Assembly (NCBI GenBank): GCA_001179505.1
Contig: CDMY01000270.1
Location: forward strand, 1 to 64,000
Reading direction: 5' to 3'
Source: Vitrella brassicaformis CCMP3155
Taxonomy: Eukaryota; Protista; Chromerida
Length of the DNA stretch: 64,000 nucleotides
Both the position numbers and the translations under genes were made by a program. Numbering within the stretch: position 1 is the first letter of the stretch; every line of letters begins with the position of its first letter. This document shows, in pieces, positions 1-64,000 of this stretch. The notes beneath the pieces are model-generated. The model saw nothing but the letters and a program-made list of their open reading frames with translations. It did not search any database and was not told where the DNA came from.

Positions 1-2295
1 CTTCCCCCGCAGCAACTGCGAACTCGCCAGAAACGGTAAGTCGGTCACACTCACACGGCCCAGCCGACCAAGAGAGGCCAACCAGCCACCAAGAGCGATG
101 TCTGTCTGTCTGTCTGTGTGTGTCTGCCTGTGTGTGCAGATGAGTTGGTGGTTGACGGTGCATCTCGTGTCAAGGTTGTGGGCCTCAGCTCGCCGTCCGA
201 CCGCATGCCCGGCCAGGCCTCCCTCCTGTACTCGTCATGCGTCGCCAACCTCCTCAAGGCAAGCAGCGGGCTGCAGCCACCCGACACGACAAACACACAC
301 AGACAGACAGACAGACATGAGTGTGTGTGTGTCGATATATCTATGGGTCAGAGTGCGGGTGGCGCTGAGGGCTTCAGTGTGCAGGCGGATGCCGACGTCC
401 GTGCCATGCTTGTCACGCATGAGGGGGCCGTCGTGTACACGGCCGAGCAGCCGCCCTCTCCCACAGCCATCTACGAGGGCGTCGAGGTAGCCGTCGAGGT
501 GCCCGCCGAGCCGGCCCCCGAGCACCCCACCGCCACAAGTCAGTGAGCAGACGCATGTCTAAAGCACACAGACAGACACACAGACAGCGATGGATGACAT
601 ACACATAATTAATGGTGTGGTGTGGCTGCGATCAGCGATTGAGAGTGTGTTGAAGCGTTTGCTGGCCAACGAAATCGTCTTCGCGGTATGTATGTCACAT
701 GGATGGATGGATGGATGCGTGTGTGTGTGGGCTGCTGTGTGTGGGCTGCTGTGTGTGTGTGTGTGTGTGTGATGGGTGTGCAGTTGTTGGTGTCGGTGGG
801 TGCGGTGTTGTTCTTTCTGCTGGGTTTCGTCATGGACGTGTTGGAGCTGCGCCACATGCTCTCCTTCACACTCGCAATCATCGTCGGATTCTTCTGTGTC
901 TGGAGGTAAGCCAGCCAGGGAGGGAGGAAGGGAGGGAGGGACACATCCATTCACTCAGTCGTGTTTGTGTGTGTGTGTGTGTTGGTCATGCATCAATAAA
1001 TCAGCGTGACGCCGGCTCTGCACACGCCACTGATGAGTGTGACCAACGCCATCAGCGGCATCGTCATCGTCGGCAGCATGATACAACTCGATCGAGTAAG
1101 TCATTAAGCTGCAAACCAGACACACACATGCATTCGATGTGTTTGTGTGCCTGTGGATGGATGGATGGATGTGTGTGTGTGTGTGTGTGTGTGTGCAGTG
1201 TGTGGCGTGCCCGTCGTCTGTGTGCGGCGAGCTGGGCATCCTGCTGGCCAGCTTCAACATCGGCGGCGGCTTCACCATCACCNNNNNNNNNNNNNNNNNN
1301 NNNNNNNNNNNNNNNNNNNNNNNNNNNNNNNNNNNNNNNNNNNNNNNNNNNNNNNNNNNNNNNNNNNNNNNNNNNNNNNNNNNNNNNNNNNNNNNNNNNN
1401 NNNNNNNNNNNNNNNNNNNNNNNNNNNNNNNNNNNNNNNNNNNNNNNNNNNNNNNNNNNNNNNNNNNNNNNNNNNNNNNNNNNNNNNNNNNNNNNNNNNN
1501 NNNNNNNNNNNNNNNNNNNNNNNNNNNNNNNNNNNNNNNNNNNNNNNNNNNNNNNNNNNNNNNNNNNNNNNNNNNNNNNNNNACATAATTAATGGTGTGG
1601 TGTGGCTGCGATCAGCGATTGAGAGTGTGTTGAAGCGTTTGCTGGCCAACGAAATCGTCTTCGCGGTATGTATGTCACATGGATGGATGGATGGATGCGT
1701 GTGTGTGTGGGCTGCTGTGTGTGGGCTGCTGTGTGTGTGTGTGTGTGTGTGATGGGTGTGCAGTTGTTGGTGTCGGTGGGTGCGGTGTTGTTCTTTCTGC
1801 TGGGTTTCGTCATGGACGTGTTGGAGCTGCGCCACATGCTCTCCTTCACACTCGCAATCATCGTCGGATTCTTCTGTGTCTGGAGGTAAGCCAGCCAGGG
1901 AGGGAGGAAGGGAGGGAGGGACACATCCATTCACTCAGTCGTGTTTGTGTGTGTGTGTGTGTTGGTCATGCATCAATAAATCAGCGTGACGCCGGCTCTG
2001 CACACGCCACTGATGAGTGTGACCAACGCCATCAGCGGCATCGTCATCGTCGGCAGCATGATACAACTCGATCGAGTAAGTCATTAAGCTGCAAACCAGA
2101 CACACACATGCATTCGATGTGTTTGTGTGCCTGTGGATGGATGGATGGATGTGTGTGTGTGTGTGTGTGTGTGTGCAGTGTGTGGCGTGCCCGTCGTCTG
2201 TGTGCGGCGAGCTGGGCATCCTGCTGGCCAGCTTCAACATCGGCGGCGGCTTCACCATCACCACACGCATGCTGCAAATGTTCAGAGCCAAGTGA
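1..2295 (+). CDS. NNT: NAD(P) transhydrogenase, 3' part (end of domain I plus alpha-subunit transmembrane helices); 5'-truncated by the window edge
   Basis: Spliced exons (1-35, 140-258, 352-538, 636-685, 784-905, 1005-1095, last exon 2179-2295 in the post-gap copy) read ..[72 protein letters not shown]. These are the hallmark PntA C-terminal motifs ([18 protein letters not shown]; NIxGGFxxTxRMLxMF). Exons in 603-1282 are duplicated across the gap. Confidence 0.93.
603..2262. repeat. Apparently identical 680-bp direct duplication (603-1282 = 1583-2262) flanking a 300-N gap; probable assembly artefact
   Basis: The two copies are offset by 980 and appear identical, including microsatellite lengths. 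Each copy abuts the gap, as expected for unmerged overlapping contig ends. Confidence 0.85.
1283..1582. other. Scaffold gap (300 N); identical-length gaps also at 11517-11816, 12674-12973, 29502-29801 and 62402-62701
   Basis: All five N runs are exactly 300 long, so they are placeholders. Three are flanked by poly-C or poly-G runs. Confidence 0.97.
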
Positions 2296-3803
2296 AGTCA
2301 ACGACCGACCCACAAACCCAACCATCGACACATACATTCGCACATGGATGGATGGATGGATGGATGGACAACTGAGTGAGGAGTGAGTGGACGACAGAGA
2401 CAGACAGACAGACGGAGAGACGACACGCTGACTGACTGACTGACTGATCATGAACGAGTGAATGAATGACAAATCGACAGACACGTTAATTGCCATCGCT
2501 GTGTGTATCTGGGCTGAATCGCTGCCCCGCATTCATCCATCCGCAACAACAAGCATATAGACGGTGACCGATCTACTCGTGCCCCGCCACTCAACAGCAC
2601 TCCGCCGCTCTCTCGTCATCTCAGTACGTGCAAAATCAAGCCCACGATCCATGGGCCGCCAAACTCTCACAGCGTCTCATATATACAAGACACACCTGCT
2701 TATCAGATCAGACTGCTTTTCGTCCAACGAAAGGCCGAAATTTCATCATCAGCCAGGATGCGTCGCCCAGGATGAGAGCCCCAGTGCAGTCAGTAGCCGG
2801 AATGACCCGAAAACTGCACCGTGTCACGCCTCAGAGGCCTCGCTGGAACACTCCGTTGAGACGCAACAGCCCCCGCAACAGCCCCCAGGATTGCCAACTC
2901 ACATCGGCAAGACCTCTGGAGGGGGTTGGCGATGTATCTCCCCTCTCAGAGGTCCGATCCTTCCTCCTTCCTCCTAGGGCCTCGCCCCGCGGGTTGATTC
3001 TTATACCGGACGTCTCCGCGAACCGAACCCGCGCCCTTTATAAAGTGACAGGGAAGCACCGGGTCCCCCGACTGGGCTGTGCTTGGACTGACCAAAGAGG
3101 AGGCCACTTCGGCTACACTCCGCCACTCGGCATCTTACATCCATCAAATGGCCACGTGGCGCCGCCAAACGCTCACAGGTGCCTCACAGGACACGCACCA
3201 CTAAGCTGGAGGCTCCAAGTTTGCGGAAAAAAGCTATCTCGCCGGGGCCGCTGGGACGGGCCCCATTGCAGAGGACACTTCCCGATAGTAGTGTGTGCTG
3301 ACAGACGCCTTATCAGCATGCCCATGATGCAACCGACTGCTTCCTGATGCTTCCTGATCAAAAACGAGCCGAACAGAGACGGTTTTGAACCACACAGTGG
3401 TGTCACGGATGTGAGCCCCATTGCATTGTGCGCACACATCGCAGCCATATGAATCGCAGCGCCCATGTCGAATGAGCACCGTATGAGTCAACATGACGAA
3501 TGAAACTTTGTCGTCTCAAATCATTCGAATGAAACTCATGTATGTAGGCTCATATGGCTCCACGATTCATATGACTCTACGTTGTACAGATATCTGATTT
3601 TGTGTGTTTTTGCGAGATGGACTCGCTGATTGATGCAGCAGCAGCCATCCCATCCTGTGGGAGGGTCAGTCTGTACGCACATATGAACCAATCCACTCGC
3701 ATGCCATCTCACTCGCCTATCTATCCACACACCCACACACGGTGACACACCCACACGCCACTGTACACACACACACACGCGCACACACACACACACACAC
3801 ACA

Positions 3804-3894
3804 CAGTGAGGGTCGGATAAGTGAGACACGGCCCGGGGTGTCCCATTTAGCGTTTTTCCCATTTAGCAGCGTCCCACTTATCCGACCCTCACAG
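3804..3894. mobile_element. 91-bp MITE-like element with 24-bp terminal inverted repeats, Tc1/mariner-like ends
   Basis: Left arm 3804-3827 is CAGTGAGGGTCGGATAAGTGAGAC. The reverse complement of the right arm 3871-3894 is CTGTGAGGGTCGGATAAGTGGGAC (22/24 match). TA follows at 3895-3896 and CA precedes on the left, inside a (CA)n tract. There is an internal direct repeat TCCCATTTAGC x2. Confidence 0.7.
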
Positions 3895-4341
3895 TACACG
3901 GCAGCCATGCCTTCACACATTTCATGCAATACACCGATGGATGGATGGATGGATGTGACAATGGGTAGTATGACGTCAAAAAGAAGAGAAGGCTACATTG
4001 CGTGGCACCACTTCGCGTCTCCAAAAGGGTCTCGACTCGCCCCGCACTGATCGTATCTCAGTCAGTGGCCGTACTGTACTGGTGGTTGCGGTGTGTGACC
4101 GTACTTACTTACTGCTATCTGTCTATCAACAGGCATGGACGGACAAATGCCCTGCCAACCGAACGCAAAGAGCGCCTTCTCCCTCTCTTTCTGTCTGTCT
4201 GTCTGTTCATGTGTGTGGCGACATTTCCAGCAGGGGTCGGCCCTGCCGGTGGTTCTCGGGGATGGCATCCTCTGCACACACAGACACCCACACACACATA
4301 GAAAGATACACATGGTACATGTTGGTGCCTGAGGGTGGCAT

Positions 4342-6917
4342 TCATTGCTTCGTTGACCCACCCGGCAGCTGGTGGTATTCCTGCAGCTGGGTCTTCACCT
4401 CCATCATCACCTCGCGACGCAACGCATTGCGGACGGAATTCTGACACATGCATGGCATGGACACAGTGAGTGATGTGTACGCCTTCTCTCTACCCACACC
4501 CACCCACCCTCCCACCCACCCACCTGTGTGTATTTCTGGTAGAAGTAGAAGGCCATGGCGGCGATGACGGTTATCAGCAAGACGACCAACACCACGGTGC
4601 CCATCGACACACCCTCGACAATGCGGTTCTCTATCCGTCTGGCCGCCTCCCTGACGACACCACACACACACGGAAAAGACACAAACGCAATACATACAGC
4701 ACATTGATTGCATATGGCGTACACATGCACTGCATCCAGGCAGGCAGGCACCATGCATTCCCGTACGTATCTTATCTGTCTGTGTGCTGTGTGGCGTTCT
4801 ACTAAGTCCACAAGTGTGTGCACCATTCATTGTGCGTCCCCTGTGGGCCTTAACACCGCCACTGTGCCTCCCTCTATCTATGCACCGCCGACTTGGAAGG
4901 ATCCCCGTGGTAGTCAGAACCGATCCAGTAAATACGATGCAACTAACGGCTGGCTCCCTGCCGGCCTGCCTGGCTGGCTGGCTGGCTGGCTGACGTGTGT
5001 GTATGCCCGTGTGTATGTGTGTGCTCACTGTTTGAGTCTTGTGCACTCTGCTGGCTCCTGCTCGAGGCCCTGACACACCGCCCTGGTCACTTGATCCACA
5101 TCCAACATACCAGCAAACCTACACATACACACCCACCCATTTTCATCCACAACGCCTTGGTCTCCATGTTGCTGACCGCACTCACCTCCATCCGTTGATT
5201 CTGAGAGCCAAGAGGCTCCAGGCCTGGTTGGACTGCTCTTGGGTGAGCAGGTAATGGCCCTTCTGACCCTCCATGCAATCCCTTATCAGCTGCCTGGGCA
5301 CCTGCCGGCTGCTGATATGCCGGTCATGGTACAGCTTGTCGATGATGGCGTCGGCACACTCATCCGAGAAGGGCGACCCCAGCTGCCGGCGGCCGTGGTG
5401 GTGCCCGTGATGGTGGCCGTGATGGTGGTGGCCGCCGTGTCTGTGGTGGTGTGAGGGCATCGATGCGGGGGCGTTGGCGATGTTGTGTGCCTGGATGGAG
5501 CACTGCTCGGCGAAGGCCTTGACGTATAGCCAGTATGGATTGCTGAAGAGGGAGTCGCTGTGGCCGGGGATCGGTGTGGCCGTCAGGTTGTACACACACA
5601 GCTGACGCAAATCCTCTCTGACCACCTGCAGGTCAACAACACATACATAGAACACACAGACACGCAGCGAACGAAGACACTGGTTGCTCCTGTCGTGTGA
5701 ACGTTCCCCCTCCCGCCCCCGTGCTGTGTTGCGTTGTCTGACCGCTTCGCCAGTGACGGACCCGCTTGGGCCGTCAGGGTCGTCTGCGCAGAAGTCGGTC
5801 TTCTTCTGCGCGCCTGGCTTGAAGGTAGGATCGTAGCAGAGGTCCTCGAAGTGTTTGGGGAAGGACACGATGCGGTAGTGAGGCACGAAGCGCATGTGGT
5901 TCTTGAGCATCTCAGCGTGGCGAGAATACTCCTGCAGAAAGCGGCTCCCTGCACACAACAGACAGACGCATGGGCCATGGCGGGCGGATGAGAGAGCCGC
6001 GAAGGCGACACTTGGTTGTACGTACCTTCCTCTGATGCAGCGTCAGTCCAGAAGTCGACCCACGCGACGTCTCGGGTGGGTATATCCCACTCCACCTCGC
6101 CGTAAACGGTTTTATCGTCTTCTTTGTTGGTCATGTCAGCGTGCTTGATGAAGTCCTTGAGCAGCTGGCCCGTCTCGTGGTCGATGAGGATGGAGGGGAT
6201 GTAGATGTCCTTCCCGTAGCCGTCGTCGGCCATGATAATGTGCTGGATGTCCTGCCATGTGTAGCTCGACGTCTTGCTGTCCGCCACCACCACCGCCGTC
6301 GCCTTGTACTCGTCCTGTGCTACCTTGACCTTCGTCACGAATGTGCACACGCCTCTGCACCGCGCACACACATCCACAAGGTATGGGTGTTGGTGTGTGT
6401 GAGTGTTTGCTGGTTGTGTCGTGCGTCGTGTGTGTGTCACCTACCTGTCGACAACGATGATCAGCGAGTCGAAGGCGGTGGGCAGGTTGTTGACGTTGCC
6501 GTCGAAATCCTTGAGATCCGGCAGGTCTTTCGTGATGTTGAAGTAGCCGGGCTTGCAGTGCATCCCAGCGTCCTCTCTATAGATGAAACGACCCACCAGT
6601 GTCGTGCCTGACAGACAGGTCGATAGATAGCATACGAAACAAACGGACCAATGAATGGACAACGAGAGAGAGAGGTTCCCCTGTGCTGTGTCCTTCCTGC
6701 CTGGGAGCTCACCATAGTATGGTGCCCCAAATGTGGCTGTGGTGCCGGGAATGATGCCTCCCCGGTCTGGGAAGCGCAGGGCCAGTTGGTCAGCCAACGA
6801 GTGTGGAGTCGTCACCCTGATCTGACCAGCCGCCAACGTCAGCACAGACGCCAGCAGCATCGTTAGCATAGGCAGCCGGGATGGCTGGCTGGCTGCAGAT
6901 CTTGGACTCATTTCCAT
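4342..6917 (-). CDS. Vacuolar-sorting-receptor (VSR/BP-80)-like type I membrane protein with PA domain
   Basis: Signal peptide (MLTMLLASVLTLAAG; start could be 6869). PA motif IIVVDR|GVCTFVTKV and MADDGYG..IPSILI. VSR motifs FCADDPDG and VVREDLRQLCV, then LRINGWRFAGMLD..VTRAVCQG. TM segment VSMGTVVLVVLLITVIAAMAFYFY (exon 4524-4650). Tail VKTQLQEYHQL carries a YxxL motif (4366-4377). No EGF repeats seen. Confidence 0.82.
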
Positions 6918-7252
6918 TGTGTTGTGGTTCTCCTGGTCCCGGCTTGCGGCGCAGGAAGCTCCCCCGGTGCACTCAGACGCTCCTCTCATGTCAGACGCTC
7001 GCCAACGAAGATGGATGGATGATTCCTCACTCAGCTGTCCTTGCAGCTGTCGTTCGAATGAATCATTAAAAACGGATGAGCTATAGGCTGTGACGCGCTG
7101 GAGCTACGCCCAAGCGAGGCCCTCTTTCCTTCTCCCTCTGCCCCGGAAAGCTCGCAACTGAGCTCGCAGAAAGGGAAAGCGAAAACGAAGCTTCCCCCCA
7201 CGCCGGGTGCGTTGCACTCGACTTGATGGCATTCTAGCAGCAGAAAGCCAAG

Positions 7253-10200
7253 ATGGTGAGAACAACATTCATGAGGAGGGACGGGACGGCAGGACCTGCT
7301 CGTGTTGTCATGTGTGGTTTATGTGGTACGTACAGGCAACGTTGGCGGATTCGTTTCTGCAAGATCTGGAGGATTTGGAGGACGACCTGCAGCAGGAACA
7401 GCCGGCGGCCGACGAGGAGAGCGACGAGGAGATCATCGATGCCGTCGAGGCCTACGAGAAGGCCCAGACGCAGACAGTGGCCGTCGTGTCCAACCTGGCA
7501 AAGCAGCAACACTTCCTCAATGTGCTAGAGGTAGGTCACACCACAACACACAGCAGCAAGGTGACTCCAACACAATATATACGGTTTGGTTGTGTGCGTT
7601 CAGCGTGTGCGCAAGCTGACTAGCGGCAATGAGGATGCCATGGATGTCGATGGCGAGAAGGAGACGCCCAAGGTGGCCGTCAAGCGGGAGGAGGGCAACA
7701 ACGACAGCAACAACGGTGAGGCCATTGAGCTGCGTGACGGCAAGGGAGACGAGTACGACCTCATCGAGCAGTGCAATCAGCTTGTCGGCACCATCGACAG
7801 CGAGTGAGCATCCACACACACACACAGGCAGACAGACAGACGGAGAAGCCGACGGACATGCAATGCATTCGTGTGGTGTTGCCTGCTCTGCTCTGCTCTG
7901 CTCTCCGTTTATTGTGTTGTGTGTGTGAGGATAATGAACATCCACAAGTTCATCAAGGATGTGTACGGCAAGAAGCTGCCCGAGCTGGAGCAGATCGTCT
8001 ACTCGCCCCTCGAGTACATCGCCATCATCAAACGAGTCGGCAACGAAACGGTCAGTCTGTCTGTCATGTCACACGATCGAACAGTGTCGGCAGTCGTCCG
8101 AATGTGTGATGGTGTGATGTGTGGTGTGTGGTGTTCAGGATTTGACTCAGATCGACTTGTCTGATTTGCTGCCCAACACGGTCATCATGGCCGTCACCGT
8201 GGCCGCCAGCATGACCACAGGTGCATACCACACACACTACCTACCACACGTCACGTGGCGGGAACCCGTGTCTGTCTGTCTGTGTGCCATCATCAATCAG
8301 GTTCTCCGCTGCCCCCCTCTGAGTTGGATAAGGTCATGGGTGCCGCTGAGGAGGCTCTGCACCTCGCAGAGTGCAGGAAAGACGTACCTCACCCACCCAC
8401 ATTCACACCCACAGTACAGTCCACTCTTTGTTCATGTCTGCCATGTGTGTGTGTCAGGTGTTGCTGTATCTGGAGTCCAAGATGTCTTTGATGGCGCCCA
8501 ACCTCACGGCCATCCTGGGGTCGGCCCTGGCCGCGCGGCTGCTCACACAGGCGGGGGGGCTCCTCAATCTCTCCCGCATGCCCGCGCAGAACATTATGGT
8601 AAGTACAGACACACACAGGGAGGGAAGAGGATTGTTCGCGATTCATGACTCACCAACCATCAGTGGGATGTTGTGCGTTGGGTGTTCTGTTCTGTGCGTG
8701 CAGCTGATTGGATCGCAGAAGAAGGCGTCTGTGGGCTTCTCGACAGCCACCGCTGGCAACACAGTGGTCAGTCAGCATAACTCAGAGATGAGCTGAGCAC
8801 AGTGGTGCCCACAGTGGCGTGTCTCTCCCTCTCGTGCAAACTGTGTTTTGTTTGTTGTCTGAGCTGCAGGGTCTGATTTTCCAGTCTGACCTGGTGTTGG
8901 GGACGCCTCCCGCCTTCCGCAACCGAGCTGTCAAACTTGTGGCGGGAAAGTCAGTAGGCACACAGACAGACCAGCCAGATCAGACGATGCAATGCCTTAT
9001 TGTCATACACGTGACGTGGCTGGAAGGCTGGATTGGATGGCTGCGTGTCACGCGTGTCAGGTGCTCTTTGGCGGCGCGTGTGGACTCGTTCAACGAGTCG
9101 CCCCAGGGGCAGGTGGGCGTCCAGCTGAGGGAGAAGATCGTACAGTCCCTACTCAAGGTGAGTAGAGCAGGGGAGGGAGGAAACAAACACAACACCATCA
9201 CAACCGACACACCGGTGGACCACACACAAACGTACGTATCTTCCTTCTGGTGATGTGATGTGTTCAGTCGCAGGAGCCTCCCCCCGCCCCCCAGAAGAAG
9301 GCACTACCCCTCCCCGATGAGAAACCCAAAGCCAGACGGGGCGGACGCAAGTGAGCACCTCCCCGGTTGATCGATCGTATCTGTCATGCATGTCGGGTGT
9401 GTGTGTGTGCGCGTTTGTATGATCAGGTATCGTCGCATGAAGGAGAAGTACGGCATGAGTGAGTTCCGCAAGCAGGCCAACAGACTCAAATTCGGACCGG
9501 ACGCCGAGGAGGAATACGGACTCAAAGGTGCGGTACACACACATACATGACATGGATGTGGATAGGACACACGCAGACAGACAGACAGACAGACATCCGG
9601 ACATTTACCGTGTGTGTGTGTGTGTGTGTGTGTGTGCGCAGGTAAGGGTTTGGGCATGTTGGGTCAGAGTACTGGCTTCGGCAAACTCAAACTCGAACAA
9701 AAGAAGGCCAAAGTCCAAATGCGTAAGCAAAGCAACCCAACGCCCCCACACAGACACAGACACGGACACCGGCTGGTCATTGACCTCATCTCTGTCCTCT
9801 CTATGTCATGTCTGTGTCTGGCCTCAGCAAGCAAGTCGCGCCACGCCCGTCTGGCGGCCTCTCAGGCCGCATCGGCAGGGGCCACTGCAGGTGACCACAC
9901 ACACCGCATGCAACTGATCGCCAGGCACCACTTATTGTTTCCCTCCCTCTGTGTGTGTGTGATGTCCCTTATTGCAGCGTCAGGGACGGCCTCGTCGGTC
10001 ACCTTCACATCCATGCAGGTCAGCCAGTCAGTCAGTCAGGAGGGAGGGAGAAGGCTTACGGGAGCCACCCCACCCAGACGGCTGGCCAGCTCGTGTGTGC
10101 GGGTGTCTGTGTCATGTCGGTCTGTCTGCAGGGCATTGAGTTGGTGAATCCCGACGTCCAGCGGCAGAAGAAGGCGCCGCAGAAGAACACCGACAAATAC

Positions 10201-10390
10201 TTCGGGTCAACCAACTTCATCTTGGTGAGCTCCCCCGCTCAGCTGACACAGCACAGCAGTCCCTGCCTTGTTTGTCCTGATTATGTATGTGGTGGGTGTG
10301 GTGTGTTGGTCTGTCTGCTTGGGGTGTGTGTGTGTGGTGTGTGTAAACAAACAGGTCGAGAAGGACAAGATGAAGAATGCGGGCCAATGA
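7253..10390 (+). CDS. PRP31: U4/U6 snRNP protein Prp31 (Nop domain)
   Basis: M|ATLADSFLQDLEDL start. NIHKFIKDVYGKKLPELEQIV, MAPNLTAILG..AARLLTQAGGLLNLSRMPAQNI, SLAARVDS, LPLPDEKPKARRGGRK|YRRMKEKYGMSEFRKQANRLKFG, GTASSVTFTSMQGIELVNP. Many GT-AG introns, in-frame to the stop at 10388-10390. Confidence 0.96.
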
Positions 10391-10597
10391 GCAGCCCAGC
10401 CATGTGAACGTCTGATTGAGTGACTAATCTGCATGCCATGCGATGCGCGTGTGTGTGTGCATGGACCGCTCGATTGACCTGATCGATGGACGACTGTCTT
10501 GACCCTCGCAGCGTCACACCGTCCACGAACAGACAGAAGCCTTCTGACTGACGTCATGAGATCCATCCATCCATCCACTATAGTTACACGCGTCACG

Positions 10598-11265
10598 TCA
10601 GAGGAACACGCACTCATCGTAGCAGACGATCCTCTCGTCCGACAGCAGCAGCATCTTGTTGTCGACATCTATCCTCTCTATCGGGGCGTCGTGAATGCCA
10701 CATCTCGCTGACCAGAAGTCCTCCTCTCTCCCAAACCGACGCAAATCCTCACTCCTCGCTAGCACCAGACAGTTGTTGCGCCCGTCTGGACGAACGGCAA
10801 CAAACCACAGACCAGACAGCCACAGACAGGCACAAGTAAATGCCGCCCGGCAAGCACCTCCTTGTGAGCTCAGCTGTCTTCCGTGTCTGTCTGTGTCTGC
10901 TCACTCACCGCTTTTGGCGATTCGGTGCACCTCGGTCACCAGATCTCGTGCAGGAGGCACCTTGGCAGGCTCTGCTGGCGGCTTCCCAGAGATGACGAAC
11001 ACATACAACGGCCCATGGGGGTTCTGAGTGAACGCACAGGCAACCCTCCCTTCACACGTCCCGACCGACCAGTCTCCCTGCTCGTCTCCCTCACCGGCTG
11101 ACACCACACCCATGGCCAGGTGTCCTTGCCGTCTCGCCACTGCTTCAGGTAGCCAACGAGGTCACCGCTGTGGTCACTGGCAGCCTCGCACCGGACAACT
11201 GGAAGGGAGGATACCAGACCCTGGAGGCATCTTGATAGGGCAGACAGAAGAAATGACGATGGCAT
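10598..11265 (-). CDS. Hypothetical 157-aa protein (3 exons), possible organellar presequence
   Basis: Exons 11265-11095, 11023-10909 and 10785-10598 are bounded by GTGAG donors and CAG acceptors. Phases match (0, then 1), giving a stop-free frame MPSSFLLSALSRCLQ..WPWVWCQPNPHGPLYVFV..KSDGRNNCLVLARSED..MLLLSDERIVCYDECVFL*. Confidence 0.7.
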
Positions 11266-11480
11266 CGCCAGGCCAGTCAGCTACCACCGCCAATTGAGCA
11301 CCGACACGGTTGAAGCTTCAGAGCCTGATGAATGAACTGTGCAGGGAGCTCAAGCAAATAAAACATTGTTCCTCATCGCTCTGTACCTGGATCTCAATGG
11401 AATGCGTGCAGAACCAAAACACCTCTCGTGCGTCGGATCAGATCTTCCAGTCGCAAAGAAGTTGAGCTCGCACCCCGACC

Positions 11481-11511
<31 letters not shown>

Positions 11512-13496
11512 ACCCANNNNNNNNNNNNNNNNNNNNNNNNNNNNNNNNNNNNNNNNNNNNNNNNNNNNNNNNNNNNNNNNNNNNNNNNNNNNNNNNNNNN
11601 NNNNNNNNNNNNNNNNNNNNNNNNNNNNNNNNNNNNNNNNNNNNNNNNNNNNNNNNNNNNNNNNNNNNNNNNNNNNNNNNNNNNNNNNNNNNNNNNNNNN
11701 NNNNNNNNNNNNNNNNNNNNNNNNNNNNNNNNNNNNNNNNNNNNNNNNNNNNNNNNNNNNNNNNNNNNNNNNNNNNNNNNNNNNNNNNNNNNNNNNNNNN
11801 NNNNNNNNNNNNNNNNCCCCCCCCCCCCCCTCGTCCCTGGATCATCCGTCCCAGCTCAAAAGGGACGACTAAACACGAAAATGCGCAGCCGAACATGAAT
11901 TTTGCTCAGTGGTCGGGCCAACGGGCAAGCATGGCAGGTTTTCGAATTGTTTTGTCGCGCGTCCAGGACCCAACCACCACCAGGAAACCACACATGAGCA
12001 CATCGTCCATCCATCCAGACCGACCGTTTCTCTTTCCCTCTCTCTCCCGCTCTTCCTCTCTTCAGACAGAAACTGCGTGCAACCCCCCATGTGTGTGTCA
12101 TCGGATGGATGGATGGATGGTGAGTGGCGCTATGTACGTTTGTATGTAAGCACGACATATACGCATGCCGGCCACCAGCCGGCAGCAAGTGAAAGTGACC
12201 TTCCCGCAGCAAAACTGCCAAAACTTCTATACTACCACGTGTGGAGGAGGACCGACCCGATGGCAGACAGACAGACAGACAGACAGGCAGACAGGCAGTG
12301 ACAACATAACGCCCATCCATCACAAATAGGCCATCTATGCATCCATCCATCCGTCGGTGAATCCTCCCTCCCTCCCTCCCTCCCTACCTCCTTCCTTCCT
12401 ACGGTTCCTTACTGTACACCAGCACGACACCACACTCGGTGGCCCGACCCGACAAGTCCCAGGCACCCACCCACCCCTAAAAAGACAAGCACGTCACTCA
12501 CTGCTTCCCTGCCTGCCCCTTCCCCCCTTTGTTTGCCGGTCCTCCTGGCATTCCGTGGGATGGGTGGTCAGACCATCCATCCATCCCTTCACACACAAAT
12601 AAATCCACATTTACACACACACAGACACAAACGTGGGCAGGGGATAAGAGAAGGTGAGAGGGGGGGGGGGGGGNNNNNNNNNNNNNNNNNNNNNNNNNNN
12701 NNNNNNNNNNNNNNNNNNNNNNNNNNNNNNNNNNNNNNNNNNNNNNNNNNNNNNNNNNNNNNNNNNNNNNNNNNNNNNNNNNNNNNNNNNNNNNNNNNNN
12801 NNNNNNNNNNNNNNNNNNNNNNNNNNNNNNNNNNNNNNNNNNNNNNNNNNNNNNNNNNNNNNNNNNNNNNNNNNNNNNNNNNNNNNNNNNNNNNNNNNNN
12901 NNNNNNNNNNNNNNNNNNNNNNNNNNNNNNNNNNNNNNNNNNNNNNNNNNNNNNNNNNNNNNNNNNNNNNNNNGGGGGGGGGGGGGGAGGCAGGCAGGCG
13001 GAAAAAAGATACAGGTGAGTGAGTGAGTGAGTGAGTCGGTCAGCCAGCAGTGGCCAAAGCAAAAATACACACACTCACCATCCATCCATCCGGCAGACAG
13101 ACAGACAGACAGACATTCAGACAGACAGGGAGGCAGGGAGGCAGGCGGGGAGGCAGGCGGGGCGGGCAGGTGTGTGTGCATGTACGTGTGTGACAGACAT
13201 GGCGACTGATCTACCACAACCAGCCGACCGAGTTTCCTATATGTGTGTGTGTGTGTTGTATATGGTTGTGTGTATGCAGGAACACGGTTTCCTGACTGAT
13301 ACGTGCAACAGCTTTTGTTATTCATGGTGTGCCGTGCACTCGTGCCGCCACTAAAAGGCTCACTCGAAGGGCTCGCCACCATCGACATCACATCAGCTTA
13401 TGGCAAAATTGATTGATTTAAGGAAGCGCAAGTGCTCGTAAGCATCAACCGACTGACTGACCTAGCTAGCAAAACAAGTAACCCTCTCCCTCGCTG

Positions 13497-13534
<38 letters not shown>

Positions 13535-14827
13535 TCAGCAGTGTGGGTGTATCCACTCACACATTGGGTGGTTGGTTCCCTCCCCTTCCGCCCCATGGTC
13601 ACGTCACCCAGCCGTACCTCTCACTGTGTGTCCGCACGTCGACAAGCAGTGAAAGCATACGGAGAGCGACAACGACCATACACGCCGAGGAAGGAACGGA
13701 GGCACCAAAGCTGAACTCAGGGTGCGTGTCACGGATGAGTGAGGGATGTGGGTCCTCTCTGGCTGTCCGTGTCGTGTGTGACAGGGCATGCACTCCCCCC
13801 TCAAGCGGCGTGTGACAGTCACACCGTCGACAGGCGGTGCGTACCTGAGGGCAAGCACATGCCTGTACACGCCTAACGGCGAGCGAGAGTTGTCAGCCAA
13901 GTAGCCAGCAAGTTTTCCTGATCTTGCCTTCCTCTTGTGTGCCTTGTGAGTGTCCAGGTGTCCGGGTAAGGGGTGTGTGTGTGTGGGTGGGTGTGTGGGT
14001 GGGTGCGCAAGAACAAGACGATAAACATGATTGACGATGGATGGTGGCACGGTACGGCGATTCTATCCGAGTCAGTCAGTCAGTCAGTCCGTGTACGCAT
14101 ACGCAGTGTCCGCAGGCAGTGCGCCCCTCCTCTCTGTCGACCAGAAATGACGGCCGCTCTCACTCTCTCTCTCTCTCTCTCTCTCACTGTGACGACAAAA
14201 ACAGGGCATCCATCCATCCATCCATCCGCCCTCCCGCACAGCTCTCTTGATGATCAAAAAGGCCCTCTCGTCCCCCTCCCGCCTCTCTGCTCTCTCTCGA
14301 CGGACGGACGGACGCCATTTGCGCATGCATGGCAGGTATGCACACACACGGGGACGGACGGACGGACGACCTAAACGGAAAAAGTCTCACTGGGCCAGTC
14401 GGAGGGAGCGGCCAGACAGACAGACAGACAGGAAGAGAGTGTGGGTGGGTGGCTAGGACGGTCGGTCGGCCATCCATCCATACATGCAGACGCGTGTGTG
14501 ATGATGAGTGTGTGTGTTTATGGCACCCATCCATCCATCCATCATTCCATATTCACAAAAGCCCCTCCCCGCCTCCCCCTGCGACAATAGTCGCTCACTC
14601 GAACAAACAAGCAAGCAAACAAACGACACCAGCCGTCCATCCACCACGCCACGCCGCACGACCACCCAGCCATTCAACCACGATCAAAAAAGCGCCCCTG
14701 TCACTCCCGTGCGTGTGTGTGTGGGTGTTGTGTAATGAATGACTCGTATGTATGTATGCAATGATGAGTGGTGGTCTGTGTATGTGTGTGTATGGGTGTG
14801 TGTGTGTTGGATCGTTCAGTCGGTTGA

Positions 14828-16423
14828 TCACTGGGTCTTCTTGGCGGTGGTGGGCTGCTCGGCGAAGAGCTCGTCGATGCGGAGCGATTCTCTGGCGAGG
14901 TTGACGTATCGGTCCCACAGCTGGGCGCCGATGAGGTCCTTGCCCAGGCCGATGGCCTTGTCGAAGTACTCCAGAGAGGTCGTCTGCACAGAGGGGGGCA
15001 CCTTGTCCCAGACCTACTCACAAAGAAACACACACACACAGTGCATGTAAAACACTCAGTCCGTGTCGCGCGCGCACCATCAAGGCGTATTTCTTGACGA
15101 GCTGAGCAGCCCATTTGGCGTAGATGAAGGCCTTGACCTTGGCCGCGTCGATGGTGCTCTTGCCCCACTCAATCAGATCCTGCACACACGTCGACACACA
15201 CCCATCATTGGTTGGTCAGGCCTCGCCTCGCTTCTTCCCCGACGCACCTGCACGATGACGAATGAGAGAACGAAGTCCCGGACGTCCTCGTAGATGGCCT
15301 GGAGCAAGCTCATGCACTGCAAAGGAGTGAATGACACACAAGGTGGCAATGAATGCGGCATGTCAGTCACTAATATGTTCTGTCGCTTCGTCCATGTTGT
15401 CGGCGTGTCTGCTCACCCAGAGGACGGCCTGGTCAAGGCCAAAGGCCTTGGCGATGCCGCTGATCTGACATATGCCAACATACACACGGAAGGAACACAC
15501 CGATGACCTCCTGCCGTTGACCCTTCTCCCTCTATCCATCTCTTTCTCTCTCTCTGCGTTAGCCCAGTGAGTGAAAGAGTGAGTCCAGTAGGTAGTGAGC
15601 CTTTAGGCAGTGTGTCTCGCCTCACCAACTCCCAGTACACCATCTGGATGATTTAAAATCGGGGGTGGGAGGGGGGTTGGGGCAGCGGACAGAAGAACAG
15701 AAGAGAGAGAGCCCCACCCACCCAGTTAGTCATGTTACGCAGTAAGTCAAAGGCCACCCACGAAGCACACGCACACACCCAGGCAGGCAGGCAGGCCAGG
15801 CCGTGCCGTGTGTCTGTACCTTTGCGAAGTTGAAGATGGCGAAGCCGCGGTCCACGAAAAAGACGAACACGCCGCGCCAATACAGGAAGATGTGCCAGGA
15901 CACCTGCACGACACCACACCACACACAGGGAGAGAGAGGGAGGGAGAGAGAGAGAGAGAGAGGGAGAGAGAGACGATATGTGCGTCGGTCATCGCGGCGT
16001 GTGTGTGCGGCTGGTTGACTGAGTGAGCTACTTACCCTCATGGGGAAGAAGAAGATGTGCTGGAGCGTGAAGAACATCTGGATGACGGGGTGGGTGGCTG
16101 TGGTGGCGGGCTCCACCTTCTTGCCCTCCGGCAAAGGCAGCCACGTGTCCAACAGCCCGTCGAGCGTCGTCGACACGAAGTTGAGCTGAGACTGAGCCCA
16201 GCCCGTCCACTTGCCGATTAGGGTGTCATCGTTGGTGGCCTTCTTGGCCGCATCTATGTACCTGACCCACCACATCACATCAGTCCATCGACCGACCGAC
16301 CAAGCGATGGATGCACACGACCAGCCTGAGCTGGCTCTCTCCGTGCTGTGCTCACTTTTCGGTCTCCTTGGACATTGAGTCGTAGAGTTCGTTGAGGCGC
16401 TCCTGGAGCTCCTTGAAGCCTAC

Positions 16424-16454
<31 letters not shown>

Positions 16455-16854
16455 GACATGGCCCCGGGTGTGTGTGTTTCTGTGTGGCATCCGTCCTCCC
16501 ACTCTTTGACAAGCGGCGCGTACCTCCCTCGGTGTATTCGCCTTTCTTAAAGGCCTCCATGTAGGGCTCCCCCTTCTTGGCTGACTCCTTGAGTCCGACC
16601 ATCTTGAGGACCATGTCGAGTGTGTCGATGATCCAGGTGAGAATGAGGTCCACCGTCTCGTCAACCCAGTCCACCAGAGGCCGCAGACGCGTCACCACCC
16701 AAGCGAAGTACTGGGAGGGCTGCACCTTGCCCAGCAGGCCCACCTTGCTCTCCACACCGATCAGCAGGCTGTTGAGCAGCAGGATGATGTTGTGCAGCAG
16801 GTGAGGGCGCCCGTCCTTGGGCTTGCTGCTACCGGGAGGTACCGATGTCGCCAT
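14828..16854 (-). CDS. Hypothetical ~380-aa amphipathic/hydrophobic helical protein
   Basis: About nine exons splice in frame from MATSVPPGSSK.. through GFKELQERLNELY, YIDAAKK..LDGLLDTWLP, VSWHIFLYW, MVYWEL, ISGIAKAFGLD, CMSLLQAIYEDV and DLIEWGKS to VWDKVPP..KKTQ*. No family recognised with confidence. Confidence 0.7.
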
Positions 16855-17093
16855 TGTGCAATTACGAGTTCACAAGCGATGAGAATACGCTTCTGATTGG
16901 CTTCACACGTGTCAGCGAAAGTCGTGCTTCAGGTTTTGTTCTGTCGCTCAGAAAGCTCGCAAAGATGGGGGTTTTTGAGCTCGCAGAAGTTTGAGACGGC
17001 ACGAGACAGCCCAATTACGGCAGCGGCAACAAGGGAAGGGCAGCGTCTTGACTTTTTTCGCCTGGGACGAATTCGAATTCGTCGGTTGCCGCC

Positions 17094-19888
17094 ATGGGCT
17101 GCGCGTGCGGCAAGCGGACAGATGTGGTCAAGCAGAAGAGGTCAGTCAACAGGCAACAACAGCCTAGGACGAAAGAATGCCTCACATTCCCGCCTGCTTC
17201 TCTCTCCCTGTCTGGTGCTCCACTCAGCAATGTTGACGTCGAGCCTGGCCCCCTCAACACCATCAAGGTGAGTCAGGAAAGCCCGGAGGCCGTGAACGGA
17301 GCCCCCAAGGTGACTGCGGCTGACGGCGATGGCGAGCCCGAGTCGACAGCCCACCCGCTGGCCCCGCCAGCTGAGGGCGGTGATCTCAAGCCGCCCCAGT
17401 TTGAGAACGGCGACAATGGCCGGATGCGGGTTGACAGGGTGCCCACGGCGGATGTGGGTAAGGTCTCGGCGGACGAAGCCGCCAAGATGCGCAAACTATC
17501 GCAGGGTAGGCGACAAGGAAGGGGATTTCACGACGGACGGCCTGCCTGCCTGCCTGCCTCATTGTCTGTCTGTCTGTGTGCTTTTCATGTGGCTGTTGCA
17601 GGCCTCGTTGCATCCGTTATCGAGAAGTGCAGCGAGAAGATGGGCGTCGCTGTGGTGACATCTGGCGAGGGCGGGGCGGCTGGTGAGACGGATGAAGCAG
17701 TAGAGGAGGACCGGCTCACCTACGAGGAACGTTTGGTTGTGAGGCTCATGAATGCCACCACACCCGAACAGACCGAGGATGCCCTGGAGGAGATGCTCAA
17801 GACAGTCAATGTTGTCGACCCCAAGGAAACTGACAGCCCGGTGGGCGCGGTGCGGTGCGGACGCACACAGACGGCAGGCAGGCCGGCAGGCCGGCAGGCC
17901 GGCAGGCCGGCACATGGGGGGGGTGGTCGTTATGTGTGTGGTGTGGTTCAGGTGCGCAAGGCCTTGGCGGATGCGGGCTGCATCGACGCGTGCCTGTCTG
18001 TGCTCAACAGGCGGCCGCCATCTGCCAGTTCGTGTGAGGGTGCCCTCGGTGTGCTGCTGGCTCTGGCGCTCAACGACGACACACACGCCAAACTCTGCCA
18101 GAAACAGGTGCGCATGTGGCTGACCGACCCATATATCCAAACAGAGGTGCTGTGCTCATCCGTCCATCTGTCCGTCCATGTGTGTTGTGTGTTCAGGTGC
18201 CACACGGTGTGATGGGTGCAGTGGGTGCGCTGTTTCCTGAAGGCACCAGCGGCATCTCAGCCTCATTGTCGGCCGAGGACCTCGCTACCCTGGTCAACGT
18301 CGCCTGTCTGGCATGGCGGCTCCTCTACGCCATGATTGCCGGCGACCAAAACATGATACAGGTGCGGTGCATGTCTGTGCTCCACGCCGAATTCGTGTAA
18401 TCATTTGTCTGCGTCTGTGTGTGTCCCGTGTGTGTGTGTGTGGTCAGCCGTGGGTGGACGAGGGAGGCGTGAAGATTGCCCTGGATTTCGCTGCTGACGC
18501 TGACAGCAAGTGCGACGGCCACCAGGAGGTCTACGGCTGGTCCCTCGCTGCACTCAGGTGACTGACTACGAGGACACACACCACACCACACACCCATGAG
18601 CAGCCTTACCCACGCATTCCACTCTGCGTACCTAACGATATCGTTGCAGGGCTTTGGCGAGTGGCGAAAAGGCCTCTGCCATGTGCTCATTGATGGTGAC
18701 TCAGGGGGCCCTCCGCGTGATCCAACACAGGCTTGCGACCGCCCTAAGCACCTCGCCCCCGCCCGTGGAGGACGAGAGGCGGTGGGGCGGGATGCGCCTG
18801 TGTGTGGAGCATGCCATGGGACTGCTGGGCGGCGTCCAACAGAACTGCAGCGAGGTCTCATGGCGACTCACCCACAGGCCAGTCACACCCATCGGCGCCA
18901 GTGAGACGGAGGGAACACTGGCCAACTCGGCTGAGGTAGGTACGACTGACTGTATGGACACGGTGTTAACACCGAAAGGCAGGCCAGATGGGATGGCGTA
19001 CTGAGAGTGGGTTTGTATGGTTGCGTGCGTAGGTTGGTTTGATGTGGAAGTTGGTGTGTGGGCTGCTCAAGGCCGACCATTGGAACGATGACGAGCAGCT
19101 GGTGCTCCAGGGAGTGTTTGCGCTCGGCATGGCCCTGGCCAACGACGTCTCCAACCGGGACGCCATCAGGTGAGTGACCACTAACTGCCGACACAGACAG
19201 ACACCAATAAATGAATGAATGAGAGGATGGAGATGTCATGTCGTTCTCCTTCATCTTCAGGGCCGATGGAGGCGAGGCTGCTGCAAAGATTGCGCTCACC
19301 AAATATGCGCACCACCCTGAGATCACCAAGTTCGCCCAGGGTCTCCTGACGCTGCTCACCCCCCAGCCGGGCCAAGAGCAGGACACCACTTCAACCGCCC
19401 CGCCCGCCACCAAGACACTCGAGTCTGAGGAGACGGTCCAGCAAGCCCCAGCTCCTCCCACGGATGACAAGGACGACGGCAAGAAGGCTGCAGAGGAAGA
19501 GACAGCAGCGGTGGTCGAGCGAGAGGCGGTCGCCAAGCCGCCTGAAGAAGGGGAGGCTCCTGAGGCGGATGAGGTAGAGGGTGAGGGCGGTGAGGCTGCC
19601 ACCGCCCCAGATGACGCACAGCAGGGAGAGAAGGAGGAAGAGGCGGCGGCGGTTGATGCCGGTGCCCCTGAGGGCGGGGCTGGTGCTGATGAGCCGGAGG
19701 TCGCTGCAGGTGCTGCGGACAGGGCTGACGAGCCTGTTGCTGCGGCGGAGGCCGAGGCCGACGCCGACGGTGAGGGTCAGGAAGAGGCTGAGGGTGAGGC
19801 TGCAGGTGGTGGTGAGGGGCAGGGGACGACTGAGGAGGAGAAGATGGAGGTGCAGGCACAGGCACTCGCTGACGTCCTCGTATCGTAA
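17094..19888 (+). CDS. N-terminally acylated armadillo-repeat protein with long acidic tail
   Basis: MGCACGK N-terminus (Gly2 plus Cys3/Cys5). ARM-like units: VRKALADAGCIDACLSVL, GALGVLLALALNDDTHAKL, NDVSNRDAIRADGGEAAAKIALTKYAHHPEITKFAQGLL. C-terminus rich in E/A/G; stop at 19886-19888. Confidence 0.72.
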
Positions 19889-21631
19889 CACACTCATTCA
19901 CTCAGTCGCTGACTCGCTGACTCACTCAGTCACTGGCTGGCTGGCTGCTCGTGACTGACTGGTGCTTTTGCGTCCTTGAGTGCCTGAGAGTGGAGAGGAA
20001 GAAAGAGGAGAGAGAGGAGATCCCTTTTTCATAGCCGCATCGATCGTACGCACGCACACACCTAATATCTAACAAGCTGACTCTGTGTAACAATTGAGAG
20101 AGTGTGCATGGCATGGCATGGCATGGCATGCAAGGACAAGAATGGATGGATGGATGGATGGCCCGTCCGTCGTGTCGTGTCGTGTCGTGTCGTATCACAC
20201 GCGGGTGTCGGTGATCTGACGGACAGGACACAACGAACGAACGAACGAACGAAGGAACGAACGAATGGGAGGTAGGCTGCTGATGACTAACTAACCTTAA
20301 CGTGTGTGTGTGTGTGGTGGGGCTCCCTCGGCAGGCAAGGCAAGGATCGTCTTCTTACAGGGGGGATGGCGGCGTGTCTGTCTCTTACTTGATTGGTTGA
20401 GCGGAGTAAGCGGGGGGGATGCACCAACTGGTACCGGTAGGATAAAGTGTTTGTTTGACCGGGTGGTCTGCTTGTACACTACTACTCGCCTGGCCTGATT
20501 GACATGACGGCCGGCTTTTGTGGCCCTTACCTGCCGGGCCCATGCCAACCCACCCACACCATCATGTCTCATGTCTCATTCGTATCTGTCTGATGTCTAG
20601 GACTAAACTGTCTGTCGGTACTCCGGCCTGAGGGCTCTCCCGCCTCCCCCCCGTTGTTGTGTGCGTGCAGACCTGCAACGCGGCTAACCGGTCACACTCT
20701 AGCTCGACTATTTGTGTGTGTGGCTGGCTGGCTGACCGACTGGCGGCATGTTGCGAGTACACTCGACATTCACACACTTTTGTGGCGATGCGATGCGATG
20801 CGATGCGCTGCATGCACATCCACATGTCACATTTTTCTGCACGGCATGGCATGCATTGCATCGGACGGACGGACGGACGGACAAACTTGGTTGTCCATCG
20901 CCCACTTGTCCCGAGTAGCTTGTTGGTCGCCTCTTGCCATCCATAATGCATATCTACATCACATCTACACACACACCACATCCATCACATGATCCATACA
21001 TAACACATTTATGACCTCTCCCTTGCCTGCCTGTCTGCCTGCCTGCCTGCCGTGCTGTCGTCTTACTTATCTATTTATGCCATCCATGCACACCTACCTT
21101 ACCTACACTACACACACCCACTCACCGTCTGGTAGGAGTCTTAGGGGAGGGGAGGGGAGGAGGGAAGCGTGTGCATACATGCCATGCTGTGCCGTGGATG
21201 GGATGGGATGGACGGGTAGATGAACGATGCTGGCCGTGTGTTTATCAAGTCATGGGTGGGATGGGTCGGTGGAAGACTGCGGCTTTGACACATCGATGGA
21301 TGCGTGTTTGTTTGTTTGTTTCCAGAGCCATTTTTGGATGCGGCGGTGATCAGTCAGCCGTCCGTCGGTTGATGTAGACGTCTTGTTTACGTACACACCG
21401 CCTCATGAGTGTGCTTGTTTGTGCGGACCTCCATGGGATGTGTGTGATCCCTATCTAAACCGTCGCCTTCGTTCTCAGACTCACTTCCTTCTCACACACT
21501 AGCGTCCTGTCACCATCCATCCATCCATCCACCCACACATCACCAATTTCTCTCTCTCGCACAGCACCGACTACAAATGGCCCACCCCCTCCCCCCGGCG
21601 CCCCTCCCTCTGTCCATCAGTCAGTCAGTCA

Positions 21632-22879
21632 TCAGTCAAGGAAGAGTATGACGACCAGCATGGTCTGGGTCTTGGCATCCTGGGCCGTCTGAATGATGGT
21701 CTTGCTGTCATGGAATGCGAAGGCGATCAGGTGGTCGGTGTGGTTGAGCAGCTTGGCGTTGCACCGCTTGGCCGCCTCGTCCAGCGGCAGACAGTCATTC
21801 TCGGGCATCTCAACTATCTGCTTGACCTTCCGAAGCAACTCCTGCACACCACACCACACAAAACAATACAATACGATACACACCACCGAGATCATCTGCA
21901 TGAAGGGACGGACGGCAGCCAGCAAGCCCTCCCTCCCTCTCTCTCTCCTGTGCTGTGTGTGCGTCCTCCGACTCCGACCGACCTGCGCTTCGGGCACTTG
22001 TCTGTCGAAGGATTGTGGCAGTATGACAGTGAGGAGCTCACTGCAGTTGGCTCGCAGCGCCCCCCTGACGGCCGCCGCGTTGGTGCCGCTGGCCCCCGAG
22101 GTGTAGACATGGTTGCCCGAGAGGACCAGGGCGTAGCTGAGGAGCTCGATGATCTGCTGGTGCAGGTAGCTGCAGTGCCGCGTACCGAGGATGCAGTACT
22201 TGCGCGAAGAGGTGTCCTGGATGGCCTTGAGCTCCTTCAGAATGCTCTCGATAGACAGACCCGGCAGCGGCGGGACTGGCTGCGGATTGCCCACGTTGGG
22301 CGGGCTCTGCGGGATGGCCACCTGGGCCGGCGCAGACGAGGCGCCATAGCTCTCGATGTCGGCAGCCGCCGCGTGGGGCGACTCACTCTCCACCCAGCCA
22401 CCATTCAGAGCAACACCCCTCTCAATCGCCGCTGCTGTCGTGTTGTGGTGACCCTGGGCCGTCGCATTGCTGCTCCACTGCATCTGACGATCAGGCTCGT
22501 CGCTCCTTGCACGACAATCGGCATCACACTCACCCTCACCCTCAGAAGTGTCGCCATCACCAAGAGCAGCAGCAGCAGACAGCACCGGCAGAGATGATCT
22601 CCGAAGCCGCCGCAGCAGCTGATAGTGGTGCCTCCCTCGGCGAGCTGACTCATCGTGAGCGGACATCGGTGGAGATGGCGGCCTCCGGATGCCTGTGAGG
22701 AAGGCCTCGCCCTCCCGATGATGCCGCGTCGTCGCGTCAGGGCCCATTCGCCGGATGTCAGCTTCTCTCGCCAGCAGTCTCCGTAAGTGTTTGGCCTGGA
22801 CTCTGACGCGAGAGAGGAGGGACTGGACGGCAATCAGCAGCAGGGCGACGGACGTCGGGGTGAGGCGGAGGACGGTCAT
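21632..22879 (-). CDS. Plastid-targeted SLOG/DprA-like (cyanobacterial-type) nucleotide-binding protein
   Basis: The C-terminal domain LKAIQDTSSRKYCILGTRH..QQIIELLSYALVLSGNHVYTSGASGTNAAAVRGALRA..LLTVILPQS..MPEND.LPLDEA..CN..LIAFAFHDS..ILFLD* matches my recollection of a conserved cyanobacterial/plastid protein. One intron (21842-21982). N-terminal hydrophobic signal (MTVLRLTPTSVALLLIAVQSLL) followed by an R/S-rich segment. Confidence 0.75.
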   Translation of the reverse strand: MTVLRLTPTSVALLLIAVQSLLSRVRVQAKHLRRLLAREADIRRMGPDATTRHHREGEAFLTGIRRPPSPPMSAHDESARRGRHHYQLLRRLRRSSLPVLSAAAALGDGDTSEGEGECDADCRARSDEPDRQMQWSSNATAQGHHNTTAAAIERGVALNGGWVESESPHAAAADIESYGASSAPAQVAIPQSPPNVGNPQPVPPLPGLSIESILKELKAIQDTSSRKYCILGTRHCSYLHQQIIELLSYALVLSGNHVYTSGASGTNAAAVRGALRANCSELLTVILPQSFDRQVPEAQVGRSRRTHTQHRRERGREGLLAAVRPFMQMISVVCIVLYCFVWCGVQELLRKVKQIVEMPENDCLPLDEAAKRCNAKLLNHTDHLIAFAFHDSKTIIQTAQDAKTQTMLVVILFLD

Positions 22880-23392
22880 GAAAATGGGGCATTCATCCGC
22901 CGGGTCTGTCTTGGCTTGGACTAAATCAAGAAGACAAACAGAGATGTCGACTTGGGATGCCAGATGGGCCGAGGAGAAAGAGGCAACCTCTGCAGGCTCG
23001 GCTCGCAGATCTGCGATCGTGAGGGAGGACCTTTCTCCCCTTTCTCCTTCCTCAGGAGCCATCCGTGGTGTTCTCTGGAGGCCCTCGATCTCCATCTTGG
23101 GTATTCCTAAAGACGCAGGTAGGTAAACCCACCAACGACACGCACACAGCGTGGGTGTAGGAGCACAGAACAAACTGCTCGTGCACTGCACCACCCTCAG
23201 TCCGTCACTCTCAGTGACTGACCCTTGCCAGCCATTCGTCCGTCCATGGATCTTTATTGGTGTCTGGATGTTTGCAGAGGCGTCTTACCGCAGCTGGCCG
23301 AAGCGGCAGAGGCACTCCCACCAGCCCGCAGCATCACCGCCAGTATCCTCCCCTCTCCCTCCCCCCCTCCACCACTGCCACTGTCTACCGCG

Positions 23393-24436
23393 ATGAACAA
23401 CAGCGAAGAGTTTATGTGCCCCGAGCTGCGAGTGGCCCTGTGTCATCTGAAGGAGGCTCTCCGGTGCCTGCTGCACAGCGTGGTGTTCTGCCGCTCGCTG
23501 GGCGCCCACAATGTGGTCACGCCCATGTCCATCTACTCTGAGCAGCTGGAGCTCGGCTATGTCAAGTGCTACTCGCCCGACCTATCTATCGACAACCTTA
23601 TCGAGACCCGCATCAACGCATTCGCCACGCTGTTCGAGCGGGAGCTGGCCATCCCCACACACACGCACACGAATGTGCCACCCTCGCAGGGCACAGCCGA
23701 GCTGGTCAGTTGAGTTGGGGGGAAGACAGTGCAGTGCCTGGCCTGGGCGGGAGTCCACTTCTCTCTGTGTGTTGTGTGGTTGTGATTGTACAGAGGATAG
23801 GTTTCTATGTGCCCCGTGCGAAGCGTGCCATCTGGGGCATCTTCAAGCCGCCCGACGAGAAGATATTCTTCGAAGTCTGGCGCATCCCCATTCGCGTCAG
23901 CGTCCCCTCATCCTCCCCTCCCCCGTTCACACGCTCCCTGCGCAGCAGCACCACCGCCGCCAGCCAACAAACCCCGCCCCCGCCACCCGACCCACAGTCA
24001 ACCGCTGGCCATGCCGCTGCTGCTGGTGCTGCTGCCGCTGCCGTGGCGCCTTCATCGTCGTCTTCGTCAGCCGGAGATGCCACTCGGCTGCTTGAGGATG
24101 AGCTGGCGATGCGGCGGGATGCGCACACGGAGGTGCGTCGGGTGCTCTTGTACATCATTGAGAACGTCAACAAGAAAAGGGACCACCTGCCGCCGCCAAG
24201 GGACCAGCAGTCGATATACTGGTAGGGGGTGGGGTGGTGGGGGGGTCAGTGGAGGGGAGGGGAGATGGCTGCCATGCCATGCCATGCCATGGCTGTGCTG
24301 TGTGTTGTGTGTTGTGTGTGGTCGACTCAGGTTTGAGGTGAGCTACGACATTCGTGGGCAGGATGGGTCGGCGGCGTGGCATCTGCCCTCCGCCATTCGA
24401 TCGCCGCCCGGCAGGAAGCTGCCCTATATCACATGA
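23393..24436 (+). CDS. ATG101: Autophagy-related protein 101 (HORMA domain)
   Basis: Exons 23393-23704, 23794-24221 and 24331-24436. LKEALRCLLHSVVFCRSLG, LELGYVKC, IGFY, FFEVWRIPI and LLYIIENVN..DHLPPP..FEV follow the ATG101 pattern. Confidence 0.8.
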
Positions 24437-24462
24437 AGGATGGATGGATGGATGCACTCACT

Positions 24463-24498
<36 letters not shown>

Positions 24499-25868
24499 GA
24501 GAGCAGAGAGACACCGATGATCAAGTGGCGTGGATGGTCAGTGTGTCAGATCTGCATTCATGGTAGTCTTGTTTGTACAGTGGGCGGCCGGTGGGAGGGA
24601 GGGAGGGAGGCTTGGGGCGATGAGATAGATGAGATGAGTGTGTGGAGCAGGGCAGGGCAGGGCGTGTGTGTGTGTACGCATGTGTGTGCTGGCTGGATGG
24701 ATGAGTGAGTGCGATCGATAGATATCAATGGCGCCTTTTTGGTCAATCAAATGGTCTGTCTGTCTGTAATATAGATATACAACTACTAGACAAAGATGAT
24801 CGATGGACTTCATGACCGACCTGCCCGTCGTTAGGCGTGTGATGGATCATTTACTAATTCAAACGTCAGTCACCATGTTCCATTCCATAAACAGACATAC
24901 ACACACACACACACACACATGCACACACGTGCACTGCACGGCCACACACATGACGCAGCAAGAGGTACAAATGTTGATATATGATTAGATATGGGCACCA
25001 CATCACATACATGTATCACACACACATGTAGACAGGCGGGACATGCATACGAAACGAATCCACCCTCCCCTCCCCCTTGTCCACTACCAACATACAAATT
25101 AGCCTTTTCTTGTAGAGAGCGAGTAGAGAGAGAGTGAGTAGACAAACAGTGTTCGGATCGGATCTGCATATACATGTAGACAGACAGTGACCTGTGTAGG
25201 TTAGGTTGCACAAAAGCAGCTTTGGCTTAGATACACCCTTAACCCCCGTGCATCGCATCACAGCCTTACCTGAGCACAGAAAGAGGGAGACACTCACACA
25301 TACAGACATACATACATCCATAGAGAAATACACACATACGCGGCAGTCCCATGCATGGTATGCAGCACAGCACGTACTGATCGACAACACCACCAAAAAA
25401 GACTTCTCACTAGCTCACTAGACAAATACGGAACAGACACGCACCAATACACACATACACATGGAGCCAGCAGACAATTAGCGAAAAATGCCTGGCACAC
25501 AAATACATACAGAGTGCAGATAGATATAGACAGACTGACTATTGAAGCAATCATATCATCAATCAAAAGGATGGCAGGCAATTGCATTGCACACACACCG
25601 ACGAGCAAAAGCCACACAAATCACACAAATCACACAAATCCATTGATTCCATCCATCCATCCACAGGAAGTGAAGCGACATACATTCACACATACACTTC
25701 CATCCATCTACTCAATCAAGCACCGCCCCTCACACACATACAATACAGGCATAGCATACACGCTTACGCATCCACATACAGACGACACGACCTGCATCCC
25801 CCCCCGGGCCCTCAGAAAAGACCTACCCTACCCACCGCCCTGCACCCCACCTCTCTCTCCCTCTTTCA

Positions 25869-28788
25869 TTATTTCTCCCTCTCACTCTTCCGCTCTCCCG
25901 TGCTGCGGTGCTTCTTGCCCCTCGTGAGCGCCCGCACCACCGCCTTGAGCCCCTCACTGTTCAGTCCAGCAGGCGTCATCGGGTGCACTTCACCGCCGCC
26001 ATCTCCATCTCCATGCCCCTGCCTATCCCTCTCCCCAGGCACACCATCGACAGGGGCAGCTTGCTCGTCGTCAGGGTTGGGGCTAGGCTTGGGGGGATCC
26101 ACCTTGATGGGCGTGGGGTCGTGTTGCTCCACCTGCTCTTCTTCCTCCGTGCTCGGCTGCTCCAGTCTGCCCGGGTTGGTCTTGGAGCGATACTGCTGCC
26201 TCGTGTATGGCGACACGGGGAGGTCGGTGGAGGGAGAGGTGGCCGCACCGTTGGCCTGCGGGCGGCTCCTCTCAGGCGGCCGTGATTTGGACCTCGATGC
26301 CAGCCACACTGCCAGCGGGTTTGGGGTGGACACCGGCGTGGACGACATGGACCAGGGCCGCCAGGCTCGCGACGAACCGGTGGGCGGTGCGGCCTTGGTC
26401 GCCTCTGGTGTGTGTGCGTCCTCCTGTTCCTTGACGACCGCGACGCTTCTCCTGTGCGTGTCCATGCTGATGATGGCCGGAACGGGGCTGGCGTCGCCTG
26501 TCTCCCCGCTGGACGGAGTTGTCGTCATGAGCGACATCGACGGGCCGAGGGATGTCTGCGTCCGGTCACCGGCGCTCGGGGGCGCTTCGGGCTCCTCCTC
26601 TGTCGCCCTTCCTGTCTCGTCAGCACTACCAGTGGACCGGTGGGATGGAGGGACGCCGGCCTCCTCAGGGGCAGGAGGGGGATGGGCACATCGCGGCGGC
26701 CTCTTGCTGGTCGCCACCCTCCTCCCCTCGCCGTGGTTGTCGGTGTGCCGGGTCCTGCCTGGGCCTGGTTGCCTGCCGATGGGCGAGATGAGGGCCTTCA
26801 TGGGCGAGGTGCCGTGTTTGTTGCGGAGATGGTGGGGCACCGGCCCCCAGCAGAGGAAGGGGCCGCCCTCCTTCCACACATAGTAGGACCGCAGCAGCCA
26901 CAGCAGAAGCAGCAGGAACAGGGCCGCCCCGATGGCACCCACCAGCACGGGAAGCACGACGTGGTGCGTCTTGGAATTCTCGCGGAACACAGCTGCGAGC
27001 GACACGGCACAGAGACAAAGTGAGCCGGCTCAGCCAGCCGACGGGAATGTGGCTGGCACGTGTTGGTTGGCACCGCACCTGGGAGTTTGTCATTGGGCAG
27101 CGGCCAGCCACAAGCGATCTTTCTGGAGGCCATGATGGGTCGTCTGTCCCGAGTGTGGGTGATGCCGATGCCGTGGTGGGTCGTCCTGTTGTACTCGTCG
27201 TCAGCCAACTGGTGCGTGCTCCACCCCTTGAGCGAGCATGTCGTCGTGCGCATGTCATAGACCACTCCCCCACACCGCCCGTCGCCCGTGCACCACTGCT
27301 GGCACTCCTTGAATGTCTCGGCGCTCTCAGACCACAGGGCGCCGCCGCGCGACAGAGACGAGTGATCCTTCTCGTCGGCGAAACACCAGTGCACTGCACA
27401 TAAACAGAGAGACCGACAGGCGGGGATTTTTCTGTTTGTTTCTGCACGGGTTTCCCTTTGTCTGTCGGCTCTTCTCCTCTCACCGCAATATCTTGGCCCG
27501 GCTGTGCTGTTGTGGTGCTGCTGCGTCTTGTCGGCTTGTATGTGCGAGAACACCCGACAGGTGTGTGGCTCTGTGAACGAGAAGTGCCTGCATCGTGGGT
27601 GCGCCTGGCAGGTCCGCTGGCAGTCCTTTGCCGACGATATGGGGAAGGACGGGTAGCCCAGGTCGCCCAGCACGGGATTCCTTATCGGCACCGTCAGCTC
27701 GCCGCCAGCCGATGGCTGGTACCGCGTCGCCTTCTCATAGCAAAAGTCTCTGCCTGAAAAACACAGATAAGCGCTCCCCCAGTGAGAGAATAACCACCAT
27801 CGCGCAGCGTCATTCTGACCATAAGGGTCCGGTAGTGTGGTCATATCCGAGTGCCTCAGGGCGATCGTCAGCCGTCCGCCCTCCTGCCGGACGGTGCTCT
27901 TGCTGAAGTCGCTCCGGCTCAGTAGGAAGGAGGATTCCACCAGCACCCAGTCGCCCCCCTTCCAGGCCTCAAGCACCTTGCCGTCCTTGGAGAAATGCTC
28001 CTCATACGCGGGGGTGAAGGCTCTCGTCTGCAGGTCGTAGTCCCACACGCGCACCCAGTCAAACTCCGCCCTGGCCGGGAGGGCACATGATTTGTCGTCG
28101 AATGCGCCGCCCCAGTCCTCGATATAGGGGTGCACCACCCACACCGACTGGTGCAGCTCCATCGGCCGGGAGGGGACGCTCACGTCGTCGTCGCCGTCTG
28201 ATACATACCTGATTTCAGTGCCGTCGACGAGCCACCTGACGTACTCTGGCGTCCACTCAATGGCGAAGGTGTGGAGCCTCTCGGCGAAGGACATGCCATC
28301 GGGGCTGTGGTGTAGCTGCTGTGAGAGTGTGCGGTTGCCGTCGACCCCTCCGATAATATTGGTCTGGAGCGTGGCTGCGTCGTCCTTGCCGAACACCTCC
28401 ACGTCGATCTCCTGCCACCCGTTGCTGTCATCCTCGCTCTTGGGGTTGTACAGAAAGAACGACACCTGACAGACAAGCAGAAGGGACAGGGATACGCACA
28501 CACATGCCGTACGTCTGTCTGCCTGTCTGTCTGTCTTTGAGTGTCCGCTCTTGTAGGTCTTACGAGCACGCCGCTGCAGTTGATGGCCTGAAGGCGCGAC
28601 TCGAACCGGCCGTAGAGGTAGACGTCCTTGGAGATGGCCCCTCCGCCCTGCAGCAGCTTCTGGCAGCTCCCCCACCGGGCGTCGAAGGCCAGCCCGCCGT
28701 CCTCGCCATCAGAGGGGCACTGGGACACGACGACCGTCACAAACAAGAAGGAGAGCCAACTAGAGGAACAAGGAAGCAGCCGGCGCAT
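25869..28788 (-). CDS. Type I membrane protein: signal peptide - GH16 beta-glucanase (circularly permuted type) - 2x PAN/apple - TM - long low-complexity cytoplasmic tail
   Basis: Exons 28788-28564, 28465-27820, 27753-27484, 27393-27079 and 26992-25869. GH16 motifs YLYGRFESRL, SG.LVSFFLY, WQEIDVE (catalytic ExDxE at 28397-28411) and HTFAIEWTPEYVRWLVDG. PAN motifs SAKDCQRTCQAHPRCRHFSF..C and ECQQWCTGDGRCGGVVY..CSLK. TM segment VVLPVLVGAIGAALFLLLLLWLL. Confidence 0.88.
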
Positions 28789-28861
28789 AATCCAGTGGGG
28801 TGTGTGTGTTGTACGATTATTTCATCCTCGACCTTTCATTCATCGCGAGTAGAGGAAAAGA

Positions 28862-30496
28862 ATGGGGAATGACGTGACGGTGCCCAGCAGCCGGCAGGCC
28901 CTGCCGCCGGCCAGGGAGAACGAGGCCATCGATTTCATCCACAGCCTGGGGCGGGATGCCATCCACACACTCGAGGGCATCGGCATACTCAGATGCACGG
29001 CCGCCTTCCTATCGCAGATAGACTTCTCGGCCGCCGTCCTCCGCAATCGGCTGGGGCGCTGCCTGGCGGCCAAACACCTCGACGGCATCATCGCATTCGA
29101 TTTGCAGCTGGGGACCAAGCTCGTGTTGAAGGCCATCTGGCTGGTGGACACGTAGCAGTGGACCGAGGTAGCCAATGCGCTGAAGGTGGCGGCGCAGCGC
29201 GGCTTCTGTCAGCTGCCCATCACACTGGCTGTGGCCGACCTGCAGCGTCACGATAGCAAACAGGTGGGCAGATGAGCGTGGGGCGGGGGGGGGGGCACTC
29301 ATCGGTTTGTCTGTCTGTCTGTCTGTGTAGGCGTATTTGGCCGATGTGCGTGTGATTGCGTTGTGGAAGATGGTCGGCAGACACGTCAACTTCGGCGGCA
29401 GCTACGGCCGTTTTGAGCTGTTTGACCAGCCGGGCGGCGGTGTGCGTGCCATCAAGGACGAGTCGGGCTTCGAGCTGGACATCAACCCGCCCCTCCCCCC
29501 CNNNNNNNNNNNNNNNNNNNNNNNNNNNNNNNNNNNNNNNNNNNNNNNNNNNNNNNNNNNNNNNNNNNNNNNNNNNNNNNNNNNNNNNNNNNNNNNNNNN
29601 NNNNNNNNNNNNNNNNNNNNNNNNNNNNNNNNNNNNNNNNNNNNNNNNNNNNNNNNNNNNNNNNNNNNNNNNNNNNNNNNNNNNNNNNNNNNNNNNNNNN
29701 NNNNNNNNNNNNNNNNNNNNNNNNNNNNNNNNNNNNNNNNNNNNNNNNNNNNNNNNNNNNNNNNNNNNNNNNNNNNNNNNNNNNNNNNNNNNNNNNNNNN
29801 NCCCCTCCCCCCCGCCCACCCATACCACACACACCATCAACGACAACCCGCCCGTCAGATCCACAATCGGCCTGCCGGGGGGCAGCTGGACGGTCGGTGG
29901 TGCGGCGCTCACTCAGGCCTCGACGTCGTCCTTCATCATGAGGACCATCCTGCGGGCCGGGCATTGGGGCGCCACTCCATTGGTTCGAGTGAACCGGTAT
30001 GCAGGACACACCACACACCACACTCATCAGACACACATCCATCCATCCATGACGGCCTCTTCCCTCTGTTCTCTTCAGGCATGCCCACGGCGGTGTGCTG
30101 GACGGCCTCCTCAACCAGTCGCCCCACCAGCCGCCCCACCGATGCACCGCCGTCATGGCGGGCAGGTTGGACGATAAGGTTCCCCCTGTAGAGACTCGGA
30201 TTCTGCTGCTGACGCCGTTCGACAGCCCATTCGTCGCATCGATCGTTCTCCTCACACGTGCCAACATTAACACAGGTGAGGCGTCACAGATACTCTGGTG
30301 ATGGAGCCGTCCTTTGACGTGTGCTGATTCGGTGGCTGCAGTGGGTGTGTATGCCCTCACCAACGAGCCACCAGTAGGTGGTGCATCGGCTGCCTTCAAG
30401 GACCGCCGGCCCGCCACCGCCCCGCTGGTGGGCCGCCCGCTGGGCAGCACCATCGCAGACATGGTGGTCAACCAGAAAGAGGCAACTAGGCAATAA
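28862..30496 (+). pseudogene. Decayed copy of a lineage-specific multicopy 'MGN...' gene family
   Basis: Homologous to the copies at 61898 and 63378 (DFSAAVL.NRL.RCLAAK.L..IIAFD.QL..LLKAIWLVDT.QWTEVANAL..RGFCQLPITLAVAD.QRHDSKQ). Has an in-frame TAG at 29153-29155 where the others have CAG, an apparent frameshift near 29830 and a further stop at 30299-30301. Interrupted by a gap. Confidence 0.75.
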
Positions 30497-30942
30497 AGGT
30501 AGGTGAGTGTCGAAGTGAAATGGGTGCTCCATCTATCTCTCTGTGTTGGATGTGTATGTGTGTTGTGGTGTGTGCAGGTGGGCGAGGCGAGGTGACGCGA
30601 CGCGACGCCTGGTGGGAAGGGACTGGTGAATGGGGGAGGATATGAACGACGCGGGCGTGAGGGCAGTCTGGGCATGCCCATGTGTGTGCCTCAGTTGATT
30701 GGCCTGTGAGCCCATGGTGGCTGGCATGGCGTGTGGTGTGAAGGCGAGAGGGGGACTGTAGCTGGTGCATGATGCATGGATGGATTGACACACGTCGGTC
30801 GATGGACACTTCATGTTTGACACTCAGCAAGTCTCACGGAAAACCCATGTTCTTCCCTTTCTCTCCCCAGTCAGTATTTTAATCGCCGGTTTGTGAACGA
30901 AAGTTAAGTTTGTGTCCAGACGGACAATCGACCCGACCTCAC

Positions 30943-31720
30943 TTACTTAAGTAACTTGCACACGCAGTCAGCACCATGCCATGCGTCCAGTATTCCTCCA
31001 TGTTTCACTCTCATGGTCCTTCCAACACACCCGTACATACCAAATGTCACCCACAGCAGCACATCTGTCCCACTCGTCCATCGACCCATCCACTGCCGCT
31101 TACAGTGCTCCGTCCCCCTGTGACACTCCCGCAGCGCCCCATGACCACCTTCATCTGATCTCCCATCGCCTGCTCGACCATGCCTCTCGCGAACAGCCGA
31201 CTGGGCGGCTGCTGCAACAACATGCCCTGGATCAGCTGCGGCACGTCCTACAGCCGACAGAGGCCGGGGCTGTGAGCTCCTGTCCCTCCCATGGTCTCCA
31301 TCCCTGTCGGCGTCGTCTCGTCTGCCCTTGTCGTCCTGCCTGCTGCTGGTGGGGCACCGCTGTGAGGGCTGTGAAGGGGCGGTGTCGGCCATGTCGACGT
31401 GGAAGGCCATGATGGTCGGGCCGAGCAGATGCCACGCCACAGTGATCAGCAGACATAGAATGACGATCAGCGCTATCAAGATCTCGATGGCAAGCACCTG
31501 AAAGATCCACCACAGACACGCACACGGCATTCATCCACCCGTGCATGGACGTGGCTGCCTGCGTGTGTGCCTTTGCTTCTGTTCTTGCTCACTCACTCAC
31601 CACGCTGGGAGTGTGTGTCGTGGCCTTTGCGTCTGTATCGACGCCGTACTGCATCACATACTCGGCGATGTACTCCAGGTCATCGTCGTGGTCCGGCACC
31701 AACCGAGGCTCCTCAAACAT
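30943..31720 (-). CDS. Hypothetical small single-pass membrane protein
   Basis: MFEEPRLVPDHDDDLEYIAEYV..PSV, then a GTGAG..CAG intron, then VLAIEILIALIVILCLLITVAWHLLG (TM) and a charged low-complexity tail. The 3' end is uncertain. Confidence 0.45.
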
Positions 31721-31945
31721 CTCGCTTCTTGCTGCCGATTGCTTGCTCTTGTGCCCCGCCGCTGTGCCTTCGTCAACTCTTGGGCGAGAATCGCGACGTG
31801 GACGGGTTAGGGTTGAGCTCGCAATCCTGCCTCATACCAGCCTGCGCCAGACCGCTTTCTCCGTCTCTGTGCATCGCTCTCCCTCTTGGCTGAAGCAATC
31901 AGCAAGCAAGCGGCCGCGTGCATCTGTGTGTGAGTCATCGACGCC

Positions 31946-34707
31946 ATGGCAAGTGAGGGTGAGATGGAGACGTTCGCCTTCAATGCTGACATCCAGCAGC
32001 TGATGTCGCTGATCATCAACACCTTCTACTCCAACAAGGAGATCTTCCTTCGGGAGCTCATCTCCAACAGCAGCGACGCCCTCGACAAGATCCGGTACGA
32101 GTCCATCACCGACCCGGACAAGATCAAGGAGCAGCCCAACTTCTACATCCGCATCATCCCCGACAAAAGCGCCAACACACTCACCATCGAGGACTCGGGC
32201 ATCGGCATGACCAAAACCGACCTCATCAACAACCTCGGTGAGTCAGTCAAAGAGGCAGGGTGTGGGAGACACGCATGCGACGGGAGGGGGGACGGGGAGG
32301 GGGGCAAGGGTGCATGTGTGGGTGTGGGGACACGCTGGCACGGCACACGCATGGCATGCGCCCACATGCACACCTCTACGACATGTCTCTCTGCATGCCA
32401 TGCCATGTGTGCGTGTGTGTGTGTGCGTGTCTCCCCTCCCTCTCAGGCACCATTGCCCGTTCTGGGACCAAGGCATTCATGGAGGCCCTGACTGCCGGCA
32501 CCGGTGACATCAGCATGATCGGCCAGTTCGGTGTGGGTTTCTACTCTGCCTACCTGGTGGCCGACAAGGTGACGGTCATGTCCAAGCACAACGACGACGA
32601 CCAGTACATCTGGGAGTCGTCGGCAGGCGGCTCATTCACCGTCTCCAAGGACCCTTCAGGCGACGTACCCAGGGGCACACGCATCATCCTCCACCTCAAG
32701 GAGGACCAGGTACGTAGGTGACACGACCGACCCACACACGCCACAGCGGCCGACACACGAGAGGCGTACACACGTGGGTCGTGTGTGGTCTGTCAGTCTG
32801 AGTACTTGGAGGAGCGTCGTCTGAAGGACCTGGTCAAGAAGCACAGCGAGTTCATTGGCTTCCCCATCGAGCTGTCTGTCGAGAAGACCACTGAGAAGGA
32901 GGTCGACGATGAGGAGGAAGAGGAGGAGGAGAAGAAGGTACGCCACCACCACCCCCCCCACACACCCCTACCCACCCAGAGAGCCAGTGGGATAGATACA
33001 TGACGCCTTGTCTGTGTGTGTGGGTGTTGTGTGGTCGTGCGTGGCATGGCATGCAGGATGAGGATGAGGAGAAGAAGGATGAGGAGGAGAAGGACGAGGA
33101 GGAGCCCAAGATCGAGGACGAGGACGAGAAGGAAGAGAAGAAAGTCAGCCACACCCACACCGCACCCGCACCCGACCAGAACCATATGCGCTAACACCTG
33201 TGTGGTGTGGTGTGGTGGCCTGTGTCACGGTGTGTGCACGTGTAGGAGAAGAAAAAGAAGAAGGTCAAGGAGGTGACGAAGGAGTTTGAGCAGATCAACA
33301 AGAACAAGCCCATCTGGATGCGCAAGCCAGAGGACGTCACCACCGAGGAGTACGCCTCCTTCTACAAGTCCATCACAAACGACTGGGAGGAACACCTCAT
33401 CGTCAAACACTTCTCAGTCGAAGGTGCGTACGCCATCACATCACATCGCCACACACACACTTGCGCCTCCCCCCCCATGTGCACGTGTGTGTGCAGGTCA
33501 GTTGGAGTTCAAGGCGTTGCTGTTCGTCCCCCGCCGCGCGCCGTTCGACCTCTTCGAGACGCGCAAGAAGCGCAACAACATCAAGCTGTACGTCAGGCGG
33601 GTCTTCATCATGGACGACTGCGAGGAGCTCATCCCAGAGTGGCTCAACTTCGTCAAGGTCAGTTCAGTCACCACACACGACACAGACAGACGGACTCATG
33701 TGGCGCACTGATGCGTGTGTGTGTGTGTGTGCAGGGTGTGGTCGATTCCGAGGATCTGCCGCTGAACATCTCTCGGGAGTCGCTGCAGCAGAACAAGATC
33801 CTGAAGGTGATCCGGAAGAACCTCGTCAAGAAGTGCCTGGAGATGTTTGCCGAGCTGACCGAGAAGAAGGACGACTACAAGAAGTTCTACGAGCAGTTCT
33901 CCAAGAACCTCAAACTCGGCATCCACGAGGACACCACCAACAGGATCAAGGTCAGCTCAGCTGCTGCGCCACATACACAACACATCCACACACGTGTCTG
34001 TGTCCATCATACCAGCCATGTATGTGTGTGTGCGTGTGTGTGGTGTGTCATCCATCGTGCGTGCAGATCGCTGAGTTGCTGCGCTTCCACACGAGCAAGA
34101 GCGGCGAGGAGCAGATCAGCTTCAAGGAGTATGTCGATCGCATGAAGGAGGGCCAGAAAGACATCTTCTACATCACCGGCGAGTCCAAGGCCGCCGTCGA
34201 GCACTCCCCCTTCCTCGAGACGCTCCGCAAGAAGGGCATCGAGGTCATCTACATGGTCGACCCCATCGACGAGTACTGCGTCCAACAACTCAAGGCAAGC
34301 TACACCTCCCAATCAGATACCCACACGCCACCGCACACACGTGTGTCTGTCTGTATGTCTGACTCTCTCTCTCTCTGTGTGGCAGGAGTTTGACGGCAAG
34401 AAGCTGCGGTGCTGCACCAAGGAGGGTTTGGACCTCGAGGACGACGAGGACGAGAAGAAGAAGTTCGAGGAGCTCAAGGAGGAGTTCGAGCCGCTCTGCA
34501 AGCTCATGAAGGAGGTCCTCCACGACAAGGTCGAGAAGGTCGTCGTCGGCCAGCGCATCTCGGACTCGCCCTGCGTCCTCGTCACCTCCGAGTTCGGATG
34601 GAGCGCAAACATGGAGAGGATCATGAAGGCACAGGTGGGTGGGCACCCACCTGACACACCTCACGACACCCACACACAGGAAGGAGGAGAATGCGCGCAT
34701 CGATCGG

Positions 34708-34743
<36 letters not shown>

Positions 34744-35194
34744 TGATGTGTTACAGGCGCTGCGTGACAACAGCATGACGACGTATATGGTGTCGCGCAA
34801 GACGATGGAGATCAACCCCAAGCACAGCATCATGGTGGAGCTCAAGAAGAAGGCGTCGGCGGACAAGTCCGACAAGACCGTCAAGGACCTCATCTGGCTC
34901 CTCTTCGACACCTCTCTCCTCACCTCCGGCTTCTCCCTCGATGACCCCACCCAGTTCGCCGGCCGCATCCACCGCATGATCAAACTCGGACTCTCCATCG
35001 ACGAGGACGAGGAGGCACCAGGTATGGATGCCAGCCAGAGAGGGGAGGGGACAGGTGCGCGTCTTCCTGCGTGCATATGTGTGTGTGTGTGTGTGTCGTG
35101 TGTGGTGTGTGTGTCAGCTGAGGAGGACCTGCCGCCACTGGAGGAGGTCGAGGGCGCCGAGGTGGAGGCATCCAAGATGGAGGAGGTCGACTAA
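31946..35194 (+). CDS. HSP90: Cytosolic heat shock protein 90
   Basis: [65 protein letters not shown] and C-terminal MEEVD. About 10 introns. Confidence 0.99.
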
Positions 35195-36836
35195 ACTCAC
35201 ACACATCCGCTCTATCCTCATCCACTCGCTCCCACTACCCACTAGCCTAGCCTAGTCTGTTTTGCTGCGTGTCCCTCTGTGTGTGTGAGTGTGTGTCTGT
35301 GTGTGCGTGACTTGTGTTGTGTGTGTGTGGGTGTTTTGTCCATCAATCTGTGTGATTTCCTTTTCGGTGTGTCGTGTGACGTGACATACATAAACGATCT
35401 ACACACACACGCATTGCATTCACACACACATGACCTGACATGGGGGAGAGAAGTGGACCAGCCACATGGATGGATGCCGTGCTTATGTGAGTGACACGCA
35501 TGGCATGGCAGAGCAGAGGAGTGGTGGGTTGGGTGCCTCAGGCGCTCAGGGTTTTGGAGCCACGGACAGGCAGACTGACTGACTGACTCTTTTGCCCATG
35601 TCAAGCTTGTGTCAAGAGACTGGCCTTGTGTCTCGTTCTGGGGCGGCCAATGGATCGTCCGTGTCGTGGATGAGCTGGCATGGATCGACACGTTGGCGGC
35701 TGCAGGCCTAGACTGGGCCAGAGCTCTGACACAGACATGGGACGGAGAATACACAGACAGACAGAGCTGGAAGGAAGGTTGAAAGAAAGGTATCTCGTGA
35801 GTCTCTCTGCGACCTGTCGGTGATGCACCCTTCGGATGATCCTCGTGCTTGTACGGGGGAGGCTGTACGGGGAGCTGTTAACCCAGCTTTCCGGACTGCC
35901 TTCACCGTGGGGGGCGAAGGAGCACCCGAAAGGCACACCGACTGTCGGCGTGCATGAACATGTGAATGAGCATGGATGGCTGGATCCTTTATCCTCTCAC
36001 CGATCCAGCGACTGCCTGCCTCCCACTCTCCTTGGCCTTTTTCCGTCGTGTGTGTGTGAAGGTGCGTGTGAGCGTGACCACGTGGCGGCGTGTCGGAGGA
36101 CAGCCGGCCCACTGGGAGCACTGACTGCATGGGACACTGGTGGATTGCAATTGGTGGAGTGTTCATTGAACGTGCTGCATGGCCATGATGGATGTTGTCG
36201 GGTTTAATGCGTTTTTCTTCTGAACACGTGTGTCTCGTGTGCGGTGTGAGTGTGTGTGTGGTGGGCGGACTCACGTGTGTGTATGTGTGTGGTGTGGTGT
36301 GGTGATGTGTGGACCGACCCTTCTGTAGATGCTTTTGCCATCCACACGTGAACATCTTGATACTTGCGTGCATAAGTTTGTTTATGAGACTGACCAGTCG
36401 GCACCCGATGGATTCATAAAGGATCTCGCATTGACGTCAAGATTCATACGCTCACACACACACACTTACACACACACGCTTTTGGCTGGCCTTGGCCCTC
36501 CCATCTCGTCATCGAGCTGGCGGAGACGTTCTCTGGCACCATGCGAGCACATGGCACCAGAGGCCGTCTCCGCCAGCTTGTCGAGAAGACGGCAGAACAC
36601 TCACCAGTGTCTCAACGCGCGCAGACGTGTCCGTCTGCTATGCTACACACCGCCTCGTCTAAGAGTTCTCATCTCACCTCATCGCCAGCTGAGCTATGCA
36701 CAGAAGATCTCGAGTGGGTCTGCACAATCAGTACTAAGGAAACGAGTGAACGAATGCACCATTATTCAGTCAGCCAGCCAAGGACAGAAGGACGAGGACG
36801 GATTCTACAGGTATCCGGATGGGTGGTGGCTCTCGC

Positions 36837-39034
36837 TCACAGGGGGCGACGGACCGATGTGGCTGCCCTCGCCCTCTGAGCGGTCTTGAGTTTGCGGAAC
36901 AGCCGCAGGAGCCGCGTGATGACCACCACCAGCTTCTCGTACACCACTGCACACCACACCAGGCCACCCACCGCAAATGGTGCGGCCAACCACCCAACAT
37001 GTGTGTCGTCATGTGTGTCGCTGTCACTTACTGAACATCAAAGCAGATGCCAGCACCGTCTGAATCAGCTTGGAGGAGATACCTATTGGACATATGTGCA
37101 CAGACCACACAACCCAAGTTTTGTTTTTCAGCTTCCCCCTGCTGGCATCCATCCATCCATCCATCCCATCCATCCCTCTCGCTGCGTGCGTGTGTCCCTA
37201 CCTGCATAGAGTCCCGGCAGCCCCTCCCTCCTGACGATGTCTCTAAACAACCGCACACTCGACGTCACCCTCGGCACATGGGTGGGGTGCTGCTCCTCAC
37301 TCCTGTCGTTACCACCGCCCACGCCGCCCCCCTTCTCCTCCTCGCCCTCACCGCCACGCGGCTGCAACGGCGGAAGGTCCCTCTCCCTCTCCCTCTCCCT
37401 GTCGGTGTCATCGTGTTGTGTGGGGGGCCGCAGTGCTGTGCGCGACGATGACGTGGTGGTGGTTGGCTGGGTGGAGGAGGAAATGGGCCGAGAGGCTGTC
37501 GCCACGAAGCTGGAGGGCGCCCCAGTCGTCTGGAGGCGCACCTTGCATAGCTGATTTGATTGATGGGCAGGCGCGGCGGGTGAAAGGATAGAGAAAGGAG
37601 AGCAAGCAAGAGACTTTCGTGTGGGCTGGTTTGTGATGGATGTCATAATGGCGATATCGGTGTGTGCGTTGACGGCGGTACATACCTGGTATGGGTATGT
37701 GATGAGCGTGGCGACCATCTTCGCGAAGGCTCCCGTGAAGAAGTAAAACATCGCGCTATCTGCACGACGCACACACACACAGAGAGAGAGAGAGATGACG
37801 AGCCAGGCCTGATGGACCGTGGGTCCGTCTGACTTTTCTCTGGTTGAGTGTGTCCGAGGTTTTTCTTGAGGAGCTCGTAGACCATGAACTGAATGGCCGG
37901 GTTGCTCACCAACACCAACGCAGGACCGATGCCGTAAAACAACGCTGAAGGAGTGACACACACAGACACACATACACATACACATACACATGTACTGCGG
38001 CAGTGTAGTGCCGCCATTCTACGTCTGCCTACCTTGCAGGCCCTCTTCCTTCATGATCTTCTGCAGGGTCTCGCGGGCCGAGGTCTCGGCATCCTGTCAC
38101 ACACATAGATGGATTGGACGCATGGCGCATACAACATGATGATGGATCAGTGGCTGGCTGCAGCCGGATGACTCACTTTGCTGCGGACGGTCATCCTGGC
38201 GTTGAGAGTCCACACGGGATGCGTCAGCAGCACGTTGATCGTCCCCGCAACTGCAGCCAATGGCAGGACACAGGCGGCCAATGAATGTGTCCTGCCTGTC
38301 TGTTGGTGTTGGTGTGGCGGGTGGTGTGCGGTGCCTGCGGTGCGTACCGAATGCTGTGGCGAGGTTATGGTGTGGTTTGAATGTGCCCTTGTTGGCCTTG
38401 ACAGCCATGTCCTTGAGCAGGTTGTACCAGAAGAAATAAACACTGAACCGAATGAATCAGAACACACAGACGCCCACGCAAGGATGCACCGCAGCTACGA
38501 GACAGGTTGGGCGGCTATGGGTTGGGTGGATCGTTTCAGCGCACCCCGACGAGAGCATGGATGCGACGAGGGCGGTCTTGAGTCCCTTGTAGAAGCCCTC
38601 CAGCCCTTCCCTCTCGTACATCTCCTCTATCAGCGTCAGCAGCCTCACATTCCTGCCAACGGTGGGTGGCACGCACCGAAGGAAAGGCAAACAACACACC
38701 CGCCGTGTGAATGCAATCACGCGCATCCAATCTGCCCATCTGGCTGCCCACGTGCTTACGCGTTGAGGGAGTGTTTCATCCGTATGGCCTCTAGCGGGTA
38801 CAGGAGGCTCATCGCCACGGCAGATCCAACAGCACCACTGAAACAACATCGCAGTGCAGTGCGCAGCAGAGGCAATCCAGGCAATGAGTCACCGCAGGGA
38901 AGGCGAAGCGCTCTTCTGAGGTACCTGGTGCCGTGGGCGAGAACCCTTTCGCTCTCTGTGAGCGGCGCATCTTCGTCAAGGAGAACCGTCGACGCCTCCT
39001 GGAGGCGCTCCGTGGCCTTGCCGCTCTCACCCAT
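36837..39034 (-). CDS. Mitochondrial-carrier-family protein, peroxisomal PMP34/PXN (SLC25A17)-like
   Basis: Three carrier repeats (LYPLEAIR, THPVWTLNARM, TYPYQLCKVRLQ) and EG..GFYKG / GLYAG signatures. Subfamily-type motifs VYFFWYNLLK, LVLVSNPAIQFMVYELLK and GISSKLIQTVLASALMFMVYEKL. Confidence 0.85.
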
Positions 39035-39079
39035 TTTCTGCCACTGAAAGCTTAGCTCGCAGAATCGTTACAGGTAGGT

Positions 39080-39741
39080 ATGAGTTATCCCGGCGGTGGC
39101 CACCATCCCCTTCGTCCACCCCCCAACCCCCTTTCGGAGCAGGCTGCTGCCGCCGTGCCTGCCCAACACTTGCCTGCCCTTCGGCCTCAACCACCAGCAC
39201 CGATGCCGCCATACATGCCGCGTCCCAAGGCGCCTGTCGGTGACCACCCATCGGCAGCGGCGATGCGGCAGGCGGGCCATCGGGAGCTCATGGCTGACTC
39301 GGCAGCAGCCCAGGCGGCAGCAGCCAGGGCGGCCATGGCGGGACGACGGCCGCACTCCTCTGCCGATCCGCCACCGCCGCCGCCCACCATCACGGCCGAG
39401 ACCATCCGTGCGCTGCTGGAGGACATGGCTCCTGGGTCTGAGATCGAGGACTCGGCGTGTGAGGTGATGGTGGCTCTGACGAATGAGTTCCTGGACCACA
39501 CCATCGAGCAGGCGTGTCAGGTGGCGACACACCAGGGCAAGAAGGAGGCCAGGGGGGCCTATGCACTCACCATGGACGCACTCAGGAGCGTGCTGAGTAA
39601 GCAACTGAGCAACCAGAGGCCAGGCGATGCAGGCGTGTGGTATGGTTGCTGTGCCTTGTGTGCTCAGGTCTGAATGCCTTCACGCCACAGGCAGATGTGA
39701 AGCCCCACCAGCCACACAGGCCGTCAGCCCCACCCACTTGA
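39080..39741 (+). CDS. TAF12: TAF12-like histone-fold TFIID/SAGA subunit
   Basis: Pro-rich N-terminus, then TAETIRALLEDMAPGSEIEDSACEVMVALTNEFLDHTIEQACQVATHQ, which aligns with the TAF12 fold (L..L...DP...LD..V...L..IADDFI......AC.LA.HR). The last exon (39668-39741) is tentative. Confidence 0.68.
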
Positions 39742-40888
39742 AGCCGGCGCACGGACCACTGAAGAGGGATCCTGTGAATCTGTCAGGATGTGCTCGCACA
39801 GTGTGACTGACTGACTCGGATTTGCGTTTGGACGACATTCGATGCGCCTGCCTTTTGTCTGTATGATATGCGAGACCGCCAGCTGGTTGCGGCGTCATCA
39901 AGATTGTGTGTGTGATATCCCTCCCTCCGACGCTCGAGTGAGCGAATCAGTCAGTGTCTTGATTCAAACGGCAGCACCACACACACAGTGTAGGCAAGGC
40001 ATGTAGGTCTTCGCATCACCCATCGTCACCATCACCATCATGACAACAGACAGGAACCACAGCTAGGTGAGTCATGGCTGATGGATGGATGGCTGGACAC
40101 CGCACGCACTCACGCACCCACGCACTGAATTGAGCGAAGACAGCCACCGGAAAGCCAGACAAACACACCCACAGCCAGGGACCCTCACCTATCCTCACCC
40201 ACCCGAAAAGAACACAATGAAGCACAACACGCACACATGAAGACGACATGGCATGGCATGTAGTGTGAAGTGTGCGAGATCCATATGTTTGTATGAGTGA
40301 GTAGAGTGTATGTACGAGCCACTGGGTGAGTGAATTGCCTGCCATTGAGGGTGGGGCCGAGCCAACATGACATGACAAAACTGTCCGTCGTCGAATTAGT
40401 CGCCCCCGCACCAGTTAGGCGAGCGGGGATGGATGAATGGATGGATGCATCGATGAAGCCACGCACCGATCAACCCCACACGCTCGCTCGACCACTCACT
40501 CACGCGGCCACTTGTCTGTCTTGAGAAACATCATTCAAGTGCGGCGACACGCATCGCATCGCGTGTCCCTGCAGGTCCGCAGGGACACACGCACACGTTT
40601 CCAACCGGCAGGTCGATGGACATGTAGATAGACAACCAGAGAGGCGGGCCGCTCCGCTCTCTCCCCTCTCCCACCCCAGAAATCACTGACTGACTGATGT
40701 TGATGGGTGGATGACTGAGACACATGCCATCCACGGGCTCGCCTCACTCGCCCGCTCGCTCACTGAGTGCGATGGATGAATTACTCTTGGCTGGCTCTAA
40801 AACACGCACCAATCCCACCCCACCCCTCCCCTCCCCTCCCACCCCGGCCCGGCCCGTCCCTCCTCAGTGTGGGCGAGGCGAAGAGCAC

Positions 40889-43800
40889 TCAGAATGGACG
40901 TCCGCCAGGCATCGTCTGGAACTGATCGATCATATAGATTAGAGACAGACAGACACAGAGAAGAGACACCAGTTTCCGTCGGAAAGGCAGGCCGGCCTCT
41001 CGTGTGCAGTGCAGTGCAGTGCAATGCGTGTGTACCTGTGGCTGCATGCCCATTCCTCCCGTGGTGCCCATGGCCATGCCGGGGTTGGCTGCGGCCGCCG
41101 GCATGTTGGGCATACTCGGAGGCATCCCCGGCTGCATCGTGCCAAACCCACCAGGATTCGTCATGCCACCACCTGACACACAAACGGAGGGAAAGAGGGA
41201 GGGACGCGAACACACACACGTCTGATGCATTGCCGTGGCCGTCTGCGTGTGTGTGTGTGTGTGTGTGGTAGCTGACTGAGTGGGTTTGGGTTAGACATCA
41301 TTCCTGGTGGCGCCATGAGGGCAAGCTGACCCATCCCCTGCAGCATCGGATTCACTGACAAACACCACAAACGAACACACAATCACACACACACGCACAG
41401 AGGACACACTCGGATGGTCCATTCTTGTTGCTGTGGCCTGTGGTGTGTTGTGTGTGTGTGCGGCTGACTGACTTGGCATGAAGTCCGGGACGTAGTCGTT
41501 AGGTGCGGATTTCTCCTTCTGTTCCTCCTCCTCCTTGTGCTCGATCTTCTTGTCCAGCGCATCCACCCTGTATGTGTATTCACGCACAATCTGACACACA
41601 CACACAGACACACACGCGGGAACAAATCAATCAGAGCACACAACATACATAATAAGCTGGTTTTCCTCCCCATCTCGTCTGGTCTGTCTGCTCTGCAGCA
41701 AGGTAAGCAGGCACCTGGATCATGTAAGGCATGACTTGGTCCATGAACCTGTTCCGCCACGCCAGCTCGAGAGCAATGTCCGGGCGGATGAGGTCATAGC
41801 ACACGTACAGACAAGACGCGAAGCAATCTCGGTCCTGGATCTCCACAAAATACCTAGTGATTGATTATAGATAGGAGGGCAGGCAGCACAGCAACCACCA
41901 CACACATACACACACAGTGCAGTGCACTGCACTGCACGCCCTCCTCTGCCCGCCCAGCTGCCTCACTTGAGCAGTGATTCCGCGAGCTCCTGGTTGCCGC
42001 TGTCGCGTGCTGTCTCCATGGCATCCTGCAACGACATGGATGGATGGATGGGCAGCAGTGGGTGGGTGTGTGGGCTGCTGTGCTGTGGGTGGCGTGAGGC
42101 ACCCACCTGGTATAGCCTGTCGATCTTGGAGAGCTCAATGGACTGCTTGAACCGCTTGTTCTTGCGGTAGAGGAGACACGCTATCCGCCGCATCTCCAGG
42201 AGGTCGTGCTTCTCCACCCGCTGGGCCAGCGCCAGCTGGTCGAAGTTGTCGTACTCCTCAATAGACTGCCTGCTCAACAAGTCACATGACACACACACAC
42301 ACACACACATGGGAATGCGTGGCTGGCTCGTCCATCCATCCATCCATTCATCCATCCGTTGATTGTGTGCATGGCGTTGTGTCACTCAGGTACCTGAGCG
42401 ACTCGTGGTCCTCTCCGTCGACGTAGAGGTCGTTGAGGGCGTCGTTGACCTCCTTGATGTTGTGCTGCTGCACCTGCTTCATGTACGGGATGATCAGCGG
42501 CAGGTGACCCAACTTGCGAATCTGCATCAATCACAGTGAGTCCAACAAACATGACGCAACACAGACACGGCCGTGGTCACCCTGCTGCTATATGTGTGAT
42601 GTGTGCGCACCTGCTGTACGACCCTTGCGTGGTCGACTTTGTTGGCCACTGCGGTGAGGAGGCCATTCAGCAGCAGCGGATACATCTCCAGGTAAAACGA
42701 TATCGCCCTGTATGTCACACACACATTCAGATGGATGTCCTGATCCTCCTCCCTCCCTCCCTCCCTCCCTCCTTATGCTATGCGGCCGTTGTGTTCTGTT
42801 GTGCTGAAAAGACAGACCTGTAGAAGAGTTCCGAGTTGGAGACCTTCTGCATGACCGACACGAACTGGTCGTGTGTCCATGCCGACGGCGAGTGCAGAAT
42901 CATCGTGTTGGCCGCCGCGTCGTACTCGTCATACGCAGTGTACAGAAACACCGCCTCAGGCCTAAATGTGTGGTGGTCAACACGTGTGTGTGTGTGTAGT
43001 GTAAGTGGTGTGGTGTGTGTGCCTACCCTACCACAGGCAGTGTCGTTCGCATCCCCTGATGATCTTCGGTATGTTCATGCGGCTGGCGTTGAGTTTGCAG
43101 AAGTCCATCAGCTTCTCGGGCTTGTACTTGGCGTAGAGGATGCCCAACTCGGTGTACAGCCCCACGTGCGCACGCTCGCCACCGATGCCAGAATCCTGCA
43201 CATCATCACACAACACGACACGCAAGCAACACAGCCAATAAGGCAAGGCCAGAGCGATATATGCCATGTGTGTGTGTTGGGCAGCTCACGAGAAGTTGAA
43301 TGAGTTCTTCAAAGTATCCGCCCTTCTCGTAGTGTAGGATGAGCTCCTCGAGGTGGTCTGGGTGGACGATGATGTTCATGCCGGCGATCTGTGCGCACCT
43401 GAACTCCTTGGCCGCCACGCAGGCAAAGTTGACCTCCTTCCACGTCTTGGGGTTGTTGGCCTTGCGCGCCGCCTCCACCGCCTGGCTGAACTCACCCAAA
43501 TGCACGTGACACGACGCTAGCTTGGCGTTGTTAGGAATCGACTGGAACAAGATCTTCGCAGCCTGATGGGATGCATCGGATATATCGACACACAAACAGA
43601 GCGGATGTGTGTGATTGGTCGTGTGTGTGTGTGTGTTTGTGTGCGGCTGCTCTGCGTGCCTTGAAGTGTCCCTCATCGAAGAGCCTGTCGCCGACTGCCT
43701 GGACGTTGGCGGTGTTTGTGCCCGAGATGAACTCCTCCATCTCTCCGAGGTTGTCGCACTTGGCGAAGGCGTACACGAGCTCGCTGTCGATGATTTGGTC

Positions 43801-46800
43801 CTTGGTCTTCTGCCGCGCCATCTGCAGATACTTGACCAGGTCTTCATACGTCTCCTCGCGCTCAGCCGCCTACACACACACAAAGCCAATGCGTGGGTGC
43901 AGGGTGGGGTCGCTCTTCGTGTGTGTGTCCACGTCTGTCATGTCTGTCACCTGGATGACGTCTTTGTAGTCGCCCGCCTCCTGTGCCTTGAGGTATGAGT
44001 CGATGGCCTGAGAGACCAGGTTCTGCACCAGCTGGGCCTTGCCTAGCTTGCTCCACACCTCAGGCTCGTTCGCCCTGTGGGTGCACAATACACGCACACA
44101 CAAGGCGATGCGATCGTACAGGTGACCTGTCTTGTCTTGTCTGTCTAGTGCGTGTCACTGACTGACAGACAGACCGACCTGGCAGCGAACTCGCCCGCCC
44201 TGTCGAGGCTCTCCAGGTTCATCAGCAGCGTGTCCACCGCATCGCTGTTGAGGTTGAACTGAACCACACAATGGACACACACACACACACACACACACAC
44301 GAATGCAGCCAAGACAGGGAAGCGCATGTGTGTGTGTGTGTGTGTCGTCCGCAGCACAGACAGCACCTTCTTGTAGATGGTGAAGGCCTCCTCGTAGAGC
44401 TGGTACTGCTCGCCGAGGGCGATCTTGGCAATCTCCGGCCCGTCGTAGTTGTTGAGGCGGTTGATGTAGTCCATCACGCGCTTCTTGTCGGCCTTGATGG
44501 CCGTCAGAATCAACAAATTCTGCAAGTTGCGGTTGCCCGAGAAATCTATGTACATCAACCAACCACGCAAGCAGACACACACACACATGGGCAGGGCAGG
44601 ATGCCCTTCCTTTGTGTGTGGTCCCCTCCCTTCGCTCGTCACCGGAGTTGTGCAGGACGATTTTCTCGAGCAGCTCGATCAGCTCCTGCGGCAGGTCGGC
44701 GCTGATGAACGCCTTGACGGTGGCAGAGACCTCGTCAGGGTTGCTGCTCTCGGGCAGGGCCGTCGCCACCACCTGGTCGATGACGTTGCGTCGGAACTCG
44801 TTGTCCACCTTAAGCACGTAGCCCCAGAGGTCCTGGCTCTGACGCTCCACCAGGTACCTCGCCTGCAGCCTGAAGAGGCCGTTCTTGTTGGTCACCTCCA
44901 CGAGCTCCTCGTCGCAAGACCCCCAGGCCCGCTTGTAGGCCGTGTAGGCCAGATGGGGATCGCGGTCCTCGCAGTACTTGCCGACCACCTTGGAGTCGTA
45001 AAACGCGTTCGTCTTCAGGAACGTCTCGGGCTCCCTGCAGACACACCGACAAAGGGGTTGATGCATTCATTCCTTGTGTGTGTGTCTGTGTGTGTGTCTG
45101 TGTGTGTGTCTCCTCTGTGATGGTCCCTGACTTGTTGGTGTCGATGTAGATCTTGGCGAGGGCGTTGTGTAGGTCTGGTTCCTGGTTGCCCTCGGCCATG
45201 CGAGCCTCGAGCCACGGCAGCAGCAGCCTCAGTCGGTTGCGCTTCTCGACCTCCTCCACCAGGGGGCTGACGGGGCACGCCCCTCGGACGTTCTGCAGCA
45301 GGCCCTTGATGAAGTCCTCGCTGCAGTCCAAATCGATCAACGTCCCGATCACAGTGGGCGCCTGCCACACACACACCACACACACAGCGTGAGAAGAGCT
45401 AGTGGGGGGGAGGCGTGTGTGTGTGTGTGTGAGTGTGTTGTGTGCTGGCTGACCGACCTGTTGTGGGTTGACTTTGACGACGTAGACCTCGATGTACTTC
45501 ATGAGGGAGTTCTTGTAGAGGTACTCCGCCAGCTCGCCCACAAAGTTGTGCAGGTCGCACACGTAGATCAAAGGGCGGGGGTCAGGCAGCTTCGCTTGCT
45601 GCACCACCAAACAACACAACACACACATCCAAAGACCGTCACGCACACCCACACCCACACCGAGCCCAGCCCACCTTGAGGAACTCCTTGACCCTGACAG
45701 GGTCGTATGCGTTGGATTCCCGACAGACCCTCTCGACCTCCTGCATGTGGTTGAGTTTGGCGCACGCCTCGATGTACTTGAAGTGCACGTCAGCGTCGTT
45801 GTTGAAGGCCAGGATGGCCCCCAGGAAGTAGAAGATGCCCTCCCAGCTGCCGAAGCTCTCGAAGAGCTCCACCAGCTTCAAAGCGCCGATCTGCTCCTGG
45901 TACTTGATCGCACACTGCCACACAGACAGACGGGCACAGATACAGACACAGGTGGGTGCATTGATTGCGTTGAGAGTTCTGTGTGCCAGGCCTGCCCTAG
46001 TGTGTGTGTGCAAGGGGATTGACTGTACTGACCTGCACGACGACTTGCAGGTTTTGTCTGTTGTGCCTGAGCAGCTCGTAGAGTGACTCCAGACACACCT
46101 CAGGTGGCATGCGGCCGAAGAACGTCGTCAGCCACTCGGGATTCAGGCCGTGGGTGTTCAACATCACCTGACGCACACAGATAAGTGGGTGCCACCGGTG
46201 GGTGTGGAGGTGCCCCCTGTGAGTGTGTGGAGTGGAGACAGGGCAGACCCACCCTCTTGATGTCCTGCACGTCGGTGTAGTGCTCCAGTGCCCGCTGGTA
46301 CAGGCCGGCCTTCTCACACAGCTGGGCGATCGTCTGCCTGTCGTAGTGGGTGAACAGGTCCATCTGGAATATGGTCTCAGCCACCTGGGGCGCCTGCACC
46401 AACGACACACACACCACACACACCCACAGCCATTCATTGCCCACTGTCTCTGTGTGTGTTGATGTGTGGTGTGTGTCTCTTGCGTGAGTACGTGCAGGAG
46501 ATTCATCTCGAGCAGTTTGGTCTGGAGGTACCCCTCCTCGGGCTTGTTGTTCTTGAGGTGGTCGAGGAGGATTGAGGTGAACTCCTGCAGCCTGTTCTGG
46601 CTCAGCATCACCTCCACCACACTGTTGATGTCGATCAGGGGCGGGTCGTTGTCCAGCAGCTGCTTGGCGAACGTCACGGCGCCCTCGGGATTCACCATCA
46701 GCATGTTGCGCAGAATGAACGAGTAGTCGGCCTGCACGCATACACAGCGACGCATGCCGTTGTGGCGTCTGTGTGCGTCTGTGTGTGTGTATGTGTGTGT

Positions 46801-49507
46801 GTGTGTACCGACCTGGTAGTTGACCTTCTTGGCGTAAGCGACGATCTGCTCGTATTGCCCTTGCTCGGTGAAACACTTGATGACCTTGGCAGACGCGTTC
46901 GCCCTGCACACACACACACACGTACGTCGGATGCACCTGTAGCGTAGCGAGGAGCAGCGTGTGTGGATCGTGTGGTCTGACCTGAGGTAGATCGAGAGTG
47001 CGAGTTTGCCGTCGAGCGGAGCGACGATGTCTCCGAGCTCTTCGGTGCACTCGAGCTTGTCTTCCCTCAACCAACGCTCGATGAACTCGCGACGGTTCTG
47101 ACCATCCCGCCACACAGAGACGTCCACACGTCCACCTGAGCCTCCATGTCCCTGTGCGCGTCTCCTCACTGACCTGCGCGACGACCGGTCTGACGAGCTC
47201 GATCGACTCCATGGCGTTCAGCTTGCCCATCTAATCGACCACACGATGACAATGACACGCAGTCACATTAGCTATCTATGCATCCCTTCACCCGCCCCAC
47301 TGGTCAGCTCACCTCAAGCAGCGCTGAGAAGTACTGCAGGATGGGCGACGACTGGCCAGGCGGCGCCTGGACGCTCTTGAACTGCTGGATAATCTGGGGG
47401 GTGCGAAGGGCGCCGGATGCGCACTGGGCCGCCACCTTGGCCGCCTCCTTGTACTCGCCGCGGGCAAACGCCTGGTTGAACTGCTGCACGAACAACTCGT
47501 CGGCACCTGCAGGCACCAAAAGAACCAACAAGGGGGTTGAGGGAGAGGACACACACGCGGAGAAATGAGAGACTGGTGCGTGCGCTGCGCTGGGCGTGGC
47601 GTCCGTGTGTGTTCATGGCCGACCCGGGCCGACCCGACCTACCTGGTATTTTGAATTTCTTGGCGAGCCCGAAGGCGATGTGTGTGGCGTTGGGCAGGTG
47701 CCTGAGGTTGGTCTGAATGTAGTTGACCAGCGTGTCGGCGTTGACCGTAGCTGTCAACACCTGCAGGTCAGTTATGCGCACAAACGAGAAGGGCCAACAC
47801 GTCACGTGCATCAGTCACAGCTGTGTGTGCCCTCTGGCGGTGGTGCGGTGTGTGCCGCTGCCTGCGTACGTCTCCTTTTCTGTTGACGACGAGCACGCCC
47901 CCATTCGTGGCGTTGTAGGCGGAAATGAAGATCGTGTCATTCGAGATGCGGTTCCTGCAGCCCACACAAACACACACACAACACGTCAACACGACGCGCA
48001 CTCAGCTATGAGCAGGATCAGTCAGCTGTCTGTCTGTCTGTCTGTCTCGCTGGGCTGACCTGAAGAGCATGGCCCCCGAGTAGATGTCGAACATGAAGAT
48101 GTAGCCGGCCTTAGTGATCAGGAACAACACACCGTACTTGTCGCTCATCTGCACAAGTCACACCACATCACACCATGACGTCAGCTTCCCACCATGCTCG
48201 GTGAGCGAGTCGAGTCTTACGTGCATGGAAACGGCGAAGTCGTTTGGGGCCTCGGGGGGGTAGGTGACCTCCGACGTGACTTTGAAAGGCGCGGCGTGGC
48301 CGTCCAATTTCTGCTTGTAGATGTCCATGATGTGCAGCCTCGTCTGCGTCTGACCCTCCTTGCGCTCCACAAAGGCGAATAGCTGACGGTCGGCCTGCCC
48401 ATCCTCCAACTGTGGGACAAACCAATGATCCACTCATTCCACTCCTTCTTTCGCTTGTTCGCTCATTTGCTTGCCTTCATCATAGCGAAGTTGCCGGCAT
48501 GTCCCTCGAGGACCTGCTGCTGCTTCTTCTCCACAGAATACAGCACCATGTGACCGTCGATCGTCTTGCCCTGGTCCTGAACACACACACACACACACGG
48601 CAATGCTGCTCACATGCAGCTGGGGTGGGCTGGCTGGCTGCCTTGTGGTGCGCTCTGTCTGGAGCGAGGGAGGGAGGGAGTGACCTGAGTGGAGATGCCC
48701 GTGAGCAGGCACCACTTCTGCTGTGAGTCGACGGCATAGTTGATGATCTGCGTGTTGGACTCGGCCAGCTTGCCGCTACGATCAAAGATCTTCGCCGGCG
48801 TAGAGTTGGCTGCACACACACCACACCATGGACACGCGCAAGTGATATGGATTGCCTTGCCATGGTCTGTCTGTCTGTGCCTGGCCTGTCTGTTATGTGT
48901 GTGTCGGTTTGACCTTCAAGTGTCCAGTGGTAGATGGATTTGTCGGATACGAGTGCGAGTGCCCTGTCGGTGATCCACTTCCAGAAGACAATGCTCTCGC
49001 CGAACTGGTGCACCCCCAGCTTCTCCTTGGTGTCCAGGTTGAACACCTGGATGAAGTGACCCGCCTGGCCCTCAGTCTTACCTGCATGAAACACACACAC
49101 ATACACAGATGGAGAGCCCGCATGTGTCAGTGGACTGACTGTATGCCAGCCAACCAACCTTTGAGTGCGATGATGTTGTCTTTGGGGTTCATGAGTGAGG
49201 CCTCGGCCTTCATGGGTTTGCGGTTGATGGAGTTGTTGGCGTGCATGTCGATGACCGCCACTTGGCTGCTGCCGTCCTGCGCCTGGTCCTTGACACAGAT
49301 GAACCGGTCGCTCTCCATCGTCAGCAAACCGAACCGAAACCCATTCGGATTCACACCCATGTCCGCCAACTGACCAACACAATACAACGCAACACAACAC
49401 AATCACACACAAACTTTACCTGTGTGTCGGGCGCCGCCTGGTTAAATGTGTGTTTGTGTGGCGGTTACGTTCATGACGGGCGTGAGTGTGACGGGCACCC
49501 CTGCCAT
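40889..49507 (-). CDS. CLTC: Clathrin heavy chain
   Basis: [120 protein letters not shown], and a G/M/P-rich tail ending GGRPF*. More than 25 exons. Confidence 0.99.
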
Positions 49508-49965
49508 GGTGGATCTGCACACACACACACACCGCGGCACACACAACACAGATGCAGCAAAGCAACGAACGGCCTTGGCCAAAAGGGCAGCCGTCAGCGT
49601 CACTCGGTGCAGATCACTCAAGCGAGTCGCGACTGAGCGCACCTGGCTGTGTCTGTTTTCCAATGTGCCTGATCTACCTCGGCTCTCGTGTGCTGCGCTC
49701 ACCGGCACGTCAGGAAAACGCCCTGGTGGTCGCCTGTGTGGGAGAGTGTCTCCGCACAAGTTGTGCCTCACTCAAGGAGGCCGCTCAGAATCCAGCTCGC
49801 AATCGAACAAACCGATGCTTGCACCAGGCCACGATGCAGCACACAAGGGCTGAAGCGGTGCAAAGCCTGATGTCAACTGCGAGCTCCAGCTGCAGATCTG
49901 CCTCAAAGCTCGCAATTTGAAACAAGGGCCCAGGCAGGAAGCGAGGCGGCTGTGGCAGCGAGAGG

Positions 49966-51434
49966 ATGAGCAGGCAAGCGACAGACTGCTGGGCTGTTCG
50001 TTTATGGCAGATCTTGCGAGTGGCACTGATGAGCCTTCTGGGCGGGCACTTGTGGACGCCTGATGCGTTGGCGAGGGCGACAGCGAGGACTACTGCTGCC
50101 TTCGTTAATAAGCCTTTCTCACACCCTGGCTCTTCACGGCAGCCACCAAGATGGAGAACACGGAGGAAGCTCAGTGGGCTGAGGCTGCAGCAGGAGGGCT
50201 GCGATGCAGGTGTTGCTGCTCTGAGCCGGCGGAGGCTTCACGACATGCGGCTGCTCGCATCGCTGTCGACCTTATGTGTTGGTTCGAGGGCCTTGGCTGA
50301 ACCTGGTGGCGATGGATGGGAGGAGGTTGAGTCGTCGAGGACGCGCTTCAGGTTCCGCGTGCCGCCCGGCTTCAAACCAGCATCAAAGCTGCTCAAGGTA
50401 GGGAGGGAGGGAAACGAAGGAAGGAGCAACCTTGGGCGGGCATTGGCCATCCTCGTCGATTGATTTGACTGTGTGCAGACTCATGAAGGTAACACACCGA
50501 TGATTAAGTGCAGGAGGGGATGAGAGGGGGCTGTCAGCTGAGCCTGCCATGCGGCACTGCGCGGTTGTCCTTGGCTGCGCTATATGGTTGCTTCAGAGGA
50601 GATCAACTACAAGAGCCCTGAGATCAAGGGCTACACCGTGGGAGTCGCGGTGAGTGAAGTGAGCACACGATGATCACCTGTGTTTGCCATCCGTCGCCCT
50701 TGCTTTCTGTTGCTGCAGGTGGATCCCGTCAAGATTGACAGCCTTGCTGCCTTCGGCACTCCTGACTTCGTTGGCCAACGGATCGTTGACGTACGTCAAA
50801 TACGCTTCGCATAACAGGGGGCGCAAGCTTGATGAAGCCATCTGCAGATGTCTGTCTGCTTGCACTGCTCTGTAGGTGGAGAAGAAGAAAGATGGTGTGA
50901 TCGACGTCCAGCTGCTGAAGGCGGAAAGGTACACGAATGGACGGACACCCATGTGACCACACAGCAGAGGGGTGACCTATATGTCAGTGTGCTGTGGTGT
51001 GCTGTGCTGTGCTGTGTGTTGTCGGGATGCAGTCTTGAGAGTGGTGGTCAGGTGTTCTACGAGGTTGAGTATACGAGCGACACAACCCGGGGGTTCAACC
51101 ACTTCATCACACGAGTCATCGTCGTCAACCAGTCAGACACACACATACGCACGCACCATTCCATTCGATGGCAAAGGAACACATGACGAGTCTGTCTGGT
51201 GTGTGTGTGTGTGTGTGTGTGTGTCATGCAGGCGGCTGTTTGCCTTCACTGCACAGTCCAAACAGAAGGACTTCGACAAAGTGAGTGTGCCGTGCCAGCA
51301 ACCGATCTCATTGGCCCGCCAATCCTGTCCATCTGTCTGTCTGTGCGTGTTGTGTGCGTGATTGTCAGGTTCGCGATCAGATGAAGGCCATCGTGTCGAC
51401 CTTTGTGGTGCCACCGGCACAGGAGATCTCCTAG
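49966..51434 (+). CDS. PsbP-domain thylakoid lumen protein (PPD2-like)
   Basis: FRFRVPPGF, VGVAVDPVKIDSLAAFGTPDFVGQRIVDVEKKKDG, FYEVEYTSDTTRG..RLFAFTAQ..IVSTF. The leader has a hydrophobic signal, an AF motif, a transit-like stretch and an RR..ALA lumenal signal. Confidence 0.82.
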
Positions 51435-51602
51435 CTGCCTGCCTGGCTAGATGACGAGGGTGGAATGGCTGCTGCCTGCTTGGCCAGTGAATGGGCGAGA
51501 CGCTCAGTTGGCCGCTTCGCCAGCCGCGATGTCAGTGAGCATGGAGGCAGGTACCTACCCCTTTGCCTCACTGAAGCTGAGCCTGGTGAAGCTCTCTTGA
51601 GT

Positions 51603-51718
51603 GTCTGACTGTCTGTCTGTCTGCCTGTCTGACTGTCTGTCTGTCTGCCTGTCTGACTGTCTGTCTGCCTGTCTGACTGTCTGTCTGTCTGCCTGTCTGA
51701 CTGTCTGTCTGTCTGCCT
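51603..51718. repeat. Minisatellite: five units of GTCTGACTGTCTGTCTGTCTGCCT (24, 24, 20, 24, 24 bp) built from CTGT tetramers
   Basis: Counted directly from the sequence; lies between the convergent 3' ends of two genes. Confidence 0.9.
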
Positions 51719-51981
51719 GTCTGCTGAGTGACTTGTGGACCTGTCTATGTGTGTTGTGGATAATACTGTGCCATCCAGGCGCGTGTCCATTTCCGTTGGC
51801 TTCCCATGCGATGACGAAATTGACGCTGGGGGGGAGAGGGGGGATGAAGTCCATTCACTCACTCTTTCACCGCAGGGAGCCCTCATAAGCAGACAGACAG
51901 GGAATTGCGCTAGCTGCCACCCGCCCCGCCCACCACCCGACAAATGCAGGCACAGTATTCCATGCATAGCACTCTCTGTCC

Positions 51982-53660
51982 TCAAGCCATCGCCACCCGC
52001 GCGTTTTTCCGCGCGAGCACCGAAGAGGCGTAGGTGAACTTATCGCCGACTGTTGCGGGCCCCACCTTGCTGAGCATCTCGTCCATTTCCTTCTTCCTCT
52101 GAGACTCATAGTAGAATGGGGGCATATACTTGGCCTGGTCCCGCCACCGACGCGTTCTGACGTGCTCGAAGTAGGCGCGAGAGGTCATGTGGGTGTAGGT
52201 GGACCCGTGGACATTCTCAGCATATCGGGCGGGGATGAAGCCCGTGTAGCCCGGAATTGGCTTCGTCATGTGGTCGCGGAGCTGCATGCGAACCTTCTTC
52301 TCGCCACTCGTTGTCGGGGGGCGCACTGCAGTGGACACACAACAGCGTGCCTCCGTGTTGATGAGCACAATCAGCTGGCTTACCGTCCAGACTTTCCCGC
52401 ATCCAGCCGTCGTCACACTGATCTGAGGGACAGGGAAACCGAAACCGAGACACCTCGTGCACGACGTAGACATCAATCGTGTCTCCGTGTCTCTGTCTCT
52501 CCTCGTACCAAATGCAAAAGGTCGGTGTGTGCGGCGCGGCACCGCAGTCCTTGGCCTGTAGCGGAAGTCGGCTGCCTGCTCGTTGGCCTTCTTGTACCGA
52601 ACACCTGCAGGTCGATCGATCGACACGCATACATACATACCGGTAGGTGACCAAGAAGTGCATTGCTGCTCTGTCGCTGACTGACCGCAGATGGGTTCGC
52701 TCTCTTTGCCGGGCACATGACCAGTGAAGCCTGCATGGATTGGATTGGATTACATTACACACACGGACAGGGAGACCTCACGCCACTGGCTGCCTGCCCG
52801 AAGGAAAGATTCATGTGTGGATGCGCTGTGGTTGGTTACCAGGTATTGTTGGCACGGTGTAGTTCTGTTTCACCCAAGTGCGGGTGCCCATCGTGTGAAC
52901 ACTCGCATACGGATCCACGGGGTCCTTCCGCAGCACTGTCACACGCAGGCAGACAGGCAGCAGGCAATGCGCGGCATTACCTACCATCCATCCCTCCATG
53001 CATCCCATCCTTTCTTGGTATGTACCTCCTGTCTGCGTGCGCAGATTCTGGTGATACTCCGCCCCGGTCAACGGCGGGTGCCACACGAGAGGCCGCTGCC
53101 AACCACTCAAAGGGAGAGACGCCGACTTGTCAGCAACTGCAACAACAGCAGCCCCAGTCCCCTGCGGGACGCCCCCCTTGTCGTCCTTCGCCTGACGGGC
53201 CGAGACACCGCCAGCGGCTTCAGCCACTGCATCGACCTTCTGATACCGCATGTTTGCGATAGCGTCCGTTGTCTGAGGCCGCATGTCTGCAGTGTGGTGG
53301 AACTTCATGTAGTCATTCCGAGGGATGCTGTAGTCGCATGGAGGCTTGACGTACACCGAGTTCGCAAGGAGCGCCTGCTGGCGCGTGTGGGGGTCCCTTG
53401 AAACGAGGCCGGCGTTCGTCTTTGGTCCATGATAGTATCGGGAGGGCAGCCCTCTGGAGGTCCGGTAGGCCTCAGCATAGCGTTCACCAGCAAACGACCG
53501 GGGAAAGGGAAGCGCTGCAGCAACGCATCATGATGTCAATGAGGTGTTGGGCGTTGTGTGCCTCTCTCCCTCCCTCCCTCCCTCCCTCCTTTCCGCTGTT
53601 GTTACCTGCTGTTGGTTTCGGTGGGTGCGGGGCCACGGAAGGGCCCTCCTCTTGAGCCAT
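51982..53660 (-). CDS. PYG-repeat (FAM166/DUF2475-like) microtubule inner protein candidate
   Basis: The spliced frame from MAQEEGPSVAPH contains two repeats: IPGFTGHVPGKESEPICGVRYKKANEQA (assembled across introns) and IPGYTGFIPARYAENVHGSTYTHMTSRA. Exact ends are tentative. Confidence 0.62.
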
Positions 53661-54211
53661 TGCAGCGGCGCGGTCGTTTGCAGGGTGGGGGCAACGAGCG
53701 GGCTGCGAGCTGAATGCCGTCTCAACTTGAAGAGGCTTTCCTCCTTCTTGCTCGGAATGCTGTACTCCACTTGCTGTGCCAGTGGTACCTGTGCACGTGC
53801 CCCATGCGAGCGGTGCTTGTTGTTTGCCGTGGAGGAGGAGCATCGAATCACAAGGCATCGTGTGAGGGGCTTGTGGAATCTGTCACACTTCCAGCCTTGA
53901 CTGACGAGGCCTGGGTGGGGCCAAGCAGCCGATGATAAGTGAGACATGATAAATGGATGGATGGGCTGGCTGGCCACGATGCGAGAAGCTGAAATGGAGT
54001 CTCGTCAATTCTGCATCCCTTCGCTTGCTTGATACGAACTGAGGCTTAGACGAACTTCGTCGCCCGTTTCATGCATCTCCTTAACACACGTCTCGTCAAT
54101 TGTCATTCCAGCAAGTCGTTAGTGTCTATGGAGAAAGTATGTACCCTCATGACTAACGAATGTCCAAACAGTCCCTTACTGCTGACAATCATAGACACAC
54201 ACGCCCATCGC

Positions 54212-55939
54212 TTACACAAAAGCCAGCTCTGCTCTCAGCGAGAAGTGTGATGGACACTCAACATTCGGCGCCCCGACGTATTGCCAAATCGAAGAGGCTG
54301 CCACAGAGACATCAACACGTTCGTTGCACCAGGTGCGATACACCCCCATGATGTCACTTCGTTGACCTGGGGGCATGCCCAAACAGCTGATCGGCCGCAG
54401 CAAGTCAGACACCCAAATGTAGTCTAGACAGTCGGCGAAGGACGGCCCCTGAAGCGATACGCACACATGCACACACACACACACACAGGGAGGGAGTCTC
54501 ACGCCATCCATGCAATGCATGTTCCCTGCCGTACCACGTGGTTGGTAAAGGTCGGCTCTCTGCCCATGATGTGTGCGTAGACCGACGTGAGGCCAATGCT
54601 GTGCGACGGCTGCATCTTGTCGGCCACCTCCTCACCGCCCATCTTGGCCTTGCGGATCAGCAAGTCGAACAGAGGCGTTCTCTTCAGCACATGGGTACTG
54701 TCGCCCTGCAAGTCGATCTTGCCCCGGGACAGGATCGAATACCTGAACACACAAAATACAAACGACATTGCGAGAGACAGGCGGCCGGCCATCTCGTCTC
54801 GTGTGCGTACCCTAGGTTGGTCCGCGACCCTATGTGCGGCACTATGGCGAAGTGACCCACGAAGCAGACGGGCGTCTCCTTCTGCAGATCGGCCCCCCAC
54901 TGTGCCCCCAACTCGGCAATCGCCTCAATCATCTCGGAGATCTGGAGACACTGCCTGTCGGGCCGCAGCCAGAAATAGTGAATGTGCACGTTGGCGAACA
55001 GCAGCAACCGCCCTGACGTCCGGCACCTGAGCAGCAGCACCTGCCCGACGTTACCTCCTGGCAGTGCGAGGCCGTCAATATCCGCCTCGGTAACACGACT
55101 GCCGGCCATCCCCCTCACCGCTTTCTTGACCCGCTCGTCTAGCTTCACCGTGGTCTTGTGCTCAACGGTGAAGCGGTCTGATCTCACAGCCGTCAGCAGG
55201 CCCTCCGGGAACTGCGCGCCCTTGCCAAGCGTCTTGGAATCGAAGAACAGCTCGCCGTATCCCTGCACACACACACACACACACACAAACACACAGCAAT
55301 GAACGTCGAGTGGGCGGTGCGGCGGCTTCAGTTACTATCTCATTGAGTTCAGACCGGAGGTGCTGGTCTAACACCTCTCGTTGAGTCTCTTGGAAGCCGA
55401 CCACATCTGCCCCAAGCGACTTGACCTCTATTTGCACAGGCAACAATGCCAGCCATCCCGCAGACAACCACAAGAAGGTCCATTCCCTCATCCATCCATT
55501 CGCTCGTTCTGCCCACGTGCAGTACTTACCTGCCACCACTCGCTCGAATCTCCTCTCTGGGCTTATCGCTTTCCTCGAACAATACGGAAAGTCCACACAC
55601 TTGACGTAGCACGGAGCCAGGATGCTGACCAGGCCACACACGCATGCATATGATTCTCGTGTGTGTGTGCTTCCCTTCCCTCCCCGACTTGTATGAGGCG
55701 CACACAAACGTGCACGTGGGGTTGTCTTTCTCTGCCGCAGCAGGTGCATCTCGGGAACTGATGGTTGTTCTGCAGTTGAGATGGGAAGTGAGGCCGTCTC
55801 TGGCATCGCCGAAGGCATCGCGCCGGCAGCAAGCGCGGATCACCAACTTAATCAGCGGCTGAAGGACGGTCAACAGCAGGGTGAGCAACAAGCCCCAAAT
55901 GTGCAGCAACAAGCCCAAGAATGCATCCAGAGCATTCAT
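54212..55939 (-). CDS. CCR4/Angel/PDE12-like exonuclease-endonuclease-phosphatase protein with altered active site
   Basis: ASYNILAP, GADVVGFQE, FANVHIHY, REPTFTN and CLDYIW are present. GDFN appears as GHFA (54846-54857) and PSDH as PSHF (54242-54253). N-terminal hydrophobic helix; an alternative start lies at 56119. Confidence 0.8.
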
Positions 55940-56145
55940 TGTAAGGGCTTCAATCAAACAACACGCCGACTCACGGTCGCGGGATCCCGAAGAGGGGGAG
56001 AGAGGGGAGAGAATTTCTGCCACCCGCGAGGAATTGCTTGCGAGCTTGGAAGGAAGCGTCGTTGACGTCCACTGCTGGCGCATCCCCAAAGAGCCAACGT
56101 AAAGAAGGAAGTCCACCATCTTGAAGATCAGTGCAGGTGCTGCAG

Positions 56146-59100
56146 ATGAAGACCTTCCTGGACAGAGCCGTGACTGCCGCTAAGAGCGTCAAAGAGAGGG
56201 TGGAGCGGGAGTTTGATGACGCTATCAAAGATGGTGCAGAGAAACCGTCGGGGAGCCGCTCAGCAGCCCTCGCCAAACAACACACACACCAGCAGCAGTC
56301 GCCCTCGCCTCTACGCCAGGCCCCTGCACAGCTCGAGTCGGCCAAGGAGGTCGGCAAGCACCTCTGGAAGGGCGTCGGGACCTTCCTGAGCTCACAGTTC
56401 AACGAGCCTGGTGCTGACATGGGCGACGGACCTGACGCCTTTATTGGTGACCCGGGCGAGATGAGCGGCTTCATGCATCTCGGCAGACAGGAGGCGCCGA
56501 AACCCCCGCCACCCAAGCCGCCACCGACCGACGAGGGCCCCCCCGCTCAGGCGAGCATGGCTATGCCATCGATGCCGCCCCATCCGCTGATGCCCCGCCC
56601 ACCGGCCGCTTCTCATCAGTCAAATGGCGTGCCCAAGCTGCCCCGCCCACCTGCCATGAGCCAAGGCCACGCGGCTCACGGGACCCACAGCGCGGAGAGG
56701 CCGACGGACGGCCAGACAGGCAAAAACGTTAGTCCTGTGCGGGCGGAGTTGATCAAGCCGTCTGCCTCTGCGGTCACAAAGCCTGCTCCTGCGCCTCCTG
56801 CTGCTGCTGCTGCTGCTGGGTCGGCCAAGGTTTCGTCACTCATCGACATCGATCTGGACGAAACACCACAAACCAAGGTACGAGAGGAAGGGCCAACGAC
56901 GTGAACACGCCATGGACTGTGATTGTGTGGTTGTCTGCTCTTCTGCACTGCAGGTTGGTGACAGTCGTCCACCAGTCAAGAGTTCTCTCGGCGCCCTTCT
57001 TGAAGAGCCCTCCCCGTCGGCCTTTGGTGCAGTGGGCGGGTGGGACACTGAAGACCTCTTTGCGCCAAAGGACCCGACACCCACAGCAGCGCAGCCGCCC
57101 CAGCCACCACCACCACCACCAGTGACGTCTTCCCCTAGCTCGTCGTCGTCTCCCGTGACGCTCCGCACGGCTGTGTCGCATCCACTGGGCGGGCCCTCCC
57201 TCGACGTGCCGCAATCCGATGATGTCGCGAAGCAAGATGAGAAGATCGACGATGTCCCTGTGACGGAGGTGCCGACGGCGAGTGGTCCACAGGAAGGAGA
57301 CAAAGTCGCTGAGGATGCGCCGCTGCTGGATCTGTACGCCACCGAGGAGGAGCCAAAAGTCGTGGAAGAGGCGGGCGCTGGCGACTCCCCCACGCTTGCT
57401 GCGGATGACGATGAGGGAGGTCTGGTTGGTGCTGGTCGAGAGGCCATGCTGATGGCTGCAGAGGACACGCCGCCCCAAGTACCCTTTCTCAGCGACCAAG
57501 GGCCCGAGGACGATCAACACGACGAGCCGACAGCCGAGTTACCAGCCTCCCCGCCGTCCGACGACATCGCACAAGACACACAAGCCCTGATCAAAGCATC
57601 CGACGAGCCCACCGAGGCCTCACCACCCCCCTGGTCTCCTCCTCCCACCCAAGCACCCGAACCCCAAGCCCCGATGGAAGCCACTGCTGTGAGTCAGGGG
57701 GACGGCAGAGAAGAGGGAGAGGGGCATGAGGCTGTTGAGGAGGACAAGCTCGAGGGGCAGGAGCTGGCTGAGCTCCGTGAGTGTCTGCGAGCGCGTGATG
57801 ATCGCATCCAGCGACTGGAATCTGAGCTGCGGCAGACGGAGGAGACCCTGAGGGAGAGGGAGAAACAGCTGGAGAAGAAGGTGAGTGGATGTGTGGGCTG
57901 ACTGGCTGCGGCAGCATCGATGCAGCAATGTTTGTGTGTTTGTGTGGTCAGGCGGTTCAGTTGTCAGAGGTGCTGGATGGTGCATCGCAGACCGACAGCT
58001 ACATTAGAAGGGTCCAAGAACTTGAGGACCAGGTGAGCAGCACACAGGCCAAAGACGCCCTCCCCAATGCCCGGCCATCCTCCTCTGTCACTCCCTTGTG
58101 CAGGTGTCGTCACTTGAGGCGACCAAGGCGACCCATCTGAGCGACATGGAGAAACTCACTAGCGAAAACGACGCACTCAAGGTCAGAACACGCCACAACA
58201 AATGCACACACGCACACACGCAGAACAAACCAAAGTGCCGTGTGAATCGGTTCAATCAGGCCGAGTTGGCGTCTGCATCTGAGAACCACGAGGGTGCGCT
58301 GCAGGAGGGCCACCGCATGTCCAAGGAGCTGGGCGAGACACAAGCCAGATACAGGAAGGCCAAGAAAGACCTGGATGTAAGCGACATGGTTGGATGGATG
58401 GATGACACGGCCGATGTGCGTGTGTATGCAGCAAACACCGTCATGTGCACTGTGTATTGCGTATATATTGCTTTGCTTCAGGCGGCCGATAGGCGAGCCG
58501 AGCAGCTGACGGGTCAGGTGTCGGGGCTGCAGAAGAGGGTCGACACACTGCAGCAGGAAGCCGCAGATAAGACCGCACTCGAGACAAAGGTCAGCCACTT
58601 GCAAAGGCAGCCACATCCTGTTTGGATGGATATATGCAGCCGAAGAGGCAGACGCAGACTTACGTGTGCGCGAATGTGTGCTTTTGCAGTTGGCTGAGTT
58701 GGAGTCCGATGCGCAGAAGTCCCAGGGCCAGCTCGAAGCCGCCAAACGAGACGCCGCGGACGCCAAGCAGAAACTCACCGACCTCACCAAGAGATACAAG
58801 TACACAAGATGATAGGAAGCGAGCAAAAGGTATGTGGAGTCATCATTTGCCGTCCTTGTGCCCCACCAGGGAGGCGAGTGCGGCCACACAGGGCTTCAAC
58901 CAGACGAAGGACGCGCTGGAGACGCTTCAGCGTGAGAAGGTGGAGCTGCTCGAGGTCAATCAGGAGCTGCAGGAACGTATACAGGTATGGGCGCACACAC
59001 CACACCCATGGCAGCACCCATTGCTGCGTTTGCAGGATGTCCACGCGCAAATGAGTACCCTGGAGCGGAGTCACGAGGAGACCGTCAAGAACCTCAGAGC

Positions 59101-60670
59101 CGAGGCGGCTCACTACGCAGCCCACCTGGAGGTGGCACAGGTCTGCATGCTCACACCACAGCCAATACAGCACGAGAGCGGACGGTTTGCATGTGGTGTG
59201 TTTTCTGGTTGGTCAGGCCGATTTCGCCAAGGCGACAGCGCCCTTCGTCGCACGGGTCACCGAGGTTGAGGAACGGCTCAAAAACGAACGGTAGGTACAT
59301 CGACAGCAAAGCTATGGCAATGTGATGGTGATGTCGTCAACCACTGTTTGCTGCTGCTGTCCATTCGCTGTGTGCAGTGAGCGTCTGCACAGTCAGCTGA
59401 GCAGCCGTGACGTGGAGCTGCAGGAGGTCAAGCAGAAGCTCAGCGAGGCCTCACTCAGGCTGCAGCAGACAGACGCAGCCCTCACACAACTCAAGATGGA
59501 CGCCAAGGACAAGGACGACGAGCGGCGTGAGGCTCAGAGGGACGCCAGAAGTGCACGCGCTGAGCTGGAGAGCACGAAAGAGGAGATGGCAAGACTGCAG
59601 ACGGAGGTCGGGCACACAGCCAGAGAGAGAGGAAGGCTTGGATACGGACTGCAACTCATGCATTGTGTCTTGTTTTGTGTCGTTTCGGTGCGCTGTTCAG
59701 ATGTCGCAGCTGCGGCGGTCGGTTGACACCAAGCAGGGTGAGGTTGATGCAGCCAAGGAAGCCCACCAACAGGAGGCCAAGAAGCTCAGAAAACAGCTGG
59801 ACGATGCCGCAGCAACTCTCAAGGTACAACAGGACACACCACACATATAGCGCTATCCATTCACCTGTTGGCCAACATGCAGATGGAATCGGAGCGGAGT
59901 GAGGCGCTGAGCAAGCAGCTGGCCCACCTGCGGTCGACTTTGTCGCAGCCGCCCACCCCCACCTCCCCCCAGCCCTCGCCATTCGACTCACCGCCAGGCG
60001 GACGGCCCGAAAGGGGCATGACCAGTGACTCGCTGGGCGACCTGGGCTCACCCAGGTCGTCCGGTCCTCTGGCATCACTCGGCACAGGGCCGCTACCCCA
60101 CCCAACGGAGCTGTTCAACGGTCAGTTGGAGCACCACGTGTCGTTAGCTCCCAGCCGGCCAGCATTTGTGTGTGTGTCTTGGTTGTGTGTATGTCTGCAG
60201 GCACAGAGGAGTCCCGGCAGCTGCTTCGTTTGCGTGCCGATTTGCGGCTGGCGCAGGAGCAGAAGGAAGAGTTCGAGAAGGCCTGTGTGAGGCTGGCACA
60301 CGAAACTGACCAACTCAAGTAGGCACAACTGACACAAAAGCATCCATGAAGCGGCAACAGTTGATGTGTTTGTGTGTGTGTGTGTGTGTGTGTCTGCCGC
60401 AGGCACAAGTTGAGCGATTACGAGGAGCTAAAGGGCGAGCTCAGCGGACTGCAACAAAAGTGAGCTGGCCATGACAAATCACACACACACACATGGCCTC
60501 CTTTCTGTCGCATTCGTGTCAGGTTCGAGGGCGCCCTTCAGTGCATCGGGGAGCTGACAGAGAGCCTGGACGAGCAGCGTGATGTTGTGGAGATGTATCG
60601 CAAGCAAGTCAATCAGTATTTTGCAACCAAGGATGGGGCGGGCACAGGAGACCCAGCGACCGCCAAGTGA
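56146..60670 (+). CDS. TMF1/GC5-like golgin (long coiled coil)
   Basis: N-terminus DRAVTAAKSVKERVEREFDDAI, a Pro/acidic region and an extensive coiled coil. The C-terminus LLRLRADLRLAQEQKEEFEKACVRLAHETDQLK..FEGALQCIGELTESLDEQRDVVEMYRKQV resembles the TMF Rab6-binding C-terminal domain. Confidence 0.68.
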
Positions 60671-61897
60671 GATACAGATGGATGGATGGATGGATGGACG
60701 GATGGGGCGCCGAGACGGCCAGCCAGCCAGGCCAGTGAGGGCGTCTGAGACGTAGCAATTAATTCATGAGAAAGGGCATGTGCATGTCATTGGGACGTTG
60801 GCCTGTGTGTGTAGTGTCGCTTTGTTTGTCCAGCCAGCAGCTTTGGTCGGTGTGCTGTCTGACCGAGGAATAAGTAGGTGCGTGTGTAGGCGACTCTATC
60901 TGTGATGGACCGCTTCTGCGACGTGCGCATATCCTCACTCACTCCACACGCGCATTCGTGAGAACAGGATTTGCGCACACACTCACGCAGACATCTGTCT
61001 GTCTGTCTACAAACATGTCACGGATGAGGCCATTCCCATGCACCAAGCAAATCATGCGTGGGGTAGTTACACCGTCCCCGCCACCATGGTCACCAGACAG
61101 ACAAAGATGGGCATCATATGACGCGGCCTCGCCGCGATGGGGCCAAGGACATGACGAACTTTAGCGGCCGTCAGGACGAACCGCTGCGGGAGCCACTCCT
61201 GCTGCGGGAGCTGGCCCAGCCGGGCCGATTGAGCCGCCACATGACGACTCACCTTGTCGACCATCTGATGAATGAATGAAGCACACGAGAGCAACACCGA
61301 TCAAACGTATGTCTGTTGTGGGCTCCTTGACAGTCTGCTCACACCTGTGGTAGTGGCCTGCACACCAGACAAGCAACAAGCAAACGAACGCCCGATGAGT
61401 GGCTACCTTCCCCTGTAACCTTCCCCTGATTCATGGCAAACACTTCTACAGGCGACAGCAGCTGCTGAACCCCGCGGCGCATCCATCACGTCACCCAGCT
61501 GCACCATGGTAAGTATGTAGCAAGACGACACAAACACACAAACACCCTCTTCTCTTACCATAGTGGCTCTGGCAGCCTTAAGGCTTCGACAGGCTCTGAA
61601 ACGCCCTTTTTTGTCATTGCAGTCGCGCCTTGCGGTCCTGTCCGGAGATGATGGGGCCTTGTGAGTGGGGATGCTGATCACTGCCGCATCGCGGGCGGAC
61701 TGATTGCGGTGCATCCAGCTGCAGCTGCTTCATGGCCAGGGGCTCGATAGAGGCGCTCGTGTGAGGAGTTCTTCCCTGGAGATCCACTCAAACCCCAACC
61801 CTAACCCTTGAGTTGAGTTCTGCAGCAATTGGGAATCGGCTGGCTTTCAACCATGGCATGAAGTTGATCGGCCCTGCAGGAGCGTAGAGAGGGCGAA

Positions 61898-62401
61898 ATG
61901 GGCAACAACCACACTGCGGACCGCCATGGTGCCGTTATCGACGAACACACGCTGGACTTCCTCCACAAAGCCGACAGAGATGCCCTCCACACGTATGCAG
62001 ACCACACAGAAATGACATGAGGGAGGGGGAGCGGCAGTGAACAGGTGTGTGTGTCTGTGTGATGTGTGCTTGTGTATGTGTGCAGCCGGTCGGAGGTCGG
62101 CAGCCTCAGAGCCACGGCCCGTTTCCTCTGGGAAGTCGACTTCTCGGCCGCCGTCCTGAGCAACCGACTCAGTCGCTGCCTGGCGGCCAAGGGGCTGCAC
62201 GCCATCATCGCATTCGACGCTCAGCTGGACCGCCCTCTGCTGCTGAAGGCCATCTGGCTGGTGGACACGCAGCAGTGGACCGAGGTGGCCAATGCGCTGC
62301 AGTTGGCGAGGCAGCGCGGCTTCTGCCAGCTGCCCATCACACTGGCTGTGGCCGACATGCAGCGTCACGATAGCAAACAGGTGGGCAGATGAGCGTGGGG
62401 C
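61898..62401 (+). CDS. 'MGN' multicopy-family gene, copy A (intact as far as the gap)
   Basis: MGNNHTADRHGAVIDEHTLDFLHKADRDALHT, an intron, then RSEVGSLRATARFLWEVDFSAAVL..RHDSKQ and an intron running into the N gap. Confidence 0.62.
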
Positions 62402-62701
62402 NNNNNNNNNNNNNNNNNNNNNNNNNNNNNNNNNNNNNNNNNNNNNNNNNNNNNNNNNNNNNNNNNNNNNNNNNNNNNNNNNNNNNNNNNNNNNNNNNNN
62501 NNNNNNNNNNNNNNNNNNNNNNNNNNNNNNNNNNNNNNNNNNNNNNNNNNNNNNNNNNNNNNNNNNNNNNNNNNNNNNNNNNNNNNNNNNNNNNNNNNNN
62601 NNNNNNNNNNNNNNNNNNNNNNNNNNNNNNNNNNNNNNNNNNNNNNNNNNNNNNNNNNNNNNNNNNNNNNNNNNNNNNNNNNNNNNNNNNNNNNNNNNNN
62701 N

Positions 62702-63106
62702 GCACTTCCGCAGCTCGCTCGGCACAATGCCTGCCAGCCAGTCATTCTTGGAGTGCCCGGAGGTGGAGCACCGACTCTTCTTCTGGACACGCTTGAGCCT
62801 GCAGTAAGTCGAGTAGGCGTCGACCTCGGCAGCACACACTGCAACACAGACAGTGCACCCACCGCTATTCATTCACTGTGCTGCATTGTCGGTGATGGGC
62901 TACATACCTGCATTGAACTGTTTCCTCCGCTCCTCTGCCTGCGCCTTGCGGTCCTGCCCGGAGATAATGGGGCCTTGTGTGTGTGGGTGCTGATGGTGGT
63001 CACTGTCGCATCGCGGGCGGGCTGATTGCGGTGCGTCCAGCTGCAGCTGCTTCATAGCCAGGGGCTCGATAGAGGCGCTCGTGTGGCGGAGGCCGTCGTC
63101 CTTCAT
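62702..63106 (-). CDS. Partial hypothetical gene divergent from 'MGN' copy B
   Basis: Exon 63106-62908 (phase 1, GTATG donor) splices in frame to exon 62838-62702: MKDDGLRHTSASIEPLAMKQLQL..KQFNAVCAAEVDAYSTYCRLKRVQKKSRCSTSGHSKNDWLAGIVPSELRKC, then the gap. Confidence 0.45.
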
Positions 63107-63127
63107 GGCGACAGGATCTTTTGGGCG

Positions 63128-63295
63128 ACTCAAACCCTAACCGTCCGTCACCCCAACCCTAACCCTTGAGATCCCGCATTCCAGTTGCTCGATCACACCA
63201 TCCATGCGATGAATTAAAGAACGCGTACGATTGCATCCACGTTTGAATGATGGGGGTGAGGGGTGAGAACCCCAACCCTAACCCTAACCCTTGAG
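63128..63295. repeat. Interstitial telomere-like (CCCTAA/CCCCAA) motifs; also at 61786-61812 and, on the opposite strand, about 31803-31817
   Basis: AACCCCAACCCTAACCC(TAACCC)TTGAG occurs three times (61791, 63150, 63268), plus AAACCCTAA at 63132-63140. GGGTTAGGGTTGAG lies upstream of HSP90. Confidence 0.75.
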
Positions 63296-63377
63296 TTGGT
63301 CCGTCAGCAATTGGGCCCGACGGCTGGCAACCATGGCATGAAGTTGATCGGCCCTGCAGGAGCGTAGAGAGGGCGAA

Positions 63378-64000
63378 ATGGGCAACAACCACACTGCGGA
63401 CCGCCATGGTGCCGTTATCGACGAACACACGCTGGACTTCCTCCACAAAGCCGACAGAGATGCCCTCCACACGTATGCAGACCACACAGAAATGACATGA
63501 GGGAAGGGGAGCGGCAGTTGACAGCTGTGTGTGTGTGGGTGTGTTGGCTATCTGTGTATGTGTGCAGCCGGTTGGAGGTCGGCAGCCTCAGCCACGGCCC
63601 GTTTCCTCTGGGAAGTCGACTTCTCGGCCGCCGTCCTGAGCAGCCGACTCAATCGCTGCCTGGCCGCCAAGGGGCTGCACGCCATCATCGCCTTCGACGC
63701 TCAGCTGGACCGCCCTTTGCTGCTGAAGGCCATCTGGCTGGTGGACACGCAGCAGTGGACCGAGGTGGCCAATGCGCTGCAGTTGGCGAGGCAGCGCGGC
63801 TTCTGCCAGCTGCCCATCACACTGGCTGTGGCCGACATGCAGCGTCACGATAGCAAACAGGTGGGCAGATGAGCGTGGGGCGGGGTGGGTGGCACTCATC
63901 GGTCTGTCTGTCTGTGTGTGTAGGCGTATTTGGCCGATGCGCGTGTGATTGCGCTGTGGAAGATGGTCGGCAGACACGTCAACTTCGGCGGCAACTACGG
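63378..64000 (+). pseudogene. 'MGN' multicopy-family gene, copy B (frameshifted)
   Basis: Near-identical to copy A, but CTCAGAGCC is CTCAGCC at about 63590. This 2-nt deletion breaks the frame after the first intron. The copy runs off the window end. Confidence 0.68.

What the first reader, a model, noticed from the sequence alone, without database searches (positions are those of the whole stretch)
25869..28788. Circularly permuted bacterial-type GH16 glucanase fused to PAN/apple adhesion domains and a membrane anchor
Seen: signal peptide, GH16 with intact ExDxE (WQEIDVE), two Cys-patterned PAN/apple domains, one TM helix and a ~340-aa tail. The strands that normally open a GH16 jelly-roll come after the catalytic core (AFTPAYEEHF..WKGGDW..SDFSKSTVRQEGGRLTIAL). 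Known: this permuted order, and motifs such as YGKFEARM, W.EVDIEVLGK, FQSNII, HTYGLEWTPNYVRWTVDG and WGKGDW, characterise the Fibrobacter succinogenes 1,3-1,4-beta-glucanase. PAN/apple domains are typical of apicomplexan microneme adhesins. Inference: a horizontally acquired glucanase grafted onto a microneme-like surface-adhesin scaffold, a bind-and-cut surface enzyme for beta-glucan walls (own cyst/sporangium wall, prey or host).
Basis: partly seen in the sequence, partly recalled or inferred. Interest (0 to 1): 0.8.

Follow-up and report, generated by a model that had tools for sequence, protein, structure and literature searches.

The report
Membrane-anchored bacterial-type glucanase with PAN domains
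An expressed nuclear gene of the alga Vitrella brassicaformis, a photosynthetic relative of malaria parasites, joins a bacterial-style, circularly permuted beta-glucan-cutting enzyme to two PAN/apple binding domains and a membrane anchor; it belongs to a family of at least eleven such genes that probably remodel a beta-glucan cell wall.

Summary
Window 28788-25869 (minus strand) is a five-exon gene. It encodes exactly the public, uncharacterised Vitrella brassicaformis CCMP3155 protein CEL98418.1 (859 aa).

- **Single transcript:** one spliced contig carries all exons, so GH16, PAN, membrane anchor and tail sit on one mRNA.
- **Permutation:** the GH16 domain keeps the catalytic motif E-I-D-V-E. 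By sequence and by predicted fold it is colinear with the naturally permuted Fibrobacter succinogenes lichenase, not with unpermuted lichenases.
- **Other parts:** two six-cysteine PAN/apple domains, one membrane helix and a 340-aa disordered tail follow.
- **Origin:** all eight Vitrella GH16s in the tree form one clade (98/83), and the PAN-bearing ones form a subclade. The clade sits inside permuted GH16s from many bacterial phyla. This favours one old transfer followed by duplication; the donor is unresolved.
- **Not unique:** four other Vitrella paralogues carry GH16 plus PAN. One AT-rich prokaryotic or giant-virus contig has GH16, a PAN-like domain and GH10. Spirotrich ciliate nanochromosomes carry the permuted GH16 alone.
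- **Untested:** the "microneme-like" idea and the substrate.
- **Seen before:** this scan already reported paralogues elsewhere in this genome.

Verdict: a real, moderately interesting new variant of a known enzyme type.

The parts
28564..28788 (-). Exon 1 (aa 1-75): signal-like peptide (aa 1-22, window 28723-28788), a Cys-containing N-terminal stretch, and the first GH16 strands including Y-L-Y-G-R-F-E-S-R.
   Evidence: tblastn 100% identity to P0001 residues 1-76; hydropathy.
28466..28563 (-). Intron 1 (98 nt, GT..AG). AC-rich 5' half and GT-rich 3' half; folds as an end-to-end hairpin.
   Evidence: Spliced contig joint; fold z-score -2.9.
27820..28465 (-). Exon 2 (aa 76-291): GH16 catalytic core with E-I-D-V-E (window 28397-28417), then the displaced strands (aa 224-279, window 27854-28021) that open the fold in unpermuted GH16s.
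27754..27819 (-). Intron 2 (66 nt, in frame, no stop).
   Evidence: Removed in P0001 and in the spliced contig.
27484..27753 (-). Exon 3: PAN/apple domain 1 (aa 292-380, six Cys).
27394..27483 (-). Intron 3 (90 nt, in frame, no stop). Folds as a hairpin that brings its ends together.
   Evidence: fold z-score -2.2.
27079..27393 (-). Exon 4: PAN/apple domain 2 (aa 381-476, six Cys) and a short stalk.
26993..27078 (-). Intron 4 (86 nt, GT..AG).
25869..26992 (-). Exon 5: stalk, membrane helix (aa 497-519, window 26892-26960), a juxtamembrane R-S-Y-Y-V-W-K stretch, a 340-aa low-complexity tail, and the TAA stop (25869-25871).

Best explanation
This is an expressed nuclear gene of Vitrella brassicaformis (CEL98418.1, UniProt A0A0G4ELW9) for a type I single-pass membrane protein.

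**Shown**
- A signal-like peptide is followed by a circularly permuted GH16 beta-jelly-roll with the catalytic motif E-x-D-x-E intact.
- Two six-cysteine PAN/apple domains, one membrane helix and a 340-aa disordered tail follow.
- All parts sit on one spliced mRNA.
- The GH16 is the bacterial, Fibrobacter-lichenase type. All Vitrella copies sampled form one clade inside bacterial diversity, and the PAN-bearing copies form a subclade.

**Inferred**
- An ancestor of Vitrella took up one bacterial permuted GH16 gene long ago. The gene then gained introns and duplicated to at least eleven copies.
- In one branch it was fused to PAN modules, and in some copies also to C-type lectin modules.
- The ectodomain faces the cell surface or the lumen of a secretory compartment.
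- The PAN domains hold a glycan or protein ligand while the GH16 cleaves, or transfers, a beta-glucan chain. The likely substrate is mixed-linkage beta-1,3-1,4-glucan or a related polymer.
- The most likely target is the alga's own thick coccoid or sporangium wall, during growth or release of daughter cells.
For: **Identity and expression**
- P0001 is encoded exactly in the window.
- One 3791-nt contig of run X4 lacks all four introns. The joints read CT..AC on the plus strand, which is GT..AG on the gene strand.

**Domains**
- Pfam finds GH16 and PAN above the curated cut-offs.
- The nearest ESM Atlas clusters for aa 292-476 are all PAN/apple families.

**Permutation**
- phmmer puts the Fibrobacter enzyme first and colinear through its C-terminal strands.
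- The AlphaFold model has pLDDT 82 and pTM 0.82.
- Foldseek puts the natural permutant first (1MVE, 3AXD, 1ZM1; target TM-score 0.85-0.89 over about 250 columns). Engineered permuted Bacillus enzymes come next (0.88 over 239 columns). Unpermuted lichenases align over only 165-180 columns at 0.64.
- 151 of 188 GH16 cores among the best hits show the same order.

**Bacterial affinity**
- At least 409 relatives were found among bacterial species genomes. 76 of 78 fetched loci are permuted. They span Pseudomonadota, Myxococcota, Bacteroidota, Fibrobacterota, Ignavibacteriota, Verrucomicrobiota, Spirochaetota and others.
- All the nearest ESM Atlas fold clusters listed are bacterial.
- In a 70-hit word search, the only hits labelled as eukaryotic were Vitrella.

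**Tree**
- Careful maximum-likelihood tree: Vitrella clade 98/83, PAN subclade 98/82, enclosing bacterial clade 90/97.

**Catalytic competence**
- E94, D96 and E98 are kept. So are the aromatic residues that align with Fibrobacter F40, Y42, W54, W141, W148, W198 and W203.
- Paralogues P0016 and P0027 have lost the second Glu. Retention here is therefore not automatic.
Against: - No activity, substrate or location was measured. The polysaccharides of the Vitrella wall are not described in the papers I could search.
- The positions aligned with Fibrobacter R137 and N139 are His and Ser here. Most Vitrella paralogues also have Ser at the second position. Lichenase specificity cannot be assumed.
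- The donor lineage is a polytomy.
- Ciliate sequences group with Vitrella in the best tree, though weakly (32/67).
- Joint transfer of GH16 and PAN is not rejected (AU p = 0.38).
- The PAN fold model was poor (pLDDT 46).
- The signal peptide and the topology rest on hydropathy alone.
Confidence: 0.6

Rival explanations
1. The enzyme is mainly a transglycosylase that cross-links or re-joins wall glucans at the membrane-wall interface, as plant XTH and fungal Crh enzymes do, rather than a hydrolase.
For: - It has the bulge-free E-x-D-x-E motif. That motif class contains the licheninases, and EG16 links these to the XTH enzymes.
- EG16, XTH-type xyloglucanase and Crh5 structures are among the significant PDB matches.
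- Membrane anchoring next to a wall suits remodelling.
- Substrate-contact positions differ from those of the lichenase.
Against: - Its closest characterised relative is a hydrolase (Fibrobacter lichenase).
- No acceptor-site features were tested.
Confidence: 0.2
2. The GH16 module works here as a non-catalytic glycan-binding module, so the protein is an adhesin or receptor rather than an enzyme.
For: - Paralogues P0016 (E-I-D-F-A) and P0027 (E-I-D-I-T) have lost the acid/base Glu. P0016 and the catalytically intact P0019 also carry C-type lectin domains. The family therefore does drift towards binding roles.
- Inactive GH16 proteins are known, for example Rv0315 (title listed).
Against: This gene and its closest paralogue both keep E-x-D-x-E and the aromatic platform, while their overall identity is 67%.
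Confidence: 0.1
3. Origin rival: the permuted GH16 was already present in an early alveolate, or was acquired once before ciliates and myzozoans split, and was later lost in most lineages. It was not acquired by the chromerid lineage alone.
For: - Two different 1.3-kb contigs capped by C4A4/G4T4 telomeres encode permuted GH16s: L004 and L083-L085.
- In the best tree these sequences and Vitrella lie on one side of a branch.
Against: - That branch has support of only 32/67.
- Both groups have long stems, so attraction between them is possible.
- No hit labelled as from another eukaryote (apicomplexan, dinoflagellate, Chromera or any other) appeared, but the prefilter of that search is insensitive.
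Confidence: 0.25
4. Origin rival: GH16 and PAN arrived together as one cassette from a prokaryote or giant virus, instead of PAN being added inside Vitrella.
For: - P0090 (768 aa) has a permuted GH16, then a PAN-like unit at almost the same spacing (about 60 residues, against 56 here), then GH10. hhalign against the Vitrella PAN profile gives E 5e-5.
- Its contig has 26% GC, tightly packed genes and a type IA topoisomerase.
- A clade of Vitrella plus P0090/P0154 is not rejected (AU p = 0.38).
Against: - Pfam finds no PAN in the three Vitrella GH16s outside the PAN-bearing subclade, which suggests PAN was gained later within the family.
- The PAN match in P0090 is below Pfam's cut-off (19.5 against 21.4 bits).
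- In the free tree P0090 is not sister to Vitrella.
- The best PAN-only hit of the big search is a Neospora multi-PAN protein.
Confidence: 0.15
5. Artefact: bacterial contamination, a chimeric assembly, or two neighbouring genes wrongly merged.
For: None was found. The only weak point is that the record does not state what kind of library run X4 is.
Against: - Four GT..AG introns, all removed in one 3791-nt contig that spans the signal peptide through the 3' UTR.
- The public record's contig is 141 kb.
- The closest paralogue, which has the same architecture, has transcriptome-derived records.
Confidence: 0.01

Closest known systems
Fibrobacter succinogenes 1,3-1,4-beta-D-glucanase (natural circularly permuted GH16; PDB 1MVE, 1ZM1, 3AXD)
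   Same: - Same strand order, with the core first and the usually N-terminal strands last.
- Same E-x-D-x-E catalytic motif and the same aromatic substrate platform.
- Best sequence match (E 1.3e-19) and best fold match (target TM-score 0.85-0.89).
   Different: - Only about 29-30% identity.
- The positions aligned with R137, N139 and E85 are His, Ser and Gln here, and there are several loop insertions.
- This protein is eukaryotic and intron-bearing, and it is fused to PAN domains, a membrane helix and a long tail.
- The bacterial relatives instead carry type IX secretion sorting tails, malectin-like or CBM modules.
Vitrella brassicaformis GH16 paralogues (CEM17572, CEM00455, CEM38970, CEM00815, CEM01690, CEM31690, CEM35486, CEM11536, CEM14773, CEM26580)
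   Same: - All are the permuted type, and the eight in the tree form one clade.
- CEM17572 (P0002) has the same GH16, PAN, PAN, membrane-helix layout at 67% identity.
- CEM00455, CEM38970 and CEM00815 also carry PAN domains.
   Different: - Other members add C-type lectin domains or have no PAN that Pfam detects.
- Two have lost the acid/base Glu.
- The long cytoplasmic tail of this gene is not shared.
Apicomplexan PAN/apple surface and microneme proteins (Sarcocystis SML-2, PDB 2YIL; Neospora NCLIV_038320)
   Same: - Six-cysteine PAN units in tandem on a secreted or membrane protein of a related lineage.
- These are the best PAN-only matches in the PDB search (E 0.0013) and in the 1.84-billion-protein search.
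   Different: - Those proteins carry no glycoside hydrolase.
- Microneme targeting, shedding and host binding were not tested here.
- From my own knowledge: the tail lacks the short acidic, Trp-ended form of gliding adhesins.
Wall-associated GH16 remodelling enzymes (plant XTH/EG16, fungal Crh)
   Same: - GH16 enzymes of the bulge-free motif class that work on the cell's own wall. Fungal Crh is tethered to the membrane by a GPI anchor (my own knowledge).
- They are significant structural matches.
   Different: - They are not permuted.
- Their substrates and accessory modules differ.
- The Vitrella enzyme is closer to bacterial lichenases.
Oomycete PAN/apple wall proteins such as CBEL (CBM1 plus PAN)
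   Same: PAN/apple modules combined with a carbohydrate-directed module in a protist wall protein (paper listed, PMC3532174; role recalled from my own knowledge).
   Different: They have no catalytic domain and belong to a different lineage. This comparison was not tested here.

Membership tests
Glycoside hydrolase family 16 | Match to the family profile above the curated threshold | tested here: met
   PF00722 scores 93.8 bits against a cut-off of 22 on P0001, and 68.3 bits on exon 2 alone.
Glycoside hydrolase family 16 | Beta-jelly-roll fold | tested here: met
   The AlphaFold model has pLDDT 82 and pTM 0.82. At least 498 PDB matches have E below 0.001, and all 50 listed are GH16 structures.
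Glycoside hydrolase family 16 | Catalytic E-x-D-x-(x)-E motif | tested here: met
   E94-I-D96-V-E98 aligns with the catalytic strand of 1ZM1. It is the bulge-free form described in PMC6827312.
Fibrobacter-type circularly permuted GH16 | Strands that are N-terminal in Bacillus-type enzymes lie after the catalytic core | tested here: met
   - The alignment is colinear to the end of 1ZM1.
- The segment HMM hits aa 224-279, after the core at aa 52-218.
- Foldseek aligns about 250 columns with permuted enzymes, against 165-180 with unpermuted ones.
Licheninase (EC 3.2.1.73; CAZy GH16_21) | Substrate-binding residues of the characterised enzyme are conserved | tested here: inconclusive
   - F40, Y42, W54, Q70, N72, W141, W148, W198 and W203 are conserved, and W186 is Tyr.
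- R137 is His, N139 is Ser and E85 is Gln (alignment).
- The roles of these residues are recalled from my own knowledge, plus the PDB titles.
Licheninase (EC 3.2.1.73; CAZy GH16_21) | Strict cleavage of beta-1,4 bonds next to beta-1,3 bonds in mixed-linkage glucan; CAZy subfamily assignment | not testable with these tools
   This needs an enzyme assay and the CAZy/dbCAN subfamily models, which were not available.
PAN/apple domain | Profile match above threshold | tested here: met
   PAN_1 scores 50.6 bits against a cut-off of 21.4, in two stretches. PAN_4 scores 32.9 against 27. All ten named nearest ESM Atlas clusters are PAN families.
PAN/apple domain | Six-cysteine pattern | tested here: met
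   Unit 1 has Cys 295, 335, 339, 345, 356 and 380. Unit 2 has Cys 384, 411, 415, 421, 433 and 475. The pairing 1-6, 2-5, 3-4 is assumed from the family.
PAN/apple domain | Helix-on-sheet fold | tested here: inconclusive
   The AlphaFold model of aa 288-480 has pLDDT 46. It shows one helix over the C-x3-C stretch and flanking strands in each unit, but it is too poor to search with.
Apicomplexan microneme adhesin | Type I membrane topology with an adhesive ectodomain | tested here: met
   One signal-like stretch and one membrane helix by hydropathy. This feature is generic and not diagnostic.
Apicomplexan microneme adhesin | Short acidic tail with a Trp near the C-terminus, and sorting motifs | tested here: not met
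   - The tail is 340 aa with near-neutral charge (45 K+R, 42 D+E). It ends in a basic stretch without Trp.
- The only tyrosine motif is a juxtamembrane Y-Y-V-W, which the paralogue keeps as Y-C-I-W.
- The defining features are from my own knowledge.
Apicomplexan microneme adhesin | Localisation to micronemes and regulated release | not testable with these tools
   This needs microscopy.

The most novel reading that the evidence does not exclude
PAN-bearing, membrane-anchored glycan-cutting enzymes of free-living chromerids could be the kind of protein from which the purely adhesive PAN/apple surface proteins of apicomplexan parasites arose. The family shows the steps side by side.
- Active enzyme plus PAN: this gene.
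- Enzyme-dead GH16 plus PAN, one of them with a C-type lectin domain: P0016 and P0027.

The GH16-PAN cassette itself may move between alveolates and a giant virus or bacterium (P0090). Both this gene and its paralogue keep a run of small residues in the outer half of the membrane helix (L-V-G-A-I/V-G). That run would also allow rhomboid-type shedding.
Probability: 0.1. Interest if true: 0.7.

Novelty: new variant of a known kind. Interest (0 to 1): 0.45.

Why it matters
Naturally permuted GH16 lichenases are a textbook case of circular permutation, known so far from bacteria. This case shows three further things.
- The permuted form is established in eukaryotic nuclear genomes: Vitrella, and also spirotrich ciliates.
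- In Vitrella it has expanded into a family and has been combined with PAN and C-type lectin modules and a membrane anchor.
- Some copies have lost catalysis.

This gives a concrete set of candidate genes for building, remodelling or opening the thick walls of chromerid coccoids and sporangia, whose chemistry is essentially unknown. It is also a worked example of a bacterial enzyme being absorbed into the extracellular-domain toolkit shared with apicomplexan parasites. It does not by itself bear on parasite invasion.

Tried and rejected
- **Joining exons:** Exons were searched by reference. For whole-protein work I used the public protein P0001, which tblastn and the spliced contig show to be the exact product.
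- **First word search:** the search with the GH16+PAN1 region found only P0001, P0002 and one weak hit, and missed the paralogues found later. That tool's blanks are therefore not evidence of absence.
- **First locus scan:** The search for related loci with alignment A1 failed because no stretch was conserved enough. It worked with the tighter alignment A4.
- **PAN model:** the AlphaFold model was too poor (pLDDT 46), so I ran no fold search on it.
- **P0087 tail:** the Cys-rich C-terminus of P0087 looked PAN-like by eye, but hhalign did not support it (E 0.1).
- **First tree:** the quick tree on the core alone left the Vitrella sequences in a polytomy. Adding the displaced segment and running a careful search resolved them as one clade.
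- **RNA evidence:** runs X5, X6 and X7 added nothing (unspliced pieces, partial low cover, nothing laid).
- **Papers:** searches for Vitrella plus GH16, GH16 plus PAN domain, the chromerid genome paper with its supplements, and residue-level Fibrobacter papers found no earlier description of this protein. They also found no open text on residue roles.
- **Contamination and gene merging:** rejected, as set out under the artefact rival.
Full report
**What is there**

The minus strand of window 25869-28788 holds a gene with canonical GT..AG introns. My reading of the splice sites gave four exons. The public protein P0001 removes one more 66-nt in-frame intron between the GH16 and the first PAN domain. 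P0001 is 859 aa, accession CEL98418.1, UniProt A0A0G4ELW9, named only "unnamed protein product" or "GH16 domain-containing protein".

The final exons are 28788-28564, 28465-27820, 27753-27484, 27393-27079 and 26992-25869. tblastn shows that P0001 is encoded exactly here. The window is therefore Vitrella brassicaformis CCMP3155, a photosynthetic chromerid related to apicomplexans.

Exons were searched by reference, and whole-protein work used the stored protein P0001.

**One transcript**

Laying public runs on 25600-29000 showed one 3791-nt contig of run X4 with all four introns removed. The joints are 26992/27079, 27393/27484, 27752/27819 and 28463/28562. They read CT..AC on the plus strand, which is GT..AG on the gene strand.

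The contig continues through the whole coding region and both untranslated regions. It also rules out contamination.

**Domains**

- Pfam gives Glyco_hydro_16 (1.1e-26), PAN_1 (1.8e-13, two stretches) and PAN_4.
- The two PAN units (aa 292-380 and 381-476) each have six cysteines.
- Every named nearest ESM Atlas cluster for this part, by features or by shape, is a PAN/apple family. These clusters come from animals, oomycetes, fungi and bacteria.
- My own AlphaFold model of the PAN pair was poor (pLDDT 46), so I did not use it.
- Hydropathy shows a signal-like stretch at aa 4-22 and a single strong membrane helix at aa 497-519. The 340-aa tail that follows is rich in Pro, Ser, Gly, Arg, Thr and Glu and has near-neutral charge.
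- The closest paralogue has an unrelated tail. It keeps only the juxtamembrane Y-x-x-W-K stretch and the run of small residues in the outer half of the helix.

**The permutation**

Three independent checks agree.

1. phmmer against PDB sequences puts the Fibrobacter succinogenes 1,3-1,4-beta-glucanase first (E 1.3e-19). The alignment is colinear and runs to the end of that enzyme. Unpermuted Bacillus lichenases align only with the first 140 residues of exon 2.
2. An AlphaFold model of aa 22-295 (pLDDT 82, pTM 0.82) was searched with Foldseek.
   - It best matches the "natural circularly-permutated jellyroll" 1MVE and its variants (target TM-score 0.85-0.89, about 250 columns).
   - Engineered permuted Bacillus enzymes come next (0.88, 239 columns).
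   - Unpermuted lichenases reach only 0.64 over 165-180 columns.
3. A small HMM of the displaced strands hits after the core in this protein and before the core in unpermuted relatives.

The catalytic E94, D96 and E98 are intact. So are the aromatic residues aligned with F40, Y42, W54, W141, W148, W198 and W203 of the Fibrobacter enzyme. The positions aligned with R137, N139 and E85 are His, Ser and Gln. Most Vitrella paralogues share the Ser. The motif is the bulge-free E-x-D-x-E form that separates the licheninase/XTH side of GH16 from laminarinases (PMC6827312). The substrate is therefore probably a beta-glucan, but strict lichenase specificity is not established.

**Relatives and origin**

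A profile of the ectodomain was searched against 1.84 billion representative proteins. It found 2267 hits, 20 of them below 1e-30. Naming the informative ones and a further word search show a Vitrella family of at least eleven GH16 genes. All of them checked are of the permuted type.

| Paralogue | Architecture or state |
|---|---|
| P0002 (CEM17572) | Same GH16, PAN, PAN, membrane-helix layout |
| P0016 (CEM00455) | GH16, three PAN stretches and a C-type lectin domain; acid/base Glu lost |
| P0019 (CEM38970) | GH16, PAN domains and C-type lectin domains |
| P0027 (CEM00815) | GH16 plus PAN; acid/base Glu lost |

Outside Vitrella the permuted type is widespread in bacteria.
- At least 409 relatives were found among species-representative genomes.
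- 76 of the 78 fetched loci are permuted.
- They come from Cellvibrionaceae, Sorangium and Polyangiaceae, Bacteroidota, Fibrobacterota, Ignavibacteriota, Verrucomicrobiota, Spirochaetota and others, at 28-42% identity.
- All the nearest ESM Atlas fold clusters listed are bacterial.

The careful maximum-likelihood tree used 81 rows and 226 columns (core plus displaced segment). It was rooted on unpermuted GH16s.
- The eight Vitrella sequences form one clade (98/83).
- The five PAN-bearing ones form a subclade (98/82).
- Both lie inside a 59-row clade of bacterial permuted enzymes (90/97).
- Relationships within that clade are a polytomy, so no donor can be named.

The simplest reading is one old bacterium-to-eukaryote transfer, then intron gain, duplication and domain accretion.

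**Two complications**

First, two different gene-sized contigs encode permuted GH16s with signal peptides. They are L004 and L083-L085, each about 1.3 kb. The second was recovered from three independent data sets. Both are capped at both ends by C4A4/G4T4 telomere repeats. These are nanochromosomes of spirotrich ciliates, which are also alveolates. In the best tree they sit with Vitrella, but with support of only 32/67. A shared alveolate origin is therefore neither shown nor excluded.

Second, P0090 (768 aa) has a permuted GH16, then a PAN-like unit at nearly the same spacing as here, then a GH10 xylanase domain.
- For the PAN-like unit, Pfam gives 19.5 bits, just below the cut-off. hhalign against the Vitrella PAN profile gives E 5e-5.
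- Its 8.4-kb contig has 26% GC, tightly packed genes and a type IA topoisomerase.
- The octamer AAAATTGA occurs in both orientations in the divergent intergenic region. From my own knowledge this is the early-promoter motif of mimivirus-like giant viruses.
- The host is therefore an AT-rich bacterium or a giant virus.
- A clade of Vitrella plus P0090/P0154 is not rejected (AU p = 0.38).

The anatomy, the permutation and the bacterial affinity are right. The "microneme-like scaffold" is not supported by any test.
- PAN domains are not specific to apicomplexans.
- The tail has none of the features I know for gliding adhesins.
- The chromerid genome paper lists PAN-APPLE among chromerid extracellular domains. 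It says nothing about GH16, glucans or gene transfer (PMC4501334).
- No paper in the searchable library joins Vitrella with GH16, or describes a GH16 fused to a PAN domain.

**Mechanism proposed**

The protein is a type I membrane protein. Its ectodomain cuts or re-joins a beta-glucan while the PAN pair holds a neighbouring ligand. The most likely target is the alga's own thick wall during growth or release of daughter cells. The anatomy is shown; the substrate, the location and the role are inferred.

**Earlier notes of this scan**

Notes s1-197183 and s1-248738 describe paralogous permuted GH16-PAN genes elsewhere in this genome. The first includes a frame-broken copy and "about eight further paralogues". 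My independent count of at least eleven agrees with them.

**Verdict**

This is a real and correctly observed feature. It is a new architectural variant and a new eukaryotic home for a known enzyme type. It is already present, uncharacterised, in public databases, and it is of moderate interest.

Noticed in passing
L004:1-1331; L083:1-1405, L084, L085: Gene-sized contigs of about 1.3 kb, capped at both ends by C4A4/G4T4 telomere repeats, each carry one gene for a secreted, permuted-type GH16 (P0117, P0133). The P0117 reading frame (L004) ends in TGA. These are spirotrich ciliate nanochromosomes, so a second eukaryotic lineage has the Fibrobacter-type enzyme.
   Followed up: partly
L001:5001-7307 (P0090) and L001:1406-1540: A 768-aa protein has a permuted GH16, a PAN-like unit and GH10. 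Its contig has 26% GC, tightly packed genes and a type IA topoisomerase. AAAATTGA occurs on both strands in the divergent intergenic region. The host may be an AT-rich bacterium or a mimivirus-like giant virus.
   Followed up: partly
P0018 (Cellulosispirillum / Chitinispirillales, 440 aa): The layout is core, displaced segment, core, and the two GH16 cores are nearly identical. This is the tandem-duplication intermediate expected on the way to a circular permutation, and it occurs in the phylum Fibrobacterota.
   Followed up: partly
window 28466-28563 and 27394-27483 (minus strand): Introns 1 and 3 have AC-rich 5' halves and GT-rich 3' halves. They fold into hairpins that bring the splice sites together (z-scores -2.9 and -2.2). 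Introns 2 and 4 do not stand out. This matches note s1-221842 on the same window.
   Followed up: partly
P0016 (CEM00455.1) and P0027 (CEM00815.1), elsewhere in the genome: These GH16-PAN paralogues have Ala or Thr in place of the acid/base Glu (E-I-D-F-A and E-I-D-I-T). P0016 also carries a C-type lectin domain. They are probably enzyme-dead binding proteins.
   Followed up: partly
window about 29480-29830: Reading frames on both strands show long runs of X here. This is an assembly gap (run of N) about 700 nt upstream of the gene's start codon.
   Followed up: no
window 26892-26960 and 26871-26891 (minus strand): Between this gene and its closest paralogue the membrane helix keeps a run of small residues (L-V-G-A-I/V-G) in its outer half. 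The juxtamembrane Y-x-x-W-K stretch is also kept, while the rest of the tail is unrelated. These may be shedding or sorting signals. Not tested.
   Followed up: no
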